From an uncultured Candidatus Saccharibacteria bacterium (GTDB lineage: Bacteria > Patescibacteriota > Minisyncoccia > Phycocordibacterales > DATGWK01): 40,652 nucleotides of DNA. Both the position numbers and the translations under genes were made by a program. The notes under the pieces are model-generated. The model searched no databases and was not told where the DNA came from. It saw nothing but the letters and a program-made list of their open reading frames with translations. Shown here piece by piece: positions 1-40,652 of this stretch (position 1 is its first letter; each line of letters starts with the position of its first letter). Location of the stretch: the NCBI GenBank assembly GCA_964356815.1, contig CAYHIR010000006.1, positions 1 to 40,652 of the forward strand. Direction: 5' to 3'.

Positions 1-60
1 ATCCTTGGACTACGACAAATTACCAATGGAGTGCAAAATGAGGTGGCCTTATACACACTA

Positions 61-88
61 TTGCATTTTCCAGCCAATTCTGTAGAAT
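61..88 (+). promoter_or_regulatory. Putative sigma70 promoter of rplU
   Basis: TTGCAT (61-66), 16 bp spacer, TAGAAT (83-88), 9 nt before ATG 98. Confidence 0.5.
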
Positions 89-97
89 AATCCCACT

Positions 98-415
98 ATG
101 GAATTTGCAGTTATTGAGACAGGCGGCAAGCAATATCAGGTCAAGGCCGGTGATGTTATTAAGGTTGAAAAAATGCCTGGTTCTTTCGCCTTGGGTGATA
201 AGGTAACCTTCGAAAAAGTCCTCCTTGTAGACAACGGTTCCGACACAACCATCGGCAACCCTTATATAAATGGCGCAAAAGTCCAAGCTACTTTCCAAGA
301 ATCAGGTCGCAATAAGACCGTTACCGTCGTTCGCTATAAGCAAAAAAGCCGCAATTTTAAGAAAAACGGGCATAGACAGCCGTTTATGAAAGTAAAAATC
401 GACTCTATCAAATAG
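98..415 (+). CDS. rplU: 50S ribosomal protein L21
   Basis: N-terminal FAVIETGGKQYQV and C-terminal KKNGHRQPF motifs typical of bL21. Confidence 0.97.
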   Translation: MEFAVIETGGKQYQVKAGDVIKVEKMPGSFALGDKVTFEKVLLVDNGSDTTIGNPYINGAKVQATFQESGRNKTVTVVRYKQKSRNFKKNGHRQPFMKVKIDSIK

Positions 416-417
416 GT

Positions 418-1065
418 CTATTGTCTATTATTTAAAGCATTTTTGAGCGTATCCGCATCCGAATACTCAAGCTCTGTGCCTGTAGAAAGTCCGCGGCCGA
501 GCATTGTAATTTTTATATCAGTTTTTTCAGCGATGGGGGAGAGAAAGTTTTTTAAAAAATCGCTCGTATGCTCGCCTTCAGTGTTTGAACTCATGGCGAG
601 GATGATTTCTTTCAATTCCGATCGGGCGACCACAATTTTTTCCAGTTCGTTAAGGCGGATTTTTTCGTGAGGATTTTTTTCGAGGATTGGCACAACGCCA
701 CCAAGCACAAAATATAACCCGCGGTGAGAATGAGTTTTTTCAATGTTTTCTAAGTCGGCATCGCGGCTCACAATCACTAGTAGAGAGCGGTCGCGATTTG
801 AATCGCGGCAGATGTCGCAGGTTTTTTGAGCGTTGTCATTGCCTTGCGTGGGTGTGAGGCCTCCGGTATAGCCTTCAGTATTAAAAAAACGAAAACACGA
901 ATCGCATGTGCGCACACCCTCCTTCACTTTCTGTATAAGCTTCACAAATTCGTTTGCATAACTCGGATCTTTGGAAAGCAAAAAATAGACGAAGCGTTTC
1001 GCTTGCCGCGGGCCTATGCCAGGAAAATCAGCGAATATTTCTGCTAGTCTTGAGATGTTGTTCAT
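418..1065 (-). CDS. recR: Recombination mediator RecR
   Basis: HhH motif FPGIGPRQAKR, C4 zinc finger (CDSC...CDIC), Toprim region YFVLGG...NTEGE, C-terminal GTELEYSD. Confidence 0.95.
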   Translation of the reverse strand: MNNISRLAEIFADFPGIGPRQAKRFVYFLLSKDPSYANEFVKLIQKVKEGVRTCDSCFRFFNTEGYTGGLTPTQGNDNAQKTCDICRDSNRDRSLLVIVSRDADLENIEKTHSHRGLYFVLGGVVPILEKNPHEKIRLNELEKIVVARSELKEIILAMSSNTEGEHTSDFLKNFLSPIAEKTDIKITMLGRGLSTGTELEYSDADTLKNALNNRQ

Positions 1066-1066
1066 G

Positions 1067-1183
1067 AATTTTTTTCAGAATATATTTTTGTCGTGACCGG
1101 CGTAGATTTCTGCTGAAATCTCGCCTCACTCTCAGCCCGTCGGCTTCCGAGAGTCACTCCAAAAATATATTCTGAAAAAAATT
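1067..1183 (-). repeat. Structured intergenic element, three-way-junction family, copy 1
   Basis: Perfect 24 bp inverted arms 1067-1090/1160-1183 enclose a GC-rich core homologous in reverse orientation to 7085-7167. Confidence 0.8.
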
Positions 1184-1223
1184 AAATTAATAAACATATA
1201 AATTAGCAGAGATTTTCAAAACT

Positions 1224-2615
1224 TTAGAGACCTGCAAATTCTTTTTCAGCACCACCATACTCGCCCTTATGCAAACTTTGAAACGTTGCCTTTTTGTCGT
1301 TAAAGAAAAGTTCAACTTTACCCGTCTCGCCGTTGCGGTGCTTTTCGATCAAAATTTCGGCGATATTGGTTTTTTCAGATTGCTCTTTGTATTTGTCTTC
1401 ACGATGGATGAACATCACCACATCGGCGTCTTGCTCGATAGAGCCAGAGTCGCGAAGGTCGGAGAGGCGAGGGCGGCCACCGCGTTGTTCCACGGCACGA
1501 GAGAGCTGTGAGAGGGCAAGGACGGGAATGTCGAGCTCGCGGGCGAGGTGCTTTAGAGAGCGGGAAATTTCGGTCACTTGTTGGACCAAATTGTCGGAGT
1601 TTTTATTGTTTGTCGGCACCATGAGCTGGAGGTAGTCGACCACGAGAAGGCCCAAGCCTTTTTCGCTTTTGAGGCGACGGGCCACAGAGCGCATTTTTAA
1701 AATGTTGTTGCCGGCTTGGTCGTCTATAAAGATTGGCGCCTTAGAAAGACGGTCGAGCGATTGGCGGATAGAGGCAAAATCTTCTTCGCGAGAAAGACGG
1801 CCGGTGCGGAGCTTCCATGCATCGACATTCGACTCAGCCGCGAGCATACGATCGACGAGTTGCTGGGAACTCATTTCAAGAGAAAAAATACCAACCGGTG
1901 TATTGTGGTGCACTGCCGCTTGGCGGGCGATATCGAGGGCTAGGGCAGTTTTTCCCATGGATGGACGGGCGGCGAGGATGATTAGATCGGCTTTTTGAAG
2001 GCCAGAGAGTTTGTTGTCGATCTCCGCGAAGCCAGTAGAGATACCGCGAAGGCCGCCGTCGGAATTATGGAGTTTGTCGAGGCGTTCCCACGCTTCAGTG
2101 AGCTCGTCTTTGAGCTCCACAAACTTATGAACATTAGAAAAATTTGTAACATCAAAAATCTTTTTTTCGGCCTGATCCAAAAGCTCGTCGAGCTCGCCGG
2201 ACTCGTCGTAACCAATAGATGAAATATGATCCGCCGCTTCGATGAGCCTCCGCATCATATATTTTCTCTGAACCAAATTTGCATAATAGGCGGCGTTGGA
2301 AGAGGTGGGCGTGCTTTCGACGAGTGCGGAGAGGCCGCTTCCACCACCAATTTGCTCAAGGCGATTGGTTTCTTTGAGACGAGCAGACACAGAAAGCAGA
2401 TCGATCGGGTGACCACGTTTGAAAAGTTCAAACATAACATCAAAAATGATGCGATTTTTTTCAGCGTAGAAAGAACCAGCAGAAATTATATCGACGATTT
2501 CGTGCATGAGCTCTGGTCGAAGCATAATCGAGCCGAGCAAAGCCGCTTCAGCATCAAGATTTTGTGGCGGGACGCGCCAAGTATTTATTTCTCTGGAGAG
2601 TATTGAATAAGCCAT
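1224..2615 (-). CDS. dnaB: Replicative DNA helicase
   Basis: PPQNLDAE N-terminus, Walker A AARPSMGKT, VDYLQL, LSQLSR, DLRDSGSIEQDAD, KHRNG; no intein. Confidence 0.98.
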   Translation of the reverse strand: MAYSILSREINTWRVPPQNLDAEAALLGSIMLRPELMHEIVDIISAGSFYAEKNRIIFDVMFELFKRGHPIDLLSVSARLKETNRLEQIGGGSGLSALVESTPTSSNAAYYANLVQRKYMMRRLIEAADHISSIGYDESGELDELLDQAEKKIFDVTNFSNVHKFVELKDELTEAWERLDKLHNSDGGLRGISTGFAEIDNKLSGLQKADLIILAARPSMGKTALALDIARQAAVHHNTPVGIFSLEMSSQQLVDRMLAAESNVDAWKLRTGRLSREEDFASIRQSLDRLSKAPIFIDDQAGNNILKMRSVARRLKSEKGLGLLVVDYLQLMVPTNNKNSDNLVQQVTEISRSLKHLARELDIPVLALSQLSRAVEQRGGRPRLSDLRDSGSIEQDADVVMFIHREDKYKEQSEKTNIAEILIEKHRNGETGKVELFFNDKKATFQSLHKGEYGGAEKEFAGL

Positions 2616-2691
2616 TCATCAATCATACAAGAGCCTGGTTCCAAACCCAAATTCTTAAAAACAGGCTATTGTTGGTAAACTGTTGAGAGCC

Positions 2692-2760
2692 TATTAGCGA
2701 CGTAGAGCGAGGGAAATGGGAGAGTAATCTCTCACATTTCCGAGCCGAGGAGCTAATATA
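2692..2760 (+). repeat. GA-mismatch-rich long hairpin element; internally deleted copy at 12277-12310
   Basis: TATTAGC/GCTAATA, GGAAATG/CATTTCC and GAGAG/CTCTC stems; 22 nt identical between 2739-2760 and 12289-12310. Confidence 0.65.
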
Positions 2761-2762
2761 AG

Positions 2763-2844
2763 GATATTGTACCCGCGGCTTGCCGCGGGGCGGACGAGCG
2801 CTAGCGAGTTCCGTGGCGGGGCGGCTTGCCCCGCGTAGAATATC
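2763..2844 (+). repeat. GC-rich REP-like four-way-junction element directly 3' of cysS
   Basis: Closing stem GATATTgTAC/GTAgAATATC with three hairpins, including CCGCGGC-TT-GCCGCGG and GCGGGGC-ggctt-GCCCCGC. Confidence 0.6.
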
Positions 2845-2848
2845 GCTT

Positions 2849-4345
2849 TTATTTAGGCAGTAGAATAGAGCCGTTTGGGCCGTCTTCTAAGATATATCCA
2901 GCTTTTTCTATTTTCTGACGAAGCGAGTCTGCTGTTGCCCAGTCATTTCTTTTGCGGGCAATTTCTCTATCATAGGCCAACTCTTTTATTTTCGATGGCG
3001 TTTTAAGAATTTTATTCGTCAAAATTTCAGCATTTTTTATTATACCTAAGCCGAGAACCTCGTCCATTTTAGAGATTACCTCCAGATTTTTATTGTCTTT
3101 CAAAATTTGCCATACAAAAGCTATGGCTTCCGATGTATTCAAATCGTTGTTTATTATTTCAGTAAATTTTTGGAGTACTTCTCTTCGTTCGCGTTTTTGG
3201 CGGAAATTAAAAATATTTAAAACACTCGCGAAACTCGCTGATGTTGAATGTGATGAGTTAAGTAAAGCGACAGAACGAACAAGTTTGTTGTAAGCGGTTT
3301 GTGCCGCCCCTACCGCCTCGAAGCTAAATTCTGTTTGAGAACGATAATGAGCGGTGAGTAGCCAATATCTAAAGGCTAGAGGGCTTATGCCGCGCTCAAC
3401 CAAATCTTTTAGGCGAATAAAATTTTTTCCCGATTTCGCCATTTTTTCGCCAGAAATAAGCGAGACAAAAGCATTGTGAAGCCAAAAGTGGGCGAGGGGT
3501 TTGCCAAAAGCCGCTTCCGACTGAGCGATTTCATTATTGTGGTGGACTGGTATGTGATCGACGCCGCCTGTGTGTATGTCGAGAGTCTCGCCGAGAAATT
3601 TTCGGGACATTGCTGAACACTCTATATGCCACCCAGGAAAGCCCACGCCCCACGGTGAAGGCCATTCTTGCTCACGCTTATCTTCTGGCTTAGAAAATTT
3701 CCAAAGAGCAAAGTCGCTTTGGTGATGCTTATCAATATTTTTTTCAATTCGCGCCTCAGAATCGGAGTTTGCATTGTCTGATACACCTGAATTGCCACCG
3801 CCGAGCTTGCCGTAGTCGGGAAAAGTTGAGGTATCGAAATACACGCCATCGCTAATTTTATACGCGTTACCATTGGCTATGAGCTTTTCTACTATGGCAA
3901 TTTGCTCGGCAATGTGATCGGTAGCTTTTGGAAAAATAATTTTTTCTTGCGGAATATTTACGGCCTCAATATCAGAGAAAAAGGCCTCGGTATACATTTT
4001 TACAATGTCTTTCACACTCCGACCCTCGCGCCTCGCGCCCTCTTCAAGCTTATCGGGGCCAATGTCTGCATCGCTTGTGAGGTGACCCACATCTGTAATA
4101 TTTATAACCTGTTTTACTTTGTAACCATTCCACTCAAGCACTCGACGGATGGTGTCGGCAAAAATATAAGAACGGAGATTGCCAATGTGCACGAAGTTGT
4201 AGACGGTAGGACCGCAGTTGTACATACCCACAGAATTGGGCTTGATGGAAGAAAATTTTTCTTTTTTACCGGAAAGAGTGTTCCAGAAAAAAATCGACGG
4301 TCGACCGCTCGGTGATTTTTTTGACGCAAGCTTTTCTAAAGCCAT
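2849..4345 (-). CDS. cysS: Cysteine--tRNA ligase
   Basis: YNCGPTVY, HIGN, DFALWK, PGWHIECSAM, HHNNE, KMAKS motifs. Confidence 0.97.
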   Translation of the reverse strand: MALEKLASKKSPSGRPSIFFWNTLSGKKEKFSSIKPNSVGMYNCGPTVYNFVHIGNLRSYIFADTIRRVLEWNGYKVKQVINITDVGHLTSDADIGPDKLEEGARREGRSVKDIVKMYTEAFFSDIEAVNIPQEKIIFPKATDHIAEQIAIVEKLIANGNAYKISDGVYFDTSTFPDYGKLGGGNSGVSDNANSDSEARIEKNIDKHHQSDFALWKFSKPEDKREQEWPSPWGVGFPGWHIECSAMSRKFLGETLDIHTGGVDHIPVHHNNEIAQSEAAFGKPLAHFWLHNAFVSLISGEKMAKSGKNFIRLKDLVERGISPLAFRYWLLTAHYRSQTEFSFEAVGAAQTAYNKLVRSVALLNSSHSTSASFASVLNIFNFRQKRERREVLQKFTEIINNDLNTSEAIAFVWQILKDNKNLEVISKMDEVLGLGIIKNAEILTNKILKTPSKIKELAYDREIARKRNDWATADSLRQKIEKAGYILEDGPNGSILLPK

Positions 4346-5250
4346 TTTTTATATTTGAAGAAGGTAAACAAAAATACACCGGCGAGCAAAACTATACCGA
4401 TTAGAATCCAAAAGTCGTAAGTCGAGCCGATTATTGGCCGCGCGCGACTTTCGATTTGGAAAACATTTAATACAAGAGAAATTGGTACGGCGATGAAGGC
4501 TAAAACGGTGACAATTTTTGCCACTTCGTTTTGCTTTGAGCTTAAAAGGGAATTGTTTGTCTCGCGGAGTTCAGCCATAATGTCGCGCTGATTCTTTATG
4601 ATGTTTCGGAGCTTGCCATATTCTTCAATGACCGATCGGATATGATATTCGAAGTAACTGCCGAGAATTTTCGGGCCGTAATCTTTGAGGGCAGAGAGAA
4701 CATCTTCATGCTGGGAAAGAGTGCGTTCGAGATCGAGCAAGACGCGGCTCATATTTGATATTGCAAAGACCATTTCGTGCTCTTGGCCACGAAACATTTT
4801 GGTTTCGATTTCGCGCGACCAGCTGTCGATGTATTTTAATTCGTCAAAAAGGGTGCTGTAGAGCTCGCGAACCATGCGGAAAAAGATATAGCCGGCTGGG
4901 CTCACCACTCGCTTTTTGTCGACTATTGCCTCTGTCTCAATAATCTTCGCAAATTTGTGCAACGCCTCGATGTGATCGAAGCGGGCGGTGATAAGGGTGT
5001 TTTCACTCAGAATAAAATCAATCTCTTGAATACTGCTCACAACCTGACTTCGTTTGAAAATCGGAAAATGGAGAATTATGTGGGCGTAGTGACCGTGAAA
5101 TTCAGCTCGGGGCGAATTGGCTGGCAAAATTATGTCGCTTGCAGTTTTTAAATCGATGTCGCATTCTTGGGCAATCTTCTCTACATCGGCTTTCGTAGGA
5201 TTTTCTAAATCAATCCAAGTGGCGTCTTGATAGTGGTATTTTTGAATCAT
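4336..5250 (-). CDS. CorA-family divalent cation transporter with degenerate GMN motif
   Basis: WIDLENPT N-terminus, long helical stalk, two C-terminal TM helices after KQNEVAKIVTV; QIE where GMN is expected. Confidence 0.8.
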   Translation of the reverse strand: MIQKYHYQDATWIDLENPTKADVEKIAQECDIDLKTASDIILPANSPRAEFHGHYAHIILHFPIFKRSQVVSSIQEIDFILSENTLITARFDHIEALHKFAKIIETEAIVDKKRVVSPAGYIFFRMVRELYSTLFDELKYIDSWSREIETKMFRGQEHEMVFAISNMSRVLLDLERTLSQHEDVLSALKDYGPKILGSYFEYHIRSVIEEYGKLRNIIKNQRDIMAELRETNNSLLSSKQNEVAKIVTVLAFIAVPISLVLNVFQIESRARPIIGSTYDFWILIGIVLLAGVFLFTFFKYKKWL

Positions 5251-5361
5251 AGATTTTTGATTACGAATATATTATAGCAGGCGCTTGTTTGACCACAAGA
5301 AGTACTTTTGCGATAATTGAACTCACTTGAAATTAAGTTTTTGGAAGTTGGTTTTATAAAA

Positions 5362-6612
5362 ATGGATTCTCAAAAAAATAATCGACTTCTACCAACATCT
5401 CTGATCCTCATTTTGATTGGGGCATCTTTTTTTTGTGGTATTTATGTAGGCGATCAGAAAAATTCCGACACTTTTAATCCATCAGCTAGCGGCATCAAAG
5501 ATGCAAACAGCCCTTTTCCTACTGGCGTTGAATTCGCACCTTTTTGGCGGGCCTGGGCCGAAATTGATAAAAAATTTATCACCTCTAGCACCAGCACCGA
5601 GGAAAAAATAGACAATCAGGCACGCGTATGGGGCGCTATACAAGGTATGGTAGCTTCGCTAGGCGATCCGTACACTGTTTTCTTACCACCAACCGAGTCA
5701 AAAATTTTTAAGTCGGATATAAAAGGCAATTTTGGCGGCGTTGGTTTGGAAGTTGGGGTGCGCGACAATCTCCTTACGGTCATTTCACCTTTGAAAAACA
5801 CACCGGCTGGTCGTTCAATTATAAAAACTGGCGACATTATTTTAAAAATCGACGACGGCTCTACTGAGAAACTCAGCGTCGACGAAGCTGTTGGATTGAT
5901 TCGCGGCGAAGTGGGCACAAAAGTGAAGCTCGATATCCTTCGTCAAAACAATGCGACAACCACAGAAAATTTTGTTGTCACCCTAACTCGAGCCACTATC
6001 GACATTCCTACAATAGAGACCGAATTCCGTTCGGATGGCATTTTTGTCATACGCCTTTTTAGTTTTTCAGAGACTTCGTCGAATCTTTTTCGAGAGGCTT
6101 TGCGTAATTTTGTTAGGACAGGTTCTTCCAAACTCATTCTAGACTTAAGAGGGAATCCTGGTGGCTATCTTGAAGCGGCCGTCAATATGGCTAGCTGGTT
6201 TTTGCCACCCGGCGCGGTTGTTGTCCAAGAAGACTATAAAAATGACGAAGAAAATGTCATTCATCGCAGTAAGGGCTTTGACATTTTTGATGAAAAATTA
6301 AAAATGGTCATCTTAATAGACGGCGGCTCAGCTTCGGCTTCGGAAATCTTAGCCGGCGCTCTGCGTGAGCAAAACATCGCGACTTTAATCGGTACAGATT
6401 CTTTTGGCAAAGGCTCGGTTCAAGAATTGATAGAGTTTACCTCTAATACATCTTTAAAAATCACCATCGCTCAATGGCTCACCCCAAACGGCAATTCTAT
6501 TTCTGCTGGTGGTTTAAAGCCGGATATTGAGGTGAAGCCAGCAGAGAAAAATCCTGGTCCTGATAACGACCTCCAAATGAAGGCAGCAGTTGAATTTCTG
6601 TTGAAGAAGTGA
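5362..6612 (+). CDS. S41A carboxyl-terminal processing protease (CtpA-like)
   Basis: N-terminal TM, LGDPYT, PDZ (FGGVG), [21 protein letters not shown]; start moved to ATG 5362 from the TTG call at 5317. Confidence 0.93.
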
Positions 6613-6625
6613 TATACATCCACTC

Positions 6626-7069
6626 ATGAAAGTCATATTACAGAAAGATGTTTCTGGTCTTGGAAAAATGTTTGATATTAAAAATGTGGCCGATGGCTAT
6701 GCCGCGAATTTTCTTTTGCCGAAGGGTTTGGCGATTTTGGCTTCAGCACAAGAACAGAAGCGAGTCGGTGAGATGAAGGCTGGTCGCGAGGCGGAGCAAA
6801 AGGTGCAAGAAAATCTTCTTCTAAAAATCCTCGAAGATCTCAAAGGTAAGTCTGTTGTCGTGAAAGCTAAGGCTAATGAAAAAGGCCATCTATTTTCAGG
6901 TATTCACGCTCGTGAGCTAGTCGCCGCTCTTTTAAAAGAAACGCGTCTCACTGTACCAGTTGAGGCCATAAATTTGAAGGCTCCTATAAAAGAGGTTGGT
7001 TCACATGAAATAGAAGTTTCTGTCGGCGACAAAAGAACTTCGTTTGTGGTAGAAATTGTAGCGGAGTAA
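6626..7069 (+). CDS. rplI: 50S ribosomal protein L9
   Basis: [14 protein letters not shown]...[16 protein letters not shown]; C-terminal GHLFSGI. Confidence 0.96.
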
Positions 7070-7185
7070 GATTTAGAAATTGAGTTTTTGAGTCACTCTC
7101 GCAGGACGCGCAGGCGTCCGAGGGTGAGCGAAAATTTCAGCAGAAATTTATCGCGGTGACGAAAAAAGTTAATTTCTAAATCTTA
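7067..7185 (+). repeat. Structured intergenic element, three-way-junction family, copy 2
   Basis: Arms 7067-7083/7169-7185 (17 bp, one G-T pair) plus T5/A5 enclose a core alignable with the minus strand of 1085-1165. Confidence 0.8.
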
Positions 7186-7455
7186 TACGACGCTTACAAC
7201 CTTCTTTTTCTTAGCAGAAGTATCAAAATGAGTCATACGAGTGTATGCAAAACGGACAACGCCTTCTTTTAGAGCAAAAAGAGTGTGATCTTTACCCATA
7301 CCGACTGAAGTGCCAGGGAGAACCTCTGTGCCGCGTTGGCGGACCAAAACAGCGCCAGTTTTAGCTCGCTCGCCATCGTTTACCTTAACGCCAAGATACT
7401 TTGGATTAGAATCTCTGCCGTTTTTTGTAGATCCACCACCTTTTTTAGTTGCCAT
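7183..7455 (-). CDS. rpmA: 50S ribosomal protein L27
   Basis: [40 protein letters not shown]. Confidence 0.97.
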
Positions 7456-7514
7456 ATTTTTGTTATACTAGTGCAAAACAGTATACTTTAGGCCATCAAA
7501 AAAATCAATAGATT

Positions 7515-7892
7515 ATGCCGAAACTGAATAAAATCAACCTTTTACTGACGATTTGCGTCACTTTTTTCTTAATTTCGGCTGTTTGGGGCAGTATTGAGCT
7601 TTTGGGTAAAAATAAGGCCAAAACCCGGCCTTTTTTGGCGGCTAGTGCCATATATAGCTCAGATGTGAACCTTTCTCCGGAGATTTTACCCGTTGTAGCT
7701 TCTAAAAATGGCACAAAATACTATCTTTCGTCGTGCGGGGCAGTGGGAAGGATAAAAGCAGAAAATTTGGTCACATTTGCAACTTGGCAAGCGGCCGAGG
7801 CTAAAGGTTTCGAGCCAGCTCAAAATTGCGCTGATTTGGAGGATTATTTGAGCGAATTTTCGGCCGGATCGGACGAAAAAAATAAAAATTGA
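7515..7892 (+). CDS. Membrane-anchored protein with Ada metal-binding-like domain
   Basis: N-terminal hydrophobic helix; ASKNGTKYYLSSC...NLVTFATWQAAEAKGFEPAQNC resembles the Ada N-terminal module. Confidence 0.65.
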   Translation: MPKLNKINLLLTICVTFFLISAVWGSIELLGKNKAKTRPFLAASAIYSSDVNLSPEILPVVASKNGTKYYLSSCGAVGRIKAENLVTFATWQAAEAKGFEPAQNCADLEDYLSEFSAGSDEKNKN

Positions 7893-9178
7893 AAAAGATA
7901 TTTTTTGGATCGAAAAAATGGGTGCAAAATCTGGTCGTTTCAATACGACTCGGTTTTTTTCTAGCCCTTCGCCAAGTGCGTCGAGGTAATAAATGGACAA
8001 CAGCCCTCATTATTTTTGTGATGATGCTCACATTTCTAAATCTTGTGGTGGTGCGCGGTGTGCTCGTGGGTTTGCTTCAAGGCTCTACAAATGTTTACAA
8101 ATCTGGCTATGCGGGTGATGTTATCCTCACTAATCTTTCCAAAAAATCTTACATTGAAAACAGTCCTTCGATTATAAAAACCATAGAGACTCTGCCGTGG
8201 GTTGAGGCTTACAGCTATCGCTATGTGGAGGGTGGGGAAGTCGAGGTAAATTATAAAACACGAGTGAGGCTCGACGACGACGCCAATTCCGCCGCCGCTT
8301 CTATTGTGGGTATCAATCCCGATCTTGAAGATGGCCTGACGCATATATCGGAAAAGCTGGTGGAGGGTAGATATCTCACCCGCGACGACTCGGACGGCAT
8401 TCTCATTGGCGCAAATTTGCTCAGAAAATATCTCGATATTGATGTGCCAAATTTAACTCTGCTCGAAAATGTGGAAATAGGGGATAGGGTGCGCATGACC
8501 ATCGGTGAAAATAGAAAAGAGTTTACGGTGCTCGGCTTTTTGCAAAGCAAAGTCGATCAGATTGATTTCCGAGTTTTTGTGCTTGACACCACACTTCGAA
8601 ATATTATTGGTCGTGGCGATTTTAATGTCGACGAAATTGCTATTTCGCTAAAGCCCGGCACCGATCCGTACATTGTGAAAAACGCACTTATTCGCTCTGG
8701 CGTGGACGAGTACGCTAGGGTGCAGACATGGGACGAGTCTTTGCCAAAGTTTCTGCTTGATATTCAAAATACTTTCGGCCTTTTGGGTAATGTTGTCGGC
8801 TCTATTGGTCTCGCTGTGGCATCCATCACTATTTTCATCGTCATTTTCATCAATGCCATTACGCGCAGGAAATATATCGGTATTTTGAAAGGTATAGGTA
8901 TAAAATCATCGGCCATCGAGATCGCTTATATTATTCAGGCGATTTTTTATGCCGCCATCGGTATTTTGATCGGTTTGGTGATTCTTTATGGATTTTTGGT
9001 ACCATTCATCGACGCTCACCCAATACCGTTTCCATTTAGCGATGGCATTTTGGTGGCCGAGATTCCAAACACTCTGCTCCGTGCCGCTCTCCTCATGATT
9101 GCCACACTCATTGCGGGCTACATTCCAGCAAAGATCGTTGTGCAACAAAATACGCTAGATTCGATTTTGGGGCGCTGA
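7889..9178 (+). CDS. ABC transporter permease, MacB/FtsX/LolC-E type
   Basis: TM1, large extracytoplasmic domain (VEGRYL...ILIGANL), RRKYIGILKGIG, three C-terminal TMs, YIPAKIV. Confidence 0.9.
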   Translation: MKKIFFGSKKWVQNLVVSIRLGFFLALRQVRRGNKWTTALIIFVMMLTFLNLVVVRGVLVGLLQGSTNVYKSGYAGDVILTNLSKKSYIENSPSIIKTIETLPWVEAYSYRYVEGGEVEVNYKTRVRLDDDANSAAASIVGINPDLEDGLTHISEKLVEGRYLTRDDSDGILIGANLLRKYLDIDVPNLTLLENVEIGDRVRMTIGENRKEFTVLGFLQSKVDQIDFRVFVLDTTLRNIIGRGDFNVDEIAISLKPGTDPYIVKNALIRSGVDEYARVQTWDESLPKFLLDIQNTFGLLGNVVGSIGLAVASITIFIVIFINAITRRKYIGILKGIGIKSSAIEIAYIIQAIFYAAIGILIGLVILYGFLVPFIDAHPIPFPFSDGILVAEIPNTLLRAALLMIATLIAGYIPAKIVVQQNTLDSILGR

Positions 9179-9221
9179 TTAGCTGACCGCGATAAATTGA
9201 GCAAAAATTAAACAAAATTTT

Positions 9222-9914
9222 ATGTCAGTCATGATAAAAGCCGAAAAAATTGTGAAGTCGTATCAGAGCGGTGGCTCGGAGCTCGTGGTTTTGCGCGGCC
9301 TAGATTTTTCGGCAGAGCGCGGCGAATTTGTGGCCATTACCGGCCGCTCGGGCTCGGGCAAAAGTACGCTTTTGTATCAGCTCGGTCTTTTAGATCACCC
9401 AAATTCTGGTCATATAAATATTGACGGCGTAGATATTTTGAAACTCAATAATGAAGAGCGCACCGATTTTCGCCTCAAAGAGCTTGGCTACGTTTTTCAA
9501 GATTATGCTCTTTTGCCAGAGCTCACCTCGCTCGAAAATGTTGCTCTGCCTTTTCTCATGCAAGGCATGACGAAGGCCCAGGCGGCCGGAAGAGCCACGG
9601 AAGCTCTGGCAAGAGTTGGCTTGGCATCCAAAACGAGCAACCTGCCGAGCCAACTTTCTGGCGGCGAGCAACAGCGTGTGAGTATTGCTCGCGCCATTAG
9701 TCATAGTCCAAAAATTATTTTTGCCGACGAGCCAACGGCCAATCTCGATAGCGAAACGGCGGCAATTGTGATAAAAACATTCCTTGAGCTTCACAGGGAA
9801 GGGCAAACGATCGTTATGGTCACGCACGAAGAAGAGTATGCGAGGCAGACAGATCGAATAATCACGCTTTCCGATGGTATAATAACTTCCGACACTCGAC
9901 TCAAGGCTCAATAA
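9222..9914 (+). CDS. ABC transporter ATP-binding protein, LolD/MacB type
   Basis: GRSGSGKST, LSGGEQQRV, ADEPTANLD, VTHE. Confidence 0.95.
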   Translation: MSVMIKAEKIVKSYQSGGSELVVLRGLDFSAERGEFVAITGRSGSGKSTLLYQLGLLDHPNSGHINIDGVDILKLNNEERTDFRLKELGYVFQDYALLPELTSLENVALPFLMQGMTKAQAAGRATEALARVGLASKTSNLPSQLSGGEQQRVSIARAISHSPKIIFADEPTANLDSETAAIVIKTFLELHREGQTIVMVTHEEEYARQTDRIITLSDGIITSDTRLKAQ

Positions 9915-9916
9915 AA

Positions 9917-11551
9917 ATGAAAAATTTCCTCAAAAATGCTTTCCGATGGGCGAGAGTTCACTACATAATTTCGGCTATAGTTTTGGTTATTCTTTTGATC
10001 ATCGTCTCGGCTTTTAGCTTTGGTGGAAATGGCGCGGAAAAAATTACTGTCGAACGAGGCACGGTGGTGCAAACGGTCCAAGCTTCGGGCAAAATGAAGC
10101 CCATCCAAGATGCTGATTTTGGCTTTGAAAATGGTGGACGAGTAGCGGCTATTTTGGTCAACACGGGCGATGCGGTGGTGGCTGGCGCAGTGCTAGTAGA
10201 GCTCGATCGTGCTCAAGCAGAAGCCGAGCTTTCAAAGGCTAGGGGGCTTTTGGCGGCCGACACAGCCGAGCTCGATGAAATGCGAGCCGGTACGCGCTCT
10301 GAAGAGCTCAACATTTCTGAAGCAGAAAAAGCCGAAGCCGAAGTAGCCTTGGCTGATGCCACGAGCAATCTCGTTATAAATATGAAGCGTGCCTTCGAGC
10401 TTTCCGACAACGCCGTGCGCAATTACGCCGATCAATTTTTTGAAAACACCGATGACTTCTCACCATCTTGGAAGCGCACTTACGTCTCGTCTGGTGGAAC
10501 AACTGTTGGCTTGAATGTCGTTTTTGATTTAAAGTTGAAAATTGTAGATGGTCGTAGAGAGGTTCAGAAAATTTTGCCGCTATGGGCCAGTCTTTCTTCG
10601 GGCTTAATGAGCTCGACGGCCACTCCCGCCGACTTGATGTCAAAAATTTCAATTGAAAAAAGTTATCTCGATACTACTGTTGCGTTTTTGGAAGATTTAG
10701 CACTCGGTGTTAACCAGATGTCATCTCCCAATGGAGACGAAGACGCAGTATTTGCCGGTTTTCGCACTGATGTAGGAACGGCTCGGGCCAATGTAGCCAC
10801 GGCCTATACAAATCTCATCGCCGCTGAAGACAAATACAATGCCGCGCGCCTCTCTTTTTCTGTTCAGGATAAAGAGCTTGCCCTGAAGCTAGCCGGGAGC
10901 ACTTCTCAGGCTCTTGCATCTCAGGTTGCAAAGGTGGCGCAGAGTCGAGCTGGCGTCCTTGCGGCCGAAGCCGATCTATCTAAGGCAATAATCCGCGCGC
11001 CGTTTTCTGGTATTGTGGGCACTATTGATGCCGAGGTGGGGGAGGTGGTTGGTGCGGGCGATACCATCATCCGCCTCATAAGCGAAGAGGATAATTTTAG
11101 TATTGAAGCCAATATCTCAGAGGTTAACATTGCAAAAATAAATGTAGGTAATAAGGTTCGAGCCGTTTTTGACGCTCTGCCCGACCAAAGCTTCTATGGC
11201 TCCGTGTCCCATATCGACTCAACAGAAACCATAATCGACGATGTGGTGAATTATAAAGTTACTATTTTAGTAGACTCAAGTGCCATCAACGATAAAACAG
11301 ACAAGATAAAGAGCGGCATGACGGCTAATTTGTTTGTAGAGACAGCCGAAAGGCAAAATGTGCTCATAGTTCCACTTTTTGCTCTAACACGTTCTACAGA
11401 GGGTGGAGAAACCAAATTTGTGGCCCAAAAGCTGGTTGGTGGCAGTAGAAGCGAAGAAACCTCGGTAGTTTTGGGTGTGGTGGGTAGCGACGGTAGGGCA
11501 GAGGTGCTTTCCGGCCTGTCTGAAGGCGATGTTTTAGTCATTGAGAAGTAA
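9917..11551 (+). CDS. Efflux membrane-fusion (HlyD/MacA-like) adaptor protein
   Basis: N-terminal TM, split lipoyl halves (GRVAAILVNTGDAVVAG; IRAPFSGIV) around a long coiled coil, KSGMTA, SGLSEGD. Confidence 0.88.
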   Translation: MKNFLKNAFRWARVHYIISAIVLVILLIIVSAFSFGGNGAEKITVERGTVVQTVQASGKMKPIQDADFGFENGGRVAAILVNTGDAVVAGAVLVELDRAQAEAELSKARGLLAADTAELDEMRAGTRSEELNISEAEKAEAEVALADATSNLVINMKRAFELSDNAVRNYADQFFENTDDFSPSWKRTYVSSGGTTVGLNVVFDLKLKIVDGRREVQKILPLWASLSSGLMSSTATPADLMSKISIEKSYLDTTVAFLEDLALGVNQMSSPNGDEDAVFAGFRTDVGTARANVATAYTNLIAAEDKYNAARLSFSVQDKELALKLAGSTSQALASQVAKVAQSRAGVLAAEADLSKAIIRAPFSGIVGTIDAEVGEVVGAGDTIIRLISEEDNFSIEANISEVNIAKINVGNKVRAVFDALPDQSFYGSVSHIDSTETIIDDVVNYKVTILVDSSAINDKTDKIKSGMTANLFVETAERQNVLIVPLFALTRSTEGGETKFVAQKLVGGSRSEETSVVLGVVGSDGRAEVLSGLSEGDVLVIEK

Positions 11552-11661
11552 TAAAAATTAAGAAAAATTAATAATAATAATCGCTGAAAAAGCCTTATTA
11601 TCAGCCCTATTTTAGGGTGTTTTTGGCATGCTTTTTAGACCATAAAAAACCAATTTTGTCA

Positions 11662-11690
11662 TTGACAAGAGGGTTTAGATATGCTAGTAT
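11662..11690 (+). promoter_or_regulatory. Sigma70 promoter of the lysozyme-like gene
   Basis: TTGACA 11662-11667, 17 bp spacer, TGc-TAGTAT 11682-11690 (extended -10). Confidence 0.7.
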
Positions 11691-11698
11691 GTTGATGT

Positions 11699-11738
11699 AA
11701 CTCAGTTAGTCGCTGAGTTTTTTGTTTTCTAAGACTAA
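11699..11738 (+). promoter_or_regulatory. 5' leader hairpin with U-tract and possible H-type pseudoknot
   Basis: AACTCAG/CTGAGTT stem; loop TTAGTC is complementary to GACTAA 11733-11738. Confidence 0.45.
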
Positions 11739-11745
11739 AACCAAT

Positions 11746-12207
11746 ATGTTAAATATAGCTGCTATTAGCTTGTACATGATGCTTTCTGGAGTCACTGGCG
11801 CGTCAGGTATTCCTACGCCAATGGCGCTTCCAGAGGAGCCAGTTCAAACTGTTGAACAAAAAAAGGAAGTTGAAAGATTAATCGAAGAAATAGACGTTGA
11901 GGCTTATGTAAAGGAGTATTTTAAAGACACTCCGATTCTTGCTGAAATTTCTCGTTGCGAATCTCATTTCCGACAAGAAGGAAAGAATGGTCTTACTCTT
12001 CGTGGTATGAAAGATCGAGACGATCTTGGTGCCATGCAGATCAATCAGCGATACCACGGTGAACAAGCTAAAGCTCTAGGACTCGATTTGCACACTCTCG
12101 ATGGTAACTTGGCTTACGCTAAGGCTCTCTATGAGAAAGAAGGTGCATATCCTTGGATGGCCTCATCTGCTTGTTGGTCTAAGGTCAATGAGCTTGCGAT
12201 GCGTTAA
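11746..12207 (+). CDS. Secreted lysozyme-like/SLT transglycosylase domain protein
   Basis: Signal-peptide-like N-terminus, ISRCES (candidate catalytic Glu), DLGAMQIN, YAKALY...PW.AS..CW; in-frame ATG 11746 preferred to TTG 11722. Confidence 0.75.
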   Translation: MLNIAAISLYMMLSGVTGASGIPTPMALPEEPVQTVEQKKEVERLIEEIDVEAYVKEYFKDTPILAEISRCESHFRQEGKNGLTLRGMKDRDDLGAMQINQRYHGEQAKALGLDLHTLDGNLAYAKALYEKEGAYPWMASSACWSKVNELAMR

Positions 12208-12241
12208 ACCGCAAAGCGTGGTCTGAAAAGAAAAAACTTAA

Positions 12242-12277
12242 ACAAAACACCCGTACCGAAAGGCGCGGGTGTTTTGT
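12242..12277 (+). terminator. Intrinsic terminator
   Basis: ACAAAACACCCG...GAAA...CGGGTGTTTTGT hairpin downstream of the SLT-like gene. Confidence 0.75.
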
Positions 12278-12318
12278 ATGGCGATGTATCCGAGCCGAGG
12301 AGCTAATATACTAATATA
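12277..12318 (+). repeat. Internally deleted copy of the 2692-2760 element plus CTAATATA duplication
   Basis: TATGGCGATGTA resembles TATTAGCGACGTA (2692-2704) and is joined to TCCGAGCCGAGGAGCTAATATA, identical to 2739-2760. Confidence 0.6.
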
Positions 12319-12329
12319 AATGAACGAGT

Positions 12330-12368
12330 AAAAAATTCCCTACACCGTGGCAGTGCGGTGTAGGGAAT
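12330..12368 (-). terminator. Intrinsic terminator of the orphan gene 12390-12692
   Basis: 13 bp perfect stem ATTCCCTACACCG/CGGTGTAGGGAAT followed by a T-run on the minus strand. Confidence 0.8.
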
Positions 12369-12389
12369 GAGGCTGGCCGAATCGAGGGA

Positions 12390-12692
12390 CTATTCAACTT
12401 TTCTCTCGATTCCACCTCTGAGTTTGGTTGCCCGTCTGTCGAGAGGTTGTTCTTGGATGATTTGGACAGTTGCGTTGTGACCAAGAGTTTGTCTGCAGAA
12501 GTCAGTCACCCAAGGAAGTAGAAGGTTTTCTCCAACAAGCACAGCTAGGGCATGATCAGCCGAAGCACCAGGTCCTCTGGCTTCGGCTGCGAGGACTAGA
12601 ACCTTGCACACTGAGCCAATTTTCATCGATGCTCCCATGAGCAAATTAAACTCGACGATCTCGAGAAGCTCGAGATCTCGCAGAAAAATCAT
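12390..12692 (-). CDS. Hypothetical protein (100 aa orphan)
   Basis: AAGGAGG 6 nt before ATG 12692, upstream TTGCAT-18-TATACT (12741-12770), downstream terminator; no recognisable family. Confidence 0.6.
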   Translation of the reverse strand: MIFLRDLELLEIVEFNLLMGASMKIGSVCKVLVLAAEARGPGASADHALAVLVGENLLLPWVTDFCRQTLGHNATVQIIQEQPLDRRATKLRGGIERKVE

Positions 12693-12872
12693 AGGTCTCC
12701 TCCTTTTATTTTGTGCGACCACACACGACTTCCTAGGCTCAGTATACTAATAGGGTATAGCAAAATGCAAATGAGTAAAAATTAGCGCAAATTACCATAT
12801 AGGTCGCACAATATATCTTTTACGCGGATAGCTTATACGACATAAATAAGCCTATATAGAGCGGTTGAAATT

Positions 12873-13541
12873 TTAGACCCCTTCCCTTCCGATTTTAAGA
12901 GATTTTCGAGTGCTGCAAAAATCTTGAAAAGATTTCCATTCCATCAACAGTTGGCCGCTCTTTAGCTCCTTCTTTTTGTTTTGAATAAGTTTCTCTAATA
13001 TTTCTGGTCCAATATCCTCATTCATCTGTAAAAATATCATCGGATATTGTGACATTACTGGATTTTCATATTTATCTAATTTGCTATTAAGACAGCCAGC
13101 AAGGTTCCTTCTATCACTTGGGTAGAAGACATCAACACAGAAGCCACCTTTTTGATCATAAACAAAGAAATCAGCGCGAGTACGTTTATCGTCTGTGAAA
13201 AAAAACTCTCGGTGCACAAACTCTTTTTTAAACTTGGTTATAAGAAATTTATAAACTTTGTCTTCAACTATATGCGCACGATGATTAATTTTATTTGCTC
13301 GCGCTGAACTATGAGCGCCACTTCGAAAGTCCGTTTGAGATTTTAGTTTGAGTTTGGTACGAAGGGCAACAAGGCCGCCGAATCGTCGTTCAATTGATCT
13401 GGCTGAAGGAAGATATGGATACTTGTCAACTTCGGGCGCAGTTGGATACCTCTGATGCTCGTTATAAAAATGTTCCAGGCCAGACTTCAGATTTTCAATT
13501 GTCCAAGGTTTCTGTTTGCCGTCTTTCTGTTTTCGAAGCAT
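12873..13541 (-). CDS. Putative endonuclease: homing-endonuclease-associated repeat plus PD-(D/E)XK-like domain
   Basis: FYNEHQRYPTAPEVD...PSARSIERRFGGLVALR helical repeat; E...RADFFVY...CVDVF restriction-fold pattern; visibly AT-rich. Confidence 0.55.
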   Translation of the reverse strand: MLRKQKDGKQKPWTIENLKSGLEHFYNEHQRYPTAPEVDKYPYLPSARSIERRFGGLVALRTKLKLKSQTDFRSGAHSSARANKINHRAHIVEDKVYKFLITKFKKEFVHREFFFTDDKRTRADFFVYDQKGGFCVDVFYPSDRRNLAGCLNSKLDKYENPVMSQYPMIFLQMNEDIGPEILEKLIQNKKKELKSGQLLMEWKSFQDFCSTRKSLKIGREGV

Positions 13542-13603
13542 TCAGAAAGCATAAATCTATGAGTCGTATAACGCAAGTGCCTTTTGTGGATTGTTGTTAA
13601 AAC

Positions 13604-14650
13604 CTATTGCCAATCAATCTTTTTTGCCCTCTCCCAAAACTCCGGATGATTTTTTTCTTTCATCATGTAATACCACCATTCGGCGCCCCATAAATACTGT
13701 TTTTCAAAACCAGCTTTTTGGGCAAATTCCAAAACGTTATTAAACTTATCTACATCCATACGACTCAAAGCGGTCTCCAAAGGCGTATCTTTGATAGGTT
13801 TGAGTAGCCAAGGCTCGGCTGAGAGCTCGATTAGAAGGGTTTCTGGGGTTCGACCAGCATTTCGACCGTCTGGGCTATTGTTGAAAAGCATTTCAACGAT
13901 ATTGCGCTTAATTTTGAAAAAGGCCGGAGGAACTGGATAGCGGACAGGCCCGAGCGTATGATTCCAAACATATAAATAGAGACTGGTTCCAAAAGAGTCG
14001 CCAAGCTGATAGGCTTTGTACCAAAGGCCCAGCTCACCGCTGTCTGTGACCAATATTGTGCGACTTGGATCGAGTGAGCGCACGAGGTTGATTTCTTTCT
14101 TTAAGAATTCTTTATCGAGAAAATCTTGGCAATGTTCGCGTGCGAAAAAGGTTAAGAACGGTTCATTTTCAATTTGCCAATAAGCAATAGCGGACGAATT
14201 TTTGTAGCGATTTACCACAGTCGTCATATATTCGAGAAGCTCTTCACGCTTATCTTCGTCGGATAGGTCTTTAGCCCAAGACGGCTCGTGGCATTCTGGC
14301 CAGCCGGGTAGTCGCCTACCAACGGCAAAAATAACCTTAGAATTGGTCTCCTCTGCCCTCTTTATTTGATAATCGAGCGGATACCAGTCGTATTGATCGT
14401 TCTTTGGCTCAGTGAGTTGCCAATGAGCCGAGAGGCGGAACCGACGGACACCCAAATCGTCTAAAATCGCATTGTAGACTTTTTGCCAATCCAACCCAAG
14501 CTCATTTGAATGAAAGAGGCTAAATGACACGCCGTACTCTACCCTCTCAGGCGTTTTGCGAATTGAAAGCAGAGCAAGAATGATGAAAATTATAATTGCT
14601 GCGCCGATTATTTTTTTGCGATTTCTTTTAAAAAATTTCATTATTTTCAT
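13604..14650 (-). CDS. Membrane-anchored clan GH-A glycoside hydrolase (GH5/GH42-like)
   Basis: N-terminal TM; RLSAHW..TEP...YDW; WQIENEP (acid/base Glu); IELSAEPW (candidate nucleophile); LWGAEWW. Confidence 0.7.
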   Translation of the reverse strand: MKIMKFFKRNRKKIIGAAIIIFIILALLSIRKTPERVEYGVSFSLFHSNELGLDWQKVYNAILDDLGVRRFRLSAHWQLTEPKNDQYDWYPLDYQIKRAEETNSKVIFAVGRRLPGWPECHEPSWAKDLSDEDKREELLEYMTTVVNRYKNSSAIAYWQIENEPFLTFFAREHCQDFLDKEFLKKEINLVRSLDPSRTILVTDSGELGLWYKAYQLGDSFGTSLYLYVWNHTLGPVRYPVPPAFFKIKRNIVEMLFNNSPDGRNAGRTPETLLIELSAEPWLLKPIKDTPLETALSRMDVDKFNNVLEFAQKAGFEKQYLWGAEWWYYMMKEKNHPEFWERAKKIDWQ

Positions 14651-14683
14651 AATTTTATTTTAGTCGTGGCGCCGCTTGCTTGT

Positions 14684-15625
14684 TTACACAAAAAGGACGA
14701 AAAATCCGATGACGATGAGAACAGTTGCCAAAAGCTTGTGGAGAAATTCGTGTCTGTGGATTTTTTCGTCGAAATAATCCGGGATGAGGGTGTGAAAGAA
14801 AAGCGCGAATACAAATATGAATACATATTGAGTGGCGGTGAGAGCGTTCACTATCGCTACATTGCCGCCTTTTATGGCAAGTAAGATAAATATAAAGGCG
14901 ACACCCGCGAGGACTTTATTGCCTAAAATGATGAAAGCTTTTTTCGACCGGCTCCTTGAATTTGAATGGGTCGGATGGCTTGAATGATCGGGCGATTTTT
15001 TGTGGAGATCTTTAAAGACAGTGCGCCAAACGCTCGGCACAAGAAGAAGGGCAAGAGCCACCACGACGTTTGCCATGCGAGACCAGAAAAAGCCGTCTAT
15101 AAAAGAAGTTGTTTCGTTGAAAATAATTTTCATGAGGACGTTTGAGAGGCCGAAGAAGGTGCCGGCGCCGACGAGAAAAAGGAGTGAACGTTTGGTGAAT
15201 TCGAAATGAGAAATGAGCACCATGCCGATAACCAGGAAGAAAAAGCCGATTATGAATTTGTCTGAGCCTGTGGGTAGGCCGGTGTTTAAAATGAGTGCGC
15301 TGCTTATGAGGGTTGAAATTGTGGCCACGCCGCCCACCACTGGCACCACCTCTGAGGCTCTAGAATTTTTGAGTGATTCATAAAACAAAAGAATGGAAAT
15401 GAGATAGCTTACGCCAGCGAGGATGGAAAAGACGGAGGTGTGAACGCTTGGCCACGATACGCCAAAGGGTAGAGCACCGAGCGCGAAGATAGAAAGAAAG
15501 CTCACATAAAAAGCGTAGACGACCGTATTGGGGACGACATTTTTAGACACAATAAAGCGGTCGTTTAAAATAACCGTTGCGTTTAGAAATTGACCGATGA
15601 TGACAAATAGTACCCATGGTTCCAC
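14684..15625 (-). CDS. EamA/DMT-family transporter
   Basis: About 10 TM helices in two repeats, SRASEVVPV and GNVAIVNAL motifs; GTG start. Confidence 0.75.
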   Translation of the reverse strand: MEPWVLFVIIGQFLNATVILNDRFIVSKNVVPNTVVYAFYVSFLSIFALGALPFGVSWPSVHTSVFSILAGVSYLISILLFYESLKNSRASEVVPVVGGVATISTLISSALILNTGLPTGSDKFIIGFFFLVIGMVLISHFEFTKRSLLFLVGAGTFFGLSNVLMKIIFNETTSFIDGFFWSRMANVVVALALLLVPSVWRTVFKDLHKKSPDHSSHPTHSNSRSRSKKAFIILGNKVLAGVAFIFILLAIKGGNVAIVNALTATQYVFIFVFALFFHTLIPDYFDEKIHRHEFLHKLLATVLIVIGFFVLFV

Positions 15626-15634
15626 GATTTTATT

Positions 15635-16855
15635 TTAATATTTTTCTGATTTTAACTCCAGCTCCGGTTCTTCTAATTCTAGCGTGTTCGTCTCACAAAT
15701 ATTTTTATAAAAATAGGCCGACGGCCGAATGTGTCTTTCTAGTGTTTTGTAATCGATCTCCACTAAGCCGAATCGTTTTTCAAAACCCTCTGCCCACTCG
15801 TAGTTGTCTAGCAAAGACCAGTGCATGTAGCCGCGAATGGGTGCACCATTTTCTATTGCTCGATGAACATTTGCCACATAGCCGCGAATGAACGCTTCCC
15901 TTCTTGAATCGTCTGCATCAGCAAGGCCATTTTCTACGACGTAAATTGGCTTATGGTATTGAGTGAGCTCCATAAGTGCGTGATAAATGCCTTCGGGAAA
16001 AATGTCCCAGCCCATATCGGATTTTGGAAGAGGTGGTAATTTCTCGAAAGTTTTTCCAAAAGGTTTTCCGAGTGGTCTGTAGAAATAAAAATTGAGACCG
16101 ATAAAGTCTTGGTGGTTTTTAATTTTGTTTAAGAAACGGCGATTCCAAAAATATTTGTAGAGGGCTTCTCGAATGTATTGGATTGGATTTGGGCCAAGAG
16201 CCTTAAAATACATATTATGCTTTGCGATGCCGATCTGAGCTTCTGGTCGAATAAGCTTTATCGTTTTGTATGCGGCAATGTGGGCTTTTACCAGATTACC
16301 CCAAACTTTTTTATAGGCTTGAGGATTCTTTTTAAACGGCGGCCACTTTCCGTGCATATAGCCATTGCCAGCCCACACCAGAGGCTCATTAATGGTCAAG
16401 ACAAACTTAACATCGCCCAAAATTTCTTTGGCCACAAACTCTGCGTAGCGCGTAAATCTCTCTACGGATTGTGGGTTTTCAAAGCCACCACTTCGGCTAA
16501 ACCAAAGCGGTAAAGTAAAGTGCCAAAGATTTACAAACGGCTCTAATCCTCGCATTCGCAAAGAGGCGATGACATTTTTATAATGCGCGGCTTCATTGAG
16601 ATCAAATACTCCTTCTTCTGGCTCGATTCTCGCCCACTCAATAGAAATTTTGTGGCAGTTGTGGCCGAGATTTTGGACGATGTCGAAGTCTGATTCGTAG
16701 AGATTGTAGTGGTTGCACGCTCGAGCGCAGATGGGCACCCTTCCCTTTCGGCTTGCCTCTGCCCAATCGCAATTTTCAATGCCGCCCTCCACTTGATACG
16801 ACGCCGTGGCCGCTCCCCACAGGAAGCCATCTGGAAATCGGAGAATCTTTTTCAT
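15635..16855 (-). CDS. Glycoside hydrolase family 1 (beta-glucosidase-like)
   Basis: FLWGAATASYQVEG signature, HFTLP, TINEP, VVENG, WSLLDNYEWAEG. Confidence 0.95.
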   Translation of the reverse strand: MKKILRFPDGFLWGAATASYQVEGGIENCDWAEASRKGRVPICARACNHYNLYESDFDIVQNLGHNCHKISIEWARIEPEEGVFDLNEAAHYKNVIASLRMRGLEPFVNLWHFTLPLWFSRSGGFENPQSVERFTRYAEFVAKEILGDVKFVLTINEPLVWAGNGYMHGKWPPFKKNPQAYKKVWGNLVKAHIAAYKTIKLIRPEAQIGIAKHNMYFKALGPNPIQYIREALYKYFWNRRFLNKIKNHQDFIGLNFYFYRPLGKPFGKTFEKLPPLPKSDMGWDIFPEGIYHALMELTQYHKPIYVVENGLADADDSRREAFIRGYVANVHRAIENGAPIRGYMHWSLLDNYEWAEGFEKRFGLVEIDYKTLERHIRPSAYFYKNICETNTLELEEPELELKSEKY

Positions 16856-16857
16856 TA

Positions 16858-17076
16858 CTACTTTTTAAACAGGTTGATTATTGGCTTAATGACTTTTTCC
16901 CAAATTGCTACGGCGACATCTTTAATGTAACCGAACCATTCTTCAAAACGGTCTGACTTTAAAAAATCGATTATATCAATATCTAAAACAAACTTCATAA
17001 TAATTATGGCGATGATGAGAATTATTATGATTTGGAAAAAACCTTTTTTAGAATTAGAATTTGTCATCTTTTTCAT
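16858..17076 (-). CDS. Small membrane protein
   Basis: 72 aa, KKGFF followed by a hydrophobic helix, tightly packed in the operon. Confidence 0.65.
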   Translation of the reverse strand: MKKMTNSNSKKGFFQIIIILIIAIIIMKFVLDIDIIDFLKSDRFEEWFGYIKDVAVAIWEKVIKPIINLFKK

Positions 17077-17112
17077 CTTGGTGGCGAATGTTTAATTTTT
17101 GCAGCGAATAAA

Positions 17113-18444
17113 TTATAAATAAATCATCGGATCGAGATAGGCTCGTAAGTCCGCTACAGGAATAATAGCATTTTTACAATTTATGCTATTCTCATATTTC
17201 AAAATTTTTACACCTTGGCTTGCGTACACACCAAAATGAAGATGGGGGCCAGTGGAATAGCCGGTGTTGCCAGAGTATCCAATAGTGTCGCTCGTACCAA
17301 CTTTCTGACCAGCTACGACACTTATTAGATCGAGATGGGCGTATAGGGTTGAGAGGCCATTGTCGTGGTGAAGGAGTATCCATTTACCATACGAATAGCA
17401 ACCCTGCACAGCGTCGGTATTGCCCGTGCCCTCCACTACCCCACCGAGCGCCGCTTTTATTTTTGTGCCGCGTGAGGCTCGGAAATCTATACCGTTGTGG
17501 CCCTTACCGTTGTAGGCGGCGGTTTGTTTGGCAAATTCAGTGAAGCCAAAATATTGGGTGACAAAAACACTGTCTACTGGCCAAGATAAAATACCCTTTC
17601 CTGCACTGGGGTAGCTCGTGGGATCGATAATTAAACGCAAAGCGTTTTCGAAGCTCGCAAGCTCACTTGCAAAAGCTTCAGCCAAGCGTTTTTTTTCCTC
17701 CAACTGTTTTTTATATTCAGACTCGAGACTTTGGGTAACATTTAAAATAACCGCCTTTTCTTTTTTTGTATTGTCGATAACCTTTTTCTGATTGCCGAGC
17801 TCGGAGTTTAAACTTAGTAAGTTTTTCTTACTTGATTCTGTTTGGGCCTGCTTGTTCCACAGCTCTTCTTTTAAACTTTCGAGGTTCTTAACATTGGCTC
17901 GAATGCCGTCTCGAAATTGTTCGGCGGTAGAAATTTCACTCCAAAAAGTGCCGATGTTTTCATTGGCGAGCACCATTTCCACCAGAGAGAGGTCGCCTGT
18001 TCGGTCGATTTTTCGAAGACTTTCTGCGATAGCTTTTCTACCGTCGATAATATCCTGCTCTTTATTTTTAATTTCAATCACTAATTGCTCGATTGTTAGA
18101 TTGGTGGCCCCGATTTTATTTTCCGTGACCCGAATTTCTTTCTGAAGCTTTGAGCTGGACACATCCAAGCTTTTGACTGCACTTTGGAGTGTTTGTTTTT
18201 CTTTGCCCACCTCTTGAATCTGGCTGTCGAGTTTTTTTATCTCTTCGTTTAATTTTTCTAGCTGAATGTTTTTCTGTTCGATGTTTTGTTTTATTTCAGT
18301 AATTGTAGCCGCCTCAGTTATTCTTGGTAGAATCGGAAAAAATGAGGAGAAATTGCCGAGGGTTATGAGTCCGATAGTGAGAATCGAGACGGTGAAGAAT
18401 TTTTCAGCAAACCTTTTTAATTTTTTACTATTAAAGTTTTTCAA
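17113..18444 (-). CDS. M23 metallopeptidase with long coiled coil (EnvC/CwlO-like architecture)
   Basis: Signal/TM, coiled coil, HNGID (HxxxD), LYAHL, TGPHLHF (HxH). Confidence 0.92.
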   Translation of the reverse strand: MKNFNSKKLKRFAEKFFTVSILTIGLITLGNFSSFFPILPRITEAATITEIKQNIEQKNIQLEKLNEEIKKLDSQIQEVGKEKQTLQSAVKSLDVSSSKLQKEIRVTENKIGATNLTIEQLVIEIKNKEQDIIDGRKAIAESLRKIDRTGDLSLVEMVLANENIGTFWSEISTAEQFRDGIRANVKNLESLKEELWNKQAQTESSKKNLLSLNSELGNQKKVIDNTKKEKAVILNVTQSLESEYKKQLEEKKRLAEAFASELASFENALRLIIDPTSYPSAGKGILSWPVDSVFVTQYFGFTEFAKQTAAYNGKGHNGIDFRASRGTKIKAALGGVVEGTGNTDAVQGCYSYGKWILLHHDNGLSTLYAHLDLISVVAGQKVGTSDTIGYSGNTGYSTGPHLHFGVYASQGVKILKYENSINCKNAIIPVADLRAYLDPMIYL

Positions 18445-19828
18445 GGTTTTTTATGGCTGTTTCTAAGCGCGCTACGCACTCTTTTTGGCCAATAAGGTAA
18501 GCCACAGTAAATGGATCGGCAGACTTAGTGCGGCCGGTGAGAGCGAAACGGATTGGCCACAAAACGTCGCCTCGGCCATGATCGGTGGCATAGGCCCAGA
18601 TACTCGGCTTTATTTTTTCTGGATCAGACATATCTTCTTCTGATAGCTCGCCGAAAAGCTCTGCGGCTTTAGCCAAATGATTTTTTGTTTTGGAAACCGC
18701 ATCCTCGCCGCTATCTTTCCAGACGAGGTCTTTGGCGTCGTATTTCGGTGCTTCGAAGCAATAATCGTACTCCCCTTCTATAATAGACGTTTCAAGGTCG
18801 CCAAATGTTTCAATGCGTTCGATTATGGCTGGCGCAAGCTTTTTAATGAGGGTTGGCGTAACGCTACCCAGCCATTTGTTGCTCTTTACATGCTCGGATT
18901 TTTGGAAAACTTCGATGATCGCTTTTTCGAGTTTGTCGCTGCTCATTCTGCGAAGGTGCTCGCGATTGACCCAGCGCAATTTTTCTTCGTTGTAGACAGC
19001 GCCAGATTTTTGCACTTTAGAGATATCAAATTTTTCAATGATTTCTTCTGGTGTAAAAATTTCTTCGTCCGTGCCAGGGTTCCAGCCGAGGAGAGCGGCG
19101 TAATTTATGAGTGCTTCTGGTAGAAAGCCTTTTTCTTTGTATTCGGTTACCGCTTGCGCTCCTTTTCTTTTTGAGAGTTTGCTTTTATCGGCCGCGAGAA
19201 TGAGTGGTAAATGACCGTATACCGGGCGCTTGGCACCAATAGCTTCACCAATGAGAATTTGGCGAGGGGTATTTGAAATATGCTCTTCCCCGCGAACCAC
19301 GTGAGTGACACCCATTTCGTGGTCGTCTACTACCACAGCAAAGTGATAGAGAGGCTCGTCGAAACTTTTGGCAATTACGAAGTCGCCCAAATCTTCCGTG
19401 GCAAAAGAAATTTCGCCGCGAATCATGTCGGAAAAAATTATCGTCGTATTGGGGTTTCGAAAACGAATGACGCTACTGCGTTTGCCTTCTTCCACTACGG
19501 CTTCTTCAGACACATAAGCTAAGTCTTTCGCCACCAGAGCTTCGAGGTGGCGTTTGTATATTTCGGAGCGTTCGGATTGGCGATAAAATTCGTCGTATTG
19601 TATGCCTAGCCAAGAAAGACTATCTAAAATATTTTGCTCAAATTCTTTTTTTGAACGCTCTTTGTCTGTATCTTCGATGCGTAAAATAAACTTACCTTTA
19701 TTATGCTTTGCATAGAGATAACTAAAAAGTGCGGTGCGTAGGCCACCGAAATGAAGATTGCCTGTAGGGCTCGGGGCAAATCTCGATACAACTTTGCCAT
19801 CTGTTTTCTCTGAATGATTTTTGTTCAT
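18431..19828 (-). CDS. gltX: Glutamate--tRNA ligase
   Basis: RFAPSPTG, HFGG, LRIEDTD, VVRGEEH, KLSKR. Confidence 0.95.
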   Translation of the reverse strand: MNKNHSEKTDGKVVSRFAPSPTGNLHFGGLRTALFSYLYAKHNKGKFILRIEDTDKERSKKEFEQNILDSLSWLGIQYDEFYRQSERSEIYKRHLEALVAKDLAYVSEEAVVEEGKRSSVIRFRNPNTTIIFSDMIRGEISFATEDLGDFVIAKSFDEPLYHFAVVVDDHEMGVTHVVRGEEHISNTPRQILIGEAIGAKRPVYGHLPLILAADKSKLSKRKGAQAVTEYKEKGFLPEALINYAALLGWNPGTDEEIFTPEEIIEKFDISKVQKSGAVYNEEKLRWVNREHLRRMSSDKLEKAIIEVFQKSEHVKSNKWLGSVTPTLIKKLAPAIIERIETFGDLETSIIEGEYDYCFEAPKYDAKDLVWKDSGEDAVSKTKNHLAKAAELFGELSEEDMSDPEKIKPSIWAYATDHGRGDVLWPIRFALTGRTKSADPFTVAYLIGQKECVARLETAIKNLEKL

Positions 19829-19829
19829 T

Positions 19830-20957
19830 TTAAATCTCGTGCCTCAGCGCGATGGCTAAAATTTCTTTGGCAATGGCTCGAGCGGCATTTCGATTGCCAA
19901 AACCGAGCGCCGCTTTCTTCATCACCTCAAGCTGCGCTGGATTGCTAAGTAATCTTGTAGCTTCAGAAATTAAAATATTTGGTGTGAGGTTTGACTCTTC
20001 TAAAACGACACAAGCTTTGGTACGAGCGTATGAGTAGGCATTTTTGCGTTGGTGATCGCCTTGCGAGTCGGTGATCGGGATGATAATAGAAGGAATGCCC
20101 CACACCGCGATTTCAAAAATTGCTGAGCCGGCGCGAGAAATTATAAGGTTGGCGATACCGACAGACATTCTCATGGCCAAAGGATCTAAATACTCGAAAG
20201 CCCTGTAGCGGTTTTTATACGGATTATTCACAAGCATTGTGTTTGTGCGAGCTACAACATCTTTAAAATTTATTTTGCCCGTCTGGTGAATAATCTGATA
20301 ATTTTTAACAAGCTCGGGCAAAGCATCTACAAGAGTGTCGTTTATTATTTGGGCACCTGTAGAGCCACCGAGTATTAGGATGGTTGGCACATCGCCAGAA
20401 AGCTTTAGGAATTGATAGGCACCTTCATGGAGTGGCTCCATAAGCTCTTTGCGAATTGGCTGGCCAGTATGAGCCACTTTTTTTTCGGAGAAAAATTTTG
20501 TGGTTTCTTGGTAAGAGACAGCTATTTTTGTGGCAAATTTTGCGGCCCAAGCGTTTACTCTGCCTGGGACCATGTCTGACTCATGAATAATTATGGGGAT
20601 TCGGAGCAGTTTGCCGGCGAAAAGCACCGGAAAACTCGCGTAGCCGCCTTTACCGAAAATAACATCGGGATAAATAGAAAAAACTGTAAAGAAAGAAGTG
20701 ATGACACCCCAAGCGGTCTTGAAAATATCGAAAAAATTTAATATTGAAAAATATAGTCGACGCTTACCGGCATAATTTTTATTAAAAACAATTCCCCGAT
20801 CGTAAAGCATGCCGGCATTGTAGGCCGAAGGTGCCATGAAAGTAAGCTCTGGTGGTATTAAGCGGTACTCTTTTACAAGCTCGTGTAGCTCATCAGCCAC
20901 AGCCATTATTGGATAAAAATGGCCACCAGTGCCTCCGCCTGTAAATAAGATTTTCAT
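19830..20957 (-). CDS. murG: Lipid II GlcNAc transferase
   Basis: GGGTGGH, GKGGYAS, IHESD, LGGSTGA, SRAG, HQRKNA. Confidence 0.95.
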   Translation of the reverse strand: MKILFTGGGTGGHFYPIMAVADELHELVKEYRLIPPELTFMAPSAYNAGMLYDRGIVFNKNYAGKRRLYFSILNFFDIFKTAWGVITSFFTVFSIYPDVIFGKGGYASFPVLFAGKLLRIPIIIHESDMVPGRVNAWAAKFATKIAVSYQETTKFFSEKKVAHTGQPIRKELMEPLHEGAYQFLKLSGDVPTILILGGSTGAQIINDTLVDALPELVKNYQIIHQTGKINFKDVVARTNTMLVNNPYKNRYRAFEYLDPLAMRMSVGIANLIISRAGSAIFEIAVWGIPSIIIPITDSQGDHQRKNAYSYARTKACVVLEESNLTPNILISEATRLLSNPAQLEVMKKAALGFGNRNAARAIAKEILAIALRHEI

Positions 20958-20982
20958 TTTAAAATTTTGTTTTTTGCCGCTT

Positions 20983-22083
20983 CTAATCGCGCTTGGCTGA
21001 ACGAGAAATGTTTAGCAAAATTCCCACCTCTGCCAGTGTCATCATGAGAGCTGAGCCGCCATGGCTCACAAAAAGAAGCGGAATTCCGGACAATGGCAAA
21101 ATTCCGAGCATCGCGCCCATGTTTATAAATGATTGCGATAGAATAAGTATAACAATTCCGAGGGCCAAGAGTCCACCAAAAGTATCGGGTGCTTTCAGGG
21201 CAATTTTCAAGCCTCGCCAACCAAAAAACAGAAAGAAAGCAATGAGCGTAACGCTACCCACAAAACCAAATTCTTCTGCCATAACGGCAAATATTGAGTC
21301 GCCAATAGGCTCAGGTAAGAAGTTGAATTTTTGTACGCTTTGGCCAAAGCCGCGGCCGAAAATCTGCCCCGAGCCAATGGCAATAAAAGACTGTTGAATC
21401 TGATAGCTCGAGCCAAGAGAATTTTCCGAAGGATTGATATATGTCATAACACGCTCTTTTATATATGGCTTAGTGAATACCAACGCGGTAAAGCCAAGTA
21501 GACACACGAGAACGATGAGGCCGATGTGTTTCCAAGAAGCACCACTCGCAAAAAGCATAGCCATGCCAGCGGCAACTAGAATTACAAATGTATCCGTGTC
21601 TGGCTGAGCGAGTAATACCCCGCCGGTAATGGCTGAGATAATAAAAAATGGCAAAATGCCGTGTTGCCAAGTAGTAATTTTTTGCTTCACGCTCGATATC
21701 CAAGCCGCGAGATATATGAGGTAGGCAATTTTTAGAAGCTCAGATGTTTGAAAAGAAAAAGCACCTAAATTTACCCAACGCTTTGCACCGCCGTGTTCTA
21801 TGCCGATATGTGGAATGAAAACTAGGGCTGTGGCAAACAGAGACAAGATAAAAATAAGTAATGACCACTTTCGCCACTGGCGATAATGTATGCGGCTGGT
21901 AATAAAAGCCAGAGAGCCACCGAGAAAAATTCCAAAAATTGCTCGCGAAAACGCAATGGAAGAATAGCTCGCTCCATCTCTAGCCAAAAGACCGAGTGCA
22001 GCCGAGCTAAAAATAAAAAGGCCGGCCACCAGAAGAACTATGACGGAGATTAGCAAGGGTTTATCAACAGAGGCTTGCTTCAT
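20983..22083 (-). CDS. ftsW: SEDS family peptidoglycan glycosyltransferase (FtsW)
   Basis: GAKRW, FQTSELLK, YQIQQS, LPEPIGDSIF, EEFGF, SHGGSA; between mraY and murG. Confidence 0.88.
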   Translation of the reverse strand: MKQASVDKPLLISVIVLLVAGLFIFSSAALGLLARDGASYSSIAFSRAIFGIFLGGSLAFITSRIHYRQWRKWSLLIFILSLFATALVFIPHIGIEHGGAKRWVNLGAFSFQTSELLKIAYLIYLAAWISSVKQKITTWQHGILPFFIISAITGGVLLAQPDTDTFVILVAAGMAMLFASGASWKHIGLIVLVCLLGFTALVFTKPYIKERVMTYINPSENSLGSSYQIQQSFIAIGSGQIFGRGFGQSVQKFNFLPEPIGDSIFAVMAEEFGFVGSVTLIAFFLFFGWRGLKIALKAPDTFGGLLALGIVILILSQSFINMGAMLGILPLSGIPLLFVSHGGSALMMTLAEVGILLNISRSAKRD

Positions 22084-22103
22084 GTTTTTATTCTACCCTA
22101 TTT

Positions 22104-23186
22104 CTAACCAATGAGAGCGAGAGTCATACCAAGAAGGGCGCAAATGACACCGATGATCCAGAAACGCATCGTGACTTTATAAGCGGGCCAGCCGATAGCT
22201 TGAAAATGATGATGAATCGGTGCGACCATAAAAACTTTTTTACCGTTCCTTAGGCGTTTGGAAGTGACTTGTATGAGGCTTGAAAGCGATGTGATGATGA
22301 GTGGGAGGGCGATAATTGGCAGAACAATAACGCCATATCCTCCACCAAGAGAATCTGTCATAAAAGCTACGACGGCCAGGGTGATCGTGAGACCCATTGT
22401 GCCAGTTTCAGACATAAAGAATCTGGCGGGTGGAATGTTGAACCATAGAAAAGCTAAAATTGCGCCCACTACCACAGCGCAGAAAGCTGCAAGGTCGATT
22501 TGGTTTTGATAAAAGGCGATGCCAGCGTATGCGGCAAAAATCGAACCAAGAATACCGCCAGAGAGGCCATCGATGCCGTCTATAACGCCGCCAGAATATA
22601 TGCCAATAACCACAATTATAAAAAGTGGGATGAAAAATAGTCCGAGATAAAAATCGCCGATTATTGGCAAACCGATTGTGTTTATATCGAGCTTAAAATA
22701 AAACCAACAGGCGCAAAATAAGCCCATAAGACCCACGATGAGTAGGCGCTTTTTTAAAGATAATCCGCCACCGATGTAACCACCCTTACCCGCCCCGCCT
22801 TGAGTGCCTAGAAAATCGTCTACAAAACCCACAATGCCGCCGAGGATGAGTGTGGCAAGCGGAAGCCATGTCTGATTTCTACTCAAAAAGTCGAGATTGG
22901 TGAAAATTTCTGTTTTGGTTATATAAGAAACCAGCCAAAAAATGAGAGCGGTGAATGCTACCGACCACCAGACGACTAAACCGCCCATTCTAGGCGTTTT
23001 TTTCACCTCATCATTGTGAAGAGAGGCAGAAATGGTGGCCTCTCGTCCGTCGATGGTTTTTTGTACACTCTGTTTTTTCCAAAGCTTGTATTTGTAAAGA
23101 TGGTGCGTAATAAAGGGCGTAATAGCGATACCAATCGCGAAGGCTGTAACTGATGGTAAGAAAACTTTTACAATGTCGATAATCAT
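22104..23186 (-). CDS. mraY: Phospho-N-acetylmuramoyl-pentapeptide transferase
   Basis: TPRMGG, GFVDD, DGIDGL, FNIPPARFFM, MAPIHHHF. Confidence 0.93.
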   Translation of the reverse strand: MIIDIVKVFLPSVTAFAIGIAITPFITHHLYKYKLWKKQSVQKTIDGREATISASLHNDEVKKTPRMGGLVVWWSVAFTALIFWLVSYITKTEIFTNLDFLSRNQTWLPLATLILGGIVGFVDDFLGTQGGAGKGGYIGGGLSLKKRLLIVGLMGLFCACWFYFKLDINTIGLPIIGDFYLGLFFIPLFIIVVIGIYSGGVIDGIDGLSGGILGSIFAAYAGIAFYQNQIDLAAFCAVVVGAILAFLWFNIPPARFFMSETGTMGLTITLAVVAFMTDSLGGGYGVIVLPIIALPLIITSLSSLIQVTSKRLRNGKKVFMVAPIHHHFQAIGWPAYKVTMRFWIIGVICALLGMTLALIG

Positions 23187-23190
23187 GTTT

Positions 23191-24204
23191 TTAAATCGGA
23201 TCTATTTTTTTGTTGCCGCCCACATCCAAATATTTTATAGTCGCTGCCGACAATTTTTCTAAATCAGAGAATCGACCGTCGTAGGATGAACCAAGAACGA
23301 CAATGGCAAAAGGACCTTCAAGGCCAGGACTGGCAACTACTGCCACATTGCCACCCGCAAGCTCTGTGTAGCCAGTTTTTGAAGCTAAAATGCCCGGCAC
23401 TGAATCGACAATACGATTGGTGTTTTTTAATTTGTGGAGTACACCTTGAGCTGAATACACCGTAAGTTCACCGTTAGCCGTCGCCTCCAAAACTTCCGGA
23501 TGATTTTTCATTAAATATTCCAAAAGAGTGGCGATTTCACGCGCTGAGCCACGACCAGCATCTTCTTCTTTAGAAATATCTAAGCCGTGCTCGTTGCGAA
23601 AATTATTTTCCATGAGTCCATTTTTTTGGCTAAACTCATTCATTGCGCCAACGAAAGCTTGTACATTTTCATCACCCGCCTCGGTAGAAACACTGCGTGG
23701 CATCGTAGCGCCAACCGCTGAAGCAATTGCTCTAGCTCCATCATTTGAAGAAGATACTAAAACTATTTTCAAAAGTTCGCGGATGCTGAATTTTTCGCCA
23801 GAGCGTAGACCGGTGTCGCCTTCAGCCGATAAAGATTCGTTATCGATAGAGATGCTTGTAAGGTCTTTGGAATTTTCTAGGGCCACAGCGGCAGTGACAA
23901 GCTTAGTGAGTGATGCTAGGGGCATTTTTTTGTCGGCGGTTTTTTCAAAAATCGCCTTCCCGTGGCCAATGTCCCAGACAATCGCGGACTTTGCTTCGAT
24001 GTAAAGATTTTTAAAAGGGTTTTGGACAGTCTCATTTTCAATCACGACATTTGATCGTATTTCATCAACCCGTCTTTCGCGATTTTTACTTGTAGAAATA
24101 GACAATACGAGTACTAGAAAAACCAAAACCAGCAAAAAAAAGCTGATGTTTCTTGTAGCTGTTTGGTCTAGGTCTTTGTTGAAAAAATGGCTATGATTCA
24201 TCAT
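23191..24204 (-). CDS. D-alanyl-D-alanine carboxypeptidase (peptidase S11)
   Basis: TM anchor; ASLTK (SxxK), SSN (SxN), HGL, KTG; start placed at ATG 24204. Confidence 0.88.
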   Translation of the reverse strand: MMNHSHFFNKDLDQTATRNISFFLLVLVFLVLVLSISTSKNRERRVDEIRSNVVIENETVQNPFKNLYIEAKSAIVWDIGHGKAIFEKTADKKMPLASLTKLVTAAVALENSKDLTSISIDNESLSAEGDTGLRSGEKFSIRELLKIVLVSSSNDGARAIASAVGATMPRSVSTEAGDENVQAFVGAMNEFSQKNGLMENNFRNEHGLDISKEEDAGRGSAREIATLLEYLMKNHPEVLEATANGELTVYSAQGVLHKLKNTNRIVDSVPGILASKTGYTELAGGNVAVVASPGLEGPFAIVVLGSSYDGRFSDLEKLSAATIKYLDVGGNKKIDPI

Positions 24205-24751
24205 TTTTCGTCTCAAATTCTCCGATCTCCTTATTGACAATATCATACTCTGGTAATTCTTCGATATTTTTTAACCCTAAATGTGATAGTAAGGCAAAGG
24301 TTGGTCTGTAGATAAAACTCCCTCGCGCTCCGCGTTCGTCTGCTCTTTCCACCAAGCCACGGATTAAAAGATTTCGCAAAACGAGGCTGGAGTTGACCCC
24401 ACGGATATAGTCGATGTCTCTTTTGGTAACTGGTCCGCGATAAAGAACAATAGACAAAACTTCGAGTCCAGCACGGCCGATTTCCCGTGAAAGATCTTCT
24501 TTTATAAGCGACTCCATGAGTGTAGCCGCCTCAGGAGCAGTTTCAAGCATCACATCGTTTCCATTTCGCACCAAAACCAAGCCTCGACCCGAGAGATTTT
24601 TTTCGAAGCTCATCAAAGCCGCCTTGATCTCTGTCTCATTGACTTTATCTGCGCTTAAAATTTCCGCCAATTTTGAAACTGACACCGGCTCGGCTTTAAA
24701 AAATAAAACAGCTTCTATTTTTGCTTCAATTGTTAAACTTGATTCAGCCAT
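24191..24751 (-). CDS. scpB: Segregation and condensation protein B
   Basis: IEAVLF, LEVLSIVLYRGPVTKRDIDYIRGVNS, LGLKNIEELP. Confidence 0.93.
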   Translation of the reverse strand: MAESSLTIEAKIEAVLFFKAEPVSVSKLAEILSADKVNETEIKAALMSFEKNLSGRGLVLVRNGNDVMLETAPEAATLMESLIKEDLSREIGRAGLEVLSIVLYRGPVTKRDIDYIRGVNSSLVLRNLLIRGLVERADERGARGSFIYRPTFALLSHLGLKNIEELPEYDIVNKEIGEFETKNDES

Positions 24752-24760
24752 TTCTTTATT

Positions 24761-25492
24761 TTAATTGTATTTAGGCAAACCAACACTTGTTGTTTCTATC
24801 TGGATTTCTTCAAGTGGATGTTCTTGGCTCGCAAGTATTGACCCGCGCTTCACGAGCTCGAGTAGAGCTAGAAAGCTCACAATAACATTTGTTTTTTCAA
24901 GTTCGCCGCCTTGACCACCAACAAATTCGCGAAAACTCGTTTTTAGGTTTGATGTGATGCGTTCGGTGAGCCGCGAAATCATTTCTTCAAGACTCATGAC
25001 TTTTTTCACCACTACCTGTGGCAAGCGTTCGACTTTTGGTATCTGCTCGAGCACTCTTCTTATGGCCGCACGAATGCTGTCGAGTTTTGTTTCATCATCT
25101 GGAGAAAAAACTGACACAATTTTGCTTGATTCTTCGCGCGAAAAAAGTGGTGTTGTGCCAAAAATTTTTCGCAGCCCGACAGAAAGAGCTTTGATTTTCT
25201 GATATTCACGCAGACGCTTCTCCAAATCCTCCATACTCCCCTGCTCTTCTTCAGAGAGTTCAAGTGTTGGTAAAAGTGATTTGGATTTTATGAGTAAAAG
25301 TGTAGACGCAATTAAAACAAAATGCGCACTCTCACCTATCGGAAATTTTTCAGCTTTTTCGACATACGAAATAAAGTCGTCGGTCACTGATGCGAGCGAA
25401 ATCTGCCCAATGTGCATTTTCCTTTTTTCAATAAGCGAAAGTAGAACTTCTAACGGCCCCTCAAAATGCTCTGTGCGGACAGTGTAAGCCAT
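24761..25492 (-). CDS. scpA: Segregation and condensation protein A
   Basis: FEGPLEVLL.LI, LLLIKSKSLLP, FLALLELVK. Confidence 0.93.
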   Translation of the reverse strand: MAYTVRTEHFEGPLEVLLSLIEKRKMHIGQISLASVTDDFISYVEKAEKFPIGESAHFVLIASTLLLIKSKSLLPTLELSEEEQGSMEDLEKRLREYQKIKALSVGLRKIFGTTPLFSREESSKIVSVFSPDDETKLDSIRAAIRRVLEQIPKVERLPQVVVKKVMSLEEMISRLTERITSNLKTSFREFVGGQGGELEKTNVIVSFLALLELVKRGSILASQEHPLEEIQIETTSVGLPKYN

Positions 25493-25498
25493 TAGTTT

Positions 25499-26491
25499 CT
25501 AAAACGACAAGCCCGTGCGCTCGTGTACGATCTCCATTTTTTTATTTGTGATTTCTCGGGCAACTTCCGCACCAGCAGACAAAATGGCGATCACCGCTTC
25601 TTTATCGGCGGCTACAGCTTCTCTTTTTTCTCTGAGCGGCTTCACAAAAGCTTCTATTTGATCAACTAAAATTTCTTTCGATTCTCTATAGCCGATTAAA
25701 CCTTCGCGATAACGCCGATCGAGCTCGACGAGTTGTGAATCGCTTGCAAAGAGCTTGTGGAGAGCAAAAACGTTGCAGGTAGCTGGATCTTTCGGCTCGT
25801 TTACACCTTTTGAATCGGTGGGAATTTTCATCACTGCTTCAGCGATTTCAGCTTTCGTGGCAAAAAGGCCAATCGTGTTGCCATAACTTTTACTCATTTT
25901 GCGACCATCGGTGCCAGGCACAGAGCCAACGGATTCCTGAATGAGCGGCTCTGGCAATACAAAAGTCTCACCAAATGTGCGATTGAATTTTTCAGCAATA
26001 TCGCGAGCAATTTCCAAATGTTGTTTTTGATCTTGGCCAACAGGCACCACATCAGCATCGTAAAGCAAAATATCTGTGGCCATGAGTACTGGATAATCGA
26101 AAAGGCCGACGTTCACCTCTCTGTCTTTGCTCTGCGCATCTTTGTAAGCGTGAGCGCGCATGAGATATGGCATGGTTGTGAGGCAATTGAAAATCCAGGT
26201 GAGCTCGGTGTGGGCAGGAATGTCTGACTGTTTAAATAGGGTAACTTTTTTAGGATCAACTCCAAGTGCCAAGAAATCTATGGCGACATTTAATGTTGAC
26301 TCGCGAAGTTCGGCGGCATTTTGGACAGACGTTAATGCGTGTAAATCGACAATGGAGATGAAACTTTTGTAATCTTTTTGCAGGTCAATAAACTGACGAA
26401 TGGCGCCGAAATAATTGCCGATATGCGGCCGGCCGGTGGGCTTTACGCCGGAAAGGAGGGTTTTCTCCCGATTTTCTTTATCTTTAGACAT
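25499..26491 (-). CDS. trpS: Tryptophan--tRNA ligase
   Basis: SGVKPTG, HIGN, YPVLMATDIL, VPVGQDQKQH, KMSKS; start placed at ATG 26491. Confidence 0.97.
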   Translation of the reverse strand: MSKDKENREKTLLSGVKPTGRPHIGNYFGAIRQFIDLQKDYKSFISIVDLHALTSVQNAAELRESTLNVAIDFLALGVDPKKVTLFKQSDIPAHTELTWIFNCLTTMPYLMRAHAYKDAQSKDREVNVGLFDYPVLMATDILLYDADVVPVGQDQKQHLEIARDIAEKFNRTFGETFVLPEPLIQESVGSVPGTDGRKMSKSYGNTIGLFATKAEIAEAVMKIPTDSKGVNEPKDPATCNVFALHKLFASDSQLVELDRRYREGLIGYRESKEILVDQIEAFVKPLREKREAVAADKEAVIAILSAGAEVAREITNKKMEIVHERTGLSF

Positions 26492-26525
26492 TGTGCCGTA
26501 AATAATAGCAAAAAATGGACAAAAT

Positions 26526-26558
26526 AAAAACGCCGGATGATTTTTTGCCGGCGTTTTT
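26526..26558. terminator. Intrinsic terminator, potentially bidirectional
   Basis: AAAAACGCCGG-11 nt-CCGGCGTTTTT. Confidence 0.75.
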
Positions 26559-26604
26559 CGTCTACCCCATACTCCCATGTTTCGTTTGTACCCTCTTCTG
26601 CACC

Positions 26605-26856
26605 CTAAGAAAACTTTGTTTTAGTTCGACTCGGTCGACGCGGATTTGGTTTCATCCGAGCCAAGATCAAACACTCGACCATGGAGTGGTCTGGGTTCTG
26701 GTCGAGGTCATCGTCGTTTTCACCGCCAAGGTCTCTGATGATGTCGACAAGCGCATCGTGCTTGGCGTTGAGCTTTCCCCATCGCTTGAGCAAGAATCCC
26801 CAGCCACCAGTCCTCCTTGACGACCCTTTTGCCTTTTTAGCTTCCAAGCCAGGCAT
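26605..26856 (-). CDS. Hypothetical protein (83 aa orphan)
   Basis: GGAAGGA 6 nt before ATG 26856, own promoter and downstream terminator; no recognisable family. Confidence 0.5.
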   Translation of the reverse strand: MPGLEAKKAKGSSRRTGGWGFLLKRWGKLNAKHDALVDIIRDLGGENDDDLDQNPDHSMVECLILARMKPNPRRPSRTKTKFS

Positions 26857-26929
26857 GATGAATCCTTCCATTAAAACAACAAATGTGCGTACTTAGAGTA
26901 AAAGCCATTCCCTTACCCTCTGGCGGAAA

Positions 26930-26958
26930 ATAGTACGCCTGTTTATTGGAATTGTAAA
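26930..26958 (-). promoter_or_regulatory. Putative sigma70 promoter of the 83 aa orphan
   Basis: TTTACA (26958-26953), 17 bp spacer, TACTAT (26935-26930). Confidence 0.55.
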
Positions 26959-26963
26959 TAGAC

Positions 26964-28052
26964 TTATAAACCTTCTTTCTGTAGCTCGGCAATAATTTTT
27001 TTAGATTCTTTTGAAAGTTTTTTAGGTAGGTCGATGATTACGCGGATCAAAATGTCGCCGCGCTGTTTTCTTTCATCAGGAATACCACGGCCACGGACGC
27101 GTAAGACTTCGCCAAAAGCCACATGCTCAGGAATTTTTAATTTAATATCGCCATCGAGAGTTTTGATGGTTTTTTCAGCGCCGAGTAAAGCCTCGGAAAG
27201 CTTGATATTCAAATTCGTTATTAGATTGCGACCATCTTTTTTGAAAACTGCATGTGGGCGGACATGGATTTTTATATAAAGATCCCCTGCTTGACCACCG
27301 GTAATTGCTTCGCCCATGCCAGTCATGCGTATCATTTCGCCGTTGTCTATTCCTGCAGGAATTTTTACCTTTATCTCCTGTTCTTTGCGGGTGATACCAG
27401 CGCCGTGGCAGGTAGAGCAACGCTTTTCTGGAGTTTTACCTTGGCCGGTGCAAATGTCGCATACTCGTTCTGTAGCAAATGAACCGAAGAATGTACCTTT
27501 GACTTCTTTTATTTTTCCACGGCCGTTGCATGTCTTGCAGGTAGCAAACTTTGTATCAGGAGCACCACCACTGCCCTTACATGTGTCGCAAGGACTTGTC
27601 TTATTTAGCAAAACGCTTCGCTCAATACCAAAAGCGGCATCTTCGAAAGAGAGTTCGATATCGATGGAGATATCTCGACCTCGGCGTGCGTGAGCTGTGC
27701 CACCACCACGGCCACCACCAGCGAAGAAATCGTTTATGATTTCGTTAAAATCGAATCCTTCAAAGCCACCAGCGCCACCGGCAAATTGTGAGAAGTCAAA
27801 ACCTCCTGCTTGGCCACCTTGCGCACCACCTTGACCCGCACCGGCCCAAGCATGGCCATATCTGTCGTACTCAGTGCGTTTTTGATCGTCTCCGAGAACG
27901 CTGTAGGCCTCACTCACTTCTTTAAACTTAGCTTCATCTCCACCCTTTTTATCTGGGTGATATTTATGCGCTAAATTTCTAAAAGCTTTTTTTACATCAT
28001 CCTTGGATGAATTTTTATCAACACCAAGAATTTTGTAATAATCTTTTGCCAT
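26964..28052 (-). CDS. dnaJ: Chaperone DnaJ
   Basis: J domain HPD, G/F-rich linker, four CxxCxGxG repeats. Confidence 0.97.
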
Positions 28053-28073
28053 TTTTTTATTTTTGTGCCAACC

Positions 28074-29978
28074 CTAAGCGTTGTTTGTGAAATCAGCGTC
28101 GCGAGACGGCTCTTTTGGCTCGTCTGTTTTTTTTTCATCACCAGCTTGTGCGTCAGAAGAGGGTTGCGATGTTTGACCAGCTTTAGAAATTATTTCACCG
28201 ATTTTTTGGAGCTCGCTCGAAAGTGCGGAGGTGGCCGCTGTGATTGATTCTTTATTATCGCCATCTTTTTCTTTCTTCAGAGCATCAACTTTTTCGGTAA
28301 TTGATTTTTTGGTATCTTCGGGAACTTTGTCGCCATGATCACGGAGGGATTTTTCGGCAGTGTAAATGAGTTGTTCGGCCAAATTACGCACTTCGATAAC
28401 CTCTTTTTTCTTGGCATCTTCGTCGGCGTGGAGTTCGGCATCTTTTTTCATGCGCTCAATGTCTTCTTTAGAAAGACCGGAGCTGGCTTCGATACGGATG
28501 GATTGTTCGCGGTTTGTGGCCTTGTCTTTAGCCTTTACACTTAGAATGCCGTTCGCATCTACATCGAAAGAAACTTCCACCTGTGGTAAGCCGCGTGGAG
28601 CCGGCGGAATACCATCAAGAATGAAACGGCCGAGGCTTTTGTTGTCACTTGCCATTGGGCGCTCGCCTTGAATAACATGAATCTCTACAGATGTTTGATT
28701 ATCAGCGGCGGTAGAAAATGTTTGAGAACGAGAGACCGGAATAGTCGTATTTTTTTCAACAAGCTTCGTGGCCACACCTCCCATTGTTTCGATGCCGAAA
28801 GAAAGTGGAATAACATCGAGCAAAAGAATATCTTTGACATCGCCAGTGATGATGCCACCCTGCACCGCCGCGCCGAGGGCTACGACTTCGTCTGGATTGA
28901 TGGATTTGTTCGGCTCTTTGCCGAAAAATTCCTTCACTTTTTCGATCATTTTTGGCATGCGTGTTTGACCACCCACCAAAATGACTTCGTTTATTTCGCC
29001 GACTTTAAAAGGCGACGCTTCCATGGCGCGTTTAGTGATCATCATTGCGCGGTCGATAAATTCTTCGGTGAGTTCTTCGAGCTTGGCGCGGCTCATTTTT
29101 AGAAGGAAATGTTTTGGGCCATCAGCACCAGAAGTGATGAATGGAATATTTATCTCAGTTTCAAGAGCTGTAGAGAGCTCAATTTTGGCTTTCTCCGCCG
29201 CTTCATCGAGGCGTTGAATAGCAAAAGCATCTTTTCGCAAATCAATCCCCTGCTCTTTTTGAAATTGCTCTGCTAGCCAATTAATAATTTTCTGATCGAT
29301 ATCTTTACCACCTAGATGACTGTCGCCGTCTGTAGATTTTACCTCGACGACATTGTCGCCCACTTCGAGGACAGAGATATCGAATGTGCCACCACCGAAA
29401 TCGAAGACGACTATCTTTTCGTTGTTCTTTTTATTTAAGCCATAGGCAAGAGCGGCGGCTGTCGGCTCGTTTATGATGCGCTTCACATCCAAGCCAGCGA
29501 TTTTTCCGGCGTCTTTCGTAGCTTTTCTTTGAGCATCGTTAAAATATGCTGGTACGGTGATGATAGCTTCGGTAATTTTCTCGCCGATTTTTGCTTCGGC
29601 ATCAGCTTTTAGCTTTTGGAGAATCATCGCTGAGATTTCTTCTGGACGGTACTGCTTGCCAGCGAGGGTGACCATCACGCCACCGTCTGTTCCCTTAGTC
29701 ATCTCATACGGTACAGATTTCTGATCTTGTTGAACGGCCGGATCGTCAAAATTGTGGCCGATGAAGCGTTTAATACCGAAAACAGTGTTTTTTGGATTGG
29801 TAACAGCTTGGCGTTTAGCCAAAAGGCCGACCAAACGCTCGTTGGTTTTTGAAATGGCGACTATAGAAGGAGTGGTGCGCGCACCCTCGGCGTTTTCAAG
29901 AATTTTTGGATTGCCGACTTCCATTATGGCGACGGCTGAATTTGTTGTTCCAAGATCAATGCCTATAATTTTTGACAT
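28074..29978 (-). CDS. dnaK: Chaperone DnaK (Hsp70)
   Basis: [32 protein letters not shown]. Confidence 0.99.
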
Positions 29979-30052
29979 AAATTTTATTAATTGATCAAAT
30001 TATCTTATAAATTTTTCTAAATTCTTCTAAATTTCTCTTTGGAAAGCCTATT

Positions 30053-30670
30053 TTACACCTCAGAAACATATTCGCCAACTCTTACCCTTGCCGTTCGTAT
30101 AAGCTTGTCGTGCAGAGTGTAACCTTTCTGAATAACATCGAGTATTTTGTGGTCTTCGTCCTTCTTGCTCGTTTGGACATTAGCCACCGCTTCGTGTTTC
30201 GATGGGTCAAAAATTTCGCCGATTGGGTGCATAGATTTCAAACCTCTGGCCGTGAGAGTCGATGTCAGTTGGTTGTAAATGTTCCTCACACCCTTTTGCC
30301 ACTCTTCTGGTAAATTTTTCCACTCGACTTCCCTACCAAACGCTATATCGAAGCTGTCTAAAACCGGCAGAATGTCGCTTATAAGACCAGCCTCAGCAAA
30401 TTTAGCGAACAAACGTCGCTCCTCTTCATCATTTTTACGACTGTTTACATAATCAGCCCGAGTTTTTTGCCAGCCGTTTAGATATTCTTGTTTTTCCGAC
30501 TCAGCCTGCTTCAGGCGCTCGCGAAGCTTGACGATGGTGTTTTTAGCCTCTCCACCAAAAGCATTTTCTGATGCGTCAGCATCTTCCTCGACTGTCATTT
30601 CGTCGGTCTCTTCCATTTCATCAATATTCTCGTCACCCTGATTTTTTTTATTGATGTTTTGTTCTGACAT
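30053..30670 (-). CDS. grpE: Nucleotide exchange factor GrpE
   Basis: RADYVNSRK, LPVLDSF, FDPSKHEA, QKGYTL...RTARVRV. Confidence 0.95.
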   Translation of the reverse strand: MSEQNINKKNQGDENIDEMEETDEMTVEEDADASENAFGGEAKNTIVKLRERLKQAESEKQEYLNGWQKTRADYVNSRKNDEEERRLFAKFAEAGLISDILPVLDSFDIAFGREVEWKNLPEEWQKGVRNIYNQLTSTLTARGLKSMHPIGEIFDPSKHEAVANVQTSKKDEDHKILDVIQKGYTLHDKLIRTARVRVGEYVSEV

Positions 30671-30674
30671 ATTT

Positions 30675-31079
30675 TTAGCGCTTCGACCACTGAGGAGCCT
30701 TGCGGGCTTTCTTCAAGCCGAATTTACGTCGTTCTTTTGCTCGTTGATCTCGAGTAAGGAAACCGATTGGCTTCAGCTTGGCGCGTAATTCTGCGTCGTA
30801 AATAATGAGAGCGCGGGCGATACCCAAGCGAAGAGCTTCGGCTTGAGAATTGATGCCACCGCCTTGGATCATGGCTGTAATTTTAAAATGAAGGCCGATT
30901 TTTGGTTTTGAAAAAACTTCCTGAACGATGATTTGGAGCTTTTCTGTTGGAAAATATTCCACGAGGTCTCGATCGTTGTTTATTGTGAAGCTGGTTTTTG
31001 ACGCCTCAAACATACGTACGCGAGCAATAGCAGTTTTACGGCGGCCGACAGCTTCGATGTATCTTTTTTCTTCAGTCAT
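30675..31079 (-). CDS. rpsI: 30S ribosomal protein S9
   Basis: GRRKTAIARV, GGG..SQAEA, ERRKFGLKKARKAPQWSKR; start placed at ATG 31079. Confidence 0.97.
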   Translation of the reverse strand: MTEEKRYIEAVGRRKTAIARVRMFEASKTSFTINNDRDLVEYFPTEKLQIIVQEVFSKPKIGLHFKITAMIQGGGINSQAEALRLGIARALIIYDAELRAKLKPIGFLTRDQRAKERRKFGLKKARKAPQWSKR

Positions 31080-31083
31080 ATAT

Positions 31084-31437
31084 TTATTCGGTAACAACAA
31101 GATTTTTGATCATTCTAGACCGTAGCTTATTGGTCGGTAACATACCATAAATGGTTTTGCGCATCAATTCGCCGTAACCTTTTCTCTCGATAAGCTCATC
31201 CATTGATGTGGCATATAGGCCACCACGATAGCCAGAATGCTTCAAAAACTTTGTTTGAGAAACTTTTTTAGGATTGAAAGAGATTTTTGAAACATTTTCA
31301 ATATGAACACTGACATCAGGAACGGCATTTTTGCTCATATCTGGCAGACTTTTGCCAATAAGAAGGGCCGCCGCTTCGCTCGCGATTCGTCCTAACTTTT
31401 TATCTTTTGCATCGATTGTGTATTTTACTGTTTTCAT
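31084..31437 (-). CDS. rplM: 50S ribosomal protein L13 (short form)
   Basis: IDAKDKKLGRIAS, HSGYRGGL, GMLPTNKL. Confidence 0.93.
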   Translation of the reverse strand: MKTVKYTIDAKDKKLGRIASEAAALLIGKSLPDMSKNAVPDVSVHIENVSKISFNPKKVSQTKFLKHSGYRGGLYATSMDELIERKGYGELMRKTIYGMLPTNKLRSRMIKNLVVTE

Positions 31438-31461
31438 GTCGTTTTCGTGGTCAAAATTTCT

Positions 31462-31809
31462 TTATACCAGCTCGATTATCGCCATCGGGCTACCATCCCC
31501 AAGGCGGCGAGGAAGCTTCAAGATGCGAGTGTAACCACCACTTCGGCCCTTATATTTCTCTGCGAGGGTCGTAGACACCTTGCGAGCCGCTCTTTCGTTT
31601 GTCCGGCTAACGATAAGGCGTCGGCTAGCTAGTGTACCTTTTTTACCAAGGCTGATCAATTTTTCGACGGCTGGTCGAAGAGATTTGGCCTTAGCTTCAG
31701 TGGTGGTGATTTTTTCGCGTTCAATAAGCGAAGTGGCGAGAGTTTTCATTAGAGCCACTCTCTGGTTCTTTTCTCGGCCGAATTTTCTGTTTTTTCTAGC
31801 GTGATTCAT
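31462..31809 (-). CDS. rplQ: 50S ribosomal protein L17
   Basis: ITTTEAKAK, GRSGGYTRILK, RLGDGSPMAIIELV. Confidence 0.97.
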   Translation of the reverse strand: MNHARKNRKFGREKNQRVALMKTLATSLIEREKITTTEAKAKSLRPAVEKLISLGKKGTLASRRLIVSRTNERAARKVSTTLAEKYKGRSGGYTRILKLPRRLGDGSPMAIIELV

Positions 31810-31830
31810 GTCAGATAAATTATTGCTTGG

Positions 31831-32793
31831 TTATTTTAGTCCGATACCAAAATTGCCCAAAGCTTTTTTGATTTCGGTAATACCTTTGGCACCAAGACCT
31901 TCGATCTCTAGGATATCCTTCTCTTTCTTGCGAGCGAGGCCACCAACGGTGCGGATATTAGCGGCGGTTAGGGCGTTTTGAGTTCTTGGAGAAAGCTCGA
32001 GTGATTCGATGCGAGTCTTAAGAAATTCGGCATCGAGCTCTTTTGTCTCACCTACATCACCGGCCATTTTGGATTGATTGTCTTTAGAAATAATTTCCTC
32101 TTCTTTGAAGCCGATGATTGCCTTGAGTTGATTGATCATTATTTCGATGGATTTTTCAATAGCTTCACGGGCAGAAATTGTGCCGTCTGTAGCAATAGAG
32201 ATTCGAAGACGGTTGAAATCGGTGCGATCACCAACGCGCATGTTTTCCACTTCGTAGCTCACTTTTCTAATGGGCGTGAAAATGGCATCGAGAGTGATTG
32301 TGCCAATATCAACGCGATTTTTCTGCAAAGCCTCTTTGGCAACATAGCCCAAACCTCTTTCTATTGTGATTTCGGCATTAAGCTCGGCGCTTTTGTCTGT
32401 CACATGAGCGATAACTTGCTCAGGATTTAGAACTTTTACTTGACCGGGGAGCTTTATGTCGGCCGCAGTGAGAACGCCAGCGCCTTTAGCTTTTAGAGAG
32501 AGCACCTGTGGTTCTTCGGTGAGCATCATAAAGCGGACTTTTTTGAGATTTAAAAGGATGTTGATGACATCTTCAGTAATACCTGGGACGGTAGAAAATT
32601 CGTGGCTAACAGAAGGGATTTTTACAGAAGTGACAGCGGCGCCAGGAAGAGAAGAGAGAATGATGCGGCGAAGGGAGTTGCCCAAAGTCTGGCCATATCC
32701 AGGATAAAGTCCGTCTATTTCATAAACGCCAGAAAACTCATCTTCTTTGATGATCTTTGGCTTTGATGGCAAAACGATTGAATGATGAATCAT
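31831..32793 (-). CDS. rpoA: RNA polymerase subunit alpha
   Basis: GYGQTLGNSLRRIILSS, VENMRVG.RTDF, alpha-CTD ELSPRTQNAL. Confidence 0.98.
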   Translation of the reverse strand: MIHHSIVLPSKPKIIKEDEFSGVYEIDGLYPGYGQTLGNSLRRIILSSLPGAAVTSVKIPSVSHEFSTVPGITEDVINILLNLKKVRFMMLTEEPQVLSLKAKGAGVLTAADIKLPGQVKVLNPEQVIAHVTDKSAELNAEITIERGLGYVAKEALQKNRVDIGTITLDAIFTPIRKVSYEVENMRVGDRTDFNRLRISIATDGTISAREAIEKSIEIMINQLKAIIGFKEEEIISKDNQSKMAGDVGETKELDAEFLKTRIESLELSPRTQNALTAANIRTVGGLARKKEKDILEIEGLGAKGITEIKKALGNFGIGLK

Positions 32794-32822
32794 AAAATTT
32801 TTATTAATTAAAAGCTGGCAAA

Positions 32823-33449
32823 TTATCTATTATAAAACTCGACAACAGTATTAAGGTCGAACATTGTCTCCGACTTACTGATGTCTGGCAAACTCACCAC
32901 CGTACCCTCGCGCTTTGCTTCGTCTCGCTTAAGCCAAATCGGCGCTTCGCGATCTTTGAGTGCTTGATCGAGGTTCACAAAAATAGTTTTTGCCTTGCTA
33001 TTTTCGCGAATACCCACAACTTCGCCCAAGCTCACTTGATACGAGCGGATTGATACGCGTTTGCCATTTACATTTATGTGACCATGGGAGACAAGCTGCT
33101 TAGCGGCGGCGCGAGTGGGCGCAAAGCCAAGGCGATAGACAGTGTTGTCTAAGCGGCGCTCAAGAAGGCTAAAAAGAGTGGCGACGGTGTTTGTCTTATT
33201 GGCGATCGCTTTTTTGACGTAGTTTGAAAATTGACGTTCTGAAAGGATGTAGGTGAAACGAGCTTTCTGCTTTTCGATCATTTGTAGACCGAACTCAGAC
33301 TTTTGACGACCACCTTTTTTGCCTTTAGCACCAGCACCGACGGCGGAGCCTTTCTTCTCGCTTCGCATTGCAAACTTTTGAGTTTGAGTTTTCTCAAAAA
33401 TTGGAGCGCCAACTCTTCGGGCAATTTTGTATTTTGATTTGATAATCAT
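32823..33449 (-). CDS. rpsD: 30S ribosomal protein S4
   Basis: EKQKARFTY, LERRLDNTVYRLG, QLVSHGH, VVEFYNR. Confidence 0.97.
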   Translation of the reverse strand: MIIKSKYKIARRVGAPIFEKTQTQKFAMRSEKKGSAVGAGAKGKKGGRQKSEFGLQMIEKQKARFTYILSERQFSNYVKKAIANKTNTVATLFSLLERRLDNTVYRLGFAPTRAAAKQLVSHGHINVNGKRVSIRSYQVSLGEVVGIRENSKAKTIFVNLDQALKDREAPIWLKRDEAKREGTVVSLPDISKSETMFDLNTVVEFYNR

Positions 33450-33488
33450 TTTGGTTTTATAAAAATTTGATCGGTGGCCTTGCTTTTA

Positions 33489-33926
33489 TTAGACTCGGCG
33501 AGGTTTCTTAGGCTTCGGGCCATTATGAGGCACCGGAGTCTCGTCTGTTACGGAAAGAAGGCCAATACCTTTAGAAATAAAGCCGCGAACAGCAGCTTCG
33601 CGACCAGAGCCAACACCTTTAATAACGACAGTGATTTCCTTAATGCCAATAGCTTGAGCCTTTGTGGCGAGAGTCTCCCCCACCTTAGCCGCCGCGAAAG
33701 GCGTGCCCTTCTTTGCGCCACGAAAACCAAGAGAACCGCTAGAAGACCAGGCTAAAGTAGCGCCTTTCATATCTGTAAGGGCGAGCTTTGTATTATTGTA
33801 TGTAGACTCAACGCAAAGTCGGCCAACTTCAATGCGCTTCTTTGATGAGGTTGAAGGAGCCTTGGCAACTGAATCGCCAGACTTAGCTTCACCCCCTTCA
33901 TTTTTTACAATTCTTTTCTTTCCCAT
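33489..33926 (-). CDS. rpsK: 30S ribosomal protein S11
   Basis: STYNNT, GFRGAKKGTPFAA, TPVPHNG..PKKPRRV. Confidence 0.97.
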   Translation of the reverse strand: MGKKRIVKNEGGEAKSGDSVAKAPSTSSKKRIEVGRLCVESTYNNTKLALTDMKGATLAWSSSGSLGFRGAKKGTPFAAAKVGETLATKAQAIGIKEITVVIKGVGSGREAAVRGFISKGIGLLSVTDETPVPHNGPKPKKPRRV

Positions 33927-33931
33927 ATATT

Positions 33932-34312
33932 TTATTTCTTATCAACAGTACGCTTACCGCTTCCCATCGTCTTGCGAACATTGCCACGACGAGTACGGGA
34001 ATTGGTTTTTGTGCGCTGACCACGAGACGGTAGGCCGCGAGCATGGCGGAGGCCGCGGTAGGCTTTAATGTCTTTCAGGCGTTTGATATTTCCAGCCACT
34101 TCGCGCTTTAGATCGCCCTCAATCTTCATGGCTTCGACGATCTTTCTGATAGCGTTTTCTTCGTCGGCAGTTAGATCTTTAGATTTTTTTCCGAAATCGA
34201 CTTTTGCATCGGCCAAGATTTTCTTAGCGAGAGGGCGGCCAATACCATAAAGAGTCGTGAGGCCAACCTCAAGTCGTTTTTGTTCTGGGATAGTAATACC
34301 TAATATACGCAT
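33932..34312 (-). CDS. rpsM: 30S ribosomal protein S13
   Basis: [30 protein letters not shown]. Confidence 0.97.
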
Positions 34313-34340
34313 ATATTTTTTAGTCTTCTATTATGAAAAT

Positions 34341-34457
34341 TTAGCCTTGGCGTTGCTTATGGCGAGGATTGGCTTTGCAGACAATGTAAACATAGCCCTT
34401 ACGACGGACTACTTGGCATGAAGCACACAATTTTTTGACTGACGATTTTACGCGCAT
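34341..34457 (-). CDS. rpmJ: 50S ribosomal protein L36 (absent from the ORF track)
   Basis: Manual translation [38 protein letters not shown]; zinc-binding C+ form; between infA and rpsM. Confidence 0.96.
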
Positions 34458-34469
34458 TTTTTAGGCGTT

Positions 34470-34691
34470 TTATAAACGTTTTGTAATCCGACCCTTGCCA
34501 CCATACGGCTCGAGCTCCACCTCTACCCTATCTCCAAGCAAAACTCTGATCCTATGAAGCCGCATTTTGCCAGCTAGATAGCACAAAGTGTCGGTCTCTT
34601 GGCCACTAAGTCTTACCCTGAATAATGTGTTGGGCAGCGTTTCTGTGACGACTCCTATTATCTTTTCAATCGGCTGTTTATTCACTGTCAT
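34470..34691 (-). CDS. infA: Translation initiation factor IF-1
   Basis: GVVTETLPNTLFRV, AGKMRLHRIRVLLGDRV. Confidence 0.96.
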   Translation of the reverse strand: MTVNKQPIEKIIGVVTETLPNTLFRVRLSGQETDTLCYLAGKMRLHRIRVLLGDRVEVELEPYGGKGRITKRL

Positions 34692-34713
34692 CGCTTTAAA
34701 CGCAATGGCTCAC

Positions 34714-34743
34714 ATACTAACAGAAAAGGCATTATAGAGTCAA
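34714..34743 (-). promoter_or_regulatory. Putative promoter of the infA-alpha operon
   Basis: TTGACT (34743-34738), 18 bp spacer, TGt-TAGTAT (34719-34714). Confidence 0.45.
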
Positions 34744-34758
34744 CTACCTATGGCCCGC

Positions 34759-36123
34759 TTATGGCTCAATCTCAATATTTATTCTATCTGCAGAGCGCGG
34801 CAGGCTTCTAACCCAACCAGGATACATCTTTAATTTTGCTGAGGATACAGAAGGATTTGACGAGATTATTTGGCTAAAATCCGAGGCTTTTTTGCCCACA
34901 AGGGCGGTGCGAAGTGCGTCAGAATCTACTTTAGCGATGATATTTATTTTGCCAATAAGATCGAATTTTATTGGTTCTGATGATGAGAGGCCGGATTCAC
35001 TCTTATCTTTAAACGAGAACGAGAGCGATTCGATATTTTCGACTTCGAGCGGATCGATCGGCGCTTCTTTTGGAAATGAGCCAGCTTTTGCAAATTCGGC
35101 TACGATTTTTTCCTTATCAAAAAGTGCTCCCACCAGAGTGGCCTTTTTTCTGATTGATTTTGAATTGCCAGATTCTTCACCGGCTCCGGATGCGAGGGCG
35201 ACATTTTCAAAGGTTATTTTTGCTCCGTTACCAAAAAATACTTTGTCTGATGGCGTTTGGGTAAGAGCTCGAGACTTCAACATAGCCGTGAGCTCTTTTT
35301 CCATGGAAACTGAGGCCGCTTGAACATCGGCCTCTTTGGCCTTTTTTACCATACCCACAAAACCACCATGTATGGGGCTTTGGGGGTCGGATTTTGCGGT
35401 TATATTCTTGAAACGAGCGTCGCCGGCAAAGCCAGGGATAGTGAAGTCAGCTAGGCCGACATTGTGTTCTGGTCCAGCCACATCCGCGTAGACTCTAACC
35501 CTTAGACTTCCTGGTGTGCTTTGGGCGCCAATAGTCTTTTTACCGGGTACGGTGACAGCGTCTTGGATTCTAAAAATTTTACCAGTTGGGGTTTGAAAAC
35601 GAGTATTTTTAATGAGCGCTTGTGATGCACTACTGTGGTTGTTGTAAATGATGATATCGCCAGAGGCTTTCTCCTTCACTTCTTCTGTGCCGGTGGCTGG
35701 CACAACACGGCTCACCTCTTCGCTTACAGTGATTAGATTGTAGTCGACAGTGTTGAACGAAGTGTTTACATCAGCTGTCCATTGCTTTGGAACTATTTCC
35801 ACACTTGCTCTAACAAAAAAGACTGAGGAGAAATAAATCAGACAAACGAAAGCGACAGTGACTCCGCCCCAGACCAAAAGTCTACGCCGTCTAATAGTGC
35901 CCTCCGGGGTAGTAACAACATTTTCGATTTCGAACTGAGCTTTTTCTTCGGTAATTTCTGAGCGTGTGATATTTTCTGTTGAGCTTGTTGGCGAATCGGA
36001 AAAAGCACTCGAGCGACGAGCCCTCGGCTTTCTTTCTTTTATGATTTTAGAGTCCGAGAGAGGGACATTTCTGATAGAGCGACGGGGAGGAGGTAGGACA
36101 TCTTCTACAATTTTCTTCGGCAT
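34759..36123 (-). CDS. Single-pass membrane protein with baseplate J-like extracytoplasmic segment
   Basis: Basic N-terminus, one TM (LLVWGGVTVAFVCLIYFSSVFFV), KASGDIIIYN...NTRFQTPTGKIFRI...VRVYADVAGPEHNV pattern. Confidence 0.6.
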   Translation of the reverse strand: MPKKIVEDVLPPPRRSIRNVPLSDSKIIKERKPRARRSSAFSDSPTSSTENITRSEITEEKAQFEIENVVTTPEGTIRRRRLLVWGGVTVAFVCLIYFSSVFFVRASVEIVPKQWTADVNTSFNTVDYNLITVSEEVSRVVPATGTEEVKEKASGDIIIYNNHSSASQALIKNTRFQTPTGKIFRIQDAVTVPGKKTIGAQSTPGSLRVRVYADVAGPEHNVGLADFTIPGFAGDARFKNITAKSDPQSPIHGGFVGMVKKAKEADVQAASVSMEKELTAMLKSRALTQTPSDKVFFGNGAKITFENVALASGAGEESGNSKSIRKKATLVGALFDKEKIVAEFAKAGSFPKEAPIDPLEVENIESLSFSFKDKSESGLSSSEPIKFDLIGKINIIAKVDSDALRTALVGKKASDFSQIISSNPSVSSAKLKMYPGWVRSLPRSADRINIEIEP

Positions 36124-36177
36124 ATTTTTTTATTTTACGCGACAATCAAACTAAAGTAAATAATTTAACCTGAATAA

Positions 36178-37323
36178 TTAAGTGTGTAGATTGTTGAAAT
36201 ATAAAACAGCGACGGCGAGTGAAAGGTCGAGCTTGATAGCTGGTGAGTGTTCTACGAATGATTCGAGTGTTGTGGCATCGAGTGATACAGCATTCTGAAT
36301 ATGAGGATGAACGGCTTGCGTCCAGAAAGGGCCGGTGTCACTGTCGGCAGAAATGTACATTTTTTGTACGGAGTGATGATCGGGCAAGCTTTCGCGCACA
36401 ACCTGATCGATGTAAGCTAGCCACTCTTCTTTTATGGAAGATGTGTCTGTCTCGATACGCTTATTGAATGCGGCGTCGGCTCCACCGCGACTGTATGTGG
36501 CAAGAGAGGTGGCGGCCAGCTCTTTAGAAACATCTTGGCTTGCGGCGATCGATCGCACCAAATGATTTACACCGACTGGAAAAGAAAGAGTTTCGGCGAT
36601 TGCTCCGCCGTCTACCAATAGAAATTCGCTAAGCTCTGCGCCAATGTGCATAAAAGCGAATTGTTTTTCCGTGTGCCAAATTCTTGAAAAAGTATGAAAA
36701 CTTACGAAAGGTAGCGAGTGAAAAATAATCCTTTTTGCGGGTAAAATTGCCTCTATTGAATGGGTCGTCTGCTCGGCGAAATCTTTTGGAATGAAGCTTG
36801 CAAAAAGCAAGAGATCGAGCCTTTTTACCTTTTTGCCAAGAGGATTTTGACTCTCGTAGCCGTTGAGTCGGATATGGGCAATGCGCTCCTCTATAGAGAG
36901 CACTCCGGCGTCCATTTCGGATTTCATTTTAGCCGACTCTTTCACGGTAATTTCTCTGATGAGTTTTTCTGTCACAAAAAAGGCCTCCGTTTTTTCATAC
37001 GATACTCCCCTTGTGCGAGCGCTAAACCAAGGCGACGAGCAGACGACATCGACTTCGGTAAATTTCGCTTTGGAATTTTTGCGAATTTCTCCTAAAACTT
37101 TTTCTAGTGCCTGTTTGGTGTCCGACATTAAAGACACTGAGTCGATTTTGGCGCGAATAGGCAGAGAAATTCTTGTTTGATATTCGATCTTTGGTCGCGA
37201 AGTGGTTTTGCCATTCCCAGCACCACTTAGAAAGACCACTGCGCCACCAATGCTTCCACTAGCAATGTCGATCACGATCCGAGATTGAGAATTTTGTTTG
37301 TTGGAAAAAAAAGAGAAAGCCAT
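36178..37323 (-). CDS. FtsA/PilM-like actin-fold protein (divergent)
   Basis: VIDIASGSIG (phosphate-1-like), FMHIGAELSE (phosphate-2-like), FPVGVNHLVRSIA. Confidence 0.6.
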   Translation of the reverse strand: MAFSFFSNKQNSQSRIVIDIASGSIGGAVVFLSGAGNGKTTSRPKIEYQTRISLPIRAKIDSVSLMSDTKQALEKVLGEIRKNSKAKFTEVDVVCSSPWFSARTRGVSYEKTEAFFVTEKLIREITVKESAKMKSEMDAGVLSIEERIAHIRLNGYESQNPLGKKVKRLDLLLFASFIPKDFAEQTTHSIEAILPAKRIIFHSLPFVSFHTFSRIWHTEKQFAFMHIGAELSEFLLVDGGAIAETLSFPVGVNHLVRSIAASQDVSKELAATSLATYSRGGADAAFNKRIETDTSSIKEEWLAYIDQVVRESLPDHHSVQKMYISADSDTGPFWTQAVHPHIQNAVSLDATTLESFVEHSPAIKLDLSLAVAVLYFNNLHT

Positions 37324-37333
37324 TAATCATTAA

Positions 37334-39175
37334 TTATAACTCAAGCGTGGCTTTTATGCGCCGGACGCCTTGGGATACAGCTTCTTCTTTGGCAATTTTA
37401 AAACGACCGAGCTCTTGGGTGTTTTCTACATGCGGTCCACCACAAATCTCTCGACTGAAAATTTCATTGCTTTTGTCGCCAACCGTCGCGTTTTGCCCGC
37501 CGATTGTATAGACAGTTACTGTGTCGGGGTATCGTTCACCGAAAACACCCACCGCACCGAGCTCGCGAGCTTTTTCGAGCGACATTGATTCAAAAGAAAC
37601 AGGCAGAGCGGCGGTGATTTTTTCATTCACAATATCTTCGACAGCTTTTTTCTGCTCGTCTGTCATTTTTGCATCGTGAGAAAAGTCGAAACGTAGACGC
37701 TCTGGTGTGATATTGCTTCCCTTTTGATTTACCCCGTCACCGAGAACTTTTTTAAGTGCGGCATTCAAAAGATGTGTAGCGGTGTGATACTTCACTGACA
37801 TTTCGCTAGTGTCACCAAGACCACCTTTGAATTTTTGCTCGGCGCCAGCTCGAGAGAGGTTTTGATGTCGTTCCATTTCTAGGTCGAAGCCGGCCAAGTC
37901 GATGAAAATGTTGTTCTTTTTAGCAAAATCAGAAACTAAGTCGGCAGGAAAACCGTAAGTTGAGAAAAACTCGAATATTTCTTGACCGGTGATGGTTTTG
38001 CCATCGGCTGGATAGCTAGAGAATCTTTTTTCGAGCATCGCCAAGCCTTTTTCGAGAGTTTTTTTAAATTTTTCTGATTCGGAGGTGATTACCGCCGTGA
38101 TTTGATCGGATTTGGCCTTTATTTCCGGATAAACTTCTTCATAAGTATGTGCGACGGCATTTACAAAGCTGACGATCTCTTCAGCAGATAAATTTTTCTC
38201 GTCGGTTAGGAAAATTGCGCGGCGTAAAAGACGACGCAAAATATATCCTTTGTCTGTATTCGAAGGCAAAACGCCATCGACAATCATAAACACGGCAGTG
38301 CGGATGTGGTCGGCGATGATTCTTTGTGATCTGAGTGAAGACGAAACTTTTTTTGCTTCGCCGAAGATTTTTTCGAAAATATCAATGTCGAAAATATTGT
38401 CGACGCCTTGCATGACCATGAGCAGACGCTCAAAACCGGCACCAGTGTCGACATTTTTTTGATTTAGTCGACCAATAAGCTTGCCATTTTGCTTCTCATA
38501 TTCCATGAAGACATCGTTCCATATCTCAACAATTTTTTGCGAGTCTTCGGCGGCGATAAAATCCTCTATCGATTCAAGATCACCGACATCGCCCGAAACA
38601 TCGTAAAACATTTCGGTGCTTGGGCCGGTTGGACCTGTCCAGCCGCTGTCCGTTTGATTATCGCCTGTCGTTTTTTTCACGGCTGGCCACCAGTTTGAAT
38701 CGGCATCTTTGTAGAAAATCCGATTTTTAGACATGCCGACTTTAACCCAAATTTCTACAGATTCCATATCTTTCGCGACATTTTCATCGCCAGAAAAAAC
38801 GGTGACATAAAGCCTGTTTGGATCGAGGCCTAGACCGGTAGATTTTGAGGTTAAAAATTCATAGCTCCAAGCAATCGCTTTTTCTTTGAAATAATCGCCG
38901 AGCGACCAGTTGCCCAACATTTCAAAAAAAGTGGCGTGAGTTTTATCGCCGATGTCTTCGATGTCTGTGGTGCGAACGCATTTTTGAAAATTGGCTAGGC
39001 GGCTGCCTTTCGGATGCTTGGTACCCATAAGATATGGCACGAGCGGTTGCATGCCGGCAGTATTAAAAAGCGCGGTCGGATCGTTTTCTGGAACGAGCGA
39101 TGCTGAAGGTAAAATAGCGTGATCGCGATCTTTAAAGAAGCCTAAAAAACGCCTCCGAAGCTCTGCTGATTTCAT
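37334..39175 (-). CDS. alaS: Alanine--tRNA ligase, lacking the C-Ala domain
   Basis: FNTAGMQP, FFEMLGNWS, DTGAGFERL, DHIRT; editing motifs HTATH and EICGGPH; ends at GVRRIKA. Confidence 0.95.
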   Translation of the reverse strand: MKSAELRRRFLGFFKDRDHAILPSASLVPENDPTALFNTAGMQPLVPYLMGTKHPKGSRLANFQKCVRTTDIEDIGDKTHATFFEMLGNWSLGDYFKEKAIAWSYEFLTSKSTGLGLDPNRLYVTVFSGDENVAKDMESVEIWVKVGMSKNRIFYKDADSNWWPAVKKTTGDNQTDSGWTGPTGPSTEMFYDVSGDVGDLESIEDFIAAEDSQKIVEIWNDVFMEYEKQNGKLIGRLNQKNVDTGAGFERLLMVMQGVDNIFDIDIFEKIFGEAKKVSSSLRSQRIIADHIRTAVFMIVDGVLPSNTDKGYILRRLLRRAIFLTDEKNLSAEEIVSFVNAVAHTYEEVYPEIKAKSDQITAVITSESEKFKKTLEKGLAMLEKRFSSYPADGKTITGQEIFEFFSTYGFPADLVSDFAKKNNIFIDLAGFDLEMERHQNLSRAGAEQKFKGGLGDTSEMSVKYHTATHLLNAALKKVLGDGVNQKGSNITPERLRFDFSHDAKMTDEQKKAVEDIVNEKITAALPVSFESMSLEKARELGAVGVFGERYPDTVTVYTIGGQNATVGDKSNEIFSREICGGPHVENTQELGRFKIAKEEAVSQGVRRIKATLEL

Positions 39176-39200
39176 ACGGGCATTATACTAGATTTTTGGA

Positions 39201-39818
39201 TTATGCGAGCCCCTTCAACACCTTGAAGTCTTCGAGGAGCATCTTTTTGCCCGTGCCGCCGTAGAGTGCGAAAGCTGGGTGATAGAAAGTGACAATTTTT
39301 ATCGGGCCGTACAGAGCCTGCGCATCGAAAGATTTGCCGTGAATTTTGGAAATTGGCTCGAGTTCAAGGTCCAGGTCAAATTTTTTCATGATGTAATTCA
39401 TCGAAAACCGACCGAGTGTGGCAATAATTTTTGGCTGAATGATTTCTATCTGACGATCGAGAAATGGCGCGTAAATAGCGATTTCTTCCGGCATCGGATC
39501 ACGATTTTCTGGCGGTCTGTCTTTTACGACATTTGTAACATACACAGACTGACGCGCGATTTCTACCGACGCCAAAAGCTCATCAAGAATTCTTCCCGAC
39601 GCACCGCAAAATGGCCGGCCACTTTTTGCTTCATTTAGCCCCGGCGCTTCGCCCACAAACATTATTTTTGCAAAATGATCTCCTTCGCCAATGACTGGAA
39701 AAACGCCATTTTTAACTCGCTCGGCATAGAGTGGAGACGCAGAAAGTGCCATGACTTCATCTTTTACTTGCTTGAGGAGATTTTTTCGAGTTTCGGGAGA
39801 AGAAATAGAGTTTGGCAT
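39201..39818 (-). CDS. Uracil-DNA glycosylase, family 4-like
   Basis: FVGEAPG, GRPF.G.SG, YVTNVVK.RPPENR.P, TLGRFS, YHPA. Confidence 0.92.
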   Translation of the reverse strand: MPNSISSPETRKNLLKQVKDEVMALSASPLYAERVKNGVFPVIGEGDHFAKIMFVGEAPGLNEAKSGRPFCGASGRILDELLASVEIARQSVYVTNVVKDRPPENRDPMPEEIAIYAPFLDRQIEIIQPKIIATLGRFSMNYIMKKFDLDLELEPISKIHGKSFDAQALYGPIKIVTFYHPAFALYGGTGKKMLLEDFKVLKGLA

Positions 39819-39835
39819 AAAGATGATTTTATCAT

Positions 39836-39879
39836 AAAAGAAAACCGCCCCCCGAACGGTTTCTTCCGTTGGTGGGCGG
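39836..39879 (-). terminator. Intrinsic terminator after the XRE-like gene
   Basis: Minus strand CCGCCCACCAACGG-AAGAAA-CCGTTCGGGGGGCGG followed by TTTTCTTTT. Confidence 0.7.
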
Positions 39880-39889
39880 GTACGACTAC

Positions 39890-40309
39890 CTACTTCTTCG
39901 TAGGACTCATTTGTTCGAGCAGTTTCAAGACGAGTTCCGGTGTAAGATCTCCGTTGAGTTGTTTCCTTACCTCCACAAGCCTGATCAGCTGATGTAATGT
40001 AACGGAGTCCGGCTTAGCTGCCGCCACCTCTTGAATGACGGCGACGATGTTTAAGTCGTTCATTCCTGAAACATATACCGGACTAGTGCGACTTCTCGAT
40101 ATCGTTACTCCCCTCTTTTTCAACTCAGCCACAGACACATTCACGATAGTGCCGAATCTCTCCAGTGCTTCAGCGGGAAATCGCGCTCGAGATATCCAGG
40201 CTCTGAGTGAAGTGCAAGGAGTCTTCATCTCTTTGGAAATGTTCTCGAAACTTCTCTTTGTTCCTCTAACGTATTGTCGAAGAAACTCGGGCGCCTTGTT
40301 TTTGGCCAT
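39890..40309 (-). CDS. Hypothetical protein with XRE/Cro-like helix-turn-helix
   Basis: SFENISKEMKTPCTSLRAWISRARFPAEALERFGTIVNVSVAEL fits the XRE pattern; AAGGAGG 5 nt before ATG. Confidence 0.6.
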   Translation of the reverse strand: MAKNKAPEFLRQYVRGTKRSFENISKEMKTPCTSLRAWISRARFPAEALERFGTIVNVSVAELKKRGVTISRSRTSPVYVSGMNDLNIVAVIQEVAAAKPDSVTLHQLIRLVEVRKQLNGDLTPELVLKLLEQMSPTKK

Positions 40310-40337
40310 ACCTTCCTCCTTTCTGGTTCTAATTAAT

Positions 40338-40366
40338 ATACTAGAACATATATTCTAACATGTCAA
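40338..40366 (-). promoter_or_regulatory. Sigma70 promoter with an overlapping palindrome (candidate operator)
   Basis: TTGACA (40366-40361), 17 bp spacer, TAGTAT (40343-40338); TAGAAcATATaTTCTA at 40342-40357. Confidence 0.65.
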
Positions 40367-40388
40367 ATTTTGATTGAACACAAAATAA

Positions 40389-40652
40389 TCAGAACAAGCT
40401 CTCTGATTGCGCCTCAATTTTTTTACTTGCCACTTTTTTCTTGGTAACAGTTTTTTTCTTTGGCGCATCCAAATCTTTTTCTTCAGAATTTTCTCCCACC
40501 CCAGTCTCCCCATTAACCGTCTTTATATACGTACAATATTCACAAATTGGCGATGGAGCCGGTACACTAGACAGCATCAAGTTTTCTTTAAGTTTAAATA
40601 AAGTTTTTTCGATCCACGCATCGGAGCCTTTATATGGAATGATGATGACATC
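40389..40652 (-). CDS. 3' end of a gene cut by the window edge; probable PD-(D/E)XK (Cas4/AddB-like) nuclease
   Basis: Frame open from the edge: DVIIIPYKGSDAWIEKTL...PAPSPICEYCTY followed by an acidic and Lys-rich tail. Confidence 0.5.
   Translation of the reverse strand, partial: DVIIIPYKGSDAWIEKTLFKLKENLMLSSVPAPSPICEYCTYIKTVNGETGVGENSEEKDLDAPKKKTVTKKKVASKKIEAQSESLF

What the first reader, a model, noticed from the sequence alone, without database searches (positions are those of the whole stretch)
1067..1183. Repeated three-way-junction element with compensatory base changes (copy 1, dnaB-recR spacer)
Seen: the minus strand here and the plus strand of 7067-7185 share one architecture. It runs: long AT-rich closing stem, tandem GA/GA mismatch, P1 (5 bp), P2 (UCUC stem, 3 nt bulge, variable stem, 4 nt loop), GUGA linker, P3 (4 bp, bulged A, 7 bp, AGCA loop), single G, P1'. 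Copy 1 core: GA GUGAC UCUC GGA AGCC GACG GGCU GAGA GUGA GGCG AGAUUUC AGCA GAAAUCU A CGCC G GUCAC GA. Copy 2 core: GA GUCAC UCUC GCA GGACGC GCAG GCGUCC GAGG GUGA GCGA AAAUUUC AGCA GAAAUUU A UCGC G GUGAC GA. Stem differences preserve pairing (G-C to C-G in P1, G-C to A-U in P3, U-A to U-G in P2, shifted P3 base), while the GUGA linker, AGCA loop, bulged A and GA pairs are invariant. The outer stems differ in sequence but both pair. Here the perfect 24 bp stem ends 1 nt before the recR AUG, so it would cover the initiation region unless processed. Inference: selection on structure, so a structured RNA (processing signal, ribozyme or protein-binding motif) or a folded-ssDNA non-autonomous mobile element. 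I do not recognise it as a named family.
Basis: partly seen in the sequence, partly recalled or inferred. Interest (0 to 1): 0.85.

Follow-up and report, generated by a model that had tools for sequence, protein, structure and literature searches.

The report
Dispersed three-way-junction hairpin repeat family
This is one copy of a small folded repeat, not matched in the RNA family library searched, that sits between genes about 40 times in a tiny groundwater bacterium and also occurs in some of its relatives; what it does is still unknown.

Summary
Window 1067-1183 (-) and 7067-7185 (+) fold as described (z -10.8 and -8.0). They are not a pair. They are 2 of at least 42 intergenic copies (about 4.5 kb, 0.6% of a 765-kb Patescibacteria/Paceibacteria assembly).

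The family occurs in 19 of 40 sampled relatives and 22 of 150 genomes of the class. Only 2 hits lie outside the class.

Each copy has a conserved core of about 65 nt: P1, P2 with a GSA/GA internal loop, a GA-containing linker, and P3 with an A..A tetraloop. The core sits on a long, near-perfect stem specific to that copy.

Across 101 distinct copies, 27 of 29 pairs covary. G-U outnumbers A-C mismatches, so one defined strand folds.

No Rfam family matches. The weak TwoAYGGAY hit (1 of 22 copies) fails that family's defining features.

Relatives have empty sites at the same junctions, and I found truncated, nested and gene-end-replacing copies. Copy number swings by lineage. This points to a non-autonomous mobile hairpin element, often terminator-like. 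No transposase partner, target duplication or RNA evidence was found. A host-functional RNA remains a serious rival.

The parts
1067..1183 (-). Copy 1, whole element (117 nt) in the dnaB-recR spacer
   Evidence: Sequence; fold -59.6 kcal/mol, z -10.75; model R1 102.2 bits
1160..1183 (-). Copy 1, 5' arm of the copy-specific outer stem (24 nt, T-rich)
   Evidence: Perfect 24-bp pairing with 1067-1090; matches nothing else in the genome except its partner arm
1158..1159 (-). Copy 1, 5' GA of the tandem G.A/A.G loop
   Evidence: Unpaired 2x2 loop in the fold; only the A is at least 90% conserved family-wide
1153..1157 (-). Copy 1, P1 5' strand (GUGAC); pairs with 1093-1097
   Evidence: all 5 P1 pairs covary in the family
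1130..1152 (-). Copy 1, P2: UCUC, GGA bulge, AGCC, GACG loop, GGCU, GAGA
   Evidence: P2b pairs are 97.2% paired with changes on both sides; the GSA/GA internal loop is conserved
1126..1129 (-). Copy 1, junction linker GUGA
   Evidence: its GA is at least 90% conserved over 101 copies
1099..1125 (-). Copy 1, P3: GGCG, AGAUUUC, AGCA loop, GAAAUCU, bulged A (1103), CGCC
   Evidence: 9 of 9 upper pairs covary and are 96.8% paired
1098..1098 (-). Copy 1, single junction G between P3 and P1'
1091..1097 (-). Copy 1, P1 3' strand (GUCAC, 1093-1097) and 3' GA (1091-1092)
1067..1090 (-). Copy 1, 3' arm of the outer stem (A-rich); ends 1 nt before the recR start codon (1063-1065)
   Evidence: RecR by Pfam
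1224..1226 (-). dnaB stop codon, 40 nt upstream of copy 1
   Evidence: ORF 1224-2615; DnaB_C 342.5 bits
7067..7185 (+). Copy 2, whole element (119 nt) between the convergent genes rplI and rpmA
   Evidence: Sequence; fold -57.6 kcal/mol, z -8.04; R1 103.8 bits; contigs of two runs bridge it unchanged
7067..7089 (+). Copy 2, 5' arm; its first three bases are the rplI stop codon TAA
7090..7096 (+). Copy 2, 5' GA (7090-7091) and P1 5' strand GUCAC (7092-7096)
7097..7123 (+). Copy 2, P2: UCUC, GCA bulge, GGACGC, GCAG loop, GCGUCC, GAGG
7124..7127 (+). Copy 2, linker GUGA
7128..7154 (+). Copy 2, P3: GCGA, AAAUUUC, AGCA loop, GAAAUUU, bulged A (7150), UCGC
7155..7162 (+). Copy 2, junction G (7155), P1 3' strand GUGAC (7156-7160), 3' GA (7161-7162)
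7163..7185 (+). Copy 2, 3' arm; its last three bases (TTA) are the rpmA stop codon on the minus strand

Best explanation
Both window copies belong to a large family of non-coding, hairpin-shaped dispersed repeats of Paceibacteria (Patescibacteria) that I could not find described.

Anatomy. A unit is about 100-125 nt. In about a fifth of copies it starts with a short outer helix and a G.A / N-N / A.G internal loop. All copies have a long, nearly perfect helix whose sequence is specific to the copy. Next comes a semi-conserved UUUUGA...UCAAAA segment, then P1 and a conserved three-way junction. The junction comprises P2 (with a GSA/GA internal loop), a GA-containing linker, P3 (AAAUUUC-ANNA-GAAAUUU with a bulged A) and a single G.

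Most likely reading. It is a non-autonomous, selfish or mobile structured element, like REP sequences or miniature inverted-repeat transposable elements (MITEs) in lifestyle. It enters intergenic DNA as a whole hairpin. It is copied or selected through the folded single strand of one polarity, either ssDNA or RNA. It is tolerated because it folds into a self-contained hairpin that brings its two flanks back together.

Likely local effects. Where the arms run A-rich then T-rich, it probably doubles as a bidirectional terminator (copy 2, between rplI and rpmA). Where they run T-rich then A-rich (copy 1, inside the dnaB-recR operon), it probably does not terminate.

Shown: the family, its structure, the strand-specific fold, insertion relative to relatives, and the independence of core and arms.

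Inferred: that it is mobile, the single-stranded intermediate, and the terminator or neutral role.

Unknown: the enzyme that moves it, and how new arm sequences arise.
For: - Multicopy and intergenic. R1 gives 39 matches, of which 37 are distinct true copies. Hairpin scanning adds 5 divergent members. That makes 42 copies, 4,550 nt, 0.6% of the assembly and about 7% of non-coding DNA.
- Lineage-specific copy number. Among relatives, 20 of 41 genomes have hits, with 37 in G000, 21 in G028 and 0 in 21 genomes. In the class sample, 23 of 151 have hits, with bursts of 25, 16 and 14. Only 2 genomes outside the class have hits, out of 151 sampled from the phylum.
- Structure. 92.5% of cells are paired against 66.7% in shuffles. 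27 of 29 pairs change on both sides. The covariation score is 0.653, against 0.186 in shuffles and 0.085-0.131 with partners slid.
- One strand folds. In the core, G-U 81 against A-C 44. In the arms beyond the model, G-U 56 against A-C 16. A GNA/GNA loop sits at the stem base in 17 of 76 copies, against 0 of 76 for the opposite-strand equivalent.
- Insertion relative to relatives, dnaB-recR. The spacer is -1 to 12 nt in 6 of 14 related loci. Two other lineages carry family members there with different arms and opposite orientations. 4 of 4 family relatives lack the element there.
- Insertion relative to relatives, another site. In the sister genus one site is filled in 2 genomes, while 4 genomes have a short spacer without any palindrome.
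- Decay and nesting. A truncated type-A fragment abuts a type-C copy. C3:54434 lacks its outer stem.
- Arms travel with the element. Two copies share 26-nt arms in different flanks. Two copies with different cores share 16 nt of arm, and in both that arm supplies the last codons and the stop of unrelated genes.
- Terminator-like arms. The 5' arm is A-rich in 52 copies and T-rich in 20. At the rplI-rpmA junction about 20 of 28 related loci (my count by eye) carry a plain long bidirectional-terminator hairpin where G000 has copy 2.
Against: - No partner enzyme. G000 has no Y1 transposase, TnpB, IS110 or DDE_Tnp_1. Its two rve genes are single-copy with unrelated inverted repeats. No IS-sized repeat exists.
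- No association across genomes. Neither Y1 transposase nor reverse transcriptase presence tracks the element.
- No target-site duplication or fixed terminal dinucleotide at 28 inspected boundaries (a script that stopped early).
- No presence/absence polymorphism in the four metagenome runs laid on the window.
- Slow change at orthologous loci. In two species at about 80% DNA identity, elements keep their arms and sometimes their cores. This fits a vertically kept, possibly useful element.
- Unexplained arm diversity. Cores that are 90-98% identical sit on unrelated arms: arm identity is 0.32, the same as the background 0.31, in 10 of 435 pairs. Simple copy-and-paste of whole hairpins does not explain this.
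- Possible alternative origin. The rplI-rpmA result could equally mean that a core invaded an existing terminator.
Confidence: 0.45

Rival explanations
1. Host-functional structured RNA. The three-way junction is the binding or processing module of a cis-acting RNA signal. Examples would be an RNase III-type or other ribonucleoprotein processing site, or an mRNA 3'-end stabiliser or insulator. Alternatively it is a small RNA gene family. The long helix presents the module, and the many copies reflect use at many operons.
For: - All helices covary strongly and the unpaired nucleotides are conserved: the GSA/GA loop, the GA of the linker and the A..A tetraloop.
- G.A-rich internal loops are strand-specific, and G-U outnumbers A-C.
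- Orthologous elements are retained between species. At one locus they change less (5 of 98 nt) than their flanks (7 of 52 and 8 of 50 nt; my count).
- Four copies lie 5-25 nt upstream of tRNA or tmRNA genes in the same orientation.
- Perfect 20-29-bp helices are the size of RNase III substrates (established knowledge, not tested here).
Against: - Orientation ignores transcription. In co-directional gene pairs 11 copies are sense and 13 antisense (rough ORF calls).
- No conserved promoter was seen upstream in G000 (by eye), and none was flagged near the window copies.
- Distribution is patchy, with 0 hits in 21 of 41 close genomes. That is odd for a needed signal.
- Truncated copies exist.
- Arms have no other target in the genome.
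Confidence: 0.25
2. Loop-invading core. Only the roughly 80-nt core with its short inner stem is mobile. It inserts into the apex of hairpins that already exist, mainly the long palindromic bidirectional terminators of these genomes. The copy-specific arms are therefore host terminator stems.
For: - Relatives carry plain, long, perfect A-tract/T-tract hairpins at the rplI-rpmA junction (about 20 of 28 loci by eye; 1 carries the element).
- Arms are mostly A-rich on the 5' side and abut stop codons.
- G000 has 30 plain intergenic hairpins with perfect stems of 10 bp or more, a length similar to the variable part of the arms.
- Cores and arms vary independently.
Against: - Empty sites without any palindrome: dnaB-recR spacers of -1 to 12 nt in 6 of 14 loci, and 4 of 8 genomes at the sister-genus site.
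- Arms shared between copies at different loci.
- A conserved GNA/GNA loop and outer helix lie outside the variable helix in 17 of 76 copies.
- At one orthologous site the empty genome has a palindrome of a different sequence from the filled genome's arms.
Confidence: 0.15
3. DNA-level site. The element acts as a cruciform or as a double-stranded binding site, for example through the 7-4-7 palindrome of P3. It would serve chromosome organisation, replication or site-specific recombination.
For: - The P3 stem is conserved in sequence, not only in pairing. Its U-A and A-U pairs are the same in 87-95 of 101 copies.
- Orientation is random relative to genes.
- Spacing averages about one copy per 18 kb (42 copies in 765 kb).
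Against: - G-U over A-C asymmetry and strand-specific G.A loops are not expected for a duplex site.
- P1 and P2 covary freely in sequence.
- 21 of 41 related genomes have no copy.
- Only one tyrosine recombinase gene is present.
Confidence: 0.07

Closest known systems
TwoAYGGAY RNA motif (Rfam RF01731)
   Same: A long basal stem carries two hairpins. It is multicopy in genomes, intergenic, of unknown function, and mobile-element-like expansion has been proposed for it. Source: bioRxiv 10.64898/2026.09.22.753630, of which I read the abstract, the passages found in section 8, and section 11. Copy 1 gives a sub-threshold match.
   Different: The defining AYGGAY loops are absent; the loops here are GACG/GCAG and AGCA. 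The score is 32.8 bits against the gathering score of 43. Copy 2 and 20 further copies give no match. The host clades named in the 2010 table differ: gamma-Proteobacteria, Clostridiales and human gut.
bcr1 repeat of the Bacillus cereus group (MITE-like)
   Same: About 155 nt, multicopy. [quoted passage not shown]
   Different: As I recall, not from a call, bcr1 has conserved terminal repeats and a target duplication. Here the outer arms are copy-specific and no duplication was found. The phylum is different, and no sequence relation was tested.
MITEs such as Correia, ERIC and Nezha
   Same: Small, non-coding and intergenic, folding into very stable long hairpins. Filled and empty sites are seen among relatives. 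Some are fused to the ends of reading frames (review passages).
   Different: MITEs have terminal inverted repeats shared by all copies and by a parent IS, plus direct target duplications. Here only the inner 6-12 bp are shared. No parent IS and no duplication were found.
REP/REPIN elements with RAYT transposases
   Same: High-copy intergenic palindromes, in either orientation, often at gene ends.
   Different: No Y1 (RAYT-type) transposase is found in G000. In the 9 family relatives there is none apart from one sub-cutoff match in G005. G028, with 21 copies, has none. REPs are short, GC-rich stem loops, not a 65-nt three-way junction.
[quoted passage not shown]
   Same: A repeat of about 105 nt whose structure resembles a terminator (table and passage). 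Many copies here have terminator-like A/T-tract arms.
   Different: The conserved branched apex has no counterpart in what I read.
Integron attC sites
   Same: Recognised as folded single strands of one polarity, with structure conserved more than sequence (recalled knowledge).
   Different: The arrangement is the reverse. In attC the base of the hairpin is conserved and the apex varies (recalled). Here the apex is conserved and the base varies. No integron integrase context was seen.

Membership tests
TwoAYGGAY (RF01731) | Covariance-model score at or above the gathering score (43 bits) | tested here: not met
   Copy 1 scores 32.8 bits, E 0.0012. Copy 2 has no match at E<=10. 0 of 20 further copies match at E<=1.
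TwoAYGGAY (RF01731) | AYGGAY in the terminal loops of both hairpins | tested here: not met
   The loops are GACG/GCAG (P2) and AGCA (P3). The family-wide loop consensus is A-g-c-A.
TwoAYGGAY (RF01731) | Two hairpins on a common long basal stem, multicopy | tested here: met
MITE | Terminal inverted repeats shared by all copies | tested here: not met
   The outer arms are unrelated between copies (identity 0.31-0.32). Only the inner UUUUGA/UCAAAA segment plus P1 are shared.
MITE | Direct target-site duplication | tested here: not met
   No recurrent direct repeat or terminal dinucleotide at the 28 boundaries listed before the script stopped.
MITE | Parent IS with matching ends, in this or a related genome | tested here: not met
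   No IS-sized repeats. The two rve genes have other inverted repeats. TnpB, IS110, DDE_Tnp_1 and Y1 give 0 matches in G000. Only these families and this genome were searched.
MITE | Small, non-coding, stable hairpin, with filled and empty sites among relatives | tested here: met
REP/REPIN-RAYT | Cognate Y1 (RAYT) transposase in genomes that carry the repeat | tested here: not met
   PF01797 gives 0 matches in G000, only one sub-cutoff match among the 9 family genomes, and 0 in G028. It is present in 20 of 41 genomes overall, without relation to the element.
Intrinsic (Rho-independent) terminator | G+C-rich stem followed directly by a T run | tested here: not met
   The consensus scan flags neither window copy. 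In copy 1 the 3' arm is A-rich. Many other copies do have T-rich 3' arms, so a terminator role is plausible for those but was not tested.
Known self-cleaving ribozymes (hammerhead, twister, twister-sister, pistol, hatchet, HDV-like) as held in Rfam | Match to the family model | tested here: not met
   No such family appears among matches at E<=10 around either copy, or at E<=1 in 20 other copies. Catalysis itself cannot be tested here.
Integron attC | Conserved R/L boxes at the hairpin base with a variable apex | tested here: not met
   The reverse is seen: a conserved apex on a variable base. The definition is recalled, not from a call.

The most novel reading that the evidence does not exclude
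The three-way junction is the active module of a mobile nucleic acid that needs no transposase. It could be a new self-cleaving or self-ligating RNA, or a structure-specific ssDNA integration signal. At each insertion the long stem would be rebuilt by fold-back (self-templated) synthesis. That would explain three observations: the arms are perfect palindromes, they differ between copies with near-identical cores, and one strand's fold is under selection.
Probability: 0.1. Interest if true: 0.9.

Novelty: new variant of a known kind. Interest (0 to 1): 0.62.

Why it matters
Patescibacteria have very small, gene-dense genomes. Here a single non-coding family takes up about 7% of the non-coding DNA. 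It recurs across a whole class, with bursts of 14 to 37 or more copies.

It is a structurally well-supported nucleic-acid family that Rfam and the searched literature do not hold. Its architecture is unusual: a conserved branched apex on long, perfect stems specific to each copy.

If it is mobile, it moves without a recognisable transposase in these genomes. If it is a host RNA signal, it would be a major and so far unseen layer of operon punctuation in uncultivated bacteria.

Either way, the covariance model gives annotators a way to mask or label these loci. It also gives experimenters a defined 65-nt core to test.

Tried and rejected
- TwoAYGGAY membership. Rejected: it rests on one sub-threshold hit, its defining loops are absent, and 21 other copies give no hit.
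- RAYT/Y1 transposase as the driver. Rejected for G000, its family and G028.
- Reverse transcriptase as the driver. G000 has 4 RVT_1 genes and G028 has 2. But G002, G003, G007, G009 and G022 have 8-9 copies of the element and no RT. RT is present in 7 of the 20 genomes with the element and 5 of the 21 without. No link.
- IS parents. None found.
- Arms as guides. The arms match only their own partner arm, apart from two pairs of related copies. Shuffled controls gave 10 hits over 150 queries. Phage or foreign targets were not searched.
- Polarity. In G000 the element's 3' side abuts a neighbouring gene (<=8 nt) in 19 of 35 cases, against 4 of 35 on the 5' side (my count). This was not reproduced in relatives (8 of 22 against 11 of 25). 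I treat it as unexplained, not as evidence.
- Own promoter. I inspected the 70 nt upstream of all 42 copies by eye and ran the consensus scan on the window. Neither gave a consistent signal.
- Expression. No RNA holder was listed among the sequencing runs.
- Population variation. Contigs of four DNA runs showed the same strain, and no joint skips either copy. Contigs cannot show rare alleles.
- G-U against A-C split by gene orientation in G000. Too few mismatches to say anything.
- Metagenome and genome scans with DnaB. These found no relative closer than 77% and 82% protein identity. Same-species empty sites could therefore not be examined.
- The weak R1 hit at window 9164-9239 (E 0.84) does not fold like the family. 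I treat it as noise.
- Supplements of the TwoAYGGAY preprint (figs S17-S29) were not seen. They may show Bacillota variants closer to this architecture.
- Not used: structure prediction, complex prediction, protein homology searches.

Full report
**Observation**

RNAfold gives the described architecture for both:
- Copy 1 (1067-1183, minus strand): -59.6 kcal/mol, z -10.75.
- Copy 2 (7067-7185, plus strand): -57.6 kcal/mol, z -8.04.
- 0 of 200 shuffles reach either value.

The pairwise alignment shows the listed compensatory changes in P1, P2a and P3. Pfam confirms the neighbours as dnaB and recR for copy 1, and rplI (L9) and rpmA (L27) for copy 2. The copy 1 stem ends 1 nt before the recR ATG. 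The outermost base triplets of copy 2 are the stop codons of the two convergent ribosomal protein genes.

**It is a family, not a pair**

- A profile of the two copies finds 23 places in the 764,973-bp, 25-contig assembly.
- A covariance model with the hand-set structure (R1) finds 39 matches. One of these is the opposite strand of another match, and one is noise at E 0.84. That leaves 37 copies.
- A scan for long inverted repeats shows that nearly all stems of 17 bp or more in the genome enclose this core. It reveals 5 more divergent members.
- The 42 copies total 4,550 nt: 0.6% of the assembly, or roughly 7% of the DNA outside my rough ORF calls. All lie between ORFs.

**Anatomy**

Each copy has a conserved core of about 65 nt in four main sequence types. 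The core sits on an outer helix of 15-29 bp that is almost always perfect and differs from copy to copy.

In the 101 distinct sequences aligned to the model, the positions at least 90% conserved are:
- the A before P1;
- parts of P2a and P2b;
- the GAG of P2a;
- the GA of the junction linker;
- the UU, G and AA of P3;
- the two A's of the tetraloop.

The 3' half of the GA/GA tandem is not conserved; many copies have AAGUAAC/GUUACUU instead. A UUUUGA...UCAAAA segment next to P1 is semi-conserved.

In 17 of 76 copies the variable helix is closed at its base by a G-N-A/G-N-A loop. In 14 of these, two or more further pairs follow. The opposite-strand equivalent occurs in 0 of 76.

**Structure is under selection, on one strand**

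On alignment A3:
- 92.5% of cells form pairs, against 66.7% in shuffles.
- 27 of 29 pairs change on both sides.
- The covariation score is 0.653, against 0.186 in shuffles (0 of 500 reach it) and 0.085-0.131 when partners are slid.

The alignment was fitted to the model, which leans towards the structure. The slid control and the many pair types argue that the signal is real.

Mismatches that keep a wobble on the core's strand outnumber those that would do so on the other strand:
- 81 G-U against 44 A-C inside the model.
- 56 against 16 in the arms beyond it, where no model was used.

**Distribution**

- Relatives named in public records are Zambryskibacteria, Taylorbacteria, Paceibacteria and Parcubacteria.
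- The runs that hold the window are labelled groundwater metagenome.
- R1 hits 20 of 41 genomes: G000, all 9 of its family, and 10 of 31 other families of the order.
- The broader model R2 hits 23 of 151 genomes sampled from the class.
- R2 hits 4 of 151 genomes sampled from the phylum. Two of these lie outside the class.
- 868 kb of related metagenome loci hold only 9 copies, so G000 is expanded.

**Known families**

- Rfam 15 gives no match at gathering scores in the window.
- At permissive thresholds copy 1 gives TwoAYGGAY at 32.8 bits (gathering score 43). Copy 2 and 20 other copies do not, and the AYGGAY loops are absent.
- TwoAYGGAY is itself a multicopy element of unknown function. A recent preprint suggests Csr/Rsm binding and mobile-like expansion for it.
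- Four literature searches for such a repeat in this phylum, or for terminator-loop insertions, found nothing that describes it. A review supplied the comparison classes.

**Evidence on origin**

1. The dnaB-recR junction.
   - dnaB and recR are adjacent in relatives.
   - The spacer is -1 to 12 nt in 6 of 14 loci.
   - In two loci it carries family members with other arms, one sense and one antisense.
   - In others it carries unrelated long hairpins.
   - Four family genomes lack the element there.
   - So copy 1, arms included, is an insertion into what was a tight junction.

2. A site in the sister genus. The site is filled in two species, with an upstream module, arms and core. Four species have a short spacer without a palindrome, and two have other inserts.

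3. Orthologous filled sites.
   - Between two species at about 80% identity the arms are kept.
   - At one site the core is also kept.
   - At another site the core is largely different.

4. Independence of cores and arms within G000. Cores that are 90-98% identical sit on unrelated arms: 10 of 435 pairs, arm identity 0.32 against a background of 0.31. Conversely, two loci share 26-nt arms but differ in P3.

5. Arms that end genes. Two copies with different core types share 16 nt of arm. In both, that arm encodes the last codons and the stop of unrelated genes.

6. Decay. A truncated copy abuts another copy.

7. The rplI-rpmA junction. About 20 of 28 related loci (by my inspection) have a plain, long, perfect A-tract/T-tract hairpin there, and one has a family member.

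8. Terminator-like arms. The 5' arm is A-rich in 52 copies and T-rich in 20. Copy 1, inside an operon, is of the minority kind.

**What was not found**

- No transposase partner.
- No link to reverse transcriptases.
- No target duplication (partial output).
- No trans target of the arms.
- No orientation preference relative to genes: 11 sense, 13 antisense, 9 convergent, 2 divergent, 7 at contig ends, against a background of 530/98/93.
- No promoter or terminator call at the window copies.
- No RNA data.
- No allele without the element in four runs.

**Reading**

The sum fits best a non-autonomous, mobile or once-mobile hairpin element. The folded sense strand is what is copied or selected. 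The element persists because it is self-contained, and it often serves as, or replaces, a bidirectional terminator.

The independence of cores and arms is not explained by simple copying. Three mechanisms remain open: gene conversion among cores, invasion of existing hairpins by the core alone, or fold-back regeneration of arms.

A host-functional RNA is the main rival. It cannot be excluded without transcript data.

Noticed in passing
G000:C9:340-951, C19:8387-8998, C3:59869-60474, C5:4595-5188; repeat pairs such as C1:98221-98483/96610-96872 and C8:18757-19001/18511-18755: Four RVT_1 reverse transcriptase genes of about 325-357 aa in a 765-kb genome. There are also several 130-330-nt imperfect repeat pairs at 73-93% identity. 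Together they look like diversity-generating retroelements with template and variable repeats. They were not typed.
   Followed up: partly
G000:C8:22435-22538 (-) and C8:22572-22670 (+): Two family members of different core types sit 33 nt apart in divergent orientation. The second lies 5 nt upstream of tRNA-Thr. The TwoAYGGAY preprint also reports divergent doublets.
   Followed up: no
G000 copies next to tRNA/tmRNA: C2:72621, C1:85242, C3:27391, C8:22572 (same orientation, 5-25 nt upstream); C5:48321, C1:86127 (convergent, 5-7 nt): 6 of 42 copies lie within 25 nt of a tRNA or tmRNA gene, always on the element's 3' side.
   Followed up: partly
G000, all 42 copies: The element's 3' side abuts a neighbouring gene (<=8 nt, often including its stop codon) in 19 of 35 cases, against 4 of 35 on the 5' side. 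The asymmetry is not seen in relatives. Unexplained.
   Followed up: partly
Loci L133-L152 (genus g3: G002, G003, G009): Copies in the sister genus carry a conserved upstream module of about 40 nt: a small perfect palindrome followed by a pyrimidine-rich tract. It sits directly 5' of the hairpin. Four G002 copies share module and arms.
   Followed up: partly
L018 (G009:C3, about 11780-11830) versus L010 (G002:C9): Where G002 has an element, G009 keeps the upstream module but has only a perfect 12+12-nt palindrome with no loop. Its sequence differs from the G002 arms.
   Followed up: partly
G000:C5:44898-45857 and C10:about 2280-3170: Two single-copy IS481-like (HTH + rve) transposase genes, each with its own short inverted repeats, unrelated to the element.
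   Followed up: yes
window 1-40652: No Rfam family reaches its gathering score anywhere in the 40.6-kb window, so it holds no tRNA, rRNA or riboswitch.
   Followed up: no
L233 (same spacer sequence as G007, L015) and L244, dnaB-recR spacers: Other lineages carry long-stemmed hairpins (about 20 bp) with unrelated apical sequence in the same spacer. They may be further hairpin-repeat families.
   Followed up: no
G000:C3:11041-11094: The only plain hairpin in the genome with a perfect 25-bp stem and a 4-nt loop. It has the A-tract/T-tract form of a bidirectional terminator.
   Followed up: no
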